Shown here: positions 1 through 64,000 of the stretch, in pieces
Numbering within the stretch: position 1 is the first letter of the stretch
Layout: each line of letters starts with the position of its first letter
From: a virus
Length of the DNA: 64,000 bases
Reading direction: 5' to 3' (one strand)
Virus record (IMG/VR): IMGVR_UViG_3300035698_006513
Made by a program: the position numbers and the translations under genes
The notes under the pieces: model-generated
The model's input: the letters and a program-made list of their open reading frames with translations, nothing else
Database searches by the model: none
What the model was told of the DNA's origin: nothing

Positions 1-1
1 T

Positions 2-913
2 ACACGAGGGTTGCGTAAAGGGGATATGGTTGGAATATACGGACGACCTAAAAGCATGAAGTCTCATATAAAAATACTTCAAGCTGCGTACGCATATTCT
101 AGGGGATGGCGAGTTTTGTGGTGCAACACGGGAGATATGGACAAAGTCCAAGTAGAACGACGTGTGGCACTTGCTCTGATGCAGTGGGACTATGGAGCAG
201 TAATGTCTAATCCTACGTTAGAGCACATACAGTTATTAGAGGATGAGCTTAATTCTCTAAAAGAAACAGAAGAGTTCGAGGCCGAAGCACTGAACCGAAC
301 ACGTACAAAGAACTTCGTCACAGTGGACGCGTTCACGCCATCGGAGCTGAGAGCAAAGATTGAAGAGATACGTCCAGACCTAGTACTGATCGATACTGCG
401 AACGAAATGATCGACGACCAAGGGTCGAAGAAAGATAACGTACGACAAGCGAACGTCGCGCGTGCCATACGCAAGATGAGTAGAGACGAAAGACTGGGTA
501 CTCCTGCCGTACTCTACTCTGTACATGCAAATCGCGAAGGCGAGACGGAGATTGCATATGGATACAACGAGATAGGGGGGTCAGATCAATGGGGTAAGAC
601 TTCAGATTTGCTTCTTAGAAATATCAGAATAAAGACTGATGAAGGTTGGGTCATAGCACTACTACCTCCGGCTGGAGGAGGTAGAGAAGTTGTGTGGGAC
701 GGTATGTTAATTGGTGCAGGTGCATATCACAACATGGGATATATACGCAATACAAACCGCGAGGATGTACTCGAGCTTATAAAACAAGCAAGAGGAGATT
801 CTGGCGGTGCAAGAGAACGTACTCCTGCCGCCCCTCGTGGAAATACAAGAACCAACACTCCTAATGCCCCAACATTGGCTAATGCGTCTTGGGTAAATCA
901 TACGGAGGAATAA
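2..913 (+). CDS. dnaB: DnaB/SF4-like replicative helicase, C-terminal part (5' truncated by window)
   Basis: Frame is open from position 2. Walker A-like GRPKSMKS, Walker B LVLID, HANR and IGGSDQWGKTSD motifs of SF4 helicases; directly upstream of primase. Confidence 0.8.
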   Translation, partial: TRGLRKGDMVGIYGRPKSMKSHIKILQAAYAYSRGWRVLWCNTGDMDKVQVERRVALALMQWDYGAVMSNPTLEHIQLLEDELNSLKETEEFEAEALNRTRTKNFVTVDAFTPSELRAKIEEIRPDLVLIDTANEMIDDQGSKKDNVRQANVARAIRKMSRDERLGTPAVLYSVHANREGETEIAYGYNEIGGSDQWGKTSDLLLRNIRIKTDEGWVIALLPPAGGGREVVWDGMLIGAGAYHNMGYIRNTNREDVLELIKQARGDSGGARERTPAAPRGNTRTNTPNAPTLANASWVNHTEE

Positions 914-3055
914 ATGGATATTCTGCGTATGATGCGTACGTACCTAGCTGTACGCGGAGAAGTATCCTCCGGAGGATGGCAAAGTGCGTTATGCCCATTC
1001 CACAGTGACAATGCGTCTAGCTTCGGTATTCATGTGGAAACTGGAGTAGCCAACTGCTTCGTCTGTGGGTCATTTACATTAAAAGTAGTAATGGAGAGAG
1101 CCGGTGTACCATTAGGTATCCGCGCCGAAGTACTCCAGCGACTGACGGGCAGAACTTCTGAAGACCTGGGTCAAGAGCTTGTCATCCCAGAACTACCTGA
1201 GAGCGACCCAATACTGAATGAGCTGCTTCTTAGCCGTATGTTCCCCATAAACCCAGAAGCAGTAGGTACAGGATTTACACAAGAAGTGGTGTCTAGGTAT
1301 GGCGTGTTGCTAGACCCTCTGAACGGTAGAACCGTGTGGCCGATAAGAGATAGGTTTGGGAGATTACGCGCCTTGTCTGGAAGAGACCCTAACCCAGACG
1401 CAAAACCTAAATACAAAGTGTATAAAAAAGAACTGCAAAACATCCACCCAGGATATGACCCGAGTAATCGCAATTACTTGTTTGGTATGGAGTTTGTGTA
1501 CCCGAAGATAGTAGCCGGAAAACCTGTGACGCTGTGCATAGTAGAAGGTTATAAAGCGGCGGCATGGTTATATATGGCCGGATTCCCTGATGTAGTTGCT
1601 CTTATGGGCAGCAAAATAAGCCCTAAGCAATTTACGTTACTATCCATTTTAGGGGGGATAGAAAAAGTAATATGGTTTCTGGACAATGATAGGGCAGGAC
1701 TCATAGGTACAGACAAGGGGTGCGCGTTATCTATACGCAGATTCCCTACCTACGTGTTCCCCTACAAAGATGAGTATAGTCAGCCGGATGATATACCTCT
1801 TGATGAGGTAAAACAGGGCATGGAAGAACCATGGCCATTTCTCGAATGGAGTAACCGAATGAGACACAGAAGATCCCAATCTGCTAGCCTAGGAATGTAC
1901 GGAGCACCTCCCAAGAGACGCAGTAGTGGTATGGGCAGTTCTAACAGACTAGCGCTGCCGATCAAAGACGGACGGATAAAACGAGTGCGTTTCATCCCCG
2001 CAAAAGTAGAACAGAAACTGTGGGACAGATACGCCGAACGTGTCGTAGATGTCACCCATGATTATCTTTTGCGGAAGATTCACTGGTCTGCCTACGGCAT
2101 CAGTCCTGATAACGCAATATACAAGAACCTCAGATGGAAGGGGCCAATCGACTGTACCGCAGGACCCGACCTCAATGATCCACAGCCATGCGTCGGATGC
2201 TACCTCAACAATGAATCCTTTATCAACAGCCAAGGCAAACAAGACCGCCAAGCCTCAATGGTAGACATGGCTGGTTTCAGTTTGGTGGAATTAACCTTCT
2301 TCCATGCTGTACCCAAAACCAGTGATGCAGGCGTATCTTATATGTCATGGGAACCTTGTACAAAAGACGAGCGTACAGGTAGAGGGTCCTGTGTACATTG
2401 TGAGAATAACCTTGACCGTGTATGGGGTTCTCGTAAGTTCACCGAGATTACTCCCGCTCTATACCGACAATTGTTCGCGTTCAACGACCTTATCGCAAGC
2501 AAGGGTATCTGCGGGTGCACCATTTACTCTAACAGTTTCCACTGCGAGTCCTGTGACCATATGCTCGTGGACTTAGAAGATTCCAATATGGATGACATGG
2601 CTGCGGCTGAGTACAGAAAAGACCCAAAACTTTGCCCTGAGTGTAACCACTACGGTCCCATTACGGAATCCATTGCCTGTGATTCCTTCACAGAGCAGGG
2701 TGAAGAGATTCACGATTGTGCTGGAGTTGAGTGCCGTTCCATCTGGAACACTGATATTGAAATCAGTAGCGTCAGAGAAGGTACAGGTGACAACACAAAG
2801 TGGAAGACCACCTTCGCTGCAGGTAAATCTGGACCCCTACCGTACGCTCCTCCATCCGTGGAGAACTGGGTTGACTTGTGGGAGAAACTCAAAGAGCCCT
2901 TCGACATGCAGTCGATGGTTCGACACTTGTCCGTCACAGAACAAATGAGACATGTGGGTCTCGAGTTCAACCCATTCATGGTTGACCCCGCAGATGAGCC
3001 CTCACCAAACGCACCAACAATAACTACACCCAACTCAGTCGACTGGAACGGATAA
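914..3055 (+). CDS. dnaG: DnaG-type primase (CHC2 Zn finger + TOPRIM) fused in frame to a T4 gp32-like, Cys-rich ssDNA-binding domain
   Basis: CPFH..CFVC zinc finger, VEGY and FLDND TOPRIM motifs in aa 1-315. After Met316: VRFIP, H..C..PCVGC pattern like gp32, and a Pro-rich acidic tail. Confidence 0.8.
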   Translation: MDILRMMRTYLAVRGEVSSGGWQSALCPFHSDNASSFGIHVETGVANCFVCGSFTLKVVMERAGVPLGIRAEVLQRLTGRTSEDLGQELVIPELPESDPILNELLLSRMFPINPEAVGTGFTQEVVSRYGVLLDPLNGRTVWPIRDRFGRLRALSGRDPNPDAKPKYKVYKKELQNIHPGYDPSNRNYLFGMEFVYPKIVAGKPVTLCIVEGYKAAAWLYMAGFPDVVALMGSKISPKQFTLLSILGGIEKVIWFLDNDRAGLIGTDKGCALSIRRFPTYVFPYKDEYSQPDDIPLDEVKQGMEEPWPFLEWSNRMRHRRSQSASLGMYGAPPKRRSSGMGSSNRLALPIKDGRIKRVRFIPAKVEQKLWDRYAERVVDVTHDYLLRKIHWSAYGISPDNAIYKNLRWKGPIDCTAGPDLNDPQPCVGCYLNNESFINSQGKQDRQASMVDMAGFSLVELTFFHAVPKTSDAGVSYMSWEPCTKDERTGRGSCVHCENNLDRVWGSRKFTEITPALYRQLFAFNDLIASKGICGCTIYSNSFHCESCDHMLVDLEDSNMDDMAAAEYRKDPKLCPECNHYGPITESIACDSFTEQGEEIHDCAGVECRSIWNTDIEISSVREGTGDNTKWKTTFAAGKSGPLPYAPPSVENWVDLWEKLKEPFDMQSMVRHLSVTEQMRHVGLEFNPFMVDPADEPSPNAPTITTPNSVDWNG

Positions 3056-3059
3056 TCCC

Positions 3060-4568
3060 ATGAGGCTACTCCCTCAATACGAAATTGTACAAACAGAGGG
3101 AGAGGCTCAGAGGTTATTATCTCGCATAATGCTGCAACCCGAGGTCTCTGTTGATACAGAGACTGAGGGAGATAAGAAGGCAGACCGCTTAAATCGTTGG
3201 AAATCAACGGTTAATTGTTGGTCTGTCTCCTTTAAAGATGTAGCCTGTGCAGGTGGAGCAAATCGTATAGCAATACCTTATGATTTGCTTTTTATGTTTG
3301 AGCCCTTCTTTCAAGCAGAACACATAGACAAGATCTTCCATAATGCGCCGTTCGACTTGTGTATGCTGCATAATTCAGGAATACGTAATGTTAAAGGTAG
3401 GATCATCTGCACAGCAGCATTAGATGCTGTCATAGATGAGAACCGTTTTGGGGCACATGGGCTTAAGGAATGTTCGTGGGACTACTTGCAACTCATCATG
3501 CGTACCTTTGAGGACACGTTTGGTAAAATACCCCTTAACGAGTTTACAATAGTAGAGAAAGCGGATTACGCAACAGAAGATGCATGGGCTACACTGCTAC
3601 TATATTGGAAACTTCGGGATCTTGCTGAGGGTGAAGAGTTAGGTGAGCAGCATGGAGAGACGTATTCCCTTTGGAATATGTACGAAGACCACATCATACC
3701 ATTCAATCGCACTATTACTAATATGTGCATCCGCGGGTGGAGACTAGATAGAGAATACCTATCTAGACTGGGACCTGCAATCCAAAATGACATAGAGCAG
3801 ATAGACTTTGTGTTTAATAGGTATGCAGCCATACACGCCGCACATCAAGGTATCGCGTTACACGAATTAGAGTGGGAACGTGGCGTTAAACACAAAAGAA
3901 TGCGTCCCGTATTCCCAGACGGAATAATAAATCCCGGATCTAATAAACAACTCGCGTATTTCTTTGTGGAAGTTCTAGGTCTTCCTATCATCAAGATGAC
4001 TGAAGGGGGGCAGTCAGGTGTACCAGACATCTCTATGGATGACTCTGTGCTCAAAGAGTATGTCAAATCACATGACTGCAACTTCGCGTCATTAGTACTG
4101 CAACGTAGAAGCCTAAACAAAAGTCTAGGCACATATGTACGTGGTCTCCAGAAATGGATGGATACGCGAAACAAGATACATGCGTCATTAAGAGTTATGG
4201 GTGCGCGTACAGGTAGACTATCCTGCTCTGATCCCAACCTTCAAAATATACCTAGGCCGGACGGGGATATATACGGTCTACGATCTGCATTTATTGCAGA
4301 TCGAGGACACGTACTCATCGTTGCTGACTACTCTACACTAGAGATGCGTATTGCTGCATCTATGTCTAAATGCCCTGACCTCATTGAGGCAATTAACTCG
4401 GGCTTAGACCTACACTGCCAAACAGCAGCGAATATGTTTGGTATACCTTACGACGACCTCTACTACGCCAAGGAAAATATCCATAACATGGAACTTAGCC
4501 TAGCAGAGCGACTCACACTGGCTCCTTTAGTAGCACAGCGTGGTGCAGCTAAAGCTATTGGATTCGGT
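3060..4568 (+). CDS. polA: Family A DNA polymerase, exon 1 (3'-5' exonuclease, motif A, first half of motif B)
   Basis: ExoI DTET, ExoII HNAPFD, ExoIII YATEDA, TGRLSCSDPNLQNIP, motif A ADYSTLEMR; motif B RGAAKAIGFG breaks at 4568. Confidence 0.93.
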
Positions 4569-5324
4569 TTGACCGGAACTGATTCATTTGGTATTGTGTC
4601 TCTATAAGGAGACAACTATGAAAACTATACAAGTTACTTGTGAGCACTGTGGAGTACATTTTACATATGAGCGTGTACGTATCGACGGAGGTAGGTACCG
4701 GAAGACATGCGACGTGTGTAGAAAAGATAACCGCCGTATAAAACAGCGATCTGCGGATATGAAATTCCGTGAAAATAGAGGTCATGTTGTTGGGTGCGGT
4801 TCTGGTGGTAATCAGTGGGGTGATCACAACCATTCATGGAAGGGTGGTTGTGTACGAGTATGGAGACAGCTGTGTTTCGAGGCACACGGAGCTGTATGTG
4901 CACATTGTGGGTTCACACCACAATCACGTGAAACATGGCACCTACTCGTAGCTCACCATATTAACGAAGACCGTACTGATAATAGAACGGAAAACTTGCG
5001 CGCAGTGTGCAAGAAATGCCATCAGAATATTGAACATCTACAGGTGCGCAATACCAAAGGTCAGTATGATGGCCGAAATAAAACTGCGGAATAAAGCGGG
5101 GACGTCCTAAAAGCAGGATAACCCGAACCGAAGACTAGGAGTAATATTCTAGTCAGGGGCAACGACTAGGTGACGAAACTATCTTAGATAGAATGTAATT
5201 CACCCACGAGGCCGCGGCACCGAGATACTTAGGTATGGTGGTGAAAAGATAGTCTGGACTGTGCATATAGCTTAATAAGAAAGCACAGAAGTATTGGATA
5301 AAGAGCCAGTACGGTAACAAAGCG
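4569..5324 (+). mobile_element. Group I self-splicing intron (756 nt) in polA
   Basis: Exon ends in U and intron ends in G; removal restores KAIGFGILYG. IGS GCCGAA 5072-5077, P3 CTGCGG 5084-5089/CCGCGG 5212-5217, P4 CGGG/CCCG, P6a GACTAG..CTAGTC, P7 GACTA 5164-5168/TAGTC 5250-5254, P9 CTGTGC/GCACAG. Confidence 0.9.
4618..5094 (+). CDS. Intron-encoded HNH homing endonuclease
   Basis: AAGGAG SD before ATG 4618. N-terminal CEHC..CDVC zinc ribbon, NHSWKGG motif, CAHC..HHINEDRTDNRTENL..CKKCH HNH core. Confidence 0.9.
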   Translation: MKTIQVTCEHCGVHFTYERVRIDGGRYRKTCDVCRKDNRRIKQRSADMKFRENRGHVVGCGSGGNQWGDHNHSWKGGCVRVWRQLCFEAHGAVCAHCGFTPQSRETWHLLVAHHINEDRTDNRTENLRAVCKKCHQNIEHLQVRNTKGQYDGRNKTAE

Positions 5325-5858
5325 ATTCTATACGGTAGAGGCCCTAGGTCTCTTGCAGAAATACTAGGTCTACAGGAAAAGCATGGGATTAGCGAAAGAG
5401 CTGCTATCCGCATGGCGCAAGACCTAATCAACCAATTTTACGCTGTGTACCCGAGACTACATGCGTATACACAAGAAGTGCTCTGGCAATGTCAGAGAGA
5501 TGAATACGTCCAGACCTGGCTACTTCGTAAACGCAGACTCATATCAATCAACTCTGAAGATGATGCAGCACGGTCTCAGGCAGAAAGACAAACTCTAAAC
5601 TCCATCATTCAAGGTACAGCTTCAGATGTAGCTATGGTGGCGATGAATATGGTCGAGTACGATCCTGTAATGAATGAGATCGGTGCCTCATTGCTGATGC
5701 AAATACACGATGAGCTAATCATACAAGTGCCAGAGCAGCATAGAGTCGTAGCAGAGGCGAGATTGCGATTCCTAATGGAGGAGCCATTTGTTGGGCATTT
5801 CGCAGTAGCATTATCCGTTACTAGCGATAGCGCACTCACATGGGCAGATGCAAAATGA
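5325..5858 (+). CDS. polA: Family A DNA polymerase, exon 2 (rest of motif B, motif C); spliced product 680 aa
   Basis: Reads ILYGRGPRSLAE..., in frame with ORF 5412..5858; AERQTLNSIIQGTASD and motif C QIHDEL. Confidence 0.92.
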   Translation: MLYGRGPRSLAEILGLQEKHGISERAAIRMAQDLINQFYAVYPRLHAYTQEVLWQCQRDEYVQTWLLRKRRLISINSEDDAARSQAERQTLNSIIQGTASDVAMVAMNMVEYDPVMNEIGASLLMQIHDELIIQVPEQHRVVAEARLRFLMEEPFVGHFAVALSVTSDSALTWADAK

Positions 5859-6301
5859 GAAAAGACTCAAAAGATGCTCAAAGAATTATCCACGCGTACA
5901 GAAAGGTACAAGGGGAACTTGGTGACCCCGATTACCGAGATGACCATGCGATTCTTTCTGTACGTATGTGGCTGGAGGTGTTAGCGGAGGAGTTCGCAAC
6001 TGCAGGTAAAATTGTCATCCCTGAAATAGGGACGTTAATCTGTGAGCGTGTATCAAGCAAGAGACATTTATATGCGTTCAAACCTAGCAACAACATGCGC
6101 AAGCGCATACAGGAGCAGAGTATGTCGAAAGAAGATCAAGATAACCAAGGTATGACTAAACTTGGTGTGTACACAGGTGAACCAGGTGAAGACAAAACTG
6201 CATCTCCTCGAGGGCGATGTCGTAAGTGCGGGAAAGCATTAGTGTATCAACACGGCCAATACGTGTGCCCGGAACACGGAACCGAGGGGTCAGAGAGATG
6301 A
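5855..6301 (+). CDS. HU/IHF-like DNA-binding protein fused to a small Zn-ribbon module
   Basis: ATGA overlap with polA stop. GKIVIPEIGTL..AFKPSNNMRKRI resembles HU/IHF; C-terminal CRKC..CPEH. Confidence 0.55.
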   Translation: MRKDSKDAQRIIHAYRKVQGELGDPDYRDDHAILSVRMWLEVLAEEFATAGKIVIPEIGTLICERVSSKRHLYAFKPSNNMRKRIQEQSMSKEDQDNQGMTKLGVYTGEPGEDKTASPRGRCRKCGKALVYQHGQYVCPEHGTEGSER

Positions 6302-7464
6302 GTAAATTAGAACGCATACGCGAGATGCGTGCAGATATGGGAGAAACCTTACCTAACGTACGTATGACTTCGGCAAGAGATTCACACAATCCACTCATGA
6401 TTAGGTCCCCTGTGGGGATTGCATCAATAGACTTGGCTATAGGTGGTGGGCTGCCTCCCGGTCCTGTTGAGTTCTGTGGACCAGAGAACTCAGGAAAGAA
6501 TGTACTGTGTAATAGTGCTATGGCTATGAATCAGAGTCTGCACGGAGAAAACAGCGCCATCGCACTAATCAGCACAGAAGGTCCTTGGGATATGAATCTG
6601 TCTCGTAAAATGAAGGTGACCATGCCTTACTCCGAATCGGAGATCTGTGCACTGGAGAGCCAAGCTGGTTACGATTTCTCTGATTCAGTCAAAGGAGAGC
6701 TGCAGCAGGAGATGGGTATTGTCGAGTTGGTACGCGCATCTACCGCGGAAGAAATACTAGAGTCTGTGATTAAACTCATCGAAATAGACGAGTTCCAAAT
6801 TATAGTGTTGGACTCTATTGCTGGGCTGCTCACGCATGAGGAAGGTACTCACGCATTGGTAGAGCGTAAAATGCTTTCTATGGAAATACCTCGAGTGATG
6901 GCCAGATTCTTCCGTAGAGCAAATGAAGCCTGGCTGAACGAGCCTCACGGAAGACCAAACCTCACAACACTGATATTTACTAATCAGCTGATGGCTAGAG
7001 TCGGGGGGTTTAGTAACCCCAACTTACCACCGCCTACCCAAACCAAAGGTGGATGGGCTACTAAACACTCGAAGCTGCTTAGCATATCCCTGAAACGAGG
7101 TACCTGGATTAACACAGGGCGGACCAAAATCGGTCACGAAATAAAATGGCAGATTGTTAAAGGCAAAGCAGGCTGTGCGGATGGGGCGGCAGGAGCGTTA
7201 CAGTTCCATACCACCGAGGACAACTTCGGGGTAGATGTGAAAATGGACACGCTGACCGCAGCCCAAACCTGTGGGATAGTTATCCGCAGAGGTGCTTACT
7301 ACGACATACCGTGTGCAGGAATAGAAAACAAGCGTGGAAAAGATTCTGCACTACGCGCACTAGAGCAGTGGGATCCTAATTGGGAAATAAAACTTCAACC
7401 TGAAATAATAAGAGCGAGCGGCCTTCATGTCTACTCAACCTGGTCAGAGGTCCAAGATAGCTAG
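6298..7464 (+). CDS. recA: RecA/UvsX-like recombinase
   Basis: SIDLAIGGGLP, Walker A GPENSGKN, Walker B IIVLDSIA, LIFTNQ, GGWATKH, IVKGK; start at ATGA overlap 6298. Confidence 0.88.
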   Translation: MSKLERIREMRADMGETLPNVRMTSARDSHNPLMIRSPVGIASIDLAIGGGLPPGPVEFCGPENSGKNVLCNSAMAMNQSLHGENSAIALISTEGPWDMNLSRKMKVTMPYSESEICALESQAGYDFSDSVKGELQQEMGIVELVRASTAEEILESVIKLIEIDEFQIIVLDSIAGLLTHEEGTHALVERKMLSMEIPRVMARFFRRANEAWLNEPHGRPNLTTLIFTNQLMARVGGFSNPNLPPPTQTKGGWATKHSKLLSISLKRGTWINTGRTKIGHEIKWQIVKGKAGCADGAAGALQFHTTEDNFGVDVKMDTLTAAQTCGIVIRRGAYYDIPCAGIENKRGKDSALRALEQWDPNWEIKLQPEIIRASGLHVYSTWSEVQDS

Positions 7465-8665
7465 ACGTCAGGCATTTGACACGGTTGCGCGACTAGGTGG
7501 AGTTGTGCAGCCGGGGTCGGGGAATCAGTGGCATTCCCGAGGTGACGTAAGAATTGAAGATTACATGCTGGTAGAGAACAAGTTTACCGATAACCAGCAC
7601 ATTGTATTAAAGGAGGAGGTGGTACTGAAGATTATGGATGAGTCCTTCGGTTCAGGGAAGGACCACTGGGCGGTGGATTTATGGATACGACCTTTGCAGT
7701 GGAGAGTGGTGGCTGTGTGTTCACATTTTGTGAGTAGAGCTGTGGATGGCGGGTATACACTCCCCTCCGATATACCCCACATGCATATACAAAGGAAACA
7801 AGTCACACTTCGCCCACGCTCACACACAGAGAGCCCATTTATTCACATCACTACAAACTGGGGACAGGACTTAGAGTTTTACCTAGTGAGTATGAAGTAC
7901 ATGGAGAAGATGATGGTAGCAGTTAGAGACCCGGAACTCAGACAACATCTAGGTCAAGCAAAATTACTTTACCGATTCTACGGAGAAGACCTCTCTCGCA
8001 AACCTCGCGAGAGAGCTATCGGAGTTATAGGCGGATCTGACTTAGGGAGCTGCAAACGCAAAACATGGTATCGCCTTACAGGGAATGAGCCTCGATCTCT
8101 GTTCTCTGCGGATACGCAGGTCATATTCCGTATTGGACACGCTGTGCACAAATTCATACAGGATGATTTTACATTCCTGTATGGACCACGTGTGTTTACC
8201 CCAGAAGTAATGACTCGAAGAGATGAGTACTGTTTCCAGGGCGCGTTAGACGGTACGTTTAACTTAGACGGCATAGGTGAGTACTCCCCAGAGGAGTGGG
8301 TAGGTGACGCTACGCTGATAGGACTAGAGCATATGCATATGGCTATTGCCGACGGAGCTAAACTGCTGCTGGAAATAAAGTCATGCTCCACTATACCAAA
8401 CACACCTAATCCAAAACACCTGCTACAGGCCATTGGGTATGGTATGTCCGCAGGTATGACTGACATATGTTTCCTCTACGTACATAAATCTAGCGGACAG
8501 ATCGTAGACTTCGTACGAAAAGTAGACAACCCGTCCGTGCAGCGTACTGTTAACACAGAATTAGCATATATCGTAGGGAAAGCAAATGACGGAACGCCAC
8601 CTCCAAGAGAGCAGACAAGAAACTGCAGAGACTGCGAATACCGATGGGTATGCCAGCCAGAGTAG
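7427..8665 (+). CDS. PD-(D/E)xK resolvase-like domain fused to a Cas4/RecB-like exonuclease
   Basis: N-terminal QPGSG..RGDV..LVENK. C-terminal GSCKRKTWY, GHAVH, LDG, LEIKS, QAIGY, CRDCEYRWVC (1+3 Cys pattern of Cas4-type Fe-S nucleases). Confidence 0.75.
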   Translation: MSTQPGQRSKIARRQAFDTVARLGGVVQPGSGNQWHSRGDVRIEDYMLVENKFTDNQHIVLKEEVVLKIMDESFGSGKDHWAVDLWIRPLQWRVVAVCSHFVSRAVDGGYTLPSDIPHMHIQRKQVTLRPRSHTESPFIHITTNWGQDLEFYLVSMKYMEKMMVAVRDPELRQHLGQAKLLYRFYGEDLSRKPRERAIGVIGGSDLGSCKRKTWYRLTGNEPRSLFSADTQVIFRIGHAVHKFIQDDFTFLYGPRVFTPEVMTRRDEYCFQGALDGTFNLDGIGEYSPEEWVGDATLIGLEHMHMAIADGAKLLLEIKSCSTIPNTPNPKHLLQAIGYGMSAGMTDICFLYVHKSSGQIVDFVRKVDNPSVQRTVNTELAYIVGKANDGTPPPREQTRNCRDCEYRWVCQPE

Positions 8666-9248
8666 CGAGGGCATAGAAAGTGGATTCTTTGGTGCGACTG
8701 TAGCAAGAGTGCATAGTCGATTAGCCGACGACGTAGGATTCTTTGCGCGTATGAATAACTCATACCCCGTACCTGAGAACCCTGGAACACCAGCACTACC
8801 TCCTCCACATCAGCTCCTATCTATGGACCACAGGGTAATACTCGAAAAGGAGATTGAGTACAGTAGGTACCTACGTCACCTATACTCTGTTGTAGCCAGG
8901 CTAAAATCTGACCACAACAACATAAGTGATCGTATGGAAGCAATCATATACGCTGTACGCAAAGATTACCGTGATACGTCTACTAGAGACGACTTGAAAG
9001 AGAAGGTAGAGACTGACTCCCGCGTACTAGATGCAAGACACGCCCTACATGAAATAAAGCGAGAGATGGGTATTGTGGAAGGTGAGATTAAAGGTTCAGA
9101 GCGGGATTATGATACCCTACGCGAATTGTCATTCGTATTCGGTAGAGTTGGTAATTCTGCTCCAGGCCAATCAACCCCGCCACAGTCCGCACACAAACCT
9201 ATGCCTAGTTCCAGCGGCAACCGCAGACCTGCAAGGAGAGGTGGATGA
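8586..9248 (+). CDS. Helical/coiled-coil protein, possibly UvsY-like recombination mediator
   Basis: Amphipathic helical core; lies between RecA/nuclease and RusA; start uncertain. Confidence 0.4.
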   Translation: MTERHLQESRQETAETANTDGYASQSSEGIESGFFGATVARVHSRLADDVGFFARMNNSYPVPENPGTPALPPPHQLLSMDHRVILEKEIEYSRYLRHLYSVVARLKSDHNNISDRMEAIIYAVRKDYRDTSTRDDLKEKVETDSRVLDARHALHEIKREMGIVEGEIKGSERDYDTLRELSFVFGRVGNSAPGQSTPPQSAHKPMPSSSGNRRPARRGG

Positions 9249-9865
9249 GTCAGTTACCGGAATTCATCATCAATAGGTATGAACTTTGGAATGCTGTGGT
9301 AGACATTGTGCTTACGGGGGAAGATATACTCCCTCCTAGCATTAACGTCATGTACCAAAACCGTAGGGGAGGTGGTCTAGTTCTTACACCTGTAGGTAAG
9401 GCGTATATCAACAAGATGCGGCAAGTCTTTGCAGAACATTTCATGTTTGAGAAATATCCAAGGTGGGCGTATTACTTTCATATGTTTGTAATAAAGGATA
9501 CGCTGGTCAATGATTCTTTCGTACAAGAGTTCTACCGCGCAAAGAAAGCCTCCAGACCAATGCGTACGCATATGCCGCGTAAGAATAAAAACACAGGTGC
9601 GGTGGAGCAGCGACCAGCATTCACCGATCTGTTAGCTGTAAATGACGCTGACGCTCCGCTAAAAAAAGTACAAGATGTATTCTTCGAGTGCATGGGTGCC
9701 AAGGATCATTGGTCAATTATATCCTCTGCTGCCAAACTACCAAAACCTCCTGGAGGCGAAGTGGGTATGGAATTATACCTAATTCCTCTATCCGCAGAAG
9801 AAGTCAAATACGTGACACAAGTAAATGAGGAGGTAATTAACGCATGGACAACGAAGCCTATTTAA
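9245..9865 (+). CDS. rusA: RusA-like Holliday junction resolvase
   Basis: PPSINVMY..LTPVGKAY start and DADAPLKKVQD..KD pattern matching RusA D-x-D-N-x2-K-x3-D. Confidence 0.65.
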   Translation: MSQLPEFIINRYELWNAVVDIVLTGEDILPPSINVMYQNRRGGGLVLTPVGKAYINKMRQVFAEHFMFEKYPRWAYYFHMFVIKDTLVNDSFVQEFYRAKKASRPMRTHMPRKNKNTGAVEQRPAFTDLLAVNDADAPLKKVQDVFFECMGAKDHWSIISSAAKLPKPPGGEVGMELYLIPLSAEEVKYVTQVNEEVINAWTTKPI

Positions 9866-10146
9866 ACAAATCTGAGCTGGTGCAGCGGTTATTATCCACA
9901 GGAGTACCCGCGCATCGGGGGTTGTCGTACCCAACGTTGCGTGATATGTACGCTGCAGATAGTCAGGGGGACATCGTTGATAGCGAGTACGTTAACCCTG
10001 TAAACGCACTGCGTACAGAAGTAATGGAGTTCATTACACAGTACGCAGATGTTCTGTTGCCTCAGCTAGGATGTGACGGCAACTGTTTCAATCACACGGA
10101 TGCGCAGGTAGTATCCTGCCACCTAAAAGTAAGGAGTGCTAGATAA
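9844..10146 (+). CDS. Hypothetical protein with Cys/His cluster
   Basis: GAGGAGG SD; CDGNCFNH..C. Confidence 0.6.
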   Translation: MDNEAYLNKSELVQRLLSTGVPAHRGLSYPTLRDMYAADSQGDIVDSEYVNPVNALRTEVMEFITQYADVLLPQLGCDGNCFNHTDAQVVSCHLKVRSAR

Positions 10147-11408
10147 TGGAGTTCACTAATGCAGCGCAATTTCAAGACGTACTGGACGGAATGCCCCGAA
10201 ACCAGGACGGGAGCATCATCAGAGGGTCGGCCCACACGTATATAGTTGGCTTGTGTGGTCGTGCGCCAAAGCGCACGAAGGTCCGAAAATTGGCTATAGC
10301 CTGTGGTATGCCTGGTGCAGACGCAGTGTCAATTCAGGACCACGGACAAATAGCCACATTCATACTAGACAAACTTTTGTCTAGTGAGCCCATTGTAGCC
10401 GCGCCCGCTCCACCCCCACCTCCAGCAGAAGTCCCTCATGAAGAACGACTTCGACTCATTCAACATGTACGTGGTTACGAGCGTACCTTCGTAATAGAAC
10501 GTAAACCCGAAGCATGGTGGGCGTCTGCTACTATTGACGCACTCAATTTGTACAAAGTGGAGATCGAGCAGAACGTAGCTGCAGGCGATACTAACACCTC
10601 CGGATCCGAGGAAGAAGTTAGCGAAATGGTAGTAGCACCTACTCCTACGATGGATACAACACAACCTCAACCTCAGCCAATAATTCCAAACACTCCTATG
10701 CACACTCCTATGCACACTCCTGTATACACAGGTGAGCGTGTAACTACTCCCACCAAACGTGACGAGTGGGATGGTATCATTGCAGACTTGATTGGGGACG
10801 GTGTCTCTCCCACGGTCGCATCCCCCACAGGATTCACATGCCCTCAGTTCTTGTGTGACAAAGACCAAGCCCTCGCATGGAAGCTTTGGGTGATTTCTTG
10901 TATGGACCCCACTCAAACCAAAAAAGTCATGGGGGCACGAGACTTAGTTCAGTTGCTAGGTAGAACCGGATTAGAGTGTGATGGAGTGAATGCTCGTAGC
11001 ACTAAGCCTGTGCTACTAAATCTTCTCCAGACTTACCTACTCGAAAATTCCGCAGGTATATTGGAGTTGGCAGAGACACCTGAGCCCTGTCTGCCTGAAA
11101 ATTCACCTACAGAAGTAATCGAGGAATATTCGCCAATCGAATCCGCATCATCTCATGCAGGTGCTTACGAAGAGCGTAGCGGCACACAGCGGTCAAGTGA
11201 AAACATCGACCCCAACCTCATCACTGGTGAAGAAGCGAGACAGATTCTGTTGAACCAGCAGCAAGTATTCACCAACCAGCTAAAATTATGGGAAAATGTG
11301 TCTAGTATAGATGCCGTATTAGCAGAAATGGCTGTTGGTATGCTGCGCGTGCGCACCGACGAGGAGCCCTTGACATGTGCGTCGATCCTCAAGGCTATGA
11401 AGCAGTAG
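10146..11408 (+). CDS. Hypothetical protein with Pro/Thr-rich linkers
   Basis: AAGGAG SD, TAATG coupling, 420 aa ORF. Confidence 0.65.
   Translation: MEFTNAAQFQDVLDGMPRNQDGSIIRGSAHTYIVGLCGRAPKRTKVRKLAIACGMPGADAVSIQDHGQIATFILDKLLSSEPIVAAPAPPPPPAEVPHEERLRLIQHVRGYERTFVIERKPEAWWASATIDALNLYKVEIEQNVAAGDTNTSGSEEEVSEMVVAPTPTMDTTQPQPQPIIPNTPMHTPMHTPVYTGERVTTPTKRDEWDGIIADLIGDGVSPTVASPTGFTCPQFLCDKDQALAWKLWVISCMDPTQTKKVMGARDLVQLLGRTGLECDGVNARSTKPVLLNLLQTYLLENSAGILELAETPEPCLPENSPTEVIEEYSPIESASSHAGAYEERSGTQRSSENIDPNLITGEEARQILLNQQQVFTNQLKLWENVSSIDAVLAEMAVGMLRVRTDEEPLTCASILKAMKQ
10690..10721 (+). repeat. 12-bp tandem repeat ACACTCCTATGC, about 2.7 copies (encodes TPMH repeats)
   Basis: Read directly from sequence. 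Confidence 0.8.
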
Positions 11409-11557
11409 AGTTCTTCCCTGAAGTATGCACCCTAGAAGATCTACAGGAGATTGCCATCGAGCTTCTAGGGTGTGACCCCCTATTTCTATTCGCAATGAAT
11501 CGGGATACGCTGTTAGAGCTCTTAGAGCAAAACGCATATTATCCTGACCCCCAGTAG
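11375..11557 (+). CDS. Small acidic hypothetical protein
   Basis: GAGGAG SD; ends just before a terminator. Confidence 0.5.
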   Translation: MCVDPQGYEAVEFFPEVCTLEDLQEIAIELLGCDPLFLFAMNRDTLLELLEQNAYYPDPQ

Positions 11558-11560
11558 ACT

Positions 11561-11593
11561 CCCCCTTACGCCGTGTGTGTAAGGGGGTTTTTT
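11561..11593 (+). terminator. Intrinsic terminator
   Basis: CCCCCTTAC/GTAAGGGGG stem followed by T tract. Confidence 0.85.
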
Positions 11594-11613
11594 GTTTGTA
11601 GTAAGGAGATATA

Positions 11614-13431
11614 ATGAGTACCGACCTTAGAGAACGCATCCTCCCCGTAGTGGGAGACAATTTCATCAATAAGAACATCACATTCTTTAATGTAGACATC
11701 ACAGGAAAACTGGCAGATGCAGCATACCGATGCGGCAGCAATCTAACTCTCATGTATGATGAGGCACCAAATGTAAGTAGACATCAGCACACTTACCCTG
11801 ATTATACGGCTGCTGCCGCGTGGATGGAGCGTATCAGTGACCATATGCAAGATAATGCCCCTGACCAGTACATGTGTTTAACCCCCTTCGGCATTACGGA
11901 TAAGTCTTACGAGACTGAGCTGATAGTCGCAGCTGGAAATCCTGCCACCGTCTACGTAGCCCTACATGAAGCCAACAAACTGGGGTGTGGTGCTATTGTA
12001 GGAGTGATGACGGAATCTCACGTCGTGGTGTTTTATCGCAACCCTGACGACCCCAAAGTAAAAGAATACACTCAGACTTTTCTTGATGCGTTGGAGAAGA
12101 CCGACTGTATCCAGCCAGGGGCAAAAAACCTTCGTGTGATGGAGTTGCAAGATGCTTTGGGGTGGTTCATTAAAGCACACATGCTTCGCAACGACGAAGA
12201 GCACAGACCGGAGTGGTTGCATAATCAGCTGAACACCAAAAGAAATCTGCTGATACGAGGTGATGCTACTACTCCATACGCAACCTGGATGAACGAAGTA
12301 ACTTATTGCCGTGACTACGGCAGCGTCAAAAGCTATACCCCACCACTGAAAGACCTAAAGGACAAAGAAGTGTGGGTCATTGGTGCTGGTACAGGGTCTC
12401 TGTTCATCCAAGAAGGAATAAAATTCTTCCGGAAATGGACCGTGATTGATTGCAAACCATTCTCCAAATATAATCCTGTGCGACAAGCTGTCGGGTTCGA
12501 GCATGTAGATAAGGAGGTAAAATCCCACCAGATTATGAAACTCATGCGTGACCGCATCAAGAGTTACACTCACGACACCTCCGAGTGGAGTGAGTGGGAG
12601 TCTGCAGACAAAACCGTGCGCAGATACACATCGACACGGAGTACCGCAGACGAAAGCGGAATCTCTGCCTACGTGCGCGGAGTAATTGCGGAACCCACTT
12701 CACAGCTGGACATGAAACACTTGCTTGATAGATTCGGGGAGCCTGATGTAGTTGTGTTAGCCACTGGAGCAACACAGGGTACCAACCAGATGCTCGCAGA
12801 AGAGCTACGCAGACGAGGAATACCTCATGTAGTGCCTTCGGCACTTCCAGGTGCTCTGTACCATAAGCAGATATTCTGCCTTCCTGAACAAGGTACCCCA
12901 TGCATTTCCTGTCTTCAGGGAACGATGGGTATCGACCGAGTAGGACCAGACCTCCCCAGAGAGGCACGAGAACTGTTCTACGGTGGGTCACAACCTGCGA
13001 CACTGTTTGAGACTTACCCATCCGCCCATGCGCTCCTCAGAGTCACGATAGAAATCCTAACCACACACCACCTACGCTCTCCGTGGTTCAGAGAGCTGGT
13101 AAACAATGAGCACACCTGTCTCTTATGGGGTAATGTGGTCCAAACCAAAGATGGCAAACCTCTGTATGACATAGAGACTTTAGGAGAGTTGGTTGCGTAC
13201 TCTCCTGCGCACATGATTGGGTGGCCAGCCTGTGATACGTGCGGTAGATTGAATGGTGCAGCGAGTGCACAGCCGTGTATGCATTGTGGTGTAGCAGGAA
13301 GAGCTAAAGGTAGTGAATTCTGCTCACCTGGACATGCGACCTTGTACCAAGTCAACATGGCGCGAGCTAAAAAGGAGAGAGAGGCGGCTGTGCAGGAGTC
13401 TATTGAGCCATCGGGACTTATTACCTTATAA
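11614..13431 (+). CDS. ThiF/MoeB/E1-like adenylating enzyme with unknown N-terminal domain and C-terminal Zn finger
   Basis: VWVIGAGTGS Rossmann loop, VIDCKPFSKYNPVRQ..K (ThiF D..N..RQ..K), DVVVLAT, PCISC and PACDTC Zn pairs, CMHC..FCSPGH; strong AAGGAGATATA SD. Confidence 0.75.
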   Translation: MSTDLRERILPVVGDNFINKNITFFNVDITGKLADAAYRCGSNLTLMYDEAPNVSRHQHTYPDYTAAAAWMERISDHMQDNAPDQYMCLTPFGITDKSYETELIVAAGNPATVYVALHEANKLGCGAIVGVMTESHVVVFYRNPDDPKVKEYTQTFLDALEKTDCIQPGAKNLRVMELQDALGWFIKAHMLRNDEEHRPEWLHNQLNTKRNLLIRGDATTPYATWMNEVTYCRDYGSVKSYTPPLKDLKDKEVWVIGAGTGSLFIQEGIKFFRKWTVIDCKPFSKYNPVRQAVGFEHVDKEVKSHQIMKLMRDRIKSYTHDTSEWSEWESADKTVRRYTSTRSTADESGISAYVRGVIAEPTSQLDMKHLLDRFGEPDVVVLATGATQGTNQMLAEELRRRGIPHVVPSALPGALYHKQIFCLPEQGTPCISCLQGTMGIDRVGPDLPREARELFYGGSQPATLFETYPSAHALLRVTIEILTTHHLRSPWFRELVNNEHTCLLWGNVVQTKDGKPLYDIETLGELVAYSPAHMIGWPACDTCGRLNGAASAQPCMHCGVAGRAKGSEFCSPGHATLYQVNMARAKKEREAAVQESIEPSGLITL

Positions 13432-13665
13432 CCTAATACCTTTGTTACGCAGCCCACGCATTATATGCGTAATGACTTTGTCCATAGGTTGAACAATTTG
13501 GCCAGGTACTTGTAAATGCCCTCTGGCAGCAAGTGGTTGTAGCTCATATCCACAATGTACACATGCCCCTTTGGTTCTGTAATCAGACATGGGCATTTTT
13601 TTTGTAGTACTTACTGTACCACAGCCCTTACAGAATACTTGGTCTGGAGATGGTTTGCTGCTCAT
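13426..13665 (-). CDS. Small Zn-ribbon protein
   Basis: CKGC..CVHC; ATGA-coupled to upstream gene. Confidence 0.55.
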   Translation of the reverse strand: MSSKPSPDQVFCKGCGTVSTTKKMPMSDYRTKGACVHCGYELQPLAARGHLQVPGQIVQPMDKVITHIMRGLRNKGIRL

Positions 13666-15416
13666 CTCAAACCCTTCAATTTATTCACAGCATTCTTACC
13701 TATATCCCATAAGTACGGTACAGCCAGCGTACCCAGTCCGGCAACCTCTGCTGCGTGTGTTGTAGTTGGATTCTGCATCACACGATGGAACGCGCTGTCT
13801 TTATCTGACGGCTTGTTGGTATGTGTCAGGTGGTAGGCAGATGGTGCAGCTAGCATACCGAGACCACCTAACTCTAATCCAACCTCCACACCATGTGGCA
13901 AAGAAGCAAGCTTATCTTCCACATATCCATCATCTGCACTAGGTTCTAGTTGGTCTTGAGTTGTAGGACTAGCCTGATCCAAATCACCTAAATCCTGTAT
14001 CACGTTAGAACCTTCCACTGCTTTGGGATCCGTAGGAGCCTCCGCTAAGAACAGATCATGTAAATTCGCGTTCACATGGGGTAACGCATCCGGAATAGCT
14101 ACCGTATCCATTAGGAGTCCTGTTCCTTGCGTGGGAGAAATACTCTTCGATGACTTATCGTAGTATTTGCTGTCAGGGCTGGCAGACAGAGGATTAGGCT
14201 CTCTGTCCATCTGCTTATCCGCAGGTATTGGCTCTGAGTATACGGTTGTGTCCGTAGGATTTATTGCTCCAAACCCTCCACCGTAGTACGCAGCGGTCTT
14301 GGGTGCTTCGGTGTTTGTTGTGAGAGCTGCTGTTTGGTCCGCAGGAGGTACCGCATCAATCTTAGGCATAGGCATAGGTGTTGGTGCAGGGGGTTTTGGT
14401 GTGATGGACTGCCCCATAGGATTAGGTATGTTACCTAGCGCACTAGTTCCAGTATTAGGGAGTTTGGGCATCTTAGGCATGGACACAGAAGGAGTGCCTA
14501 CAGATGAGGCCGTAGGCATTTTAGGTATACCCATCGCTTTTTTAATAATCTCTCTAGCAACATACGCAGAGATCTTATTAAAACTACCGCCGCTAGCACC
14601 CATAGGCCCAGAATTAGAACCTGTGTTCTGGCCCGTCATGTTTTTATTGGCGTTAGGGTCTGTCTGTGTTCTCTGCAACGAGCTGGATTGTGCATTAGGT
14701 GATGCTGGAGGTGTGTTTACCTGGGTATTAACCACACCGGGTTGTACACCCTTGTTATTCTTTACTATAGAAGGTACCCCAGTCTGAGTACTACCCACAC
14801 CAGGTTGCACACTTTTGTTGTTCTTTACCACTGGAGGTCTAGCAGCATTTATGGGATAGCTACTTCTCTCCCCTGGATTAGGAGGGGAAGTATTTACAGG
14901 TATATCAGGAGTATGGTGCGCGTTTGAAGCCGCAGACCTTGGCTGTGCGGACGGGGCAATCCTCGGTGGGGGATTGAGTTTACCTCGCCCCATAGCTTCT
15001 GGTATACCTAAGTGCATACCTGTAGCATCAGGATTACCCTTGCGCACCATGTTAGACAGGCCACGTATCTTATTTTTAGCGTGGGATACCTGCTGTTCCT
15101 GCTTGCCCATCAATTCACGTGCGCGATTCTTTGCAAACTCTTTATTTGCCTGAGCCATGCCTGCTTCCGACTTAGCATAACTCCCTGCTAAAAATTTAGC
15201 ATCCTCTTTCATACCTGCGGCAGCAGTTGGTATGCCCCTGATGACATTAACCGCTTTTTTTGCTGCAGGCGTGATCAACTTCTTTCCTGCACCTAAGAGT
15301 GACCGAGTAGCGCCAACCGCAAGACCTCCCCCCAGCAGAGCTAAGGGGAGTCCCATCTGTATGGCACTATCTGTACTGGAACCCTCGTATTCTGGTAAGG
15401 GAGGTTCGTACGGCAT
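13662..15416 (-). CDS. Low-complexity Pro/Gly/Thr-rich protein, possible internal virion protein
   Basis: 584 aa; hydrophobic Gly-rich segments at both ends; 21-aa duplication VKNNK.VQPGV. Confidence 0.55.
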   Translation of the reverse strand: MPYEPPLPEYEGSSTDSAIQMGLPLALLGGGLAVGATRSLLGAGKKLITPAAKKAVNVIRGIPTAAAGMKEDAKFLAGSYAKSEAGMAQANKEFAKNRARELMGKQEQQVSHAKNKIRGLSNMVRKGNPDATGMHLGIPEAMGRGKLNPPPRIAPSAQPRSAASNAHHTPDIPVNTSPPNPGERSSYPINAARPPVVKNNKSVQPGVGSTQTGVPSIVKNNKGVQPGVVNTQVNTPPASPNAQSSSLQRTQTDPNANKNMTGQNTGSNSGPMGASGGSFNKISAYVAREIIKKAMGIPKMPTASSVGTPSVSMPKMPKLPNTGTSALGNIPNPMGQSITPKPPAPTPMPMPKIDAVPPADQTAALTTNTEAPKTAAYYGGGFGAINPTDTTVYSEPIPADKQMDREPNPLSASPDSKYYDKSSKSISPTQGTGLLMDTVAIPDALPHVNANLHDLFLAEAPTDPKAVEGSNVIQDLGDLDQASPTTQDQLEPSADDGYVEDKLASLPHGVEVGLELGGLGMLAAPSAYHLTHTNKPSDKDSAFHRVMQNPTTTHAAEVAGLGTLAVPYLWDIGKNAVNKLKGLR

Positions 15417-18392
15417 TTACTTTGCCCTCGATGTAGTGATTCTTTTTCTAGCGGATAAGATACAGTCACCTGTATCTGGACCACCTACATATAAGTAATG
15501 ACTTTCTGCGTCATTAGACTCACCAACAATAGGTGCACCTGTTGCCCACACAAACACCCATTCTGCCGAAGGCGCTGACGAGTACGTACCGGCTATATCA
15601 TAACCATTAGTTATAGTCACCGCGCCTGTGACTGGACCTGCTTGACCATGATCTTCCGCCAGAATAAGCACACTATCACTCAACACTTGAGCAATCTGCC
15701 ACGCACCAATACCATCAATTGAGTAGTAGTGCCCAGGTAGAACTGCGCCTGCTAAACCCGCGAGACCACTAACAACACGAGAGCCTGTCTGTATATTAGA
15801 CGCCCCGAGTGCCAGATAGGGGGATGCACCTGCGTATGTGACATACCCAAGGTTATTAAGAAGCGTCTGCGCGTACACTGCGGCAACTATAGCTGCATTG
15901 GGATCCCACACGGCGTTTATCAGCTTAACTCTAAACTCTAACCAGCGAACTGTGTCATCTGATTTTATAGGGAAGCTGCCGTAATATACCCAAGGAGTAG
16001 CATTTGAGACCAGACCTATATCAAAAGCAGAAATAGTTATTGTACCCTGCCCTTGTAGCAACCCTACCGTGTATGGCGTAAACCTGTCTTTCTGTCTGGA
16101 CAGAGACACTTCTGTAGCAGATACCTCACCATTCATATTCATCACTATGCCGCCTTTGCGCTTAACGATGAAGGGCATTTGGTAGGTGTCTACATAACTA
16201 GTAAACGTCGGTGCTGGAGTAACACTGACCAATGGTCCACACACCTCGGTTACTGTGAACTCTACGCCAGCCTCGTCTCCTTCCAACGGGACAATAATAT
16301 CATCACGCTGAATACCTAGGTCCTCTGGTAGAGCAGCAGTAATTGCCCCGACCTGTAGCCACCCAGCTATGGGGTATACACTCAAACCATCCGCAGAAAG
16401 CGTAGGCTTGACAGTCACATCACCGGAAAGCAGGGAATTAGATACGAGAGTCTCGTCCCCTCTACCGAGAAGCTGCATACCTTCGCACGCAGCTCCAACG
16501 AGATTTCTATGTGTACCTGCAGACATTGCTGTAATACGGTCATGTAGACGATTCGTACCAATTACGTTGGAATCCTTAGTAGACACTATATTGAATAGCT
16601 TCACATCAACAGTAGAATCACGCAGCCATACAGTAGACCCTCCGTTCAACATAGAGATTGACAGACGATTTCCCGAAAACCCGTCAAGCATGAAGGATTT
16701 ACCGAAATGCATCGTGGGGTCTATAAGATGGTAAGTGACACCAGTCTCGCTCTCAATCATTGTGTGGTCTAGTCGTAAGGTAGTTGCGTCTACTACAGCT
16801 ACAACTGTGTGAACCTGTGTGGCATTGAAGGATTTGCCTACAACGTACACTAGGAATCCGGCTGTTATCGCTTCTGTCACGAAGTCTCTAGAGGTATCAA
16901 CTAAGGTATCAGATGCGGATACAAATTCACCCGCGATTCCTGCGATATAGATGGGTGTTACTGTCCCTATCACATTCCCATTCGGAGTCAGCGCAGTGTA
17001 AGCGGCACCAAATATAGTAGCGTATATTATGAAATCTACTGCCGCAATTGCTCCGGGGTCAGGATCTACGCGTAATCTATTGTTAGCAGCACCGGGAGCT
17101 ACTTCCACAATAATATAATTGACTGTTGATGTGCCTAAACGAATTGACATTCCTACAAATGCACCATCTGCCACAAAGTCTCTCGTAGCAGACTGAATCA
17201 CTCCAGGAAGAACTTGAGTTACGTCTGCTAGAGCAGACACCAGTACCGCCGTATCGTGGACGACTCCTGGTAATAGGGTTTCTGTGGCTAGGGATGCGAA
17301 CTCTACGATTGTGCTGAGACACATATCCGCTGCTGTATTGTTGCTTTTGTCTGATGTATGTACTTCGGTTATCTGGTTGTCTATACCAGACTCTGCGCGA
17401 CGTACTTCAGTACCACCAAACACCCCAATAGACGCCGATGTCTGACGCTCAATCTCCAGCTCAGTTACGGACATCGTGTTGTCAGTTTGGGGATCTTTGC
17501 CATAGAACGGGTTGAGATTGTTGTCGTACACATCCTGCTCACCAAACGCACCGTGTAATACGCGCTCAGGAGAATCCCCAGGAAAAATATTCCTAGCTAA
17601 TGCGTTAGTACGAGTACCGATATAGAACCAGACTTTGTATGTCAGTCCTGGTGTGATTGTTTCTGAGAAATGTACCCGAGCATCTGCGGGTTCTGTAGCA
17701 TCTATTCTGTGCGCGAAGTACCCATTGGTTGAGGCAACAATTGTTGCACTGTAGGTATTCGCAGTGAAAGCGTCTTCTACTCCGGAGATTTTACGTACCC
17801 TCGCAGATAACGCAGTTAGTATCTCCTCGAATACGTACACTCCATCATTTGGAGTACCACCTGACACTGTCAGTGTGTCTCCTAACTGGCAATACGAGAA
17901 CGGGATTAACACATCTGTGTGTGTAAGTGTTTGTTGTGAGAAGGTGACGTTTGTAGTCCCAGAAACAATTACTCTAGGTAGCCCAATAACTGAGGTAGGT
18001 CCTGCAGATAAGTCATTCACATAAGTGACTGCCACCGCCCTACCGCCCACAAATATAGGAGCATTCTTCTCGTCTGTGACTCGGAAGAATCTGTATAGAG
18101 ATGATGGTAGATCATCTGCAATCGACTCACCCGTGTATATTCTTCCTGTGATGTCCGCATAGGTATCCCCAGCAGAAACTAATGTTGTGCTGTCCGGTGT
18201 TGCCATCTCTTTGCGAAATACAGCATCATGCTCATCCAAGTTCTCCCATATAGGGAGTAAACTGCGGTTGTGGATAGGACCTGTTACGTACTCAGTATCG
18301 ACAATTGCACGTACGCCTGTAGGCTCACCTGGGGTAGAGGCTGTATTTACAGGCACATTTCCTAAGACTTCACCTTTAGACTGGTGTGACAT
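15417..18392 (-). CDS. Tail fibre/baseplate-associated structural protein with repeated beta modules
   Basis: 991 aa, V/T/G-rich; repeated D.F...G.....V modules; within tail cluster. Confidence 0.6.
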   Translation of the reverse strand: MSHQSKGEVLGNVPVNTASTPGEPTGVRAIVDTEYVTGPIHNRSLLPIWENLDEHDAVFRKEMATPDSTTLVSAGDTYADITGRIYTGESIADDLPSSLYRFFRVTDEKNAPIFVGGRAVAVTYVNDLSAGPTSVIGLPRVIVSGTTNVTFSQQTLTHTDVLIPFSYCQLGDTLTVSGGTPNDGVYVFEEILTALSARVRKISGVEDAFTANTYSATIVASTNGYFAHRIDATEPADARVHFSETITPGLTYKVWFYIGTRTNALARNIFPGDSPERVLHGAFGEQDVYDNNLNPFYGKDPQTDNTMSVTELEIERQTSASIGVFGGTEVRRAESGIDNQITEVHTSDKSNNTAADMCLSTIVEFASLATETLLPGVVHDTAVLVSALADVTQVLPGVIQSATRDFVADGAFVGMSIRLGTSTVNYIIVEVAPGAANNRLRVDPDPGAIAAVDFIIYATIFGAAYTALTPNGNVIGTVTPIYIAGIAGEFVSASDTLVDTSRDFVTEAITAGFLVYVVGKSFNATQVHTVVAVVDATTLRLDHTMIESETGVTYHLIDPTMHFGKSFMLDGFSGNRLSISMLNGGSTVWLRDSTVDVKLFNIVSTKDSNVIGTNRLHDRITAMSAGTHRNLVGAACEGMQLLGRGDETLVSNSLLSGDVTVKPTLSADGLSVYPIAGWLQVGAITAALPEDLGIQRDDIIVPLEGDEAGVEFTVTEVCGPLVSVTPAPTFTSYVDTYQMPFIVKRKGGIVMNMNGEVSATEVSLSRQKDRFTPYTVGLLQGQGTITISAFDIGLVSNATPWVYYGSFPIKSDDTVRWLEFRVKLINAVWDPNAAIVAAVYAQTLLNNLGYVTYAGASPYLALGASNIQTGSRVVSGLAGLAGAVLPGHYYSIDGIGAWQIAQVLSDSVLILAEDHGQAGPVTGAVTITNGYDIAGTYSSAPSAEWVFVWATGAPIVGESNDAESHYLYVGGPDTGDCILSARKRITTSRAK

Positions 18393-18401
18393 AGATCTCT
18401 C

Positions 18402-19031
18402 CTAATATCGTAATTCCCAAGTGATTTGCAGTTTGTACAAACCTGTTTTCGTAATAGGCGGTACGCTGCGATATGCGATGAGGTACCCATTATTGAATGG
18501 CGTAGCATATTCGTAAGGACTGACCCCTGCACCTAACTGTATACCACCGGGAGTTCCGGGAGCAGCATTTTTAGTAACAAGCCCAAATTCTGTAATAGGC
18601 ACAGCAGTGGCTGTGCCAAAACTAATGTCTGTCTCTAGGAACGTAGTCTGATACTGGTTGGTGTAGGCATCTGGCTCTAACGTAGGTCGGTCAATTTCCT
18701 TAAGGTAGAGACCTGCTTGATACAACACAGGAAATTCTATACGAGTTACTGTGGCAATCTCAGTCTGAAGACCTACTCCAGGTGGTGAGATAGACTGTTG
18801 ATCAGAGCCCTGACCTACCGCGATATAGTACGGAGTAGTATCTACTTTACGCGTACCGTCGGGTCCAGGAACAGGACCTACAACTCTACTACTCTCGGCC
18901 AACCAATTTCTACCCATATTCGTGAATACGTTATGAAATCGTTTGTCCTCTACGACGGTTCCCTGCTGGTCAACTAATTTAATGACCAGATTCATTTCAG
19001 GGCTAATTCTCTCAATAAATTGTACTGACAT
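18402..19031 (-). CDS. Tail collar/fibre-attachment-like baseplate protein
   Basis: HNVFTNMGRNWLA..YIAVGQG..ITEFGL..ITKT..ITWELRY pattern typical of myophage collar-fibre proteins. Confidence 0.6.
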   Translation of the reverse strand: MSVQFIERISPEMNLVIKLVDQQGTVVEDKRFHNVFTNMGRNWLAESSRVVGPVPGPDGTRKVDTTPYYIAVGQGSDQQSISPPGVGLQTEIATVTRIEFPVLYQAGLYLKEIDRPTLEPDAYTNQYQTTFLETDISFGTATAVPITEFGLVTKNAAPGTPGGIQLGAGVSPYEYATPFNNGYLIAYRSVPPITKTGLYKLQITWELRY

Positions 19032-19047
19032 ACAACTTCCTCACTTT

Positions 19048-22000
19048 TTACGGGTAGAATACTGTCGTGAATGGTCCTGTCGCAACTACGTTATATTGTA
19101 TAGGATCTCCGTACTTATGTACACTCCCATACTGAGGTACCCCGCTTGTTAGCTGCGTACCCGTAACCAGGATGCTTTCCGAAGGGCATATGCGGTCTGC
19201 GTATCCCCAAGCTAATGAAGCACCATATTGCCATATCTGTACACCTAGGCTATCTACCTCACCATACATACCAACACGACTGTCTGTGCAGATCTTTTCT
19301 GTGAATTTAACCATCAACACTGCGGACAGAACTTCAGTCACTGAAATTGTGTCTACTAATGTCTGTCTAAGCATAGCTACAATGTCTGTGTACACAGGCT
19401 TGACTCTGCGCACGTAGTTTACGACCTCTGTAATGAACTCTACTATAAGTGTCCGATCCTCTATAGCGTCTACCTCAATGCCGACCATAAAGGTGAAATA
19501 CTTCTCTATCTCACTAAGACCTGCCTTTTTCCACCAAATATCGTCTATAAGCCTGTCGATTATTTCGACGCCATTAGATAAGGGTGCGTATACAGATACT
19601 GTATCGCCTACGGCGTAAGTGCTGTTAGTTGTAGGATTGGTTGCGATACCCAGGGATCTTTTATATGTATAGGTTCTGATTTTTGTTGAGTTCTTATCTT
19701 GGATCGCAATTTGTCCAGTGCTTGACGTAAAGCTAGATTCAATTCTGACAATTGTACCCTCTGCATATGAAAATGGTAGTCCGCAGAAAATCTGTACACC
19801 TCTATGTAGGTTTTCTACAGATGGTCCAAATAAGTAGCAGTATAACAGCCCTCTTACCGATGACAGGTAGTCCAGTCCCAATACTTCTACAACGGGTGAA
19901 TCCTTTGGTAAACCTATCTCGTACCCGAAGTTAGCTTCAATAGTTGGGCTGTTCGATAGATGTGCATACTCCGCCCACAGTGTATCAGGAGGAAGAAGAG
20001 TAGTACTATAGGGGACCGCAATCTGTATGTATTTACCCTCATCGCTATCCTCCAGTGAGAAGTCTCTGTTCTCCAGCAAAACGTCACTAGCAGGTGGGTC
20101 CTTTATGACACTCTGTAGTCTGGGTATGGAAGATGTGTCCGGTGCTACAGGCACTCTACTAGCACGGAGAAGGTGAGTAAGTGTGACATCGTATGCACTG
20201 TCCTGCAAAAGAGCATCCAATGACGCATCATAAGTTACGCCAATAGAATCGCCAGATGCACCATTGGCATATACGAAGAGCTGTGTTTCTTCTTGTGTGT
20301 TTTTATTTATAGCCGACCATAAGGTGATGTCACCTGAGAATAGACGCAGGTCGTTAGGGACAGCAAACCCAAAAGAGGCTCTTGCAGCAGAAGTATCCCA
20401 TATCACGCCAACACAATTAGTAGGTAACGGAGAGTTGAGCTGTATAGTGCTAGGTGACACGTCTAGTACCTGCCTAGCGCAGACTCCTCCAACAGTAGTC
20501 ATACGTATAATCTGCCCGCGGGATATGCCTGCAAGCAGGAAATTTGCAATACTTGCGTCTGTAAGGACACTCAAGTCACCAACGCGGTAGACTAGTCCCG
20601 CGTTTGGGGGAATTGGCTTATCTAACTGCAGAGCAATATTAGATATTACATTCACCACTGTAGCAGTCATTGCAGGGCTATCTATATTAAGAATAGCACC
20701 TACTGCTATATTGTTATCTAAAAACGTGCCTGTAGCAGAGGTAACAAACTCTGTCCCCACTGCGACCATATCCGTACCAGCGGCTTGAGATATAGCTCCT
20801 GTAGCACTAGATACTGCAGTTGCCCTGGAGTAAGCGAAGGTTTCGTCTTCTAATGAGACCTTACAGTCATAATCCAACCACTTACGTTGCAGTCTCCTGC
20901 CTATGGTACCTATAGATTTGTCTCTATCATGCTGATACGCGGTGAGCATGTCGGCAGAGGCCAGCTGCATGAGAGCGGACCAAAACACTACAACAGCATC
21001 CTTGCCTTCAACTCCGTCCCATACGTTACCTAAAAGTTGCCACATAAAATCGGCTTCGGGGACATACCCGGAAGACACGCTGGATGTACTGACCACAACA
21101 GAAACAGCATCAGCCACACTATCCAGCGCGCCATCATTTACCACCAAAGAGAAGATGTACTCCCCATCTTTATCTGGAATAAACGCAGGGTCTCTGTCAT
21201 ATTTACCGGGGTATGTTTGGTTAGTGGGTGTTCCTATGGTACGTACTGCGCCACTCTCTCCCAGAATATCTTCCCCTGGAGTAAATGGATCTGTTACACT
21301 TGTGAGGTATAATTTACCTCCCAGTTCGCTGACGAATCTACCAGAGGTACACGATGTACTCCCTTTAACAAACTCCCCAGCTACAAATACACCAGAACCC
21401 CCAGCAGCATCTACCTCAGTAGAACTGGACAAGTTATGCGTGGGGAATAAGCTAACGTCGGATATAGAGCTTCCTGCAGGAGCGGATGCCAGCGCCCACT
21501 CGTATGTGATAGGCATATTTTCTGGGTCGTATGATCCGCTACCGTCTAGTGCTACAGATTTACCTGTAGACCCTTCTGTGTCGGGAGCTAGCGCTATAGG
21601 GCGTTTATTAGGAATCATTAACGAGGATGACACATGTAGCGTATGGAGCATAACCTCTGTGGCTGATAACGCAGCACCCACTACAGAAAGCGTAAACCCA
21701 TCAGAATAAGAAACGGGTGTAGTTTCAGACGCGGAGGAGTAGCGTAGTACATGACCTGTCACCCCAATTTGAGCAGACTCGGTAACGTATAAGTCCACTA
21801 CACGATTAACTCCGTCCAGTACAATGCGTATTGTATAGCGGGTTCCAGCAGAGAACAGAACAGATGAAGGTACAGGAAGAGACATAGACCCTTCCTGTAT
21901 AGTAAATGTTATACCGTCCGCCGCAATAGATAATCCGAACATATCCCCAGATATATCATGCAGTGCGAAAAACATGAATGCGTTAGACATATCAGCGAGT

Positions 22001-22218
22001 ACAGGAGGCAACACCACAGGGGTAAACTCGAACTGAAACGTAGATGTTTGTGGGATAGCAGTGCCATTGGATACCAACCTAGACACAACGGTATCATCGC
22101 TGTAGTATCTAATGGATGTTCCGCTGACAGAGATGTGAGGACCACCTCTGCTCGGAGTTAGTACAGGACCCAGTGCGGCACTAAGATCAGACAGATCTAG
22201 AATATCAAATGTAGCCAT
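19048..22218 (-). CDS. Baseplate wedge-like protein with PKD/REJ-type Ig domain
   Basis: NKRPIA..VALDGSGSYDPE..ITYEW and FIPDKDGEYIFSLVVNDG (PKD-like); C-terminal RRVKPVYT like P2 gpI-type wedge proteins. Confidence 0.6.
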   Translation of the reverse strand: MATFDILDLSDLSAALGPVLTPSRGGPHISVSGTSIRYYSDDTVVSRLVSNGTAIPQTSTFQFEFTPVVLPPVLADMSNAFMFFALHDISGDMFGLSIAADGITFTIQEGSMSLPVPSSVLFSAGTRYTIRIVLDGVNRVVDLYVTESAQIGVTGHVLRYSSASETTPVSYSDGFTLSVVGAALSATEVMLHTLHVSSSLMIPNKRPIALAPDTEGSTGKSVALDGSGSYDPENMPITYEWALASAPAGSSISDVSLFPTHNLSSSTEVDAAGGSGVFVAGEFVKGSTSCTSGRFVSELGGKLYLTSVTDPFTPGEDILGESGAVRTIGTPTNQTYPGKYDRDPAFIPDKDGEYIFSLVVNDGALDSVADAVSVVVSTSSVSSGYVPEADFMWQLLGNVWDGVEGKDAVVVFWSALMQLASADMLTAYQHDRDKSIGTIGRRLQRKWLDYDCKVSLEDETFAYSRATAVSSATGAISQAAGTDMVAVGTEFVTSATGTFLDNNIAVGAILNIDSPAMTATVVNVISNIALQLDKPIPPNAGLVYRVGDLSVLTDASIANFLLAGISRGQIIRMTTVGGVCARQVLDVSPSTIQLNSPLPTNCVGVIWDTSAARASFGFAVPNDLRLFSGDITLWSAINKNTQEETQLFVYANGASGDSIGVTYDASLDALLQDSAYDVTLTHLLRASRVPVAPDTSSIPRLQSVIKDPPASDVLLENRDFSLEDSDEGKYIQIAVPYSTTLLPPDTLWAEYAHLSNSPTIEANFGYEIGLPKDSPVVEVLGLDYLSSVRGLLYCYLFGPSVENLHRGVQIFCGLPFSYAEGTIVRIESSFTSSTGQIAIQDKNSTKIRTYTYKRSLGIATNPTTNSTYAVGDTVSVYAPLSNGVEIIDRLIDDIWWKKAGLSEIEKYFTFMVGIEVDAIEDRTLIVEFITEVVNYVRRVKPVYTDIVAMLRQTLVDTISVTEVLSAVLMVKFTEKICTDSRVGMYGEVDSLGVQIWQYGASLAWGYADRICPSESILVTGTQLTSGVPQYGSVHKYGDPIQYNVVATGPFTTVFYP

Positions 22219-22280
22219 AGTTTACCTCCTGAACAGAATATAACAGAAACTCGAGTTAGTACCTAGAGGAGAATATCAAA

Positions 22281-22508
22281 ATGAAGATCGTAGAGATGGA
22301 CGGAGATTTACGTAAGAGACTGATTGCAACTGAAGAGGACGTGCTCACCCCTATGGTGAGGCATATTGCCCCTCCACCCAGTTGTAGTAGATGTAAAAAA
22401 GAGATGGTAGCGTGTAGGCCCGAAAATCTAGTAGGGATTATCGCTTCTTATGATTATAAATGTAGCAGTTGTAATCAAGGAGTTAGTGCATCAGGAATCG
22501 TCACATAG
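22281..22508 (+). CDS. Small Zn-ribbon protein, opposite strand to tail cluster
   Basis: AGAGGAG SD; CSRC..CSSC. Confidence 0.6.
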   Translation: MKIVEMDGDLRKRLIATEEDVLTPMVRHIAPPPSCSRCKKEMVACRPENLVGIIASYDYKCSSCNQGVSASGIVT

Positions 22509-23166
22509 GGAACATTATCCGCTCTAGCTTGCCACTAATACACTCATCTCTCACTTGGGATATAACCCCGTCAGCCAGCTCCTTCGCTCTAGACTTTGTA
22601 CAAGTCCACGCATAAGTAGGACCGCTCAGATAAGAGTAGATCATAGCGTGCATTCTAGGACTTATATTCCCACTGCTTATATATGCGTACTGGCGCACCT
22701 GTTGTAGATACCCCCATCTCTCTACGTACGCTCTATAAGATGCATATCGTATAGGTAATTTATAAAACAGGTATTTCCAGCAGTACATGATTTTATGTAC
22801 GCTACTTTTCTCTTCCGCAACAAGAGTACCTTTGGCGTGTAGGTCCGGGTCACCAAAGTACATCTCATCCATGTGGGAAAGTTCGTGGCGGAACATACCC
22901 CACTTGCTGCTTGCCTCTAGTGCCTCCCAAGATGACCCATCTCCAGGAGCAAATATCATTCTACCTATCGTAGTATAGAAATTGGTCATCAACCAGGGTG
23001 CCTGAAACCCTGAGAATACCTGATGTAACACAGCCAGTACGAACCATATGATATTCCAACCTGCTGTATACTTTGGGATAACACGTATCTTACCTCGATG
23101 CCGTATGTTCGCCCTCTCCCACAGTACGTCGAACTCGTGTGCCCAACTAGTCAGTGTAACGTCCAT
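22501..23166 (-). CDS. Putative zincin metallopeptidase with a hydrophobic segment
   Basis: FRHELSH (HExxH) with downstream YVERWGY; hydrophobic WNIIWFVLAVL. Confidence 0.5.
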   Translation of the reverse strand: MDVTLTSWAHEFDVLWERANIRHRGKIRVIPKYTAGWNIIWFVLAVLHQVFSGFQAPWLMTNFYTTIGRMIFAPGDGSSWEALEASSKWGMFRHELSHMDEMYFGDPDLHAKGTLVAEEKSSVHKIMYCWKYLFYKLPIRYASYRAYVERWGYLQQVRQYAYISSGNISPRMHAMIYSYLSGPTYAWTCTKSRAKELADGVISQVRDECISGKLERIMFPM

Positions 23167-26100
23167 TATGTCCTCCTAACATCAGAAAGCACACCATCGT
23201 GTACAATAAAAGCAGAGTTCCTTCCCGGAGAAATTCTATCCAGTGACCTGTCTACTTCTATAGTGCGGTCTAACCCCCACACGATACCCACCAACTGTAG
23301 AGGCCCTGTTATATCTGAAACGTTATACTTACGGAATTGTTTTATTATGTTGAATACCGTGAGGTCTTCTTCTGGTGGAAGATTCTCTATGTAACGTTTC
23401 AGTGCGATGCGTATGACGGCTTCGGATGACCCCTCTGTGTAATCAGTGTTCATATACACAAACGTTGGTACAAGATGTCTTATCAGGGGGTCGGAGCATA
23501 TAACTCTGTGTGCGGACCTCATAAAGGCACTCATGTCGTTTATGAGGTCAGGATTGTTGTATAGGATACGAATACCACTACCTTGCAGCAGTGTCCTATT
23601 TGTTTTGTACGCAGGTAGCCCTGTCTCTAAGAATCTTCGAGTAAAACGTATATGCAGATCCTCTTGATTAGAGAATGAAAGATTCTCGTTTGCAGACTCC
23701 ATATACCACCCTTCTTTGTAGAATGAACTGGTCATATCGAGTCCCAATTTAGTGCCTGCGTCGAGATTGTACGCAGAACCCAGACCTAGAGAGTTCATTT
23801 CTATATCAACATAGTAGAATGGGCTGTTTACGTTATCTTCTATTGATGTTGCGTCTATACCCTGTGTTCCGGGATTGACGATCTTGAACTGCACGCCTGC
23901 AATGGGATTTGTTAATCCTCCAGGGGACACCGTCAATATGTCATTACCTACGTGCGTGACGGTTTGATAAGATGATATGCTGGCATCTGGTCCAGAGTAT
24001 ATGTACAGCCTGTTACCAACCTCTACACCTAACGCGTTGAAATCACTACCGACCAACTGAACCTGTGTAGCACCTATTTGGTCTAGGGTGGATGGTAATA
24101 CTGTTGTCGCAGGATCAGGCACTATTTGGTAATCGAAATCTGTAAACCCGGGTTCAAATTCATACACAGGTCCTCCGGCAGACGCTTGGTACGAAAACAA
24201 CGTACCCTCTCTGTATAAAGCATTAACCTCATCGTAATGAGAGGAGAACGCCTCGAACGAAACCTTATCTAGAAAATACAACCTGGCTGTACCTACAGAA
24301 GGTGCGCCCAAGTTAAACACATCTGTCGTAGAGGTTGCTGTCATAGGTTTGTCAACACGCACCGAGGAGCCTGTAACAATTTCCGTAACCCTGTAATAAC
24401 CTTTATTATCTCCTGCAGTGACTACTATCCGGTCGTCAACAGCAGGACTAACAGCAGAGAAGTCAGCAGATGATACCAATGTAGAAGACACCGTGGTGTT
24501 GAGTACACCATCTTCAATCTTGGGGGAAACTCCTAGATTTGAAAAGGCGTCAATAATACGCACGTCCACGGGGTATGCGTAAGGAATAACAGAACCTGTA
24601 GGTCGCCCTGTGGAATCTATGAGCTGTATATCTTTGATCTCACGTACAGGAAGCGTGATAGGTGTGTACCTATTAACAATCTTATACGACATGTTTGCAT
24701 CATCAGCTGGCATAGCTTGACCTACATATAGAGATGTGGCGCTTATTATCCCCGCTACTGTGTACGACCCTACATTATCGCCACCCTCAATTATTACGTC
24801 ATGCCCCAATGCCACCCCTAGCGCTGTGAAATCTTTAGTAAGATCAGTAATGATATTATGTCCGTGTAGTCCAGACATTCCAGAGGATCTCACAATGACC
24901 CTAAATGGGGTTGCGGTGCTAACGTCAATATCATCATCGGCGACTACAGACCACTGAACGTTAACCGCTGTAGCCGTCAATCCAGTAGCAGGTGCGTCTA
25001 GTCGCACGTAATATAGTGGCCCTGCTGTATGTTTCTCTAGTACAGTATATGTACCTGTGTCTGACCCCGCGTATATGTAGATAACATCCCACACATTGAT
25101 TGCATTCCAATCTACCACATTAGTAATTTCTGCAGACGTACTGCCTGCCGATGTACTCATAGTGTCCTTTATTACATCGGGATCTGCGTCTTCCGTCACA
25201 GGTAGTGCCCAACTTAACTCTTGCACAGTTCTAGGTACGGTATATAGGTCAATGGCACCCGCACCAACATGTACGCTGTTTCCTGGTACTACAATATTAC
25301 CGTCCGGTGTATTTGGTCGGAGTATGCCTCCGGGTATACCATCTAAAGATAACGTACCCGACTGACCGCCGCTATATGTGACCCCAACTTTGCTCGATAA
25401 ATTAGCACTCCCTCCTACATCAAGAAGGAACAAGCTGTACATATCACTGGCAATGGAGAGTATCTCAATCTCACTCTCATCCCCAAGCACAATAGAGTCT
25501 GAATGCCAATAAATACCTTGTTCGCTACCATTAACCCAAGGAGTAACTAAGTAGCTGTTTCCGCCTGCACCAAGCCATGCTGTGTTTATTGCCCCTGCGA
25601 TGTCAAACACGTTAGTGTAGGCAGCTATAGGTATAAAGAAGCTAGAAGAGTATGCGTCTGTGCGCACATTAGCAAAGTGATTTGCGGGAGTTACCGTAAA
25701 GGGGAACTGCACCCATGTCTGTATCTGCGCACGGAAATCACCATTTGCTGTGATTATATCCCTCTGCATCTCAGGGTCGTTCCTACCTACAGCCATAACC
25801 AGCCGCAGCTGTCCCTCAAACTCCTTACCCAGTGTGTGGGCAATACCTAAATCCGATACCAATGAAGCCTGTGACTGAGCAGCGGCAGCTCGTACTAGGA
25901 GCTCGTCGTTAGAGTCTTGGTTAGCGCCAAAAGATGCCCTAGAAGTATTGGTTACACGGATGTACTGCAACCCATCAACAGACGCGATAGAGTTTTGCGT
26001 AATATTGTATTGCTCTCCCGGTTCTGCAGCTACGTAGGTGAGATCCCAGTAGTAATAAGACCCTTCTTTCTGGAGAGACATTTGAGTCTTGGATATTCGC

Positions 26101-26591
26101 TGCACTTGTGTAGGAATAAACACTAGGCCGCTATTAGCCCTAGCTAGGTTGTCGGGCTGCACCTCTTCATCCATTGGGGCGGATTTGTACACGCGTATGC
26201 GTATGTATGCAAACTCTCCGGGATCCCTGACAATAAAACGGTTTGCAGAGAATGCGTCTATATCACCGTCCGTCATAACCTTTTGATTTAACAGTGATTG
26301 TACTACGCCTAATCGATGAACCTCTCTACGGTAGGGTTCCAGTAAAACTTGCCCGCCTTTGTCTAAAATGTCCTCCAAGAACGTACCATCTCTAATGTCC
26401 AGTCCCAGTTCCTGCTGCATCCGTGTACGGATAAACTTGCTGATATTAGCCGCATAAGGATCGTGATTAAGTGCCTCCAGCATGGGGTTTATTACATCCA
26501 CTACAATAGGCGAGTCATCCGCTAAATCTATTGTGGGATCGTGTTCGCGGATAAGTTTAAGAAGTAGTTGCTTATAATTTATTTCGCTCAT
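23166..26591 (-). CDS. Baseplate J/gp6-like wedge protein with inserted repeat modules
   Basis: R.PGEFA..IRVY, AAEPGEQYNI, VTN..ASFG.NQDS.DEL..RA motifs of baseplate J proteins. Confidence 0.75.
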   Translation of the reverse strand: MSEINYKQLLLKLIREHDPTIDLADDSPIVVDVINPMLEALNHDPYAANISKFIRTRMQQELGLDIRDGTFLEDILDKGGQVLLEPYRREVHRLGVVQSLLNQKVMTDGDIDAFSANRFIVRDPGEFAYIRIRVYKSAPMDEEVQPDNLARANSGLVFIPTQVQRISKTQMSLQKEGSYYYWDLTYVAAEPGEQYNITQNSIASVDGLQYIRVTNTSRASFGANQDSNDELLVRAAAAQSQASLVSDLGIAHTLGKEFEGQLRLVMAVGRNDPEMQRDIITANGDFRAQIQTWVQFPFTVTPANHFANVRTDAYSSSFFIPIAAYTNVFDIAGAINTAWLGAGGNSYLVTPWVNGSEQGIYWHSDSIVLGDESEIEILSIASDMYSLFLLDVGGSANLSSKVGVTYSGGQSGTLSLDGIPGGILRPNTPDGNIVVPGNSVHVGAGAIDLYTVPRTVQELSWALPVTEDADPDVIKDTMSTSAGSTSAEITNVVDWNAINVWDVIYIYAGSDTGTYTVLEKHTAGPLYYVRLDAPATGLTATAVNVQWSVVADDDIDVSTATPFRVIVRSSGMSGLHGHNIITDLTKDFTALGVALGHDVIIEGGDNVGSYTVAGIISATSLYVGQAMPADDANMSYKIVNRYTPITLPVREIKDIQLIDSTGRPTGSVIPYAYPVDVRIIDAFSNLGVSPKIEDGVLNTTVSSTLVSSADFSAVSPAVDDRIVVTAGDNKGYYRVTEIVTGSSVRVDKPMTATSTTDVFNLGAPSVGTARLYFLDKVSFEAFSSHYDEVNALYREGTLFSYQASAGGPVYEFEPGFTDFDYQIVPDPATTVLPSTLDQIGATQVQLVGSDFNALGVEVGNRLYIYSGPDASISSYQTVTHVGNDILTVSPGGLTNPIAGVQFKIVNPGTQGIDATSIEDNVNSPFYYVDIEMNSLGLGSAYNLDAGTKLGLDMTSSFYKEGWYMESANENLSFSNQEDLHIRFTRRFLETGLPAYKTNRTLLQGSGIRILYNNPDLINDMSAFMRSAHRVICSDPLIRHLVPTFVYMNTDYTEGSSEAVIRIALKRYIENLPPEEDLTVFNIIKQFRKYNVSDITGPLQLVGIVWGLDRTIEVDRSLDRISPGRNSAFIVHDGVLSDVRRT

Positions 26592-27247
26592 TACGACCTC
26601 ACAGCAAATATGGCTTTGTCTTCACCTACAGTTTTGACTTCTACTACAACTCGTATCCCTCGGGATAGCTTCAGTGTACGCGAAATCACTGCGGATGCTA
26701 GTTTTTCTTCTGGGGGTATAGATAGATCCTGTGCTTGTATTTTTTGTATGTACGACACTACACGGGACAATCCTAGGTTTAGGTCCGGTATCATAGAAGC
26801 ACCGTCATCAGCTGTATCTGCGTACGTCAACGCCTGCTTCCACCCACCACCTGCTTCGGGGTTCCATGCGTCTGTATTAGGGTCAGTGAATAACCACTTT
26901 ACAAGAAGCTGTACGCAGTACTGTGCTCCTGTAACTCTTGTTCCTGCGCCTATACGTAGTACTAACTTAGACGCCTGCATATCATGAGCAGAATCGCTGT
27001 ACGCTTGTACGCTAGTGATGGTTGATGTCTTAAGAATATTTGGTAGAGATACCAGCAGTTTCCCTGTACCCTTATCCTCCCAATCATTTTCTATAGACTC
27101 CCCCTCCACAACAACTTCAACCACTCTACTGAAGTCTCTACCACTAAGTAGAAGTTTACGTGGTGTGGTGGCCCCTGCGGGTACATTCTGAACAGACACG
27201 AGCGGTATCGCATCTAGTAACTGCACTATATATAAATCCATCAGCAT
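26591..27247 (-). CDS. Baseplate gp25/W-like protein with N-terminal IPT/TIG-like domain
   Basis: VTGAQYCVQLLVKWLFTDP..GGG and P.EKLASA pattern; adjacent to baseplate J. Confidence 0.55.
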   Translation of the reverse strand: MLMDLYIVQLLDAIPLVSVQNVPAGATTPRKLLLSGRDFSRVVEVVVEGESIENDWEDKGTGKLLVSLPNILKTSTITSVQAYSDSAHDMQASKLVLRIGAGTRVTGAQYCVQLLVKWLFTDPNTDAWNPEAGGGWKQALTYADTADDGASMIPDLNLGLSRVVSYIQKIQAQDLSIPPEEKLASAVISRTLKLSRGIRVVVEVKTVGEDKAIFAVRS

Positions 27248-27714
27248 TTACCCATCACGTTTTCGACCTCAGACCGCACGACACCAGCTACACCTTCTAC
27301 ACCCAGCTCATACGGATCTATACCTAGTTCTGGGAGTTCCAGGCTAGAAACCTCTTTTATAAGGCTAATCATATCTGTGGATACCTGCTGCAATCCGGAA
27401 ATTATATCTTTCAAATCGTTAAGATCTTCCGCAATAGATTGTCCTACTGACTTAGGTGCAGCAACGTCTTGGGTGTCTACGGTAGTCAGCATATTTCCTA
27501 TCATACGCAGGGTTTTACTTTTTAGCCCCATCTGTATGAGATCCATAGCCCCTAGGTCACCAGACGTAGCTGCGTCTATACCTGAGTCTATATCTGCACC
27601 TAAACCTGCAGATAGATTTGACAGCATCCTTCTTTCATCATCGGATAGAGGTGACCTTTCTGAGTTTAGTACTTTATTCCTCAGTGCTTCCGCGTGACTA
27701 CATTTACCTGTCAT
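27241..27714 (-). CDS. Hypothetical helical protein
   Basis: Overlaps both neighbours; GGAGG SD. Confidence 0.55.
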   Translation of the reverse strand: MTGKCSHAEALRNKVLNSERSPLSDDERRMLSNLSAGLGADIDSGIDAATSGDLGAMDLIQMGLKSKTLRMIGNMLTTVDTQDVAAPKSVGQSIAEDLNDLKDIISGLQQVSTDMISLIKEVSSLELPELGIDPYELGVEGVAGVVRSEVENVMGKC

Positions 27715-30550
27715 CTATTTCCTCCACACTTACACTTAAGCTGTCCGGCACGTCTGTACCAATATTCAGAAGTCTCCCACCATAACGTATCATATCAGAC
27801 ATGTATCGCGCTGTATTTGCCGAAGATATACTTGTAGAGAACGCATCGCGGTATCTCCCTAGAGTGATATTCTCCAGTGTACGATCTGCGTTCTCATCTA
27901 AGAGCATCCTCCTTGCAGACTCTGTATCATCTAACTCTGCAGGAGTGTACTCAGTAAGCGCGGGCAATATACCACCAACTCCGGATAGCACATCCAACAA
28001 CAAAGCTACAGAAATAAGCGCATCGCCTACAAATACAGGTGAGTTCGTGTTCAACGCTCTGCTGATGAGATTTATCACTTGACTCATCCCATACGCACCA
28101 TTCTCCACTAAAATCAGCTTATTACTAACCCATGTTTGTAGGGATGCCTCTAGTGTAAGATATTGAGTTAGGGACTTAGACCTGATTATAAACTGCGTGG
28201 AGATGAAGTTATTGTCGACCGCGTCTTCTAGTGTCAGTACATATGTAGCTACATCTATAATGTCAGCGTTCAATGCAGGAACTACAGAACGTAGCTCATC
28301 ATTGTCTGTAATATTAGCCTCTTCTAAATCAACTAGGGCACCCTCAGCATCCAGCAGCTCAATAGTAGTGACTTTACCTCGCACTTCCCCAACAGACATA
28401 CCTAAAACAGTGAGTGCTGTGCCGCCTAATACTTCGAGTGCTGACGCAAGTGATATGTCTGAAGAAGTCAGATTCAGTGTAGACCTAATAACGTTATACT
28501 TGACCTCCGACTGATTCCCTACGGAGGCCGCTAAGAAATCTACGGCATCTAACGTTAGACTATTCAGCGCTACTACGCTAACGTGGTAGTACCCAAGGTG
28601 CGTTCCACTTTGTGTGTGCACAACATCACCAGATATTATGCCTGCTGCGACAAAATCTACTGAGGTGTCTTGTACAATTTGACTTCCTGCACTTGTGGAC
28701 AGCTGATCAGACGACAAAATAACTTCTTCTTCATGTTCCGCAATCACGCCGAAAGTAGATGTGGCCGTTATGTACTTAGCTACGTCTTCTCCAGATATAG
28801 AGTCTCCTGTACTATTAAGACCAGCGGACACACCCACAACTGTATTTGACACGTCACACATGAGCGTAGAGTTCTGACCCAAAGATGTGGATCTGAATAC
28901 GATGTACCCATTGTGTGACACAGTATCCCATGTCCCAGCGGCAACCAGGCCGTTGATAGTGGTTGACAGGTTTGCTGCAGTATAAGTAGCAGGAGGGACA
29001 CTAATAGTAGAAGATCCTGTGTCAGATGTGAAACCTAAAAACGGGTTTCCCCCTACACCTTGACCTTGTGATGTAGGAAATCCCATAGCACTCATTGGAG
29101 ATAGAGCTACAAAGTTAGCCGCTATTACACTCTCTTCTCCTGTGGTTATCTGCTGCGCCTCCGTGATGGTGATTAGCCCACCAAGTGAGGATATAGTAGC
29201 GCCGCCTGCAAGACCTAATGTCAACTCGCCTGCCCAAGTAGCGAACGCTATACCTATACCGACACTTAGAGCAACAACATACTTAGTGCTGCGTGACATA
29301 ACCGTCACTCTGTTATCTGCGTACGCGCTGTAGGTAACTGCTACATTAGTAGAAGGTACAGGTCTGTCCAGTAAAAGAGTAGTATTGTTAATCACACCCG
29401 CCACATACGCGTCTAAAACAACCGGACCAGATAGCCTAATGAAATCTCCAATGGTCAACGCTGCAACAAATGCAGCTGCAGCAGATGAAACTACCATACT
29501 GCCAGCGGTAGTAACCATGTCCGTCTGTGTAGCCTTCACTACCGTGGTGTACGGACCTACGATAGTCGCAGAAATACTCCCCTTAGTACCAGAGGTGACC
29601 ACATAATTCTCTACATTACCTGCGTACATTTCCGCAGCAGGGGCATGAGGCAGTGTAAATAGCTGCGTGTTTACTTCGTCCGATAGTAGATTCAACGTGT
29701 CTGCCGAACTATCCAGTAGGTATGGGGCAGATCTAGTAGATGGTAATGTGGCAGCGGAACTTGTACCCTGCGCCTGCGCAGTACCCGTGTCTACTTTATT
29801 GCTTATAGGAGATACATTCAACAGAATGTCATCTATCGCAGACTCCGCTAAAGTCACGTGCAAGAAATCATCCAGACCTGCATTGGCTCTATCAGAGGGT
29901 TCCGCGTCCTCGGCTTGCCATTGGATACGCGTCATCTCTTCTAGTACAGCGGCAACCACAACCTTAGCTACAGCTACATCTGCTTTGGATTCTGCCCAAG
30001 AAGTAGCGACTCCTATCAGCCCTATATAATCTTCTACTATGTCCTTCCATAGATATTTTACTTCGTCTAGTACATCAAAGATCCGACTTCTTGCTTCCGC
30101 TGCGGATAAGCGGAAGCTGCTACTCTGCATAATAGTAGGGCGTAGCTCCTCCACAAAAGCACTAACACCGGTACGCATCAAAGCCAAATCGTTATTACCC
30201 ATTCTGCCTGAGTAAGTGAGTGTGTCCTCTGCTCTTTGCAAACCTGACACGACCTGGTCAATGCTTCTAGTGGAGTCTATTGGCTGATTTGTATTGAGTG
30301 TGTCCGGGAGGGCATCCTGTATAACTTCTATGGCAATCACAAGTGCATTAACGTTAGATATTATGGAGTTGACACCTTGACGCAAAAAGTCAAACATCAC
30401 ATCAAAGTTAGTTTGGATGGACAGACCAATAACCCCCAGTAGCTGTAGGTGTCTACGTTGCTGGTCATCATCCGTAACGAATTTAACGTAATCTATGCCT
30501 GTATGGTATTTCTCCAATACAGATGTAATCATCTCTTCTGTTATAACCAT
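27704..30550 (-). CDS. Large virion structural protein (helical ends, central beta repeats)
   Basis: 948 aa; shares DF...G...GD..G.Y.V modules with neighbours. Confidence 0.6.
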   Translation of the reverse strand: MVITEEMITSVLEKYHTGIDYVKFVTDDDQQRRHLQLLGVIGLSIQTNFDVMFDFLRQGVNSIISNVNALVIAIEVIQDALPDTLNTNQPIDSTRSIDQVVSGLQRAEDTLTYSGRMGNNDLALMRTGVSAFVEELRPTIMQSSSFRLSAAEARSRIFDVLDEVKYLWKDIVEDYIGLIGVATSWAESKADVAVAKVVVAAVLEEMTRIQWQAEDAEPSDRANAGLDDFLHVTLAESAIDDILLNVSPISNKVDTGTAQAQGTSSAATLPSTRSAPYLLDSSADTLNLLSDEVNTQLFTLPHAPAAEMYAGNVENYVVTSGTKGSISATIVGPYTTVVKATQTDMVTTAGSMVVSSAAAAFVAALTIGDFIRLSGPVVLDAYVAGVINNTTLLLDRPVPSTNVAVTYSAYADNRVTVMSRSTKYVVALSVGIGIAFATWAGELTLGLAGGATISSLGGLITITEAQQITTGEESVIAANFVALSPMSAMGFPTSQGQGVGGNPFLGFTSDTGSSTISVPPATYTAANLSTTINGLVAAGTWDTVSHNGYIVFRSTSLGQNSTLMCDVSNTVVGVSAGLNSTGDSISGEDVAKYITATSTFGVIAEHEEEVILSSDQLSTSAGSQIVQDTSVDFVAAGIISGDVVHTQSGTHLGYYHVSVVALNSLTLDAVDFLAASVGNQSEVKYNVIRSTLNLTSSDISLASALEVLGGTALTVLGMSVGEVRGKVTTIELLDAEGALVDLEEANITDNDELRSVVPALNADIIDVATYVLTLEDAVDNNFISTQFIIRSKSLTQYLTLEASLQTWVSNKLILVENGAYGMSQVINLISRALNTNSPVFVGDALISVALLLDVLSGVGGILPALTEYTPAELDDTESARRMLLDENADRTLENITLGRYRDAFSTSISSANTARYMSDMIRYGGRLLNIGTDVPDSLSVSVEEIDDR

Positions 30551-31461
30551 TACACAACCGTGATTGTAAACGTGTCTACCGTGATGGCATCACTAGGGGA
30601 AACAGCAGGCGGATAGTTATTTCTTGTAGCTGTAATAGTGGCTGTTCCTTGCGATACCCCTATTATCTGTATCGTACCATTAGACTGGACAATTACAGTA
30701 GCTACTGCCACGTCACTAGATGCATATGTAATAGATTCGTTCTCAGCTGTCTGCGAATCTATGGTATTAGTCTGCCTAACAATCAAAGACGTAGAGCAGT
30801 CAGTTACACCAACACCTACAGATACAGCTGGAACAGAGAACAGGATTCTCGCAGGTCTAGGTAAGAGGAGGTTTCCTAAAGATACTGACGCTTGATCTGG
30901 CACCTCTCGTATCTTAGCAGAGAATCCGCCATCCTCCAGATCTGTAGTACCTTGCCAATCCTTGTCATAGAGTAGCGTAGGTACGTATATCATATAGGTT
31001 AGGCCACGATAAAGTTCCACATCAACCGCACCAGTTTTCTGGTCAGATTCTGTGTGCCCATCCTTTATGATCATATCACCACCGGCCAGGATGGAGTCAT
31101 CCATCGCACGGAACACCAGCCTAACTCCCTTGACCGGTGTGCCGAATGGGTCTCGAAGTATCCCCCAAACCCTACACCTCAATGCGTCTGTCGCAGTAGG
31201 TAGTGACACTACTTCGCCAGTAATATCAAATTCTGCGTCAGCAGATACGACGAGTGACCATGGTACAGGTGACCAAACAACACCTTGTTTATAAGGAGCC
31301 ACTAAATAAGAGGCATCAGGTAATGCGATGGGGCCTGCTTTCCCTGAGACATCCGTAGTAACTTCCGTAACTAACGCTCCCGCCACAGACAATACACGCA
31401 GTACTGCATTTTCTATTGGTGCGCCTAAAGGAGTCAGTGCATATAAAGATACGGTACTCAC
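30550..31461 (-). CDS. Virion protein with prealbumin-like folds and C-terminal Ig-like (Big_2) domain
   Basis: GAPIENA.LRV..TTDVSG; ITYASSDVAVATV..GTIQIIGVSQGTATITAT. Confidence 0.65.
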   Translation of the reverse strand: MSTVSLYALTPLGAPIENAVLRVLSVAGALVTEVTTDVSGKAGPIALPDASYLVAPYKQGVVWSPVPWSLVVSADAEFDITGEVVSLPTATDALRCRVWGILRDPFGTPVKGVRLVFRAMDDSILAGGDMIIKDGHTESDQKTGAVDVELYRGLTYMIYVPTLLYDKDWQGTTDLEDGGFSAKIREVPDQASVSLGNLLLPRPARILFSVPAVSVGVGVTDCSTSLIVRQTNTIDSQTAENESITYASSDVAVATVIVQSNGTIQIIGVSQGTATITATRNNYPPAVSPSDAITVDTFTITVV

Positions 31462-31859
31462 TGTAACTCTCCATTGATCAGCCTGTTCAGCTGCTCTAAA
31501 GTCATAGATTTCAATTTGCGTTTGGCTATTTCACTTTCTTTTACAACTCGCTCCCGTTCCTTACGCAACAATTCGTTCTTTTTCCGTATCTCTGACAATT
31601 TACCAACAGCAGCCACATCAGTTTTTTTGTATTTGTTTAGTAGCGCTTGGTTCTTCATTTCTTTTATTGTCAGACCTTGACTACGTATCGTAGTGTCTTG
31701 CCAGATGATCCGCTCCTGTGCACTTTTCAATACATTCCTGTACTGCACTCGTCTCACTACGTAATAAATACTACTCCCAATTACGTACACGGTAAGTAGA
31801 AGAACCACTAGATTTTTTTTAGCTAATTCCAATATTGACTCTAGTACTGAACGTAACAT
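31458..31859 (-). CDS. Membrane-anchored coiled-coil protein (inner-spanin-like)
   Basis: N-terminal TM LVVLLLTVYVIGSSIYYVV, then Lys/Glu coiled coil. Confidence 0.5.
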   Translation of the reverse strand: MLRSVLESILELAKKNLVVLLLTVYVIGSSIYYVVRRVQYRNVLKSAQERIIWQDTTIRSQGLTIKEMKNQALLNKYKKTDVAAVGKLSEIRKKNELLRKERERVVKESEIAKRKLKSMTLEQLNRLINGELQ

Positions 31860-31923
31860 TGTCCTATCCTTTCATATGTAATAGCTCCTGGACACATAAT
31901 ATACGAGACGGAGGGTTTCTACA

Positions 31924-32481
31924 ATGACCAGAATAATCCTGCTAGTGATAGCATTTTTTGTTCTAGTACCTAATGTTGCACACGGAAGTACGGAGATAGG
32001 AGGAACGGTCACACCATGCCTCACAAAAATAACAAAGGATACTGTACTGACCCGCGAGCAGAGAAGGCAGGTAGTGAAGCGACGGGTTGATGGTGTAACA
32101 GAAGAGTGGATGATGAGTGCTGAGAATTGTACACAGTATCACAAACCTGCGGTTATATCCCTAGCCAGGATACGCATAGAACACAGCGCACTCAAACTTG
32201 AGAATATCAATCTTAAGCTCACACTAAAAAATAACGCAGCCTCGCTTAATTTGTGGGAGAAAGTGAGGCTGGTATCGTGGGAGAGTAGACTCAAGACATT
32301 GCAGGGGATGGTGAAGGATGCGCATACCAATATGGATATATGGAAGGGGACTGCAAAGTCATACAGACTTAAGTGGCAATCGGCTTCTCCCAAATGGTAC
32401 GCGCATCCTGTGTTTGTAGCTACTGTAACGGCCATAATAACTACGGCTGTGATTGGAGTCAGCTCACGAATTATGCGTTGA
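31924..32481 (+). CDS. Exported coiled-coil protein with C-terminal TM helix (spanin-like candidate)
   Basis: GGAGG SD, signal peptide ending VAHG, coiled coil, C-terminal PVFVATVTAIITTAVIGV. Confidence 0.55.
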   Translation: MTRIILLVIAFFVLVPNVAHGSTEIGGTVTPCLTKITKDTVLTREQRRQVVKRRVDGVTEEWMMSAENCTQYHKPAVISLARIRIEHSALKLENINLKLTLKNNAASLNLWEKVRLVSWESRLKTLQGMVKDAHTNMDIWKGTAKSYRLKWQSASPKWYAHPVFVATVTAIITTAVIGVSSRIMR

Positions 32482-33610
32482 GGTCTTGTGCATCCGCGTC
32501 TACCGTTTCTGCATCCGCGACCATCTCTGCATAGTCAGCAAATGATACCAGGTTCATTTCCGCACGTACATCATTCACCACGTCTATGTCTAATAGTGTT
32601 TCCGGATTTCTCACGATGAGACTCCCGTTTGCAGCTATTATGATGCGTTTACTTTCAGTGAGGATGTCCTCACTTCTGGTAGACACGACCCACGCGGAGT
32701 GCGCCCGTCTCGAAGACAGTTGACTGCTCTCAATGGGTATCGTGGATTGAGTCATGACAGTCCGACGACACATCACGGATCCCTGTAAAACATCCCACAG
32801 AGCCAGTACGGATAGCTGACCACGTGCATCGAGTTTGAGTAGACGAGCCACTACCCAGTGAGAATTGCAGGGCAGGGCAATAGAAGCTGCCCCATCTCCT
32901 GCGAGTATGATCATTGACTGATTCGACGGCGCTCCATCGATAAGAGGAAAGAAGTCCACTACTTCCCACCGGTCACTCATTTCCTCTGCCCACACCTCGC
33001 TAACGAAGTCCTTCTGCATAGCTTCAGCATGAGCAGCATCAAACATAGCTCGGACCTCATCGTACTTGGCCGTTACCACATCCTTTGCCTCTTTGCAGGC
33101 TTCTTCAAAAGGAGTTACACGTGTAGCATGTCCAGGGATTCTCCCACGAACTCCCCAAGGATTTATAGTGTAGACATCCTCGGTAGACACGTCAGTCACT
33201 ACACAATGGCTTCCGAATTTTTGACACACTAACGCTCTGGGGTTGCGAATACTGGCTAATCTAATGCCGTCAATCCATGGAGTATAAGGTTCGTTTCTAG
33301 TAACACCCTCTAACTCTTTGAACACAAAGAGAATAGCCAGATCCTGCTCATCAGCAGGCCAAACGATGATAAAATCAGTATGTTGTGTGCGCTTCCATAC
33401 AATGCGCATAAGTTCTTCAGTGACTGATTCTTGTGGGAGAGCTGCATACGACGCTACTGCATCAACCCGAGCGTTTACTCGGTCCTTGGTAGCCACGTCG
33501 AAGTACTTTTCCAAATTATCCACCATGTCGCTACCCACGGTTGTGGCCAGAACTCTCACTGCGTACTGCTCTTTGGTCATGCCTTCAGGAATTTGCTGTT
33601 GTTGCATCAC
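32471..33610 (-). CDS. Hypothetical protein
   Basis: 379 aa; TAGGAG SD. Confidence 0.65.
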   Translation of the reverse strand: MMQQQQIPEGMTKEQYAVRVLATTVGSDMVDNLEKYFDVATKDRVNARVDAVASYAALPQESVTEELMRIVWKRTQHTDFIIVWPADEQDLAILFVFKELEGVTRNEPYTPWIDGIRLASIRNPRALVCQKFGSHCVVTDVSTEDVYTINPWGVRGRIPGHATRVTPFEEACKEAKDVVTAKYDEVRAMFDAAHAEAMQKDFVSEVWAEEMSDRWEVVDFFPLIDGAPSNQSMIILAGDGAASIALPCNSHWVVARLLKLDARGQLSVLALWDVLQGSVMCRRTVMTQSTIPIESSQLSSRRAHSAWVVSTRSEDILTESKRIIIAANGSLIVRNPETLLDIDVVNDVRAEMNLVSFADYAEMVADAETVDADAQDLNA

Positions 33611-33672
33611 TTTACTCCTATGATGTAACTGGTTATTTTTATCTCACATGCTTATGACCAAAGAGAAGTGGA

Positions 33673-34914
33673 TTATGTATGGATGGGTGCAACTGGGTAG
33701 GATGGGGATTGGATAGTGAATGGATCGGCTACAGATAACGCAGCAGAAATGAGGTTGAAATCAGTGACTGGTACCTCGAACTCTCTATGAATATGCGTTC
33801 CTTCAATAGTGACAGTGACAATCATACCTTGTGGGAAGTCATGCTCCACCACACCAAACTCATTAGTCACCAGATCATCATACGAAAGGTGTAGAACGCT
33901 ACCCATAAGTTGAGGGTTCTTCATACTTACACGCACGGTGTATCCTCTGAGCGGAAACCCTAGAGGGGTTTGTAGTGTGGCCACGCCTTTAGATGTACTC
34001 GATGGTGCGCTAGATGTCAGTCCCACAATTCCGTCTGTCTCTAACGTCAGACTGTTAACATCAGTTTGTATACTGACCGAGAACGGAACATTATTTGTAT
34101 CAAACACAACGTCGGTTTTGCGTATGGTTGCTACAAACTCCCCAATGGGGAGATACACAACAGCTACCCCACCAACCCCAGATATTGCTGTTCCCAAGAG
34201 ACGCATATCATCGCCGTCTCTAATATCCACATAATATCCTATGGATGGAACATCCTCAGTGGCGAGAGAAAATGTGTACAGGTAGTACCCGCCGTTTGTA
34301 ATATTCACTCCCATATCAAACTGAATCTGATTGACAGCTTGTACAGAATATGTTAGCTGACCGCCTGTGTCCAACTCGTCTGTAGTAAAGCGTATACTAT
34401 ACAGACCCCTGCCCAGCTCCCTGAAATCAGTAGAGGGGTTAATCACTTTGGCTACATTGGCACCACTACCAAACTTCTTATAGAAAACTGACGACACTGT
34501 CGTGAGTCCTGTTGTACCCGTCGCCACATTTCCGGTAACAGCGTGGTACGGCAACCAAGACTCGGATTCTTGGAGAACCCCAGATTCGTCCCCATTACGA
34601 GAACTTACATACACATAAAAAGCACCCTGGATACACAAAGGCGCTTCTACGACTAACAAGAGCGTACCGAGTGTATCTACATCAGTAGCATCTAGCCTGA
34701 CACTGTATCTGCCTTGACCCACCTCCTTTACATCCACAGTGTGAGTGAGCGATTTTGTTTGTAAGGTGGTATCGTTTTGTTTAGCAATCCACAGGCTCAG
34801 TGTAGATACATCCAGTCCTAATTTAGGTACTCCAGACAAATCGCGAATGTTAATATCTACCCATGCTTCAGTGTTTTTTGTTATCTGAATTGGGTCTGCA
34901 ATCCCTACTGACAT
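33673..34914 (-). CDS. Virion beta-sandwich protein with two internal repeats
   Basis: KEVGQGRYSVRLDATDVDTLGTL / RELGRGLYSIRFTTDELDTGGQL; C-terminal part resembles 30550..31461. Confidence 0.6.
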   Translation of the reverse strand: MSVGIADPIQITKNTEAWVDINIRDLSGVPKLGLDVSTLSLWIAKQNDTTLQTKSLTHTVDVKEVGQGRYSVRLDATDVDTLGTLLLVVEAPLCIQGAFYVYVSSRNGDESGVLQESESWLPYHAVTGNVATGTTGLTTVSSVFYKKFGSGANVAKVINPSTDFRELGRGLYSIRFTTDELDTGGQLTYSVQAVNQIQFDMGVNITNGGYYLYTFSLATEDVPSIGYYVDIRDGDDMRLLGTAISGVGGVAVVYLPIGEFVATIRKTDVVFDTNNVPFSVSIQTDVNSLTLETDGIVGLTSSAPSSTSKGVATLQTPLGFPLRGYTVRVSMKNPQLMGSVLHLSYDDLVTNEFGVVEHDFPQGMIVTVTIEGTHIHREFEVPVTDFNLISAALSVADPFTIQSPSYPVAPIHT

Positions 34915-34927
34915 AATACCTAACTCC

Positions 34928-35152
34928 CTATAAGTACTTGTTTATTTTCTTCTGGGCACTCTTCGCGGATTTAGCTAGAGAGGTTGCACGTGCTTTCAGA
35001 TTGTTCGCCTGTCTCCGTAGCGTGTATGTTATATCTTGCTGCCTTTTCTTGATTTCGTCTGTAAAGTATTTACGTATAGACTTCGCCAGTTGCTGTGCGA
35101 ATCCTGCGACTCCTGCCTCAGCATCACGTATGGAGGTTGAGGGTAGAGGCAT
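34928..35152 (-). CDS. Small basic helical protein
   Basis: GGGAG SD; in operon order. Confidence 0.55.
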   Translation of the reverse strand: MPLPSTSIRDAEAGVAGFAQQLAKSIRKYFTDEIKKRQQDITYTLRRQANNLKARATSLAKSAKSAQKKINKYL

Positions 35153-35166
35153 AATATTACTCCCAT

Positions 35167-35197
35167 AAAAAGAAAGCCTACCGAAGTAGACTTTCTT
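35167..35197 (-). terminator. Intrinsic terminator with cUUCGg tetraloop after sigma gene
   Basis: Minus strand AAGAAAGTCTAC-TTCG-GTAGGCTTTCTT followed by TTT. Confidence 0.8.
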
Positions 35198-35204
35198 ATC
35201 TTAG

Positions 35205-35969
35205 TTAGGGTGTGCGTCTTGATAACTCACGTTGGGACATGGTTACCAGCTGTCTGCGTATCTGAGATACCTTAGACTCACCTATGGATAGTGACTTTGC
35301 GATTTGCTGTCCGTTTTTACCAGACAGCAAAAGATCCAGTACCTTTCGCTTCTGCTCATCTTTAGGACCAGACAATTGGAACTTCAGCTCAGAAACTACC
35401 TTGTCATCTTTAGGTATGTCTACTGAGACATTTTCCTGAATGACACTTCCTGTTCCTGGGGCAGACATACGTAAGTCTCTAGCCATATCCTGCACATGAC
35501 TTAATCTCCACCCTAGATGTTCTGCAAGCTGAGTCTCGTTCGGCTCAAATCCCTTCTCGGCCTCAAAGTCGTCAATTCCATTATTGTACATGGTTATCTT
35601 AGACCATCCTCGATGCTCAGGTATCCTTATATTACCTTGGCGCTCCTGGATGAACCTTCTCGAGTGGTTCATCACACCATTAGTAACATGTGTGAATAAA
35701 GCAGCTCCTGCTTTATGGGAGGGATCCCAAGTCTGCAGACCTTGTATCGCACCTTCCACAGCGCGAGAACGAATTGTACTCTCTGGAATATCGGTCTTTC
35801 CCCCGTACGAAGACACAAACCTGTGTACCGCAGGCATAGCGACTGTACTCAGTAATGGCTCCCAGTGCGGATTAGATTCGCTTCCAGATTCTTCTGTACT
35901 CTCTTTCCAATTCTTCCATAGCTGCAGATCGCGGTCCTTCCTAGGACCAGACAATTTTTCTTGACTCAT
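35205..35969 (-). CDS. Sigma70-family (FliA/SigF-like) phage sigma factor
   Basis: Region 2 GLQTWDPS..LFTHV, IRIPE; region 3 GFEPNETQLAEHLG; region 4 GKNGQQIAKSLSIGESKVSQIRRQ. Confidence 0.85.
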   Translation of the reverse strand: MSQEKLSGPRKDRDLQLWKNWKESTEESGSESNPHWEPLLSTVAMPAVHRFVSSYGGKTDIPESTIRSRAVEGAIQGLQTWDPSHKAGAALFTHVTNGVMNHSRRFIQERQGNIRIPEHRGWSKITMYNNGIDDFEAEKGFEPNETQLAEHLGWRLSHVQDMARDLRMSAPGTGSVIQENVSVDIPKDDKVVSELKFQLSGPKDEQKRKVLDLLLSGKNGQQIAKSLSIGESKVSQIRRQLVTMSQRELSRRTP

Positions 35970-36009
35970 AATTCTACCTCCTTATGTGTTCAGACTCTTG
36001 TACCAAACT

Positions 36010-36261
36010 TTAATTTATTCCTTCGATCTTAGGCGTAGGAGGCAGTTTACCTACTTTACTAGAGGCGTCCATAATATCTTGTGCATGACGCTTTTCGGAC
36101 TCAGGGGTAAATGTAGTAGAACCCATGAAGCTGCGCTGCTTATCTTCTGGTCCAGGCATACGCACAGTGCTGCTAACTAGGTCTGTGTAGTGAGGACTTT
36201 GTAGAGTTTTAATATCCTCTAGCGCAAGTTTCAGCAGGGTGGATGTGTAAGAGTCTTTCAT
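36010..36261 (-). CDS. Hypothetical protein
   Basis: Short ORF in operon order. Confidence 0.45.
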   Translation of the reverse strand: MKDSYTSTLLKLALEDIKTLQSPHYTDLVSSTVRMPGPEDKQRSFMGSTTFTPESEKRHAQDIMDASSKVGKLPPTPKIEGIN

Positions 36262-36265
36262 AATA

Positions 36266-39214
36266 TTACCCCAGCAATACTTTATTTGATAGTTCGGCTA
36301 CATATCTAGCTATAATTTCACGTCGCTCGGCACGTACATCTAATGATGGGTCCACTTGCTTAATTGTGTTCTCTGCGTTTTCAACACCTAGCAACGGGTC
36401 TGTTTTCATATCAGAAAACCCTGTGTCGCTACCGAACGCATGTCTATGGAACCCGCCCTTACCTACTACCTCGTCGAAAGTAGCAATAGGTCTGTGTATA
36501 TATGAGAACATGAAATCTACGACATCGCTATTGGCACGCTTCAAACTTGCGTACGTCTGCACCAACTGGTCTATAGCTGATCTGGTACTTGTCGTACCCA
36601 GCGTAGGATGATCGTAATCGGGGTCCGCGTCCCTAATAGCAGTTTTATCCACGATGGAGTCACAGCCCAATAGAGGACCATAAAACTGAGTCCCTATGTT
36701 CTTGTTATCGTATAGCTTGTCATACCAAGGCGGACGCATCACCTCTTCAGCTGGTATACTTTCGGGGTCTATCTTGTCTTGACCTTGCACGAAGGTAGTT
36801 ACACCTAATGACATCGTTATCGCACTGTTTAGCTGTGCTGCTGCTTTTATGAGGTTACTCTCAGCCAAACTATTAGCGGAATCAGACAGCGCTGTAGCTA
36901 CGCGGACCATTATCTTAGATGCGGATACCAGGTTAGCCGCTATTGCAGATACTCTAATAGACTCTGCTGTCTTACGGTGCGCACGTAATTTACGCGCCAA
37001 TAAGGTCTCACCTGTAGTAGCAAATGTTGCCTTTAACGCTACCATGTCTTTAGTTAACACCTCGGACTTATCTCGCAGGTCAACCATCTTCTGTACGCGC
37101 TTATTATCTGGAGTAGCCTTACGCAATTTATCCACATCACCCGCACCAATAAGTTCTACAGACTCATCGTGCGTACGCACATTGCTGAGTGTGTACGCAG
37201 TTGTAGGCTCCGTAAAAGATAAACTCTGTATGAGTTGAGTAATACGCCCTAAATATTGTGTTGGTCTACGTGTGTCTTTGTGTATCTCGCCCATATTATA
37301 GGGTCCTGGAGTAGTGGCTAGCCCGTATCTATCCATCACTACTGCAGGTAAACCACATACCGCGTACTCATTGAACACGCCTACAACAGTTGCTTGTCGT
37401 GCTGAGTATCTATCCAAAAAGAATTTGAAATTTGCAGTACGCTGTACATAAGGTATACCTCCTGCGTTGTCCAAGTAATCAGGGTCTTTCCTTGCTAGGT
37501 AGAAATTAACCCTGCCCAAACTCTGCATGGATGGGATGATTCCTGAGAAACGCTCATGCGGAAGAAGTATACGTAGATACTGACTCGTACCTGTTAGATA
37601 ACTCTTCTTCTTCACGTCCAGAATATCTGGAGCGTAGTAGTATATACCTAGAAAAGACGTAGGTGCCTTTCCTCTAGCCCAAGGTTTAGTTGCGCCCTTG
37701 CCAGATAGCCAACATTTTAGCTGCACACGCATACGTGTTATTTCTTTGCGGAAGTCACGCTGGAAATCGAAAGACATATACATTTCGGGGAATATAACAT
37801 TGCACTTTGGTGGAGGAGCAAAGAATAGGTTTGGGGACATTATTTGTGTGAATAGCGAAGCTTGTTTGGGTATGGTGTGTCTGCGTGCTACGCGTCTGGT
37901 AGGCATCTTGAATAAACCCTGCATGACGCTGAGCGCTGTGTTTAGGTATGCTAACATTTGCGCACGATTCTGCGTGTTTGCGAATACCAGACTCTGAGTA
38001 AGATACCCTAAACCAGACGTCAGTCTCTCCCTCAACTTAGGCCAGTCACTGTTCCCCTTGCTCCCAAGTATACCTAGCTGACCTTTATCGTAATCACCTA
38101 TAACACCGTACTGACTATTACGTTTCGTCCAAGCATCATGCTTCCTAATCTTACCTGTAATAGGTGCTAGGAGGTCTGATTTTAGTGACGCTACAATAGA
38201 CGATATAGTTATGTACACACGCACCCTAGCGTCTTCTGGAATACCAGGCATACACATATGAATCTCGTCAAACTTCTTACCTTTGACACTTTCCTGCGCA
38301 ATAAGCTTCCTAAGTTTCTCTAGGATTTTGGTGTAGCGTACTACTTCCCTGCTGTTTGCGTGCTTGCTCTGAATAGGCACATTCTCAAATCTAGTGACAT
38401 CTGTTGTAGATGGCGGATTGTACCTGCCCATAGGCAGTGGATATGCCTCATAGAATGTGAACTGAAACAGAATCTTAAGTATGTCCCTGTACGACAACAT
38501 GGACCCATATGAGCACATAGTATTTGTAATCCAATTGATAAATGACTTCTGGCGCATCATACGCGCAGATGTAGTGTCGTTCTCTGGTACGCCGATTTGT
38601 GCCACTATCCGCATACGTAACTCTGCGGCAGAGAAGAAGTCGTTCTGCCCCCTGAATACGTGCTTACCTGAGTACACTCCACCCATACGCTCAAACAAAC
38701 GTATCACACCAGCCATCAAACCCGTCAATCCCGGTCTAGTCACAGATTTTGAGTTGACTAGATTAGATATTACAACCTCTGGAGATCTAAGTATGTTGTC
38801 GAACATACCTTTGTTCGCACCGATGAAAGAGGACGTCCTATCCCAGAAAGCATCCCCACCGGAAGAGAAGTTCTGTATGTATTGCATACACTGATCCCAG
38901 TATGCAGACACATCCTCACACTGTAAGAATGCAGACCTTGAGCCGACCTTCTTACTCATCTGCATAGCGCGCATCTCACCAGAAAATGCGAGATTGAACG
39001 AGGACAGCTGTAGTCCGACGCCCCCGTTGATTACGTCCTTGTAAAATAGATGCACTACTGTGCGATCTAAAAACTGCAATACCACGTCAGTAGCAACAAT
39101 CTGTATTGTGCACATAGCAGGGGCATTCGGCGCAGTTTGTATAACTGCAGACACTACAGGGACCTCAATACCCTCTAGTAGGCATCTAAGATCTAGTCTT
39201 CGTATCGTACTCAT
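36266..39214 (-). CDS. Baseplate hub-like tail protein
   Basis: 982 aa; LLEGIEVPV start, PPKCNVIFP; hub position downstream of tape measure. Confidence 0.5.
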   Translation of the reverse strand: MSTIRRLDLRCLLEGIEVPVVSAVIQTAPNAPAMCTIQIVATDVVLQFLDRTVVHLFYKDVINGGVGLQLSSFNLAFSGEMRAMQMSKKVGSRSAFLQCEDVSAYWDQCMQYIQNFSSGGDAFWDRTSSFIGANKGMFDNILRSPEVVISNLVNSKSVTRPGLTGLMAGVIRLFERMGGVYSGKHVFRGQNDFFSAAELRMRIVAQIGVPENDTTSARMMRQKSFINWITNTMCSYGSMLSYRDILKILFQFTFYEAYPLPMGRYNPPSTTDVTRFENVPIQSKHANSREVVRYTKILEKLRKLIAQESVKGKKFDEIHMCMPGIPEDARVRVYITISSIVASLKSDLLAPITGKIRKHDAWTKRNSQYGVIGDYDKGQLGILGSKGNSDWPKLRERLTSGLGYLTQSLVFANTQNRAQMLAYLNTALSVMQGLFKMPTRRVARRHTIPKQASLFTQIMSPNLFFAPPPKCNVIFPEMYMSFDFQRDFRKEITRMRVQLKCWLSGKGATKPWARGKAPTSFLGIYYYAPDILDVKKKSYLTGTSQYLRILLPHERFSGIIPSMQSLGRVNFYLARKDPDYLDNAGGIPYVQRTANFKFFLDRYSARQATVVGVFNEYAVCGLPAVVMDRYGLATTPGPYNMGEIHKDTRRPTQYLGRITQLIQSLSFTEPTTAYTLSNVRTHDESVELIGAGDVDKLRKATPDNKRVQKMVDLRDKSEVLTKDMVALKATFATTGETLLARKLRAHRKTAESIRVSAIAANLVSASKIMVRVATALSDSANSLAESNLIKAAAQLNSAITMSLGVTTFVQGQDKIDPESIPAEEVMRPPWYDKLYDNKNIGTQFYGPLLGCDSIVDKTAIRDADPDYDHPTLGTTSTRSAIDQLVQTYASLKRANSDVVDFMFSYIHRPIATFDEVVGKGGFHRHAFGSDTGFSDMKTDPLLGVENAENTIKQVDPSLDVRAERREIIARYVAELSNKVLLG

Positions 39215-39223
39215 GTGCAGTCC

Positions 39224-40609
39224 TTATGGTAAGAAAAAGATACCTGGGCGGGGAAACCTATTAGGCGTAGTAGCTGTAGGGGCATGATCCTTCATCACAT
39301 CAGTAGCAGCACGCATATTGTTTATGCGTTTGGACTTCTTCAGCGCAGCTTTAAACCCAAACCCAGAAAGAATAGGATCCGAAGATAACACATTTGTAAG
39401 ACCGCGTACGAACCCTGGACCAGCTGAACGCAAAGAGTCCAAATCTCTCTCTAAGGCGGACTGGAGTTTGGATAGGGGATCTTCTGGGATGAGGTCAGAC
39501 CCAATATCCGTCAATGCACCTATTGCTTCTTGCGCACGCTGTCTAGCTGTACCCACTAGTTGACTAATATTTCCTACTGCATCGGGGGTAATAGCGTTAG
39601 ATAAGAAATCGAGGGCGGAAGAGAAATCACTTTTACCTGATGTTGTACCGGGGAATGGGGGTGTAAATGTACCCCTGTCTTTACGCTCCGACTCAGACTT
39701 ACCTAATGGGGCATCCCCTCCACTGAATCCTGCACCAAGAGAGTCCGCGTAAGAATCTGGTAACTGATCACCTTCCCATGCACCGTAAACACGTGCTGCT
39801 GTATGAGGATCCGACGCTAAATCGGGAGCTAAGTCGGATAAGACAGAGTTTCGTACAGTCTTCCACTTACGTACTTCCCTTGACGTGAAACTGTAGGTGG
39901 TGGAGTTCTCATCTGACGGCTGAAGCTTAGTGTATTCCCCATCGTGCGTGTCTATGGCAGGACCGCCTATCGTAGATATGGCCGTGGTATCACTAGGGTT
40001 AATCGCCACTTTAAGGTCTATATCTGTAGACACCTCAAATGATCCAACGTGTGTAATATAAAAATGGAATGAGAAAGGCACACGATTCTCGACCTCGTAC
40101 GACCTAGTGGCCTGAGCGTCTAACATGTAACCGGTGTAGAACATGTTCCCTATCTCTAGGAATATCCTGCCTCCAATTTCAGCTAACTTAGTGCTACGCA
40201 ACACGTTTTCGTAGTTGAACCAGAACTCGCTTTCCCAAGGGAAGTTCTTAGAGGACACGAGCATTCCGGAGACAGTGAATATCTCAGGCTTCTTTCCATA
40301 GACATTCAGCCACTCCTCTCCCCAAGTCTCCTGAATATTGTACTTCTCTTGTGCAGCACGCTGAAAACCTTGCACGATGAAGTTGGTATAGTGCTTTGTT
40401 TTCCCTGTACGGGATACAGAGTTAAGGTCTAGGAGATCCAGTTTCTTACCGTCTCTGGTAACTACTGTAATAGTAGAGTGTACGTCTTCACCCGCCTGTA
40501 TACCCATGTACGGTCTACGGACATTGGCCTGACTACCGAACCTATTGGAGAACTGATCCCGCTCCAAGTCTCTAAACGCTTTTCGTCGTATAAGTATGAA
40601 CTTAGGCAT
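39224..40609 (-). CDS. Tail tube initiator/baseplate-like protein
   Basis: QEKYNIQETWGE..VYGKKP.IFTVSG.L beta pattern; follows tape measure. Confidence 0.45.
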   Translation of the reverse strand: MPKFILIRRKAFRDLERDQFSNRFGSQANVRRPYMGIQAGEDVHSTITVVTRDGKKLDLLDLNSVSRTGKTKHYTNFIVQGFQRAAQEKYNIQETWGEEWLNVYGKKPEIFTVSGMLVSSKNFPWESEFWFNYENVLRSTKLAEIGGRIFLEIGNMFYTGYMLDAQATRSYEVENRVPFSFHFYITHVGSFEVSTDIDLKVAINPSDTTAISTIGGPAIDTHDGEYTKLQPSDENSTTYSFTSREVRKWKTVRNSVLSDLAPDLASDPHTAARVYGAWEGDQLPDSYADSLGAGFSGGDAPLGKSESERKDRGTFTPPFPGTTSGKSDFSSALDFLSNAITPDAVGNISQLVGTARQRAQEAIGALTDIGSDLIPEDPLSKLQSALERDLDSLRSAGPGFVRGLTNVLSSDPILSGFGFKAALKKSKRINNMRAATDVMKDHAPTATTPNRFPRPGIFFLP

Positions 40610-40797
40610 TACTCATTATCCTCCAAAAGATAATCTAGCACCTTGCTATCGACTTCCGGTATGTGGTCCTCACCTATAACCACTGAGTACACAGCCGCTG
40701 CAACTTGGTTCTCATACAAATGGTCTATGGATATTTGGTCCAATACTACAACCTCTACGTTGCCTGTACCAATTGCTATACGATTTTCGCCAGCCAT
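40609..40797 (-). CDS. Small hypothetical protein
   Basis: TAGGTG SD; TAATG coupling to next gene. Confidence 0.5.
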   Translation of the reverse strand: MAGENRIAIGTGNVEVVVLDQISIDHLYENQVAAAVYSVVIGEDHIPEVDSKVLDYLLEDNE

Positions 40798-40804
40798 GTT
40801 ACAC

Positions 40805-43800
40805 CTATGTGGTTACCTTTCGTTTTGACTTCAGCGAGGCTGATATACCAGCTAAGTCCTTGTCTTTCAACGCCACGGACACTGCGTCTACAAATCTCTG
40901 ATTTGCACGTACATAATCGTTCCACACTGTGAGGGCATTGTCTAGGCTCTTGCGTGCGCCCACTGTAACTTTACCTTTGCCTACGGCAGTAGATAGTAAC
41001 GTTGACCCTGCTGCTTTACGCTTTTCTTCGTTAGTGCCGTCTTTCGTAATGTATGCCTGTAATGCTCCGGAAATAGCAGAACCAAAAGACCCACGTTTTC
41101 GTAGCTGACTTAACATCTCGCCTTGCTTCTTCTTTCCCAAACTTGAGAAATCTTCTGCAATTACCCCGAACTTGTCTCCACCAGCAAGCCCAATTATATC
41201 CGCCTTGGACCGTACGGTAGTAAGACTTTCTGCGAAGTCAGTGAGTTTGGATGCCAGTGGGTTCTTCATACCTTTAAGTGCACGTACAGCACCAGCTCCG
41301 AAACGATTTACCTGTGTAGCTATACCTATTTGATTCTGGGCATGTATAGAGTCTCTCCACTTCTTATATTTCTCTTTGGTAAAAGATTTACCAAACAATC
41401 CACCTAGTGCTCCAGATTCTGGAGCACGTTGTAAGATATTACGTAGCATGTCTACTTGATTTTCTTGGAGAGTATGACCTCCAATATTCATCTCTCCGCC
41501 CTTACTACCTATAATTCTATCCTTAGCGTTTTCTTGCGCTTTGGTTAATTTCATTCCACCAGCAGCATGGCGCATCACTGTATTGGAGATAAGATTTTCA
41601 CTCTTGAATAGGTCGCTGTTTTGAAGGAACTTGCGTTCATCTATACCGCCACCAGTGAGATATTGAGCAGCGTCTCCTACACTTTTACCTCTACCTGCCC
41701 ACCCTAATGCGTCTAGTGCATCTTTCTGTGCCGCCTGCGCCGCCTTAACTGTATTGTAAGAGTCACCCATATCCCCAGATACGTACCGACTCTGGCTGTC
41801 TATGCCAACCTTCTGTAACGCAGTCTCTGCCACGTTTATAGCATCGTCCATCGCTTGATTTTGCGCCGCACCAGCTCCCACACCTTTGTACTCGTTGTCG
41901 CCAGCTATTCGATTTACCCATTTACCTACAGACGTGCCCGGTTTAGCTATCTTACGGAACTCTTTACGCATTATCTGTCTGCGTTCTGATGGAGAGGCAT
42001 TGCGTAACTTGTTCATAACATCACTGTTATTGATGATGTTCGTACGAATCATAGCCGCTGCCTTATTTGCAGCAGACTTGTCTTTAGGATCAGTGAATTT
42101 TCGCACGATCTCAGCTGCACGTTGACCCGACGCACGACGCTTTTCTAGGCTAATAACACGGTGTAACTGAGACTTAGATATCACCAATGCTTGTGAGATT
42201 CTGTTATCATCGCCGTTACTTTGCATAAGTCTGCCTCTGGCATCTGTTCTATGTATGATAGCCAGATCTCCCTGTTTACCCATAGACCTCTGCTGTGCAC
42301 CGTAACCTTTTAGGGTGTTGGTACCTATCATTTGGTGCAAGTTATCCCCTAGATCATTACGTCTTTTACCGACTAACCCTTGTATAGCTACACCTATAAT
42401 ACTCATTGGTAGAGACCCACTTAAAGAGCTATCTATACCAAAGTCGCGTAAAGAATCAACAGTACCCCTGCGTCTTTGAAGATCTAGTCCTGCGGAAGGT
42501 CTACCATCACCTACGCCAATTCTGCGTTTAAGGTCAGACATTGCACTGGCACTTCCGCCAGCTGCTTTATGGAAGGAAGATGCAGCCTGTCCAGTAACGT
42601 GTGCACTGGTAGTCCCCGTCATATCATCTATCATTCCACGAAAAGAATCATTTAGTCCAGAATATATATTCTGTCCTAGGCGCTCTAATGGCCTAGAGAA
42701 GGTCCTGCGCATAAAGCTACCCGCTCTACGCTTGATTGCGTCTCCTGAAAATCTCTCTCTTCCCATGTACGCACGATAGTGCAAGTCACCCTGGCGTATT
42801 CCGGCTCGAGTCATATCTCGACGCATTTGAGGAAGTTTCTGCATCGCTGTCTGTAGTAACTGCGCCTCTCTGCGGTTACCTCCCGTAAAACGGGACATGA
42901 TCAATTCTTGGATGTCTGCGTTAGACGACCCCTTCAGAATCTTACTTCGGAAAGCAGAGTGTACTAACGAGGCCATGCCTGTCATACCGCCTTGCTTTAG
43001 GAAGGCAGTGCGTAAGTCCCCTTCTCTATTAACGAACTTGGCTTTATTTCCCATAGATGCCGTGTTCTTAAAACCACGCTTACGTAATTCAGATAAAGAC
43101 ATGCGCTTATTCAGGAGCAGCTCCATGCTACCACCATCCATACCCGTCATATCTTTATTGGCGAGACCTGCCAAAGCCATTCTACCTAGCGGTCCTTTTA
43201 GGAATTTCAAAGTTAGTGCAGACATTCTTTGCGATGTTGAAGCCATCGCTTGCTCACCAGTCTGACCACCTGTGATTTCCGTCATCAGATTAGATGTACG
43301 TTTTCCGATTCCTTTCATCTGGGTCATGGAGCGTAACTGACGCATCATTGTGAGCGTGCCTTCTGCAGCAGCCCCACCGTGACCTCCGCTAGCGCGTCCT
43401 ATAGCAGCACCGCCCTGCATGGCACTCATGGCCATCTGTGGAGATAGTCCAGACATACGGATCTGTCTAGCTGTCTGCATCTGCGCTTTATTGGAGTAGA
43501 TGCCTGAATGCTTCATCGCAGCCATAAGTGGTACTGCTTCTTCCAAAGACGTACCGAAAGACCTAGCCATGTGAGTAAGGGTTTTCACTAACTTCTTAAA
43601 CTTGCCAGAAAATTTATCCACACTTGTAGTGGACTGGAAGAAGTCACTTTGACCTAACTTATCCATGACCCGCATTAACTCATCGCGGGACCGCAAGGAA
43701 TCTTTATCGGCCATCTTAGTGACCATCTGAGATACCCCGCGCATCTGCTCCGTAGATGCGCCGAACCCTGTACGAGAGGATGAGTTATTTTGAAACCGCA

Positions 43801-44278
43801 TGTGCCTGGACATGATACGATTGGAGTCTTGTTGGAACCGGGCTCCTCTATAAATAGCTGAACCTGCAGCAGAAACTGCTTTGTACCCGAGATACTGTGG
43901 GGCAAACGCAGCAGCCCCTGCTAACAAAGACCCGCCTATACCACGTGCCCCTACAGAACCAATGGCGCTAGCGTACTTACCTGCTCCCCATAATGATTTG
44001 GCATCTGCGTAGTTAGCACTAGAGGTCAGTCCGCTCCACGCACCTTTGATACCTGATATACCTGCGCCGAAGGCCATACTGCCCCCCACGATACCTCCCA
44101 TAACACTGACTCCGCCCATACCAACCATAGTACCAGCAGCTTTACTTGCTATACCGTATGAGTACGGATCATTATCTCCGTGCCTAAATGATCCAGTTGC
44201 CTGCCTACCGTATATTGAGGGCATGTCATGTCTGGGGTATGAGCCTACTCGTGCCGCAATTTGTTCGCTAGTAATCAT
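40805..44278 (-). CDS. Tail tape measure protein
   Basis: 1157 aa, A/G/M/K-rich helical protein with hydrophobic Gly-rich segments; first gene of tail cluster; GGAGG SD. Confidence 0.75.
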   Translation of the reverse strand: MITSEQIAARVGSYPRHDMPSIYGRQATGSFRHGDNDPYSYGIASKAAGTMVGMGGVSVMGGIVGGSMAFGAGISGIKGAWSGLTSSANYADAKSLWGAGKYASAIGSVGARGIGGSLLAGAAAFAPQYLGYKAVSAAGSAIYRGARFQQDSNRIMSRHMRFQNNSSSRTGFGASTEQMRGVSQMVTKMADKDSLRSRDELMRVMDKLGQSDFFQSTTSVDKFSGKFKKLVKTLTHMARSFGTSLEEAVPLMAAMKHSGIYSNKAQMQTARQIRMSGLSPQMAMSAMQGGAAIGRASGGHGGAAAEGTLTMMRQLRSMTQMKGIGKRTSNLMTEITGGQTGEQAMASTSQRMSALTLKFLKGPLGRMALAGLANKDMTGMDGGSMELLLNKRMSLSELRKRGFKNTASMGNKAKFVNREGDLRTAFLKQGGMTGMASLVHSAFRSKILKGSSNADIQELIMSRFTGGNRREAQLLQTAMQKLPQMRRDMTRAGIRQGDLHYRAYMGRERFSGDAIKRRAGSFMRRTFSRPLERLGQNIYSGLNDSFRGMIDDMTGTTSAHVTGQAASSFHKAAGGSASAMSDLKRRIGVGDGRPSAGLDLQRRRGTVDSLRDFGIDSSLSGSLPMSIIGVAIQGLVGKRRNDLGDNLHQMIGTNTLKGYGAQQRSMGKQGDLAIIHRTDARGRLMQSNGDDNRISQALVISKSQLHRVISLEKRRASGQRAAEIVRKFTDPKDKSAANKAAAMIRTNIINNSDVMNKLRNASPSERRQIMRKEFRKIAKPGTSVGKWVNRIAGDNEYKGVGAGAAQNQAMDDAINVAETALQKVGIDSQSRYVSGDMGDSYNTVKAAQAAQKDALDALGWAGRGKSVGDAAQYLTGGGIDERKFLQNSDLFKSENLISNTVMRHAAGGMKLTKAQENAKDRIIGSKGGEMNIGGHTLQENQVDMLRNILQRAPESGALGGLFGKSFTKEKYKKWRDSIHAQNQIGIATQVNRFGAGAVRALKGMKNPLASKLTDFAESLTTVRSKADIIGLAGGDKFGVIAEDFSSLGKKKQGEMLSQLRKRGSFGSAISGALQAYITKDGTNEEKRKAAGSTLLSTAVGKGKVTVGARKSLDNALTVWNDYVRANQRFVDAVSVALKDKDLAGISASLKSKRKVTT

Positions 44279-44298
44279 TATTACCTCCGTTTTACCTG

Positions 44299-44307
44299 AC
44301 TATACCA
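44299..44307 (-). promoter_or_regulatory. Candidate extended -10 promoter (TGGTATAGT) for tape measure operon
   Basis: TG-n-TATAGT about 20 nt upstream of start. Confidence 0.4.
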
Positions 44308-44337
44308 CACAAAATACGGGTCCGGTAACGCGTATTT

Positions 44338-44345
44338 GGCATAAG
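44338..44345 (+). promoter_or_regulatory. GGCATAAG motif, one copy of a recurrent candidate phage promoter
   Basis: Related copies at 33651-33658(-), 47397-47404(-), 50878-50885(+), 51638-51645(-), 52448-52455(-), 56415-56422(+). Confidence 0.45.
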
Positions 44346-44387
44346 AATACAGTAAGAATACGATAACAATCAATGGAGGTAAAGGAT

Positions 44388-45173
44388 ATGTTGAGTATTG
44401 CCGCTGCGAGTCTCGTCACCGCAGTGGCGTTGCCACTGTATAGGTGGTGGCAGAGTGACAGGACCGAAACCAGCTCCCTGCTTCGTGCAGGTAGCGCTGT
44501 CGTCCCCGCTTTGGGCGTGGCGACAACCGTCGTGGGATATTATGAGCACATGGCTCAGATGGTTGAAGCATCTGAGCGGATGGAACTGAAGCTTCTTCGC
44601 CAGAAGGGTGAGGAAGTAGAAGTAGTACACACCATTATGGTGCCGCAAGGCATCGTGGACATGCTGGGGAGAGCTGTCATCCATACCGCGTTCGCAGGTA
44701 TGGATGAGGAGAGTGAGGAGCGAACTTTAGTTTGGGGGAGAAAGGGATGGGCACTGTCAGAGGAGGAAATAGAACTCCTCCTCGAATGGTTCCGAAGCAA
44801 CCTAATGCAAAGAAAAGACTTAGTCTTGCAGGCTACTATAGCCATCACAAGACTATTCTCTGCATTGGGTAAAAAAGCACTGAATCGTTCTATCGAAGTA
44901 ATGGTGCCCCATCTTCTGGATGCGTACGGAGTACCGGAAGCGGATGTACGTAGAGCAGTGGCATCAGGGCTGCTCGCCAATTCCAAGGATGGTCAGAAGG
45001 CCATCATAGAACACAGATCAGCTGCCATCGAAAACCTTGAGAACAAGGTTTTCGCTATGCAGGCAAACCTCTGTGGAGAAACTGTGGACGCAATGTCCGC
45101 AGCGAAGCGAAAGGTCGATAGTCTAGATATGTCTATGCTCGTATTGAGCATAGAAGATTCTAGACCGCAGTAA
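44388..45173 (+). CDS. Hypothetical protein with N-terminal hydrophobic segment
   Basis: GGAGG SD before ATG 44388; followed by terminator. Confidence 0.6.
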   Translation: MLSIAAASLVTAVALPLYRWWQSDRTETSSLLRAGSAVVPALGVATTVVGYYEHMAQMVEASERMELKLLRQKGEEVEVVHTIMVPQGIVDMLGRAVIHTAFAGMDEESEERTLVWGRKGWALSEEEIELLLEWFRSNLMQRKDLVLQATIAITRLFSALGKKALNRSIEVMVPHLLDAYGVPEADVRRAVASGLLANSKDGQKAIIEHRSAAIENLENKVFAMQANLCGETVDAMSAAKRKVDSLDMSMLVLSIEDSRPQ

Positions 45174-45210
45174 CGAAATCCATATCCTCCTCCTATGGAT
45201 TTCGTTTCTT
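45172..45210 (+). terminator. Intrinsic terminator-like hairpin
   Basis: AACGAAATCCATA/TATGGATTTCGTT 13-bp stem. Confidence 0.7.
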
Positions 45211-45271
45211 AGCATATTGACTTACCTAGGGTAACTGTACGAAAATATCCGACATTACTATGGAGGTGTAC

Positions 45272-45664
45272 ATGATACATTTTATGGCGGGTTTACAGAT
45301 CACTGATGTCACATCATATCTTATCGCTTCTGGGTCATTAGCGTTAGCCGTATTGTTTATACGTAAGTGGATAAACCGTATAGACAAGCGCGTAGACACA
45401 GCAGACGCGGCACTGAAGAGTGCTAAAGTTGCTACAGATGACCTACAGAGTGAAGTAGATGGGTTGAAAGCAGAGGTGGCTACACTAAGAGACGAGATTG
45501 TGCTTAAGGAGGCTACTGCGAAACTGGAAGGGAAAGTTGACGTTATTACGGGATTGGTATCGAATGCTACGAAAGTAAACCATGACCTGATGCGTGAGCA
45601 GATAGACAGTGTTCGCAGAGAGTTTCAGCGAAGTCTCGAAGAGGATAAAAATGCCAAATCTTGA
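45272..45664 (+). CDS. Single-TM coiled-coil membrane protein (holin-like or kinase partner)
   Basis: GGAGG SD; TM YLIASGSLALAVLFI followed by heptad coiled coil; overlaps kinase start. Confidence 0.65.
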   Translation: MIHFMAGLQITDVTSYLIASGSLALAVLFIRKWINRIDKRVDTADAALKSAKVATDDLQSEVDGLKAEVATLRDEIVLKEATAKLEGKVDVITGLVSNATKVNHDLMREQIDSVRREFQRSLEEDKNAKS

Positions 45665-46409
45665 TTCGTGCCCATCAAAAGATTTGATAATTACTGCGAG
45701 AACCCGGCCACTAAGTCCCGAAGAGAGAGACTGTGTAAACAGTTGTCAGTTTGGTGATATAGCAGAGCAATTTGTAAGTATCACACACGACCTAAAGTCG
45801 CCACTACGACACATATCATACTACTTGAATATGGCGATAGAGAGGGCTACAGAAGTAGAGCCAGATACGCAGTTACTAGATTATCTACTGAAGGGTGATG
45901 AGACTATCGACTCGGCATTACGACTCATCAGTAACTTGATGGAGTACTTCGACCCTAAAAGGGGTAAGGATACTTTTAGGATGAACTCGGTGCTAAGAGA
46001 GGCAATTACGTTACAAAACGGCAGCATGGATCGAACCGGAGCAAAAATAAGCATACCTGATGAAGATGTTTATGTGGAATTCAACAGAAAGCATTTGATA
46101 CGCATCTTGTCTAATCTGATTAACAACTCACTAAAGTATAAACATCCCGACCGCGAACCTCGTATAAACATATCTACGTCCAGCTGTGACGACAGGCTAA
46201 CTATCCGATACCAAGATAACGGTATCGGTATTAGCAAGGAACACTGGGAATGGGTATTTGAAATGTTCATGCGGGGTAATCACGATCAAGATGGTTCAGG
46301 GTTAGGTTTAGCACTATGTAAGAAGTTGCTAAAAAAAGAGGGCGGGGACATACGCATATCTGACTCAAGTGATGCAGGCACCACGTTCGAGTTCTTTATC
46401 CCAAAATAG
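45651..46409 (+). CDS. Soluble histidine kinase (HisKA + HATPase)
   Basis: H box THDLKSPL, N box LSNLINNSLKY, G1 DNGIGI, F box VFEMF, G2 GSGLGLALCKK; GAGG SD. Confidence 0.92.
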   Translation: MPNLDSCPSKDLIITARTRPLSPEERDCVNSCQFGDIAEQFVSITHDLKSPLRHISYYLNMAIERATEVEPDTQLLDYLLKGDETIDSALRLISNLMEYFDPKRGKDTFRMNSVLREAITLQNGSMDRTGAKISIPDEDVYVEFNRKHLIRILSNLINNSLKYKHPDREPRINISTSSCDDRLTIRYQDNGIGISKEHWEWVFEMFMRGNHDQDGSGLGLALCKKLLKKEGGDIRISDSSDAGTTFEFFIPK

Positions 46410-46419
46410 GAGATGGCCT

Positions 46420-46836
46420 GTGACTCGACCTATACTCAAGATACTTATAGTGGATGATAGTCCCGTGGATGCAGATATGGTATGCAAGGCGCTGGATGCT
46501 ATAGATGTTGCAATTAAAACGGTTGTACACAACAGCGGATTATCAGCAATAGAATATCTGAACACAACAGAGGAATTGCCTAATCTGGTGTTACTAGATT
46601 TGCACATGCCTCCGCCGAACGGTATGGAAGTGTTAAGACAAATACGGAAGGATACGAAACTGCAGTCTATACCTGTAATCATGCTCAGTGGAACACACAC
46701 TGACGATGTGATCCGAGATGCCTATGCGCTAAACATAAACGCGTACGTAGTGAAACCTGGTAGTTACCGCGCGTTTATGCGAGTCGTAAAGTGCATAGCT
46801 GACTTCTGGCTATGCACCGATATACGACTCCCTTAA
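46420..46836 (+). CDS. Single-domain response regulator (Rcp1/CheY-like receiver)
   Basis: ILIVDD, LVLLDLHMP, IPVIMLS, AYVVKP; AGGAG SD before GTG 46420. Confidence 0.92.
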   Translation: MTRPILKILIVDDSPVDADMVCKALDAIDVAIKTVVHNSGLSAIEYLNTTEELPNLVLLDLHMPPPNGMEVLRQIRKDTKLQSIPVIMLSGTHTDDVIRDAYALNINAYVVKPGSYRAFMRVVKCIADFWLCTDIRLP

Positions 46837-47369
46837 CTAGCTACTAATGTTACCTCCTCCTTCCGGTACATCCCTACTTTTTTAAGAGACACACCCGAAC
46901 TTATAATCTTGGATACAGTATTGAGGGCCTCCCCCCTAGTTCTTCTCCAAAGCATTCTATCTGTCCCCCCTTTAGGGTGTACGACAAGATAGCTCGCCAT
47001 CTCGGGTACGGAAATACCTTGTACTTCCGCCCTGCGTTTTCTTTCTTCAAACAGCTCATCAGTCAGTGCTGTGCGCACCACGAAATCACCTCCGTACCTG
47101 TCATCCTTTGTGATGATCAGGTGCGCACGCTTCTTCAGATTTGGATTTTCCAGCACTGCTCTATACAGATAGGGGTCATCTCCTAACAGAGGACAATCAT
47201 TTTTGCCCTCTTCCTTTGTAATTTCCGCCACGGATGCCTCCGCAGCCAGGTCTCTGATTTGTTGGTCGGTGATGTCAAACGCACCACATCTGTCTTCAGC
47301 CTTAAGCTGGGACAGTGCATGGGCAGTTACGCCTACAATCATACTAGTATATGCTTGTTCCTTGCACAT
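46833..47369 (-). CDS. Hypothetical protein, weak DUF4258/BECR RNase-like pattern
   Basis: VTAHALSQL..R..IT..I, Y.Y, LII, VVRT; TAGGAG SD. Confidence 0.5.
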   Translation of the reverse strand: MCKEQAYTSMIVGVTAHALSQLKAEDRCGAFDITDQQIRDLAAEASVAEITKEEGKNDCPLLGDDPYLYRAVLENPNLKKRAHLIITKDDRYGGDFVVRTALTDELFEERKRRAEVQGISVPEMASYLVVHPKGGTDRMLWRRTRGEALNTVSKIISSGVSLKKVGMYRKEEVTLVAS

Positions 47370-47491
47370 ATTACTCCTATACTTACCCGTCGGATTCTTA
47401 TACCTATAATTCGTCTATTTCTATTATAAGTGTAATTGTATATATTACACACACACTACGTTCCTATTATATAACATGAAGGAGACTCGAT

Positions 47492-48292
47492 ATGTACTTA
47501 ACCATCCCCAAGGGAATTGATTTTAACACCGAGCACGGCTTCTTGTCACTACTCCCATCCGAAGAAAAGTTGGACATGTGGCAGCTCGTTCAGCGAGAAA
47601 AGATGTTACGGCAGTACCGAAACAGAGAACCGTACGCATGGACAGGTGGACACGATGGCTGCACGGAAGACCATTACTATCGTGCGTACAATATACTCAA
47701 AGACCACGGAAGAGACGGTGTTTTCTGTTGTGGCCTGTCGCTAGAAAATCTGTTCATGTCACACAAAGAGTGGATGGGGCAGGACTTCGAGTCAGACATC
47801 GACCTAACCCTCAAACAGATGAAGGAGATCAAAGCGTATTTCTTTGTATATAGAGACGCGGCACGTACGTATGTAGAAGGTTCGGGTAGAGGTATCGAGT
47901 ATATGGGACGTATGCTAAAACGAAGATGGGATGAAGCCAAGCAAAAAAGTCCATCAGATTATGGCGAGAGTTTCGCTGAGGATGCTGGTCTTGATTTCAA
48001 ATATCACACTGACCCTTATAAGGCGAAGTTCGGAGCATACGTACAAATCCAGAATGAGCCAGATCTACTTAAAGACCCAATGGGGCACGCTGGAGTATTC
48101 GTGGGATTAGAGCAGCGCACCTCAAGTAGTGGGCAACAATACGATGCTATCCGGATATTCCAAGCTCGCGGACAAGCTGACTACGGAATGGAGTCAGGTG
48201 TAAATTTCGGATGGTTCAAGATAGGCAAGACGAGTAAGAACTCTAGATATACGCGTAAATTCCACTTTGGGGAAATTAGCGAAGGAGGATGA
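47492..48292 (+). CDS. Papain-like (NlpC/P60/CHAP-type) hydrolase, candidate endolysin
   Basis: PYAW..FCCGL (Cys), GHAGVF (His), IFQA; AAGGAG SD. Confidence 0.5.
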   Translation: MYLTIPKGIDFNTEHGFLSLLPSEEKLDMWQLVQREKMLRQYRNREPYAWTGGHDGCTEDHYYRAYNILKDHGRDGVFCCGLSLENLFMSHKEWMGQDFESDIDLTLKQMKEIKAYFFVYRDAARTYVEGSGRGIEYMGRMLKRRWDEAKQKSPSDYGESFAEDAGLDFKYHTDPYKAKFGAYVQIQNEPDLLKDPMGHAGVFVGLEQRTSSSGQQYDAIRIFQARGQADYGMESGVNFGWFKIGKTSKNSRYTRKFHFGEISEGG

Positions 48293-48293
48293 T

Positions 48294-48851
48294 ATGAGTA
48301 AGTTTTCTCTCGGAGGACTCATGAACGCTCTTATAGGAGAACCGAGGGACTCTACAGGTAGACATAATAATATGTTCTTCTTATTCGTGCTGGCGTTTCT
48401 TGTTATGATCGTCGCATTTATGGGAGCGATCTTTTATAGGACATCCATATATATCATAGACCTAAGATGTCCCGTAGCTTCCGCAACATCCACCACTACT
48501 ACAAGCAAAAAACCAACAAGATCGGAAAGAAGAAGAACGAGACTAGTAAATAAGGGGTCTAACGCTAGTACACGTAGGTACAAGGTGAGCTGCTCAGACA
48601 AGTCAATCTATATCAATGCTACGCTGCAGCCGCCACCTACGTTACCAGACGCCTTCTGGTATGTCATGCTAGCTGTGTTTATGTTCTTAGGTATCATATA
48701 CGCAGTAGTGAGACACCCCTCCACACAGAAATTTGGAGTCGATATGGTGTACGCGTATAAAGGTGTACCTAGATCTGGTGTAGAATCTGCAAAACAGACC
48801 TCCGGACTGCAACCTCCCCCCACAGAAATACCTCAATCAGATCAACACTAA
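48294..48851 (+). CDS. Two-TM membrane protein (holin/antiholin candidate)
   Basis: TM FFLFVLAFLVMIVAFMGAIF and FWYVMLAVFMFLGIIYAVV; GGAGG SD; coupled to hydrolase gene. Confidence 0.6.
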   Translation: MSKFSLGGLMNALIGEPRDSTGRHNNMFFLFVLAFLVMIVAFMGAIFYRTSIYIIDLRCPVASATSTTTTSKKPTRSERRRTRLVNKGSNASTRRYKVSCSDKSIYINATLQPPPTLPDAFWYVMLAVFMFLGIIYAVVRHPSTQKFGVDMVYAYKGVPRSGVESAKQTSGLQPPPTEIPQSDQH

Positions 48852-48965
48852 AGACGCCATCCACTACCTCAGAACATTTACATTGAAATCTGCACCATAG
48901 TACATTTTACGTCTTTCCTCTTGCGCAAGTATGCGCGTTTATTAACCGACAGGCGGGACAATATC

Positions 48966-50825
48966 ATGCAATATTCGGCACTTACTGGTTCAAGTTTGCT
49001 GTCAGACCTAATCGTGTATCTCAAGTACGGACGTTACTTACCTCATGCCCAAAGGAGAGAGGTATGGGATGAGATATGTGATCGTGGCGGAGACATGCAC
49101 GCAGACCGATGGCCTCATATAGAAGATGACATACGGGAGGCGTTTCAGGCGAAGAAGGAGAAGAAAATTCTATCGTCTATGCGTGCAGCGCAGTTTGCAG
49201 GAGCAGCTGCGGTCAAAAAACCCAATAGACTATATAACTGCGCGTATTTGCCTATGTTGGATGTAAAGGCGTTCAGTGAGTTATTTTACAATCTATTGTG
49301 TGGATGCGGTGTTGGTTACAGTGTGCAGAGTAGGCACATACAACAACTCCCTGCCATAAACGGCACCAGTACCAAAGAATACGCATACATCGTACCAGAC
49401 ACCATTGAGGGTTGGTGTGATTCCTTGCTCTCCCTCATAGAAGCTTATACCTACTGTCTACATAAACCTATATTCGACTTCTCTAAAATACGACCAGAGG
49501 GTTCCCCACTCATAACCAGCGGAGGAAGGGCACCAGGTCCCGATCCGCTTAAACTGGCGCTGCAAAGATGCGAACTTATTCTAAGAGGTGCTAGGGGACG
49601 TAAGCTGAGTTCTCTGGAAGTACACGACATATGTTGCCATGTAGCTGACGCCGTTCATGCGGGTGGAATACGAAGAGCAGCTATGATCGCGTTCTTTGAC
49701 CGTTGTGACACAGCGATGCTTACGTGTAAATCTGACACTTGGTGGGAGGACCACCCACAACGAGGTAGATCAAACAACTCTGCCGTATTTGTACGAGGAG
49801 AAGTTACACAACAAGACTTTATGGACTTCTGGGAAATCGTAGTAAGTAACCAGACAGGTGAGCCTGGAATATTCTGGACTAACGACCCAGATGATCTCGC
49901 CAATCCCTGTGTCGAGATCTCACTACCTGAGTACGGTTTCTGTAACCTAACAACAGTGAATGGTAGTAATTGTGTAGACGAGGCGGACTTTTTTCACCGT
50001 GTGAGAATGGCAGCGAGAATAGGTACACTCCAGGCTGGGTGGACAGCATTTCCCTATCTGAGACCTCAGTGGCAGAAGTCCGCAGAGAAACTTGCGTTAC
50101 TAGGTGTATCCATTACAGGCATCACAGACGGAAACGTGCAACAATACGACTTGAGAAAGGCAGCCCAAATCGTACTAGACGAAAACGCGTACATAGCTGG
50201 TAAACTGGATATGAATCTGGCGCATCGCACCACAACAGTGAAACCAGAAGGCACTGGATCATTAGTGCTTGAGTCAAGCAACGGTGTCCACACACGAGAA
50301 GCGGAGCACTACTTTAAATGTCTGCGTATAGGTAAAAATGAACCTGTATACCCATACCTACTACAGAACCTACCGGATCTTGTTGAGGACCTCGAGTCTG
50401 ACCCACGTAGTATGGCTATTGTACGTATGCCTGTAGCAACCAAAGGTAAACTTACCAAAAGTCAAGAGAATCCACTACAACTACTAGAGAGAGTGAAGGA
50501 TCTACACACCAGATGGGTACGTCCTGGACACAGAGAAGGACTGAACACACATAATATTTCGTGCACAGTTTCCATCAAAGATGGTGAATGGGCTGAAGTA
50601 GGTAAGTGGATGTGGGAAAATAGGGATTCTTATAATGGTTTGGCTACATTCCCTTGGTATGGTGGTACCCACAGACAGTTACCAATAAGCCCTTGTACAG
50701 AAACGGAATATAACAACGCCACAAGACAGCTAAGAAAATTGGACCTCCGCGAGGTAACAGAACTTGAGAACAATGTCAAGTTCGAGGCGGAGTCCGCATG
50801 TGCTGGTGGTATGTGTGAGCTATAG
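48966..50825 (+). CDS. nrdJ: Class II (adenosylcobalamin-dependent) ribonucleotide reductase
   Basis: YNCA, GCGVG, GGIRRAA, NPCVEI, FCNL, TTVKPEGT, C-terminal CAGGMC; no radical subunit gene nearby. Confidence 0.9.
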   Translation: MQYSALTGSSLLSDLIVYLKYGRYLPHAQRREVWDEICDRGGDMHADRWPHIEDDIREAFQAKKEKKILSSMRAAQFAGAAAVKKPNRLYNCAYLPMLDVKAFSELFYNLLCGCGVGYSVQSRHIQQLPAINGTSTKEYAYIVPDTIEGWCDSLLSLIEAYTYCLHKPIFDFSKIRPEGSPLITSGGRAPGPDPLKLALQRCELILRGARGRKLSSLEVHDICCHVADAVHAGGIRRAAMIAFFDRCDTAMLTCKSDTWWEDHPQRGRSNNSAVFVRGEVTQQDFMDFWEIVVSNQTGEPGIFWTNDPDDLANPCVEISLPEYGFCNLTTVNGSNCVDEADFFHRVRMAARIGTLQAGWTAFPYLRPQWQKSAEKLALLGVSITGITDGNVQQYDLRKAAQIVLDENAYIAGKLDMNLAHRTTTVKPEGTGSLVLESSNGVHTREAEHYFKCLRIGKNEPVYPYLLQNLPDLVEDLESDPRSMAIVRMPVATKGKLTKSQENPLQLLERVKDLHTRWVRPGHREGLNTHNISCTVSIKDGEWAEVGKWMWENRDSYNGLATFPWYGGTHRQLPISPCTETEYNNATRQLRKLDLREVTELENNVKFEAESACAGGMCEL

Positions 50826-50975
50826 TGACCGTCATATGCTTATTAGATAGAATTAGCCATTTATATCCCAACTATCGGGTATAAGATAATAGAGAAGCAC
50901 TACACTAATAATCCTTCTCTCTGGCCACAACGTAACATCCAGTTGCTAATGTTACGATATACATGGAGAGCTATC

Positions 50976-51131
50976 ATGCTCAAATGTAATGTATACCTTC
51001 TCAGTGCTGGCCTCGTAACTGGTTTCCTCTGTTCTTCCGAAGAGGAAGGGTGGGGCATCCTGCGAGAACGCTTCGCAGGACAAAGTGCTCAGTTTTGGGC
51101 CGAAGTAGACATCTACTTCGTATCCCAGTAA
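50976..51131 (+). CDS. Small hypothetical protein
   Basis: GGAG SD, downstream of GGTATAAG motif; overlaps an antisense ORF, so ambiguous. Confidence 0.35.
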   Translation: MLKCNVYLLSAGLVTGFLCSSEEEGWGILRERFAGQSAQFWAEVDIYFVSQ

Positions 51132-51158
51132 TTCTGTGTCCATAACGTAACACCCGTC

Positions 51159-51362
51159 TTAGTAGTAGATGATGGGTGTTACATAACCATGATAGGAGTA
51201 TACATCATGGCTAACAAAAACTGTGTCCTTCTCTCCACTACACTTCTCCTCGGCGACGGTCTCATATACACGTCTCTCCACAGTCAGATGGTGGTCTTCT
51301 GCTAGCTTACCAATAAGCTCTCTTACCCTTCCTACTCTTCTCTCAAGTGCCATCGTGCACAT
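51159..51362 (-). CDS. Small hypothetical protein
   Basis: GGGAG SD; overlaps upstream gene. Confidence 0.45.
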   Translation of the reverse strand: MCTMALERRVGRVRELIGKLAEDHHLTVERRVYETVAEEKCSGEKDTVFVSHDVYSYHGYVTPIIYY

Positions 51363-51588
51363 CTACATACTCCCATACCCAATGGTCATCGAGGAAAATT
51401 TCCTCGAACAAACCAATTAGCTCCGCTTGAGTGGTGTCATCTGTGTGTAACTCGATCACGCTGCCCTCAACAATTGCACCAACAAGATAAAACAAATCCG
51501 CTCCAATAACGGAGAATGTCTCAGTGGTGTCCATAAGCGCTTCGTAAAGCTCCTTAATATGTATCAATTTTTCTGCGGATTCGTACAT
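51343..51588 (-). CDS. Small acidic hypothetical protein
   Basis: TAGGAG SD. Confidence 0.55.
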   Translation of the reverse strand: MYESAEKLIHIKELYEALMDTTETFSVIGADLFYLVGAIVEGSVIELHTDDTTQAELIGLFEEIFLDDHWVWEYVDVHDGT

Positions 51589-51666
51589 ACTTACAGTCTC
51601 CTAACAAGAGGTTAACTTTACTAATATAGAGGCAACGATTATGCCCCATATTAGTATAGCAGAGAC

Positions 51667-51690
51667 GGTAGGCGATTTAAATCGCCTACC
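51667..51690. repeat. Perfect 24-bp palindrome GGTAGGCGATTTAAATCGCCTACC
   Basis: Read directly; overlaps stop of 51686 gene. Confidence 0.85.
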
Positions 51691-52411
51691 CATTGTTCGC
51701 CTCTTTCTTGTGTGAAGAGGATTCGCGTAGGATACGTAAAGACTCAACCGCACCGTATTTTAACTTGATGTAGTTAATCTGACTTCTTATCCCCCCAGAG
51801 TTTACGTGTCTCGCTTCTCTCTCAGCCGTATCACGAACATAATCCGCAAGGAGAATAGAGCTAGTCTCCTTGATCGCATCTTCCCACACTTCATTTGCTA
51901 CAGCACCCAGCATCGTACATTCGTCCTGCTCTGACCACACTCTGCGAATAAATGGGTCAATATATCCCAACCCAGACACCAACGGTGCACACTCAGACTT
52001 TGATGAGTAGCGTATACCATCACTAAAAGATACGTATCCAGATGAGTTTGGGTGGTCCACCTGTATGAGTGTAAAAGTCATATCGGGGTAGATACGAGAT
52101 ATGTTATCAAACGCTAATACAGGTACCGTATCTGCAATGAACTCAAAAGAAGTCTCCACTCTACCGTGTGTACATACCGCGATTTGGGCATTACGCACTT
52201 TAATATCATCAGCTACCCCCCACGCCTCCATTCTTGCCTGCGCAAAGTTGGACATAAGGAGGTGTTCCTTACTCATTGGGGACAGGCGAGCGAAAGTAAT
52301 ACCATTCCCCATCACTATTCCCTGTGTGGCCCCCTTGGGAATAGGATTGCTCAAGAATTTTTCTGTGTCTACTGCGGTTCCGTTCGTTCGCACTTGCATA
52401 CGTACAGTCAT
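51686..52411 (-). CDS. Hypothetical protein, weak DUF1281/YubB ferredoxin-like pattern
   Basis: RMEAWGV..F.F....P....SRIYPDMTFTL; AAGGAG SD before ATG 52411. Confidence 0.5.
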   Translation of the reverse strand: MTVRMQVRTNGTAVDTEKFLSNPIPKGATQGIVMGNGITFARLSPMSKEHLLMSNFAQARMEAWGVADDIKVRNAQIAVCTHGRVETSFEFIADTVPVLAFDNISRIYPDMTFTLIQVDHPNSSGYVSFSDGIRYSSKSECAPLVSGLGYIDPFIRRVWSEQDECTMLGAVANEVWEDAIKETSSILLADYVRDTAEREARHVNSGGIRSQINYIKLKYGAVESLRILRESSSHKKEANNG

Positions 52412-52457
52412 TATTTCTCCTTGTAAGTGTACGGTTTGTCTCGACATCTTATGGCAT

Positions 52458-52498
52458 AAAAATAAGCAGAACCGCGTAGAGCGAAGCCCTGCTTATTT
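52458..52498 (-). terminator. Intrinsic terminator-like hairpin
   Basis: AAATAAGCAG/CTGCTTATTT stem with T run on minus strand. Confidence 0.65.
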
Positions 52499-52507
52499 AC
52501 AATGTGC

Positions 52508-54613
52508 CTAGTAGATAATGAGGTCACGAGTGAGGACATGCCGTAAAGACTTTACGGCATTGGGTGGGAGTACCCAACACGACCCGTACTTTTGGATGAG
52601 ACCTTGACTGTGTTCCTTACTTAGCACAATTCCCCAACGTTTGAGCTTGTTTCGTTGCTTCGTGATGGCGTCTCTCCATCTGGGCGCGTTGGAGCTGTCT
52701 ATTATTTCCATCTCAGCCTCTCGCATAAGGCCATTGGAGCAGAGATAATTATGTATCTCTGCTGATAGGGTGTGTTCTGTAAACACGGCTGTACTAGTTA
52801 TGCCTCCTTCCTCATCAGAAGACAGCACATGTATCGTCGTAGCCGCCGTTGGGACAACATACATACCTGTGCTCGCATCATACTGCACAATATTCAGAAT
52901 ACTTCTACACAATATACGTAGCCCGGAACTCCCTTGAGTAGATACAGATTCTCTACCAGAGTCCCCCTTCGTAATATTGTGTAGAAGTGTAGACACACTC
53001 ATATCCACGCCTGCTGGGTCGTAGTCACTCTTTGCCCAATCTCGGTATCCGTAAGTAAGCGCCTCATGAAAGGCGGTAACACCCATTTTAATATTCTCTC
53101 CCATACGCTTACTTACCTCCGCAACATTTGGGAGGTCCTCCATCCGTACAACCAAACCGACGCGCTCGATGTGCATATACGGTATTTCTGCGGACTCTGC
53201 CACCTCCTTCTGGTCACCAGACACACTCCAATCCTCCATGACAAGATGATTGAGTGTTTCGATAGGTATGAATACTTCCCCAAGTTGGTCTAGCAGGATC
53301 GTACGATTCCACCAGGACTTCTCTCTCAACATGGTGACGTTGGGACTGACATGTTCGCGGATACGCGTAACATCCTGCACGAGTTTTTCTTGATGCTGCA
53401 TAAATTCCGCGGATGTATGTAGTGAGTCTGCTACAAACGAGGCCAGTAATCCCAATATAGATCTGATCAAACGAGTATCGACACAGTGGTATCTTGCGCC
53501 GGAGTAAGCCTGTACATGGTGCAGTAACTTACCTGTATATGCGGTGTCCAGAGACACTGTGCTGAATATCCGTTTCAGTTTACTCATAGAGAAAGTGTAA
53601 TCTATTCTGCTCTCTATGAAGGACATTACTAGGGGCTCTAGTGCAATAACTACCCGGTAGCTCATGCCGTCTTTGATGGTGAATACATAGGTTGGGTCAT
53701 CTTTCGCAGAAAACATCCCGTGATGCCCTAAGTATAAGTAGTCAGTGCGTATAGGATGTTTTGCGAATACTTTACCAGAATACTTTCGGTCTGCAATAAT
53801 GTTGTATGTCTCTGCTGGCGCATCTGGTCCCACATGCGGTAGCGCTGTAGATACTACATCGTCAGCTGTAACCACCTTTGGTACAGGTTTGACGTATGGT
53901 GTAACTCCGTGATAGCTACGCCACTTATCGGAACGCTTGCCTCTACTAGTTCTTGTGGTGGGGTATGCGACTTGTGTGGGCGCAAAGTTTATCACGTCGG
54001 TCTCGCTCGCCCCATCCTCCAGCTCATCATAAACGAAACTGGTGGTGGTAGCCCCGCCATCAAGGTTAATCAAACCACAGTCCGTGTCATACTGTTCCGT
54101 GTCATCGTTACGCAAGTTGGCTGCGGTTCTATCCCACCCATCGGCTTTTACTGCCGCTTCTTCTGCTTCGGATTCTTCTCCCGTCAGAAGAGGGTCGCGA
54201 TTCTTGAACTTATGGTACTCCTCCAGCTCCTCTTCTGTGATTGTAGGTAAAGTTTCTTCCTCAACCAGCGGGTGTACCTCTTCTATAAACTCTTCTATAA
54301 CGGTGTCATCTGAACTATCCTTACTTAGGGACAACTCAAGCGCATCAAACACAGCGTGTACAGCTACAGTAAACGCCATCTCAGAGGGAGGTATAGAAGC
54401 CATACCTAGTCGCAGTATCTTCTTTAACCGACGCAGTGTACATATATTCCTTCTCGTACGCAGAAAGTCCCCCTCTACGGTAACATCTGGTAGGAGATTA
54501 TTCACATTCATGAGCTCCTCACGCAAAGCGCTAAGATAGATATGCGTAGTTACCCCTAAAGCGTTAATAGCTGCCAATACAGATTCACGCAGCTGTTTTA
54601 GATTGTCATTCAT
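52508..54613 (-). CDS. Large hypothetical protein with acidic linker and C-terminal Mrr_N-like winged helix
   Basis: PRWRDAITKQRNKLKRWGIV..GSCWVL; GGAG SD before ATG 54613. Confidence 0.55.
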   Translation of the reverse strand: MNDNLKQLRESVLAAINALGVTTHIYLSALREELMNVNNLLPDVTVEGDFLRTRRNICTLRRLKKILRLGMASIPPSEMAFTVAVHAVFDALELSLSKDSSDDTVIEEFIEEVHPLVEEETLPTITEEELEEYHKFKNRDPLLTGEESEAEEAAVKADGWDRTAANLRNDDTEQYDTDCGLINLDGGATTTSFVYDELEDGASETDVINFAPTQVAYPTTRTSRGKRSDKWRSYHGVTPYVKPVPKVVTADDVVSTALPHVGPDAPAETYNIIADRKYSGKVFAKHPIRTDYLYLGHHGMFSAKDDPTYVFTIKDGMSYRVVIALEPLVMSFIESRIDYTFSMSKLKRIFSTVSLDTAYTGKLLHHVQAYSGARYHCVDTRLIRSILGLLASFVADSLHTSAEFMQHQEKLVQDVTRIREHVSPNVTMLREKSWWNRTILLDQLGEVFIPIETLNHLVMEDWSVSGDQKEVAESAEIPYMHIERVGLVVRMEDLPNVAEVSKRMGENIKMGVTAFHEALTYGYRDWAKSDYDPAGVDMSVSTLLHNITKGDSGRESVSTQGSSGLRILCRSILNIVQYDASTGMYVVPTAATTIHVLSSDEEGGITSTAVFTEHTLSAEIHNYLCSNGLMREAEMEIIDSSNAPRWRDAITKQRNKLKRWGIVLSKEHSQGLIQKYGSCWVLPPNAVKSLRHVLTRDLIIY

Positions 54614-54689
54614 AATATACTCCATACAAAAAAACCACATGCTATTCCTAACATGTGGTTCTCACAGTGAAATTTGGGACTTGCTCGTA

Positions 54690-55616
54690 CTACTCGGAGT
54701 GGTGCTTGTCGCACGGACAATCTACTCCGTGGTCATCAGCTTCTTCTATAGAGGCACTCTCTGCCGGAACAGGAAGAGGGACTGTTTCTCCTTCCTCTAA
54801 CATACCGACACCAGACGTGAACAGCGTAGCGAGACATTCAGAGGAGTGATCGTACATCTTCTGTGCCTCTTCATCCAGCACCACACCCTGCTCAATCATA
54901 CGATCCATAGTACCACGAAGAGCCAGCATAGCATCTAGCGCGGATGTGTTCACAGTTGACGCTTCCATTTTATGGCGCATAGCTTTAGCACGAGACTCAG
55001 AGACTCTTTTCCAGTACTCATTGTTCTTTTCGAGTTTGAGGTATGCATCAGAGAGCACTCTAAGCTCTTTCTTCAGGTCTGTTACGATACCGTTGAGAGT
55101 TCGTTTGCGTCTGCGTAACTTAGTTACGTCCTTGTCGTCCTTCTTGATTTCGAGTGCGGCGCTTTCTTCCTGCAGTTTACTGTCCTGCTCTTCAAGCTGA
55201 TCACGCCAGGTTTCCAGCTCATCCTGGTCTTTGAGGCGACCTTCTATCTCCCCGTAACGGGATCGCTCTTCCAAGAGACGGTTATTCTCATCTTGGAGGG
55301 AGGTGATATATTTCTCTTTGCTGTCGGCCATCATGGCCGACATGCGAATGAAGTTAGTGAAATCATCGTGCAAAGTGCAGTAGAGATTGTCCAGATCGCA
55401 CATACGTTGCGACATGCCGCCATAAGCTGCGTCGTATGCATGTTTGTGCGTGCTGAGTTTTGCAGATATTAGCGCTGCTCCTGCACGTTCTACTGTATGA
55501 CGTTCGCACGCTACAAATTCTGGGCAACCTACACACTGCGGGTCTTCCTTATTGAAGCGTACCTTGTATGAGATTTCCGAATTACACTCACGTAGAGATT
55601 TACCAATTCGTTCCAT
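54690..55616 (-). CDS. Coiled-coil protein with N-terminal Cys4 cluster
   Basis: C..CVGC....C; long E/K/R heptads. Confidence 0.65.
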   Translation of the reverse strand: MERIGKSLRECNSEISYKVRFNKEDPQCVGCPEFVACERHTVERAGAALISAKLSTHKHAYDAAYGGMSQRMCDLDNLYCTLHDDFTNFIRMSAMMADSKEKYITSLQDENNRLLEERSRYGEIEGRLKDQDELETWRDQLEEQDSKLQEESAALEIKKDDKDVTKLRRRKRTLNGIVTDLKKELRVLSDAYLKLEKNNEYWKRVSESRAKAMRHKMEASTVNTSALDAMLALRGTMDRMIEQGVVLDEEAQKMYDHSSECLATLFTSGVGMLEEGETVPLPVPAESASIEEADDHGVDCPCDKHHSE

Positions 55617-55617
55617 T

Positions 55618-56088
55618 CTACTTTTCCTTTTGGCCTAGCCAATGTGATATGAGTTTCTTGAAGCTACTTCCAGTATTAGCGTTCATTTTGAACGCAGTTC
55701 CTTCACTCTCTTCTAACACAGACGCCTTCAGTTCTCTGATGAGTTTACCCTCTTCTCCGTCCACCGCCATACAGTGTCCGCGCCAGAATAGGTACGCAAA
55801 TAGTATCCAAACTTCATTGCGCATTAAGGACCCTCCGCGGGCACTAATGAATGATGATAGCGACCCTACCATCTTCAGTTCTTCCTCTCCGACGTTAGGT
55901 AATTGGTTGTCGAAATCTTCTCGTAGAGACTTGAAGGTTTTACCCGAATCCACGAAATTCTCGAAACCTTCAAACGCTTCCAATAAACTTTTAGCTGTGC
56001 CCTCAGTTAGGGATGAGCTTGTAATACTGCTGACTATATTTTGCACTTCTGCAAGTTTCTCTGCTTCAGACCTTCCTTGAAAAAACAT
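55618..56088 (-). CDS. Hypothetical protein
   Basis: GAGGAG SD; operon order. Confidence 0.6.
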   Translation of the reverse strand: MFFQGRSEAEKLAEVQNIVSSITSSSLTEGTAKSLLEAFEGFENFVDSGKTFKSLREDFDNQLPNVGEEELKMVGSLSSFISARGGSLMRNEVWILFAYLFWRGHCMAVDGEEGKLIRELKASVLEESEGTAFKMNANTGSSFKKLISHWLGQKEK

Positions 56089-56419
56089 GAGGATCTCCTC
56101 TGTTAAGTGTGGGGTATCTTTCCCTCAATGTAGCAAGTAAAGATGATGACCTACACGTGTATGAATCGGTTTCACGTAACACGGGTATACCTGTGTCTAA
56201 TACTTCCACGATTGTGTATATACGTTTGGACGTGTCCTCTAATAGGAACATAGATGACCCAGCAGGGTGTTGCGTCCAGAAAAACTCTATACACATACTA
56301 AAGAAAGCGCTGCCTGTAATCCCTATACGCGCTTTCATACGCTCAACATAACGAGTCATATCTTTATTGAGATGGAACCTATATTCTGTTCCTTGAGTTT
56401 TACTCTTCTTTTGAGGCAT
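56066..56419 (-). CDS. Ribbon-helix-helix DNA-binding protein
   Basis: EYRFHLNKDMTRYVERMKARIGITGSAFFSMCIEFF fits the RHH beta-alpha-alpha pattern. Confidence 0.55.
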   Translation of the reverse strand: MPQKKSKTQGTEYRFHLNKDMTRYVERMKARIGITGSAFFSMCIEFFWTQHPAGSSMFLLEDTSKRIYTIVEVLDTGIPVLRETDSYTCRSSSLLATLRERYPTLNRGDPHVFSRKV

Positions 56420-56455
56420 AAGGTATTGAACTCGTACGTAGTAAAGGAGATTGAT

Positions 56456-57298
56456 ATGAGTAACCTAAGTACCATACGTGAGCCGTTCTGGGCTAAGACA
56501 TTAGACGGATACTTCTACAAAAAAGAAGTGGTGATGCCTGCAGGCAAGCGTCGAATAAACCTGATACGCTGGAATAGTAGAGCTAAATCGTATAGCACAG
56601 AGCAGCTGGTATGCGATGGCAATCTTATGGACACAAAGGACGCTGTTGTGGAGAAGTTAATCGCATCAGGATGGGAAACTGATGTGGATGCCGCAGATTT
56701 AGATACGCCTACTGTGTCTAAGTGGGTGGATTGGCCAGAGGGCTTTGAATTCCGTGCGCCTATTGTAAACCCCAACATAGATAAGCTTGGGAATAGTATG
56801 GATGAGCCCGCTTTATGGGCAGGTATTGCGGGGAAAGCGGTCATCATTGTGTACACAAAGACGTTCATCAAAGTGTACACAAGTAAAGGAGAGACCGCTA
56901 CTGCTCCCAAAAGAATACTAAGAGAGTTCATGCGCATGTTCGAGCCCGAGACTATTGGGAGAGGGGTAATCGCACACGATGCCTTACACCTTTGGGACAC
57001 TCCGATAAAGAACGGGGTTGATCTCATGGCGTTCAAACCTACACGGATGAGGATACACAAAAAAGAAGGGGTGTGCATAAAACCTTATCATAAGCTGAAA
57101 GCAGAGGCACAAGTTCCATTCATTATATTAACTGATGGAAATAAGCGTGCGGAGAAAACCGCTTATGGGGTGGGTACACACAGTGACGTTAGTTATCTCC
57201 ACGGGACGTGGGTGTTCCATCCCACTGCGTTACCTCTTCAAGTGCGAAACGATCCTCAGCAGATAGTTCCTCTTCTAACGCGTCAGCATCAGTCGTAA
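56456..57298 (+). CDS. Degenerate ATP-dependent ligase-like protein with WGR-like N-terminus
   Basis: IKVYTSKG and LHLWDTPIKNGVDL..R resemble ligase motifs; KxDG absent at expected site; AAGGAG SD. Confidence 0.45.
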   Translation: MSNLSTIREPFWAKTLDGYFYKKEVVMPAGKRRINLIRWNSRAKSYSTEQLVCDGNLMDTKDAVVEKLIASGWETDVDAADLDTPTVSKWVDWPEGFEFRAPIVNPNIDKLGNSMDEPALWAGIAGKAVIIVYTKTFIKVYTSKGETATAPKRILREFMRMFEPETIGRGVIAHDALHLWDTPIKNGVDLMAFKPTRMRIHKKEGVCIKPYHKLKAEAQVPFIILTDGNKRAEKTAYGVGTHSDVSYLHGTWVFHPTALPLQVRNDPQQIVPLLTRQHQS

Positions 57299-57596
57299 TA
57301 CTGATACCTAGTATAGCTACTCCTGCATGTTGCGCGGCTTCGACATTATCAGCAATATCTGACATGCTGATAATTTCTTTGTCCACTAACGCACGCAACG
57401 CAGCTATAGCTAGTACGTTAGTGTCAGAGTTTAAAGAAATAACACGCAGTAACTCCTGAATGGAGGTTTGAAACGCAGCAAGTGTCTCATCCTTCCATTC
57501 AGAGTAAGCCTGCGTTTTATTAGGTATTGTAGTAATATACGGCTCAGAATCTACATCTACAATATCAGCAGGTAGGGGTGGTAGTTCTAGCAACAT
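57189..57596 (-). CDS. Acidic hypothetical protein
   Basis: AAGGAG SD. Confidence 0.55.
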   Translation of the reverse strand: MLLELPPLPADIVDVDSEPYITTIPNKTQAYSEWKDETLAAFQTSIQELLRVISLNSDTNVLAIAALRALVDKEIISMSDIADNVEAAQHAGVAILGISITTDADALEEELSAEDRFALEEVTQWDGTPTSRGDN

Positions 57597-57605
57597 ATCA
57601 TCTCC

Positions 57606-57854
57606 TTACAAAGGTTCTTGCATAAGATCATCAAGCTCTTGCTCAACCGTATCTATTCTTGTACGTAAACTGCCTAGAAACTCTTCAATAGTATCAGTGG
57701 ACACGACGCCTTTTTGTTCCTCTACCCAAATAACATTATCGGGGGATTCTCCCTCTACGGGGATAAACGGGTCCAGTAGCTCGATAACAGTGAGCATAAG
57801 TTGCCGTTTCTCTGACAGTAACGTATACCTCTCTAACGCCTCGCGGAATTCCAT
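57606..57854 (-). CDS. Small acidic hypothetical protein
   Basis: TAATG coupling to upstream gene. Confidence 0.55.
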   Translation of the reverse strand: MEFREALERYTLLSEKRQLMLTVIELLDPFIPVEGESPDNVIWVEEQKGVVSTDTIEEFLGSLRTRIDTVEQELDDLMQEPL

Positions 57855-58525
57855 TAGCCTAAAAACTCCTTCAGACGCTTATCAATGTCCTGCCCATGCA
57901 TCGTATCTTCTATGATTCGCCACCAAGGGTACACAACTCTCTCGTACTCTCGCATCTCGAACTCACGAAACTCGTCCATGTGCTGAGCTTCGGAAAGAAT
58001 ACGTATGTCTCTTTTGTGCCATAGGGATACTATGTCACACTCACCCTTGAGACACTGCATCAGTTGTATAATGAGGCTACGAATCTCCCACATCTCTCTC
58101 CGGAAAGGACCCAAAGCAGTGACTGTGTTTTCTCGTAGACAAGTTTTCATACAGTGTGGGCAGTTTACAATGTCACCACTAAAGTATTGAGCAGAGAACG
58201 GCTTATAACATTGGGGATGGGCACAGAAGTGCATAGACACATCCCCTTCTCCAGATAAGCGCTTACCACTTTCCCATACACGTATCTTTGCGTGAGTAAC
58301 ATGTCTCGTGGATCGCGTAGAACCAAACGTGATTTCGATACGAAAGGGTGCCATTTTGTGTTTGGCTTTATCCGCAGCTCTACTATCACTGTCCTCTTTT
58401 AGGATACGATCTCGCTGTTCTCTAGAGAACCTCAAGTCCTTTGGAAGACCGTCAACTACTTTCTGTAGTGCTTTCTTAGTACTCAGCTCCTCCCTAGAAG
58501 GAGGTTTAGAGAAAGAGAAGTTCAT
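57854..58525 (-). CDS. Zn-ribbon-containing hypothetical protein
   Basis: CAHPQC..CPHC; GGAGG SD before ATG 58525. Confidence 0.6.
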   Translation of the reverse strand: MNFSFSKPPSREELSTKKALQKVVDGLPKDLRFSREQRDRILKEDSDSRAADKAKHKMAPFRIEITFGSTRSTRHVTHAKIRVWESGKRLSGEGDVSMHFCAHPQCYKPFSAQYFSGDIVNCPHCMKTCLRENTVTALGPFRREMWEIRSLIIQLMQCLKGECDIVSLWHKRDIRILSEAQHMDEFREFEMREYERVVYPWWRIIEDTMHGQDIDKRLKEFLG

Positions 58526-58526
58526 A

Positions 58527-59057
58527 TCATCCTCCTGACGAACTTGAGTACGCACCCCGCATACCACGCTCACCATCTGGGGTACCAGCGCCGGATTGGG
58601 GTACATTACGTGGACCAGATAAAACTGCGTTTCCTTGGCCATCGTTCACGTAAAAAAATGCAGTGTCTACTTGGTCAGACGCACTCTCATACACAGATAA
58701 GTCCAACGCTTCAAATATCCTAGATGCATCATCGTTGTTACGAATTGAACCTGCAATAGTATATCCCTGCACCAGCTTACTAGGCATGGATCCTTCAGCA
58801 GGCTTTAACCTGTAGGTACGACTGCAATGTATGCGCATACTGTCCGGCCAATCTTGCGTAGCCATCAATAAACGCAGAAACACGTCTAATATGAGTTGCC
58901 TATTGGCAGGACCTGCTCCGAAAACTCTGAAACTTGCGGGTCCTGTAACGGTACCATCACCCTCCATCTCCATGACACGCATAACACGGTATCTCTGTAG
59001 TAGATCTCGTACAGCGTCTACTAGACGAGGTTGTGCTTCATTATTTTGTGTAGTCAT
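58527..59057 (-). CDS. Hypothetical protein
   Basis: ATGA coupling. Confidence 0.55.
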   Translation of the reverse strand: MTTQNNEAQPRLVDAVRDLLQRYRVMRVMEMEGDGTVTGPASFRVFGAGPANRQLILDVFLRLLMATQDWPDSMRIHCSRTYRLKPAEGSMPSKLVQGYTIAGSIRNNDDASRIFEALDLSVYESASDQVDTAFFYVNDGQGNAVLSGPRNVPQSGAGTPDGERGMRGAYSSSSGG

Positions 59058-59320
59058 TTACCTTTCACCATCAATTTAAACTCCCCGTCGTTAAAACTAG
59101 CCCGCGCATAAAACTCTTCGGGTACGTTCAAAACGGCGCGAAATGTTTGTGTTTTAGCTTGTACTGCCAATATAGGTTCATTTTTAGCCACAGGTACGCA
59201 AAACTCGCAGTAATGCTTACCTTCTATCAGCTCTAGTGCAGAGTCCTTACAAGGACTTCCACACATTGAACACGAATTGACTTCTACTACGTCAGCTACA
59301 GGAGTTTCTGTGGAACACAT
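59054..59320 (-). CDS. Small Zn-finger protein
   Basis: CSMC..YCEFC. Confidence 0.55.
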   Translation of the reverse strand: MCSTETPVADVVEVNSCSMCGSPCKDSALELIEGKHYCEFCVPVAKNEPILAVQAKTQTFRAVLNVPEEFYARASFNDGEFKLMVKGK

Positions 59321-59799
59321 TGTCTCACCCTAATACAATAAGATTTAGTGATCCCTGAGATAGGTGCATAAGGAGATTTAGACCCGGTCACAATAATAAT
59401 ATCATCCGGATAGGTCTTTAGCTCACCCACACGTAATCCAAAGAACACAGGAGATACAGGCAACCCCACACCAGAGAAGAACGTAGTTACCTTGCCTACT
59501 AAAATATAAGTAGGATGCAGCCCTTCTGCTATCAGTTTGGATACCTGTGCGTGCAGACCAACCAACATAGAGGAGTAACTCCCGCTAACCTCCTCTATGT
59601 CGCCAGTCTTAGCCATTTCTTCTACGGAAGAAGTGTATGTGTCTAGTTCCGCGCCCGGTTGTACTGACTCCTCTATCACAATGAGGTCACCCTCTACATC
59701 AAACAGTACAGACTTAGTGTCCTCACAGAACAACTCCCTATGATGGGCGGATATTTCTGTAGGAGGTATCATACCAAAACGCTTTACTACAGTACTCAT
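59296..59799 (-). CDS. Hypothetical protein
   Basis: Operon order; C-terminal PTYILVG..FFGLRV..P..II. Confidence 0.55.
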   Translation of the reverse strand: MSTVVKRFGMIPPTEISAHHRELFCEDTKSVLFDVEGDLIVIEESVQPGAELDTYTSSVEEMAKTGDIEEVSGSYSSMLVGLHAQVSKLIAEGLHPTYILVGKVTTFFSGVGLPVSPVFFGLRVGELKTYPDDIIIVTGSKSPYAPISGITKSYCIRVRQCVPQKLL

Positions 59800-59802
59800 A
59801 AG

Positions 59803-60111
59803 TTAATCTTCCTGTAATTCTACACCAAAGATGTCGCCCTCGTGGAATATCCAATACTCCAGCCCGTCTTTGTCGTGAGATCGTACCAGATTAATAAGGT
59901 TTACGCTCTCAATAAGAGCGATTGACCCTACTACGAGAAACTCATCTCTAACATCAGGGCCGATAGATACAACATTCATGGGAATCGTAGTATTTATTGT
60001 AGACTGCTGTTCCGCATAAACATTGAGAATTGGGCTGATGTCGCGAATAGGTGCGCGAGTACAGAGTACTCTATCCTTTATCGGACGTATCCACGGTTGT
60101 GGGTTTGTCAC
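59803..60111 (-). CDS. groES: GroES-like co-chaperonin
   Basis: IRPIKDRVL, VVSIGPDV, VVG, EYWIFHEGDIFGV; AAAGGAG SD before GTG 60111. Confidence 0.75.
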   Translation of the reverse strand: MTNPQPWIRPIKDRVLCTRAPIRDISPILNVYAEQQSTINTTIPMNVVSIGPDVRDEFLVVGSIALIESVNLINLVRSHDKDGLEYWIFHEGDIFGVELQED

Positions 60112-60484
60112 GTTTTGGTCTCCTTTGTCTCTTTTTCTTTGGAGCTGAGGATGCCTCCACCAACGCAACGACGCCGGTGCGGTATGACAGAGCATAGTCA
60201 GACTCTCCGGATCCTTCGTAGTAGAAGACATATCCGTCATCTCCAAATTTAGCCATCTGCACTAATGACACTAAAGTACCGTCGACAGTGAATAAGAAGC
60301 TCTTACCGACGCCTTCTACATTTGGGATAGTAGACTGCCCCGCTACAAAGTCTGCCTCAGACATAATCTGAGGCAGTAGTAGCTGCTTGCGCTCAGACTC
60401 CAACCGTGTGAGGTCTGCTGCGGATACTTCGTCAAACTCTACGCCCTTATGATACATCTTTGGTATCCTCAGAGCCCATGACAT
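60071..60484 (-). CDS. Hypothetical protein with basic tail
   Basis: Operon order. Confidence 0.5.
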   Translation of the reverse strand: MSWALRIPKMYHKGVEFDEVSAADLTRLESERKQLLLPQIMSEADFVAGQSTIPNVEGVGKSFLFTVDGTLVSLVQMAKFGDDGYVFYYEGSGESDYALSYRTGVVALVEASSAPKKKRQRRPKRDKPTTVDTSDKG

Positions 60485-60773
60485 AGAGCTCTACGTTGCC
60501 AGCTGTCAGTATAAATCTCATATTAGCAGGCGTATCATCAGGTTGAGGTAGCGATAGTTGTAGTACCCAACCGTCCGAGCCTTTTTTATATGCCTGCACC
60601 ATACCCATAGCCGTATCATTAAGTAGCACGTACGTTTTATCCTGCTCAGGGTCTCTGCCGTACAGAAAATCAGCACTTTCCACTATTTCATGGAAGTTAC
60701 TAGGATGCTGATTTTCGATGTGTTCCTTTATTCCCACAACAGTGGAACTTTCGCACGCTATTTTTGTACTCAT
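60447..60773 (-). CDS. Hypothetical protein
   Basis: ATGA coupling. Confidence 0.5.
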   Translation of the reverse strand: MSTKIACESSTVVGIKEHIENQHPSNFHEIVESADFLYGRDPEQDKTYVLLNDTAMGMVQAYKKGSDGWVLQLSLPQPDDTPANMRFILTAGNVELYVMGSEDTKDVS

Positions 60774-61141
60774 GATGCTTCTTCTAACCCCAGGGCTAAC
60801 TCAACGTTGTCGTTAATGTGAGTTTCGGGTGTAGGGGCGATCTCTTCCGTAGGATACATACGTGTTCCTGGCTCAGGAAGAACCTCGCCATTTCTGCTAC
60901 GGTACGCGAGGAAGTCTTTACGAAACTTATCTGAGGGTGCAGCTGGTGACGCGTTCTCTCTAGTTAAGCACATCAACCGCATAGGCTTCTGGCCAGAGTC
61001 AGTGTACCAAATGAGGTAACTGTGCGTTTCTTTTTGACCACGACCGTTATCCTCAGTAACGTTTACGAACCAGGTTTCGGCAGAGACCATACCTTGGATA
61101 CCGTAAGGAGTATTCTCTTCGGATCTAATATCTTCGGACAT
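60770..61141 (-). CDS. Hypothetical protein
   Basis: Operon order. Confidence 0.55.
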   Translation of the reverse strand: MSEDIRSEENTPYGIQGMVSAETWFVNVTEDNGRGQKETHSYLIWYTDSGQKPMRLMCLTRENASPAAPSDKFRKDFLAYRSRNGEVLPEPGTRMYPTEEIAPTPETHINDNVELALGLEEAS

Positions 61142-61144
61142 ATC

Positions 61145-61537
61145 TTATTCTTCCTTTCTAACTGTTCTGGTTACATATGGCCCATATCTAGATATACCTA
61201 ACTCTAGTATTAAGCCGTTTTCTAATTCTAGCGCTTGTATACCGTCCCCCTGCATCTGAACTCTGGAGATACGGTAAGTACACAACATAGCCGCAATCGC
61301 TTCCGGTGGGAGTCTTTCGTCTATACTTTCTCCGCCTTTACACACAGCGTAATACTTGTCAGGAGTTACTGTTCTAGCTGGCAGTGTTGGTGTTTCCTGT
61401 AACCACGAAGTTTCTCCCGGGCATCTGGGGCATGGGTACAGTTTAGACAGCTCCATATACAACACAGGCGTAACTTCACCTATTACATGTAGCAATAATC
61501 CGCATGTGTCACATGTGCTGTATATATCTATATGCAT
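61145..61537 (-). CDS. Zn-ribbon hypothetical protein
   Basis: CDTC..CPRC. Confidence 0.55.
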   Translation of the reverse strand: MHIDIYSTCDTCGLLLHVIGEVTPVLYMELSKLYPCPRCPGETSWLQETPTLPARTVTPDKYYAVCKGGESIDERLPPEAIAAMLCTYRISRVQMQGDGIQALELENGLILELGISRYGPYVTRTVRKEE

Positions 61538-61539
61538 AC

Positions 61540-62109
61540 TTATACAGAGCTCACACCATCTTCATCCGCATCAGCAGATGTAGGTGCTTTGGGTATGCTA
61601 GGGAATGCGGGTCTAAATGCAGCAGGACTATGTGACTGCACACTAACCACTTCTTTTTTTACTGTCTCGTACAGCAAGCTAATACTCTGCTCACTCATTT
61701 CCTCCAGCTTAATTCCCTGCTTCGCTGTGCGTTCCTGCATGATATTTATAACAATGTTATCCAGCGCAGACAACTCAGGTGCATCCGTGTCTGCTGGAGG
61801 CTCTACTATAGCGGCTGCAGATTGTGTGGCAATTTGTTGCTGTGCTAGTGCTGCCTCTTGGAGCATACCATCCAGGTTTTTCTCACCAACATCGTATGGA
61901 GTATCTGGTCCTACCGGAGGTATAGATACAGATACTGGAACAGGAGCTTGCGCTCTTGCTTGAACAGGTGCGTTTAGATTAGACAGTACTGTGAACGTCT
62001 CCTCGGAGATAGGGACAGTGTGCTCAGTACCCCCAGACAGAACCACTAATGTCGTACGCTCTTCATTTGTACCGATTGCTGTGAATTTACCGAATCCTAA
62101 TATACGCAT
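61540..62109 (-). CDS. Hypothetical protein with acidic C-terminus
   Basis: GAGG SD; ends DADEDGVSSV. Confidence 0.55.
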   Translation of the reverse strand: MRILGFGKFTAIGTNEERTTLVVLSGGTEHTVPISEETFTVLSNLNAPVQARAQAPVPVSVSIPPVGPDTPYDVGEKNLDGMLQEAALAQQQIATQSAAAIVEPPADTDAPELSALDNIVINIMQERTAKQGIKLEEMSEQSISLLYETVKKEVVSVQSHSPAAFRPAFPSIPKAPTSADADEDGVSSV

Positions 62110-62129
62110 TGCGTAATTCCTCTTATAAG

Positions 62130-62687
62130 TTAGAAGCCTAGTACAAGATTAGGTATTCCTATACAAGGGACACAATGTACGCCTTGAGTAGTGACTTCAG
62201 GCTGTTTATGACATATACACAATTCACCTTCGTCTAGAATCCCCCCAGTATCTCCATTTATAACGCGGAACACCTCACCAACCTCAACATCCATAAAGGA
62301 TTTTGGTGCTTTAAATGCACCTGCTGTCCACACTTGTACTTTTTTGAAGTTCCTAATCGTACTTTCAAGTTTCTGGGGCTTGCGTACTTCTTCTCCTTCT
62401 TGTACTACGCGGACAAAGTTAGTATGGGCTCCTACTTCCCTGTACTCAAGGAGGATAGATCTGTCGCTACGCTCTTTTGTGTTTAACTCTTCCAATACAT
62501 CTGCGGTAATTGTCTCGTACTCCACCCCTGTAGGGATAGCAGCGCGGGACATGTTAACTGCGGATACGTAGAGTCTCGTACCATCTCGCCATAAACTCTC
62601 TCCTGTGCACACTTCAACAAAGAATTCCATAAAACTGCTCCTACCATATTTAGGTCCGTCTAAGGGTAATCCATCAGCAGACATCAT
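62130..62687 (-). CDS. Hypothetical protein
   Basis: ATGA coupling; AGGAG SD. Confidence 0.55.
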   Translation of the reverse strand: MMSADGLPLDGPKYGRSSFMEFFVEVCTGESLWRDGTRLYVSAVNMSRAAIPTGVEYETITADVLEELNTKERSDRSILLEYREVGAHTNFVRVVQEGEEVRKPQKLESTIRNFKKVQVWTAGAFKAPKSFMDVEVGEVFRVINGDTGGILDEGELCICHKQPEVTTQGVHCVPCIGIPNLVLGF

Positions 62688-63187
62688 TTATCTCCTGCAA
62701 CAGGGGTCACGTATGGGAGATTATGCGTATTAGCAAGATACTCAGGTACCTCTATAACAAGATTCTCCCACGCACCTTCTTCTTGACTAATAGAGTCTAT
62801 ATGTACTACGCGGTACGATCCTCTCTGTAGGGATATTTTGCGTCTACTGAAATAAGCAGTATCGGCTCCACGGGTCTCTATGTATAATTTAGAGCAAGTA
62901 ACGCGTACAAACGCTGCCTCATCGCCGCCACCAGATAGATCTAATGGAATGTTGACGTCATCCAACTCAGGCTGATACGTCGACGAAGACTTGCTTTCTT
63001 TCTTTATGACTATTTCCGCGGGATCGGACTTAACATACTCAACAACTTCATTGACATCAAATCTAATCTTAGACCCAACTCGGAAGAAGGGGTAACCATA
63101 CGTCTGTACGCATCTATCCAGGGTACGAACTGAGATGCCAAGTATCCCGGACATTCCCTTACGGTCCACTATATGTAAACCACTCAT
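62684..63187 (-). CDS. Excisionase/MerR-like HTH DNA-binding protein
   Basis: MSGILGISVRTLDR..G.PF.RVGSKIRFD.NEV (HTH_17-like). Confidence 0.75.
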   Translation of the reverse strand: MSGLHIVDRKGMSGILGISVRTLDRCVQTYGYPFFRVGSKIRFDVNEVVEYVKSDPAEIVIKKESKSSSTYQPELDDVNIPLDLSGGGDEAAFVRVTCSKLYIETRGADTAYFSRRKISLQRGSYRVVHIDSISQEEGAWENLVIEVPEYLANTHNLPYVTPVAGDK

Positions 63188-63199
63188 ATCAACCTCACG

Positions 63200-63222
63200 T
63201 TTGGCAAAGCCACTTTGCCAAA
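63200..63222. promoter_or_regulatory. 10-bp inverted repeat TTTGGCAAAG-CCA-CTTTGCCAAA upstream of HTH gene
   Basis: Read directly; just upstream of the GAGG SD. Confidence 0.55.
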
Positions 63223-63312
63223 ATTCTTCGCTTTTGGGTCAGCTACTACAATTAAAATATTATATCGGGGGGAGTGACGTCATATACCCGCACCTCTGAA
63301 TATTGCACGGTA

Positions 63313-63702
63313 CTACTCTGCCTCGAGGAAGTCTGTATGCAACTCACTGATAATAATGGGGGGGGTATTGGATCGATGGTCGTCGTATACTAGGCGTATA
63401 TTACCTTTGGGTATACGTTCTTCATAAAAAATGTTTGCGCCTAGGAGTGTGTCATGTACCCATTTTCCTTCGCGGTACAACTCTTCTAAGACTAATTCAG
63501 ATAGCTCATCCACATCCCACGACAGCATGTGCCTAGCTAAGGCTTCTGGGCTGTGTGCCGCAAATAAAACATGCTCCCTGATTCCCTGTTCCAGTGTAGG
63601 GTTCAATGATATTAGCTCAAGTGCAACTCCGTGCAGCGCTACTACATCCGCTTTCTTAGCAAATGTCTCACCATTTCCCTTACGGTTGATAATAAGACTC
63701 AT
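63313..63702 (-). CDS. Hypothetical protein
   Basis: AAGGAAG SD; TLLGANI..IPKGNI.LV. Confidence 0.55.
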   Translation of the reverse strand: MSLIINRKGNGETFAKKADVVALHGVALELISLNPTLEQGIREHVLFAAHSPEALARHMLSWDVDELSELVLEELYREGKWVHDTLLGANIFYEERIPKGNIRLVYDDHRSNTPPIIISELHTDFLEAE

Positions 63703-63793
63703 AGTAATTCTTCCTTGTGTATTAGAGGTTAATTATTTAGGGGTTGTATGAATGGTATAGGTAAAAAAGGAGGGTGTAAATAAGAAACGGGGT

Positions 63794-63988
63794 GAGCACT
63801 TATCATAATCATCAAAGTGCTCGGTGTACCAGGCTCGAGAAAAGTTATTAGATGCCCTAGTGCTGACGCAGACCCTTTTTCTGCAGCTGTCCTTAGGGCA
63901 GCTGGTGTTCGATGATTCCGTGTAGGGCGTAACTTTAGGTTTATTTGCCTGGTACGGGCAATACCTGCGCACTGTGAACTTTGTGCGC
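63794..63988. ncRNA. Candidate structured non-coding element (may extend beyond window)
   Basis: At least six complementary pairings in about 200 nt and no convincing ORF. Confidence 0.3.
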
Positions 63989-64000
63989 TCCTCTCTAGGT

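Follow-up and report, generated by a model that had tools for sequence, protein, structure and literature searches.

E1 enzymes built as a pseudo-dimer of an inactive adenylation domain (IAD) and an active-type adenylation domain (AAD) were long held to be a eukaryotic hallmark, exemplified by UBA1, SAE1/SAE2 and NAE1/UBA3, and have recently been found in the bacterial Bil defence. BilD, from the BilABCD antiphage system (PDB 8tyz/8tz0), joins an N-terminal IAD to a C-terminal AAD in a single chain that has no UFD. Its IAD provides an arginine finger, Arg9, its zinc site is formed by C340/C343 together with C491/C493, and a helical CYS domain of ~80 aa carries the catalytic C417 (10.1101/2023.09.26.559546). 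BubCD, by comparison, is a cysteine-free E1 with oxyester chemistry and an invariant aromatic hydroxyl residue in its loop (PDB 9ea5; PMC11601596). The 605-residue protein described here, encoded by a large uncultured phage in a 64,000-nt stretch of DNA (the window; Table 1), has the predicted domain architecture of BilD and a crossover loop that, as in BubCD, is devoid of cysteine.

Membership of the phage protein in the E1/ThiF family is invisible to single-sequence searches. Queried alone against Pfam (to E 1, PF00899 and ATG7_N included), PHROGs and the PDB, the 605-aa protein returned no match. At the profile level the picture is solid: its AAD aligns to a ThiF-like profile with a probability of 99.5 and an E value of 1.2e-22 in hhalign, and the family profile retrieves ATG7 (best, E 1.5e-6), the NEDD8-E1 UBA3 and MoeB from the PDB. 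PF00899 itself is matched, weakly, by seven of ten family members (best E 3.1e-8). The ThiF-type assignment that the initial annotation had drawn from motifs is thereby upheld, and the sequence profiles place the protein firmly within the E1/ThiF/MoeB adenylation superfamily.

Table 1. Positions of the E1-like gene, its predicted domains and motifs, and the flanking elements in the window
Feature	Coordinates	Strand	Basis or remark
60-aa ORF, helix-extended-helix-like motif (LxxLxxIAxELLG), last gene ahead of terminator	11375..11557	+	ORF
Terminator-like hairpin and T run, directly 5′ of E1-like gene	11561..11597	+	Intrinsic type; sequence
Shine-Dalgarno AAGGAG, 5 nt 5′ of E1-like ATG	11603..11608	+	Direct sequence reading
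E1-like gene	11614..13431	+	605 aa plus stop; ORF list
Predicted inactive adenylation domain (IAD), residues 1-240	11614..12333	+	E1 fold without GxGxxG or NPVRQ
Arg8 codon, within IAD	11635-11637	+	R8 invariant in 36/36 family members
Active-type adenylation domain (AAD), residues 245-547	12346..13254	+	hhalign, PDB profile matches, column conservation
First CxxC pair (C430, C433), crossover loop start	12901..12912	+	Sequence and family alignment
Short crossover segment, motif R452..F-Y456-G-G-S459-Q-P-A-T463..E-T467-Y-P-S-A	12967..13026	+	Alignment
Second CxxC pair (C540, C543)	13231..13242	+	Sequence and family alignment
Phage-only C-terminal extension: C555-x2-C558-x11-C570-x2-H573 finger, then long charged helix	13255..13428	+	Alignment, model
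Convergent 79-aa zinc-ribbon gene, stop overlaps E1-like gene end	13426..13665	-	Weak Pfam zinc-ribbon matches

All structures used are predictions, the full-length one being an AF2 model with a pLDDT of 83.5 and a pTM of 0.86. Its best structural match is the BilD E1 (8tyz_A; Z 24.1, rmsd 3.3), with 379 residues aligned over positions 1-546, and human UBA1 aligns over 433 residues (Z 22.4), while single-domain E1s cover about 220 residues of the model and the adenylation-only ThiF-family enzymes about 200-240. A plain Rossmann dehydrogenase, an outcome that the initial annotation had itself raised against its assignment, does not fit the model, which scores Z 20-24 against E1s and at most Z 10 against SDR dehydrogenases. 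The N-terminal 240 residues, described at the outset as a domain of unknown kind, are in the predicted structures a second, degenerate E1 fold, that is, an inactive adenylation domain. When these residues were modelled separately, all of the top 19 structural matches were E1/ThiF folds (Z 13-17), and Foldseek ranked SAE1 and APPBP1 highest, each the inactive partner in a heterodimeric E1. With its N-terminal domain read as an IAD, the whole protein becomes a single-chain, pseudo-dimeric IAD+AAD E1 of the type seen in BilD and in eukaryotes.

Several named systems share part of this design, and each departs from it in its own way. BilD is the closest in organization, since it too has a single-chain IAD and AAD without a UFD, an N-terminal arginine finger, and zinc held by two crossover-loop and two near-C-terminal cysteines. 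Sequence identity between the two is about 9%, however, and no Bil-specific or PADLOC model matched the phage protein, which also differs in having no catalytic cysteine, a crossover segment of ~30 residues, and an added C2CH finger and helix. The PADLOC E1-E2 models gave weak matches in relatives through the Rossmann part, and none for the 605-aa protein. The eukaryotic E1s have the same pseudo-dimeric arrangement, but the phage protein is without their FCCH and SCCH cysteine domains, their UFD and their catalytic cysteine. ATG7 shares the GxGTxG..VD...vS..NPVRQ motif and a similar total length; unlike ATG7, the phage E1 has neither the ATG7 N-terminal E2-binding domain nor a catalytic cysteine, and its separately modelled residues 1-240 align to the adenylation domain of ATG7 (residues 296-564) rather than to the ATG7 N-terminal domain. 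The cysteine-free crossover loop is shared with BubCD, which is nevertheless a homodimer with a JAMM peptidase fusion, no IAD and an invariant Tyr, where the family described here keeps Y456 in its main clade only; the Bub E1 (9ea5_A) matches the AAD only (Z 19.3). In CBASS Cap2 an N-terminal E2 domain is fused to an E1 that forms a homodimer, whereas in the phage protein the N-terminal domain is itself a predicted E1 fold. MoeB/ThiF, MccB, PaaA, TcdA and AclA have the adenylation fold and no E1-to-E2 thioester relay, and MoeB has the zinc site as well, but they are homodimers of one active domain that serve cofactor, peptide or tRNA pathways.

Conservation across the family is concentrated at the nucleotide site. 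The AAD carries the glycine-rich loop G257xG259T260xS262 (G257-A-G259-T-G-S262), D279, N287-P-V-R290-Q291, which aligns to the same motif in ATG7, K303 and N391. R8, G257, G259, D279, R290, Q291, K303, P461 and A462 are invariant in all 36 family members aligned, and N287 and the zinc cysteines nearly so. From its position, Arg8 is the probable equivalent of the BilD arginine finger Arg9. The crossover segment has no CYS domain, and only [QE]-P-A-[TS] and a Ser or Thr at 467 are kept in it family-wide. It was also noted initially that no cysteine follows PCISC in the crossover loop; the next one is indeed C502, with none between C433 and C502. C502 was considered as a catalytic cysteine and set aside, as it varies across the family, in which no catalytic cysteine is conserved. 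The C2CH finger is present in all four phage proteins and missing from the cellular homologues, which stop just past CxCGR; in the AF2 model the charged helix behind it spans residues 572-596.

The metal site is less clear. hhalign places Gly385 at the column of the canonical Mg-binding Asp of E1s, at a spot where the alignment is ambiguous. A phage-specific loss of the catalytic Asp was considered and rejected: Gly385 is invariant throughout the main clade, operon-embedded cellular members included, and roughly half of the distant clade has Ala instead, which marks it as a family trait and not as decay in phages. Most cellular members also have an acidic pair directly before N391 (D-D-N, three residues after the 385 column), where the phage protein has G-T-N; this pair, at positions 389/390, is missing from the 605-aa protein and from P0002. 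With DD replaced by G-T and the Mg-binding Asp not alignable, adenylation activity is not assured.

The family is small, with 186 matches among 1.84 billion representatives, and its carriers are Myxococcota, archaea, metagenome contigs and large uncultured phages. In the phylogeny it branches apart from housekeeping ThiF/MoeB; grouping with these, with partners elsewhere in the genome, is what the initial annotation had named as evidence against its reading. The phage E1s form a single clade (SH-aLRT 99) nested within the cellular members. In four divergent phages the gene occupies the same genomic spot within the replication module, with shared synteny, and although pairwise identity among the four proteins is 32-45%, every nucleotide-binding residue is kept. 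Searched by tblastn against 50,697 phage records, the E1, a 1157-aa protein and a Cas4-like protein found nothing, and the DNA polymerase found matches all below 30% identity; there is thus no cultured relative for a synteny comparison. Family-profile and protein queries of IMG/VR returned no relative, and no description of a BilD-type E1 encoded by a phage came out of a literature search.

In Myxococcota, archaea and metagenome contigs the E1 gene belongs to an operon of kept order: SPFH, small protein, E2-like, JAMM-like, E1, ClpB-like. The four genes from small protein to E1 follow the order BilA-B-C-D; the SPFH and ClpB-like genes are additions relative to Bil. The partner names are candidate assignments, made from motifs plus a single weak Pfam match each: a WPxxxPP / PPxHxY / LCLY signature and a UEV match (E 0.023) for the E2-like protein, an E..HxH..S..D signature and a Prok-JAB match (E 0.03) for the JAMM-like one. 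Used as profiles against the PDB, the JAMM and E2-like alignments matched nothing meaningful. The small protein contains a CxCCxP motif and ends in ..VDLSxDDFY, not in Gly-Gly, which leaves even the cellular chemistry unproven. None of the PADLOC system-specific models recognizes the E1, small-protein, E2-like or JAMM-like gene; the AAA+ domain of the ClpB-like ATPase does match two candidate-system models, PDC-M37B and DolB. When a database was queried with the JAMM profile, all matches were cellular (Parcubacteria-like) proteins.

The phage gene has no such operon around it in the 84 kb covered. HMMs of the cellular partners, and Pfam run on 53 small-to-medium ORFs, revealed no Ubl, E2 or JAB gene in the window, in agreement with the initial reading, nor was one found in the 20 kb upstream of it; together these cover 84 kb of the phage, from the window up to coordinate -20,422 (ENA ERZ27315667, k141_124246, 124,666 bp). 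A MAG with the related phage fragment L024 likewise showed no match to the JAMM profile. The term orphan applies locally, where no partner lies within 84 kb, and fails for the family, which is tied to cellular small-protein/E2-like/JAMM-like operons. The sequence bears out the ORF, the terminator ahead of it and its strong ribosome-binding site, as well as the two CxxC pairs and the additional zinc finger at the C-terminus. The terminator hairpin has a stem of 11 bp (11561-11587; 7/11 G-C) and a 5-nt loop followed by TTTTTTGTTT, and the same small ORF and then a terminator precede the E1 gene at all four phage loci. Here the small ORF overlaps the end of an upstream 420-aa gene. Its aromatic C-terminus prompted its consideration as a tag, which was rejected: the C-termini vary among the four phages, the product resembles a helix-extended-helix motif protein, and it is not similar to the small protein of the cellular operons. 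On the other side the E1 gene converges on the virion cluster, as originally described; every downstream gene is on the minus strand, one of them baseplate-wedge-like. The first, the 79-aa zinc-ribbon protein, is 45% identical to the product of the same-position gene in phage locus L006. Low expression by read-through is suggested by the location of the E1 gene, which comes last in the replication module and is preceded by a terminator.

The results so far show the predicted fold and domain architecture, the conserved motifs, and the distribution and phylogeny of the family; catalysis, substrate and role in infection are matters that we infer from here on. We give about an even chance to the phage protein being a single-chain pseudo-dimeric E1-type enzyme that adenylates a protein or peptide C-terminus for cysteine-independent transfer. 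The IAD would pack on the AAD and supply Arg8 as the arginine finger; the AAD would bind ATP through its Gly-rich loop, D279, R290/Q291 and K303; and a structural zinc on the two CxxC pairs would bracket the short crossover loop. The substrate would be a tag, either a protein or a peptide, activated at its C-terminal carboxylate. Because no cysteine is conserved in the family, the acyl-adenylate would be passed on without an E1 thioester, either directly to a partner's nucleophile or, as in Bub, through an oxyester on one of the conserved hydroxyls of Y456, S459, T463 or T467. A single capture from a cellular small-protein/E2-like/JAMM-like/E1/ClpB-like operon may have brought the gene into a group of large phages, where it descended vertically and gained the C2CH finger and helix, probably as a new docking module. 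A bolder proposal, which we hold only tentatively, is that these phages run ubiquitin-like tagging of their own, in which the cysteine-free IAD-AAD E1, together with a JAMM/E2-like protein from another part of the genome, would join a phage or host protein C-terminus to targets during infection.

These readings have to be weighed against accounts in which the protein does not serve as a working activating enzyme for tags. The initial annotation had suggested a possible decoy against host ubiquitin-like defence. As a decoy, the phage E1 would sequester or futilely adenylate the tag or E2 of a host system homologous to the cellular operon and so block such a defence. The absence of a partner gene near the phage copy would suit such a role, as would the antiphage function of Bil and type II CBASS, its E1/E2/JAB relatives in bacteria, the loss of the acidic pair before N391, and a phage-specific finger that could be an added binding module. 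We nevertheless consider a decoy unlikely, and it gained no positive support: four divergent phages keep every phosphate-binding residue together with the arginine finger, and they carry the gene at one syntenic place within the replication module and not in a variable accessory region, which speaks more for a functioning enzyme than for a sponge. The cellular operon, moreover, has no demonstrated defence role, and among its genes it is the ClpB-like ATPase, and not the E1, small-protein, E2-like or JAMM-like gene, that matches PADLOC models.

The same gaps at the active site could instead point to a catalytically dead scaffold, whose E1 shape and nucleotide pocket would serve as a platform to which, for instance, a JAMM/E2-like partner of the phage or a virion component binds. 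The Gly at the Mg-binding column (in an ambiguous alignment), the want of an acidic residue at 389/390 and the missing catalytic cysteine are what this account has to offer; the first of these, however, is also found in cellular members within operons, and it is difficult to see why R8, R290, Q291 and K303 would be invariant in the absence of nucleotide chemistry, so that we regard a scaffold as quite improbable. Least probable of all in our judgement is an adenylation-only enzyme acting on something other than a Ubl, be it a peptide, as for MccB or PaaA, or a tRNA, as for TcdA. Such an enzyme would need no E1 cysteine, MccB, PaaA, AclA and TcdA are among the fold matches (Z 16-20), and the cellular small protein, with its non-Gly C-terminus and CxCCxP motif, is reminiscent of a modified peptide. 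Yet over its full length the protein is best matched by two-domain E1s that activate proteins, and the family operon contains E2-like and JAMM-like genes. To our knowledge, the adenylation enzymes of the MccB/PaaA/TcdA kind are homodimers without an IAD, which also counts against this account.

The protein and its relatives constitute a third, cysteine-free lineage of the IAD-AAD architecture, one that spans Myxococcota, archaea and a clade of large uncultured phages and is covered by no dedicated family model. The cellular operon is a candidate for a new tagging, quality-control or defence system, and the phage copy provides an entry point for identifying the tag and its targets. If the enzyme is active, it would extend the known chemistry of ubiquitin-like activation, and phages, not hosts alone, would deploy such machinery. 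Tagging run by the phages themselves, if true, would be the first such conjugation machinery encoded by a prokaryotic virus, and would add a third chemistry beside the thioester of Bil and Cap2 and the oxyester of Bub.

As a single sequence, the 605-aa E1-like protein encoded in the window has no match in Pfam, PHROGs or the PDB, nor to any NCBIfam or PADLOC model; the latter two gave weak, generic E1 matches to its relatives. Its assignment to the E1/ThiF superfamily, proposed in the initial annotation, is firm at the level of profiles. A database search recovered nine relatives, and PF00899 is matched weakly by seven of ten family members. Against the PDB, the family profile found ATG7 (E 1.5e-6), followed by NEDD8-E1, MoeB, Cap2 and TcdA, through the segment G-x-G-T-x-G...VD...NPVRQ...K, and hhalign paired a 36-member alignment with a ThiF-like profile over residues 245-480 (probability 99.5, E 1.2e-22). 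When 1.84 billion cluster representatives were searched exhaustively with an HMM, just 186 proteins reached E <=1e-3 (73 reached E <=1e-30), so the family is small, discrete and distant from housekeeping ThiF and MoeB; the grouping with these enzymes initially considered as an alternative is not borne out.

The first 240 residues, initially described as an unknown domain, are by structural modeling an inactive adenylation domain (IAD) preceding the active-type domain (AAD, residues 245-547). Modeled separately (residues 1-246; pLDDT 77), this region has E1/ThiF adenylation folds as its top 19 of 19 structural matches (Z 13-17, 190-218 residues aligned), clearly apart from generic Rossmann folds (Z <=9). 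Foldseek, the check originally suggested for this region, ranks SAE1 and APPBP1 first, which are inactive subunits in the E1 heterodimers of eukaryotes. Neither GxGxxG nor NPVRQ occurs in the N-terminal domain sequence. A whole-protein AlphaFold2 model built from 36 sequences (pLDDT 83.5, pTM 0.86) was searched against 48,161 PDB representatives. The two best matches are the sole two-domain E1s in the match list: BilD, the E1 of BilABCD, from a bacterial E1-E2-Ubl complex (8tyz_A; Z 24.1, rmsd 3.3, 379 residues aligned, spanning model residues 1-546), and human UBA1 (Z 22.4, 433 residues aligned). With single-domain E1s the alignment covers ~220 residues and begins around residue 170-240, and dehydrogenases reach only Z <=10, which speaks against the plain Rossmann dehydrogenase once entertained. 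Since Arg8 is unchanged in 36 of 36 family members and the BilD IAD provides Arg9 to the active site (10.1101/2023.09.26.559546), Arg8 is most likely an arginine finger.

Within the AAD, G257, G259, D279, R290, Q291 and K303 are invariant in the 36-member alignment, position 260 is Thr or Ser in every member (T260 here), and S262, N287 and the four zinc cysteines are near-invariant. All cysteines of the two CxxC pairs and extra C-terminal finger noted earlier are present (C430/C433; C540/C543; C555/C558/C570 with H573). Equally, no cysteine follows PCISC in the crossover loop: the next is C502, in a column where V, S, L, F and N also occur. The ~30 residues from C433 to the next core helix are cysteine-free, whereas BilD carries an 80-residue CYS domain with Cys417 between its two CxxC pairs (10.1101/2023.09.26.559546). 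What the crossover segment does conserve strongly is the motif R452..F-Y-G-G-[ST]-Q-P-A-T..E-T-x-P-S, of which only [QE]-P-A-[TS] and S/T at position 467 are retained family-wide. Because this segment is cysteine-free and C502 varies, the lack of an E1 cysteine characterizes the family as a whole and is not peculiar to the phage proteins. A cysteine-free E1 acting via oxyesters has a published precedent in BubCD, the E1 of Bub operons (PMC11601596).

The E1 gene lies at the end of the phage replication module, opposite the virion module. Upstream are a primase, a family-A DNA polymerase (apparently split), a UvsX/RecA-like recombinase and a Cas4-like nuclease; downstream, all genes occupy the minus strand, the zinc-ribbon gene first and then large proteins, one of them baseplate-wedge-like. 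The terminator, very strong SD and convergence on virion genes described initially thus all hold. The stop of the zinc-ribbon gene overlaps that of E1, and a gene 45% identical to it occupies the equivalent position at the phage locus L006. The ~60-aa ORF, with a helix-extended-helix-like motif, likewise stands 5' of E1 at the phage loci L001, L003 and L006 and shares 34-43 nt with the end of the gene before it; in four of four phages a terminator follows it, so that E1 would be reachable only via read-through or an unrecognised promoter.

Features in and around the window and in a cellular example locus
Feature	Coordinates	Strand	Remark
Apparently split family-A DNA polymerase	3060-5858		
Exonuclease/polymerase part	3060-4607		515 aa
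HNH endonuclease gene	4588-5094		between polymerase parts
ORF matching DNA_pol_A	5412-5858		148 aa
~60-aa ORF	11375-11557		
Terminator-like hairpin	11561-11587	+	strong; 11 pairs + T run
AAGGAG		+	five bases ahead of E1 ATG
E1-like gene	11614-13431	+	605 aa
Zinc-ribbon gene	13426-13665	-	79 aa; double CxxC
Histidine kinase (HisKA, HATPase_c) and receiver-domain protein	45260-46836		phage-encoded
ResIII helicase gene, intein-splicing domain match	L035:4725-6848		about 3.2-5.3 kb before window start
Cellular cluster, 8-9 genes	L012:4378-16253		also at L004, L005, L007, L009, L011, L013-L015, L020, L025, L026, L028, L034

Four phages carry the gene at this place (their proteins being the window protein, P0001, P0023 and P0002; the 7.6-kb contig of P0001 was assigned to an Alphaproteobacteria MAG), in the order DnaB, primase, PolA, RecA, small ORF with terminator, then E1 facing convergent virion genes. 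Their proteins, 32-45% identical pairwise, all possess a C-terminal C-x2-C-x11-C-x2-H finger and charged helix absent from cellular members. Maximum-likelihood phylogeny unites the four in a single clade (SH-aLRT 99), nested within a set of archaeal and low-GC cellular members.

The cellular members come from Myxococcota (Kofleriaceae, Haliangium), Woesearchaeota, other archaea and metagenome contigs, embedded in a strongly conserved operon that no dedicated family model matched. Two SPFH (Band-7) proteins and a ~205-aa protein are often present, with a small protein bearing CxCCxP and a C-terminal ..VDLSxDDFY, a ~280-aa protein that combines a zinc ribbon with a UBC-like signature (WPxxxPP, PPxHxY and an invariant Cys within LCLY), a ~320-aa protein with an invariant JAMM signature (E34, H122-x-H124, S133, D136) and a cysteine-free, RWD-like C-terminal RGWRRY...LPPxFP domain, then E1 and a ClpB-like AAA+ protein; a TPM-domain protein is sometimes included. 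From the small protein through the E2-like and JAMM-like proteins to E1, the gene order is that of BilABCD (10.1101/2023.09.26.559546). The E2-like and JAMM-like identities are putative, drawn from motifs and single weak Pfam matches (UEV, E 0.023; Prok-JAB, E 0.03), and PDB profile searches with both alignments found nothing. HMMs of the three cellular partners matched neither the window nor the three other phage fragments, and Pfam assigned 24 families among 53 small and medium window ORFs, none ubiquitin-like, E2 or JAB, in agreement with the initial reading. Nor was a partner homologue found upstream to window coordinate -20,422, reached with the same phage in ENA (ERZ27315667, k141_124246, 124,666 bp). 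Six independent assemblies of this phage (ENA, JGI and Logan samples) cover the region around that coordinate (end of L042); the three longest break within one 171-aa ORF after a single-chain RNA polymerase, which suggests a repeat or hypervariable stretch, and the others end one or two genes earlier.

How might such an enzyme act? Enzymatic activity is plausible but not assured from the residues: by hhalign, Gly385, invariant in the main clade, occupies the canonical Mg-binding Asp column and the Asp cannot be placed, and positions 389-391, D-D-N in most cellular members, read G-T-N here (position 391 is D/E in a distant subclade). A dead scaffold is accordingly worth weighing, and we judge it distinctly unlikely. 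The initially suggested decoy against a homologous host system has a small chance of being right, disfavored because the nucleotide-binding residues are all kept and the gene holds a fixed syntenic position, and an adenylation enzyme with a non-Ubl substrate seems improbable. The likeliest reading, though evenly balanced between right and wrong, is a working E1-type enzyme: it would adenylate a protein C-terminus and transfer it with no E1 thioester in between, in a pathway that would descend from the cellular operon, with the phage-only finger and helix perhaps serving as a docking module.

The fold and general chemistry are already known, and shorter single-domain ThiF clusters in Uroviricota in the ESM Atlas mean that ThiF-like genes in phages are not new per se. 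New, with no paper found in the literature on any of them, are an E1 of IAD-AAD type without cysteine, its presence as a conserved gene in a phage clade, the zinc finger specific to phage E1s, and a cellular operon that is apparently undescribed.

Follow-up and report, generated by a model that had tools for sequence, protein, structure and literature searches.

The cassette at 45272-46836 consists of three packed, co-directional genes in a very divergent tailed phage (large, uncultured), of which a stretch of 64,000 nucleotides, here called the window, was analysed. The cassette and its surroundings contain the following features.

45172-45206, + strand: terminator-like hairpin that closes the upstream gene at 44373-45173 (stop codon 45171-45173)
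45217-45246, + strand: sigma-70-like box pair TTGACT-18-GAAAAT, a candidate promoter or operator only
45222-45234: palindrome TTACCTAGGGTAA (TTACC-TAG-GGTAA), exact, overlapping the box pair and present in only this copy in the window
45272-45664, + strand: gene 1 (P0121), 130 aa, predicted N-terminal membrane helix and coiled coil; GGAGG 4-5 nt 5' of the ATG
45651-46409, + strand: gene 2 (P0122), 252 aa, predicted sensor-less class I histidine kinase with Pfam and PHROG matches; start after GAGGA
46420-46836, + strand: gene 3 (P0124), 138 aa, predicted single-domain receiver of the Rcp1/phytochrome-associated type; GTG start 7 nt after GGAG
46833-47369, - strand: convergent neighbour, 178 aa, outside the module; AGGAG before the ATG, exact product on record
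47492-48292, + strand: NlpC/P60-CHAP-like cysteine peptidase (P0126), 266 aa, a fold-supported candidate endolysin
48267-48851, + strand: protein with two membrane helices, 194 aa, its gene overlapping that of the peptidase by 26 nt; possible holin-like partner

The tight linkage of the three cassette genes, which had been predicted for this region, is evident from their coordinates: gene 2 shares its first 14 nt with the end of gene 1, a spacer of 10 nt separates genes 2 and 3, and each start is preceded by a Shine-Dalgarno motif (GGAGG, GAGGA and GGAG, respectively). All three gene calls match products in a public protein collection exactly, and the proteins would be co-translated from one operon. 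The 3' ends of gene 3 and of the convergent gene overlap by 4 nt (46833-46836); family searches with the 178-aa product in Pfam, PHROG and NCBIfam gave no match.

Upstream of the cassette a terminator had been proposed, and a stable hairpin is indeed found behind the stop of the preceding gene. It has 13 perfect pairs and a 9-nt loop (-15.9 kcal/mol, z -7.5), none of 200 shuffled sequences was as stable, and the U-tract behind it is weak (UCUU). The TTGACT box and the palindrome of the original prediction are also present as described, but neither stands above chance. TTGACT (45217-45222) and GAAAAT, 18 nt apart, agree with the consensus at 9 of 12 positions; since sigma-70-like sites are rarer in the region than in shuffles (5 observed versus 9.4 expected), the pair is no evidence of a promoter. 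About 60 palindromes of the 5+3+5 type are expected per 64 kb, so that at 45222-45234 is statistically weightless. Inspection by eye of 24 upstream regions revealed no evident shared motif.

Genes around the cassette encode a primase, a polymerase, a UvsX-like recombinase, a baseplate wedge protein and a class II ribonucleotide reductase. In GC content and codon usage the three genes do not depart from the range of the phage itself. Their products are on record for 4-5 contigs (JGI, Logan and ENA), of which the longest measures 124,666 nt. Because of this phage-like composition and the records in several independent assemblies from three sources, a chimeric host fragment, against which the original prediction had cautioned, is unlikely. 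Close relatives of the phage were found neither among GenBank phages, nor in IMG/VR searched with the kinase, a 1157-aa neighbour, the polymerase and the peptidase alignment, nor in JGI metagenome contigs searched with the kinase. Seven genes of the region are all absent from the 39 IMG/VR loci that share the ribonucleotide reductase (38-50% identity). The window contains no tRNA genes and, beyond the cassette, no further kinase or receiver genes. The cassette might be host DNA that was captured recently or is decaying, or the product of a chimeric assembly, and play no part in infection. This would agree with its lineage-specific appearance, as it is missing at the matching place in a few distant relatives, and with its moron-like position between a terminator-like hairpin and a convergent gene. 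However, all frames and catalytic residues are intact, composition and independent records speak for the phage as stated above, and no cellular kinase exceeds 34% identity, so we hold such an origin to be highly improbable.

The kinase and receiver pair

Gene 2 encodes a 36-residue Cys-rich N-terminus followed by a DHp domain with H46 and a CA domain. HATPase_c matches it with 86.7 bits, and HisKA (residues 43-99) with 23.6 bits, just below the cut-off of 26.9. H46, within the H-box THDLKSPL, is invariant across an alignment with 15 kinases, and N155/N159, D189-x-G191-x-G193, F203 and G215-x-G217-x-G219 are all present and conserved. By these residues gene 2 is a class I (HisKA) histidine kinase with its H-box, N, G1, F and G2 boxes in place. 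Only the 36 N-terminal residues precede the phospho-accepting DHp helix, and searches for a PAS domain, a membrane helix or any further Pfam or NCBIfam domain found none; with the input domain absent, the protein does not fall into the class of sensor histidine kinases. Its best solved matches are 8f71, HK853 (2c2a/3dge) and kinase modules of bacteriophytochromes. The closest relatives are distant (at most 34% identity), and the nearest phage kinase, from a locus that we call L040, is likewise sensor-less (33% identity).

The match of gene 3 to Response_reg is clear (66.3 bits versus a cut-off of 30.2), and the active-site residues D12, D13, D60, S90 and K112 are intact, with Y109 at the switch position. 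The best solved matches include 5ic5, 5brj, 1jlk/1i3c (Rcp1) and 1k68 (RcpA), with E values of 1e-20 to 1e-23; of the top eight, seven are structures of Rcp1, RcpA or regulators that accompany bacteriophytochromes (including 6xvu and 8avv). In addition, a DFWL stretch aligns with the C-terminal FW motif of Rcp1-type regulators. As judged from sequence, gene 3 is a CheY-like receiver of the Rcp1/phytochrome-associated subfamily that carries no output domain. Its relatives are distant as well (up to 41% identity), and the nearest cellular kinases and receivers are scattered across so many phyla that the host cannot be deduced from them.

Residue alignment and domain searches thus agree with the original prediction both in a kinase that has all catalytic boxes and neither sensor nor transmembrane domain, and in a receiver-only regulator with intact DD, D, S and K residues. 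The pair is real and, in appearance, competent, of the HDLKxPL/Rcp1 type.

A receiver without an output domain must act by binding another protein, and the pair, input-less on one side and output-less on the other, has no evident target of its own within the 64-kb window. It might therefore be directed at the host. A constitutive sensor-less kinase would (de)phosphorylate host response regulators, and/or the bare receiver would drain phosphate from host kinases, silencing an envelope-stress pathway or a defensive one such as Detocs, and gene 1 would only bring the pair to the membrane where the host kinases are. Stand-alone receivers can buffer phosphate, as proposed for DtcB of Detocs, a system made up of the DtcA kinase, the DtcB buffer receiver and the DtcC receiver-effector (10.1101/2023.01.24.525353), and the phage protein PIT4 reportedly influences several two-component systems of its host (PMC10714779). 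On the other hand, a decoy would have no need of its own kinase, the spread of the closest cellular receivers over many phyla does not favour it, and PADLOC returned only generic domain hits for the cassette (PDC-M43B and PDC-M60B), with no specific similarity to Detocs or other defence components. We regard interference with host signalling as rather unlikely.

Gene 1 and analogous phage cassettes

Gene 1 was expected to encode a transmembrane coiled-coil protein, and its product has a single N-terminal membrane helix (approximately residues 13-30) followed by about 95 residues of coiled coil. The helix is acidic on the side before it and is followed by RKWINRIDKR; from these flanking charges the coiled coil is predicted to be cytoplasmic. 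DUF948 (PF06103) matches residues 19-85 with 27.5 bits, under the cut-off of 37.2, the precomputed list of the protein collection assigns PF06103 to the protein, and there are weak matches to coiled-coil regions. No relatives were found among 1.84 billion representatives, and word-index and exhaustive HMMER searches returned the protein itself and two weak coiled-coil hits only. The look-alikes found by a language model are small phage membrane proteins, DUF2730 among them. No lipobox-bearing frame of at least 20 aa that could be an o-spanin partner lies inside or adjoining the gene; with no such frame, and with its coiled coil predicted on the opposite side, gene 1 does not qualify as a two-component i-spanin.

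It could be argued that the unit consists of kinase and receiver only, while gene 1 is an unrelated small membrane protein that shares their transcript, for instance one that assists lysis or resembles spanins, one that excludes superinfecting phages, or a stress protein of the DUF948 kind. The lack of homologues and the nature of the look-alikes point that way, as does the combination of N-terminal membrane helix and coiled coil, which is the i-spanin design, with a lysis-like pair 1.8 kb downstream. Neither the absence of an embedded or overlapping o-spanin lipoprotein frame nor the predicted cytoplasmic coiled coil, opposite to that of a spanin, suits this explanation, however. Translation of gene 1 and the kinase gene should be coupled, to judge from their 14-nt overlap, and analogous proteins recur beside phage kinase and receiver genes but not beside cellular ones (see below). 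We therefore consider an unrelated gene 1 unlikely.

Such analogous proteins were counted at 28 distinct loci of phages, each of which encodes a kinase, an Rcp1-like receiver or both. Seven of these (L040, L043, L045, L061, L066, L069 and L080) have an abutting, co-directional coiled-coil/membrane gene; the products, of 147-187 aa, combine a coiled coil with a single membrane helix at one end and fall into four sequence families with no relation to one another. All of the 80 cellular Rcp1-like loci lack such a gene over a same-strand distance of about 2.5 kb (Fisher test, p = 4e-5; with each of the four independent families entered only once, p = 0.003). The counting rule was drafted after the first cases had been seen, and the phage loci include IMG/VR contigs, some of which may be misclassified host DNA. 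An eighth case, L074, falls outside the counting rule; its membrane protein is anchored N-terminally, like gene 1 of the window. The order of genes varies among the cassettes.

L043, L066 and L069: coiled-coil/membrane protein, receiver, PAS kinase
Microcoleus phage My-WqHQDG (OR578706.1) and L080: kinase, receiver, second receiver, coiled-coil/membrane protein
L040: 274-aa sensor-less kinase, receiver, receiver-X, coiled-coil/membrane protein
L074: PAS kinase, receiver, receiver-PAS, protein with N-terminal membrane helix plus coiled coil

At five junctions (L040, L043, L045, L074 and L080) the stop codon of one gene shares bases with the start codon of the next (TAATG or ATGA), and the genes at the L061 junction overlap by 8 nt. 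The kinases mostly carry a PAS or membrane sensor of their own, and it is the receiver gene to which the coiled-coil gene is coupled. The coiled-coil family of L043 and L069 was not found in 185,579 species genomes, in a scan limited by its search pattern.

What these loci share with the window is a HisKA kinase, an Rcp1-like receiver and an abutting membrane-anchored coiled-coil protein; they differ in gene order, in their mostly C-terminal anchors and, in several cases, in a second receiver protein. Profile and pairwise comparisons detected no homology between gene 1 and the analogous coiled-coil proteins, so the parallel is architectural only and, as far as such comparisons reach, the kinship is one of analogy and not of homology. 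A search for the same triad in phages, proposed earlier, thus met with recurrent three-part cassettes but not with the sequence of gene 1. The design is recurrent in phages and, among the loci sampled, phage-specific in appearance.

Lysis-like neighbours and the role of the cassette

The original prediction also placed a candidate endolysin and a two-transmembrane protein within 2 kb of the cassette, and both are there, the first with an NlpC/P60-CHAP-like fold and the second with two hydrophobic helices. Six homologues of the peptidase P0126 were found (39-53% identity), and in their alignment C79, C80, H172 and H199 are invariant. The AlphaFold2 model made with this alignment has a pLDDT of 74.9 and a pTM of 0.81 (a single-sequence model, pLDDT 35, was unusable). 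Among its 23 best fold matches 21 are NlpC/P60 or CHAP peptidoglycan hydrolases or peptidases (Z 8.3-6.4), headed by the autolysin Acd24020 (7cfl, Z 8.3) and the endolysin LysIME-EF1 (6ist, Z 8.1), Z values near 8 being rated borderline by the comparison tool's own note. A Pfam search gave no match and Foldseek against the PDB no significant one. The fold supports a papain-like NlpC/P60-CHAP peptidase with a Cys-His pair at 47492-48292, a candidate endolysin. The 194-aa two-helix protein has no match in Pfam, PHROG or NCBIfam; a homologue with 29% identity is encoded on a metagenome contig (L064), one gene after a homologue of the peptidase.

This neighbourhood, together with the membrane anchor of one cassette component, could suggest a switch that senses the state of the membrane and times lysis by controlling the peptidase and its conserved two-helix partner. 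A convergent gene, however, lies between the cassette and the two lysis-like genes. Distant relatives of the lysis pair have no kinase or receiver in up to 3.3 kb upstream, as seen on L064, where the pair is followed back over 3.3 kb, and what adjoins the analogous cassettes is not a set of lysis genes but a gene resembling that of a tail sheath, an HNH endonuclease gene or genes for replication. Control of lysis timing, as originally put forward, is left without comparative support, and we think it very unlikely.

We lean, by a small measure, towards a minimal phosphorelay that belongs to the phage and is complete in itself, made of three proteins translated together, with gene 1 as its third part. 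Starting from the observed gene structure, domain identities, catalytic residues, phage context and recurrence of analogous cassettes, we infer its phosphotransfer, membrane topology, gene 1 contacts and everything that concerns its target. The input-less kinase would autophosphorylate on H46, and the phosphate would pass to D60 of the cognate Rcp1-type receiver. The gene 1 product would sit in the inner membrane with its coiled coil facing the cytoplasm. It might there recruit and gate the kinase, as input or anchor; alternatively, the phosphorylated receiver might act by way of this membrane protein, which would then be an output or scaffold. The original prediction saw in it a detached sensor or anchor. 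Its membership in the module is supported in part by the analogous phage cassettes, but since most kinases there sense for themselves and the coiled-coil gene is coupled to the receiver, a role as output or scaffold seems to fit at least as well as that of a detached sensor.

Bacteria signal mainly through two-component systems. A pair stripped of input and output domains, and accompanied in several lineages of phages by a membrane coiled-coil protein, suggests that viruses conduct signalling of their own inside the host. More tentatively, and with some doubt on our side, unrelated tailed-phage lineages may have independently built a private device of kinase, Rcp1-type receiver and membrane-anchored cytoplasmic coiled-coil protein, the last being an obligatory membrane-side partner. 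If so, this protein would be the input in sensor-less versions like that of the window, or the output elsewhere, and the device would allow the virus to sense or impose a membrane-linked condition in the cell it infects. A novel type of input to a kinase, or of output from a receiver, could come to light in the cassette, and its three short proteins (130, 252 and 138 aa) make a small tractable set for biochemistry.

Comparison with known systems

The cassette had been put forward as an undescribed system. This holds in so far as no study on the function of a kinase-receiver pair encoded by a phage came up in our literature search, but kinase and receiver genes of phages were annotated before, listed merely as auxiliary genes (PMC7289586, PMC9599517). 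Detocs resembles it as a three-gene two-component cassette in phage-host conflict with a stand-alone receiver. Detocs is host-encoded, however, whereas the cassette described here belongs to a phage, and as neither this cassette nor the window contains an effector-bearing receiver, the two are not the same system.

Cph1-Rcp1 and bacteriophytochrome pairs (1i3c/1jlk, 1k68, 5ic5, 5brj, 8avv) share with the window the HDLxxPL type of H-box and an output-less receiver encoded beside its kinase. They differ in that the pair of the window is phage-encoded and accompanied by a membrane coiled-coil gene, and its kinase has no PAS-GAF-PHY module or any other input domain; with that module absent, it is not a phytochrome two-component system. 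HK853-RR468 of Thermotoga maritima (2c2a, 3dge) likewise combines a class I HisKA core with a single-domain receiver, and the kinase of the window aligns to HK853 over residues 41-252 (E 2e-12) at low identity. Native HK853, in contrast, has a membrane sensor region, and no third membrane protein takes part there.

Small single-pass membrane proteins that control histidine kinases are known from MzrA-EnvZ and SafA/MgrB-PhoQ, where the modulators act on membrane kinases, mostly via periplasmic or transmembrane contacts. In the window the kinase is soluble and the coiled coil of gene 1 is predicted to be cytoplasmic, but the concept is alike: a small membrane protein would control a kinase that senses no signal itself.

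Layout and components of the cassette

The cassette consists of three co-directional genes, for a membrane coiled-coil protein (gene 1), a sensor-less histidine kinase (gene 2) and an Rcp1-type receiver (gene 3), set among the following features:

44373-45173, + strand: upstream gene, 266 aa, N-terminal hydrophobic helix, no family match
45172-45206, + strand: hairpin ending the upstream gene, 13 perfect pairs, -15.9 kcal/mol, z -7.5
45217-45246, + strand: candidate promoter, box pair TTGACT-18-GAAAAT after the hairpin
Overlapping that box pair: candidate operator, exact palindrome TTACCTAGGGTAA
45272-45664, + strand: gene 1, 130 aa, GGAGG ahead of ATG
45651-46409, + strand: gene 2, 252 aa, GAGGA ahead of ATG
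46420-46836, + strand: gene 3, 138 aa, GTG start 7 nt past GGAG
46833-47369, - strand: convergent 178-aa gene, its 3' end sharing 4 nt (46833-46836) with the end of gene 3
47492-48292, + strand: peptidase neighbour, 266 aa, NlpC/P60-CHAP-like

Genes 2 and 3 make up a genuine minimal two-component pair, intact and carried by the phage. The sequence of gene 2 marks it as a class I histidine kinase: it matches HATPase_c (86.7 bits), HisKA (23.6 bits, a little under cut-off) and PHROG kinase families, and alignment with 15 cellular kinases shows that H46 (THDLKSPL), N155/N159, D189xGxG, F203 and G215xGxG are all retained. Its closest solved structures are 8f71, WalK/VicK cores, HK853 and bacteriophytochrome kinase modules. 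The DHp helix is preceded by only 36 residues (45651-45760), which lack both a hydrophobic helix and any known domain but include three cysteines, in SCP and C-V-N-S-C, that might form a minimal input for redox or metal signals. Gene 3 consists of one receiver domain (66.3 bits) with D12-D13, D60, S90, Y109 and K112 present, and seven of its eight closest solved relatives are phytochrome-associated regulators (E 1e-20 to 1e-23; namely 5ic5, 5brj, Rcp1 as 1jlk/1i3c, RcpA as 1k68, 6xvu and 8avv). The original prediction of an HDLKxPL kinase with an Rcp1-like receiver was therefore correct, and the pairing is a textbook one. A buffer-receiver role is a possible mode of action for gene 3; a Detocs-type decoy was also considered and gave no specific profile match.

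Gene 1 has a single hydrophobic helix close to the N-terminus, followed by ∼95 residues that weakly match coiled-coil regions only (DUF948 at 27.5 bits, under cut-off, DUF7310 and SMC-like segments). Since acidic residues precede the helix and basic ones follow it (RKWINRIDKR), the coiled coil should be cytoplasmic under the positive-inside rule. The protein is an orphan, with no homologue among 5.8 billion clustered and 1.84 billion representative proteins, and it is plausible as a third, membrane-anchored component of the module. A spanin was rejected, there being no o-spanin frame and the predicted topology being opposite to that of a spanin.

The ATG of gene 2 lies within the final codons of gene 1 (14-nt overlap). 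Since the box pair and the palindrome both stay within chance expectation, they are no more than candidates. The operon lacks its own terminator, and none separates gene 3 from the convergent gene at 46833-46836; with their 4-nt 3' overlap, transcripts from each side would therefore read antisense into the other gene. The gene at 44373-45173 has the highest GC of the neighbourhood (GC 0.51 and GC3 0.54 versus window means of 0.46 and 0.43); its exact product from the 44373 start is absent from public records, and the true start may differ.

Phage origin and the lysis-like neighbours

The cassette is phage-borne, as originally proposed. Recognisable products of the window are a primase, a family A polymerase, a UvsX-like recombinase, a Cas4-like nuclease, a baseplate wedge protein, a sigma-like protein and a class II ribonucleotide reductase, and the majority of its other proteins have no family match. 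A chimeric host fragment is unlikely, because GC, GC3 and codon usage of genes 1-3 fall inside the range covered by the 50 genes of the window, cellular kinases and receivers reach at most 34% and 41% identity to genes 2 and 3, and there are several independent records: the exact products of all three genes are in the public protein collection, recorded on 4-5 contigs (JGI/IMG, Logan, ENA; longest 124,666 nt). Intact residues and frames throughout speak against a relic. We found no close relatives of the phage in GenBank phages or IMG/VR, nor did a kinase search of JGI contigs turn up any, and loci with a related ribonucleotide reductase do not share the cassette region. At least five gene starts in 44360-47491 carry strong Shine-Dalgarno motifs (GGAGG, GAGGA, GGAG, AGGAG, AAGGAG), which we take to speak against a Bacteroidota host; despite this, the top kinase match of gene 2 is a Bacteroidetes MAG.

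The candidate endolysin at 47492-48292 gained support from structure. Its alignment-based model (pLDDT 74.9) has NlpC/P60 or CHAP peptidoglycan hydrolases or peptidases, several phage endolysins included, as 21 of its 23 best structural matches (Z 8.3-6.4, values near 8 being borderline), and Cys-Cys and His residues are invariant in six homologues. A two-TM protein overlaps the peptidase gene. Homologues of both stand one gene apart in metagenome contig L064 (3347-5420 versus 47492-48851 here; 42% identity for the peptidase, 29% for the two-TM protein, one extra gene between), which makes them a conserved pair, probably the lysis cassette of the phage; neither protein matches a Pfam, PHROG or NCBIfam model. 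The predicted link between the kinase genes and lysis found no support. Proximity looks incidental, since the 3.3 kb of L064 upstream of the pair contain no kinase or receiver, the convergent gene stands between the two units in the window, and analogous cassettes adjoin a tail-sheath-like gene, an HNH endonuclease, or primase and helicase genes.

Analogous cassettes in other phages

The cassette belongs to a recurring, uncharacterised class of phage cassettes. Pattern scans of IMG/VR built from profiles of the kinase and the receiver, together with tblastn against GenBank phages, yielded 28 distinct phage loci carrying a HisKA kinase, an Rcp1-like receiver or both; the scans are samples of the collections, not a census, and some IMG/VR contigs in the set may be non-viral. 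Seven of the 28 hold a protein of 147-187 aa in which a long coiled coil is joined to a single membrane helix at one terminus (coiled-coil/TM), its gene abutting a receiver gene in the same direction:

L043 (IMGVR_UViG_3300025121_000045), L066, L069: coiled-coil/TM, receiver, PAS kinase
L061 (Microcoleus phage My-WqHQDG, OR578706.1), L080: kinase, receiver, second receiver, coiled-coil/TM
L040: 274-aa sensor-less kinase, receiver, receiver-X protein, coiled-coil/TM
L045: receiver-X protein, coiled-coil/TM

The three-part architecture of the triad thus recurs in other phages; gene 1 has no detectable homology to any of their coiled-coil/TM proteins. The membrane proteins of L043 (1513-1956), L069 (3429-3980) and L066 (3464-3991) are mutually homologous members of one tail-anchored family, found only ahead of receiver-kinase pairs; the three phage contigs concerned span 0.37 to 0.61 in GC, and a scan of 185,579 species genomes, limited by its pattern, did not find the family. 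Those of L061 and L080 share 47% identity, and the reading frames of L040 are backed by codon-position GC. L074 has an N-terminally anchored version, as in the window, and falls outside the counting rule. Stop and start overlap as TAATG or ATGA at five junctions (L040, L043, L045, L074, L080); in L043 all three genes overlap as TAATG, and its kinase (2366-4648) combines several PAS domains with an N-terminal membrane domain resembling that of ethylene receptors (ETR1_N, 36 bits).

Under a counting rule drawn up after the first cases were seen, and with all phage ORFs counted, not a non-overlapping set, 8/289 ORFs qualify in kinase/receiver loci versus 3/426 in 39 unrelated phage loci (p = 0.03). 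In 80 cellular Rcp1-like loci 2/562 ORFs qualify, none of them on the receiver's strand within about 2.5 kb of it; the locus-level contrast is thus 7/28 versus 0/80 (p = 4e-5), or p = 0.003 with each of four sequence families counted once. It should be noted that the majority of GenBank 'phage' matches to kinase or receiver resemble host contigs filed as phage, which would inflate any tally of phage two-component genes. Examples are fragmentary Listeria, Enterococcus and Staphylococcus records and that of Acinetobacter phage MD-2021a, with kdpD, envZ, rcsC, baeR and creB annotated.

Comparison with known systems

In open-access papers and bioRxiv we found no work on the function of a kinase-receiver pair carried by a phage. 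Genes of this kind appear in lists of auxiliary genes in Alteromonas phage V22 (PMC7289586) and, adjoining curli genes, in pelagiphages (PMC9599517); the paper on Microcoleus phage My-WqHQDG does not mention its cassette. As the kinase lacks an input in both the window and L040, it is attractive to see gene 1 as a membrane partner that would recruit or gate it. The other analogues differ in that their kinases have PAS domains and their coiled-coil gene is coupled to a receiver gene. By analogy with these PAS-kinase cassettes, a coiled-coil protein acting at the membrane as an output of, or scaffold for, the phosphorylated receiver would fit at least as well as one recruiting or gating the kinase.
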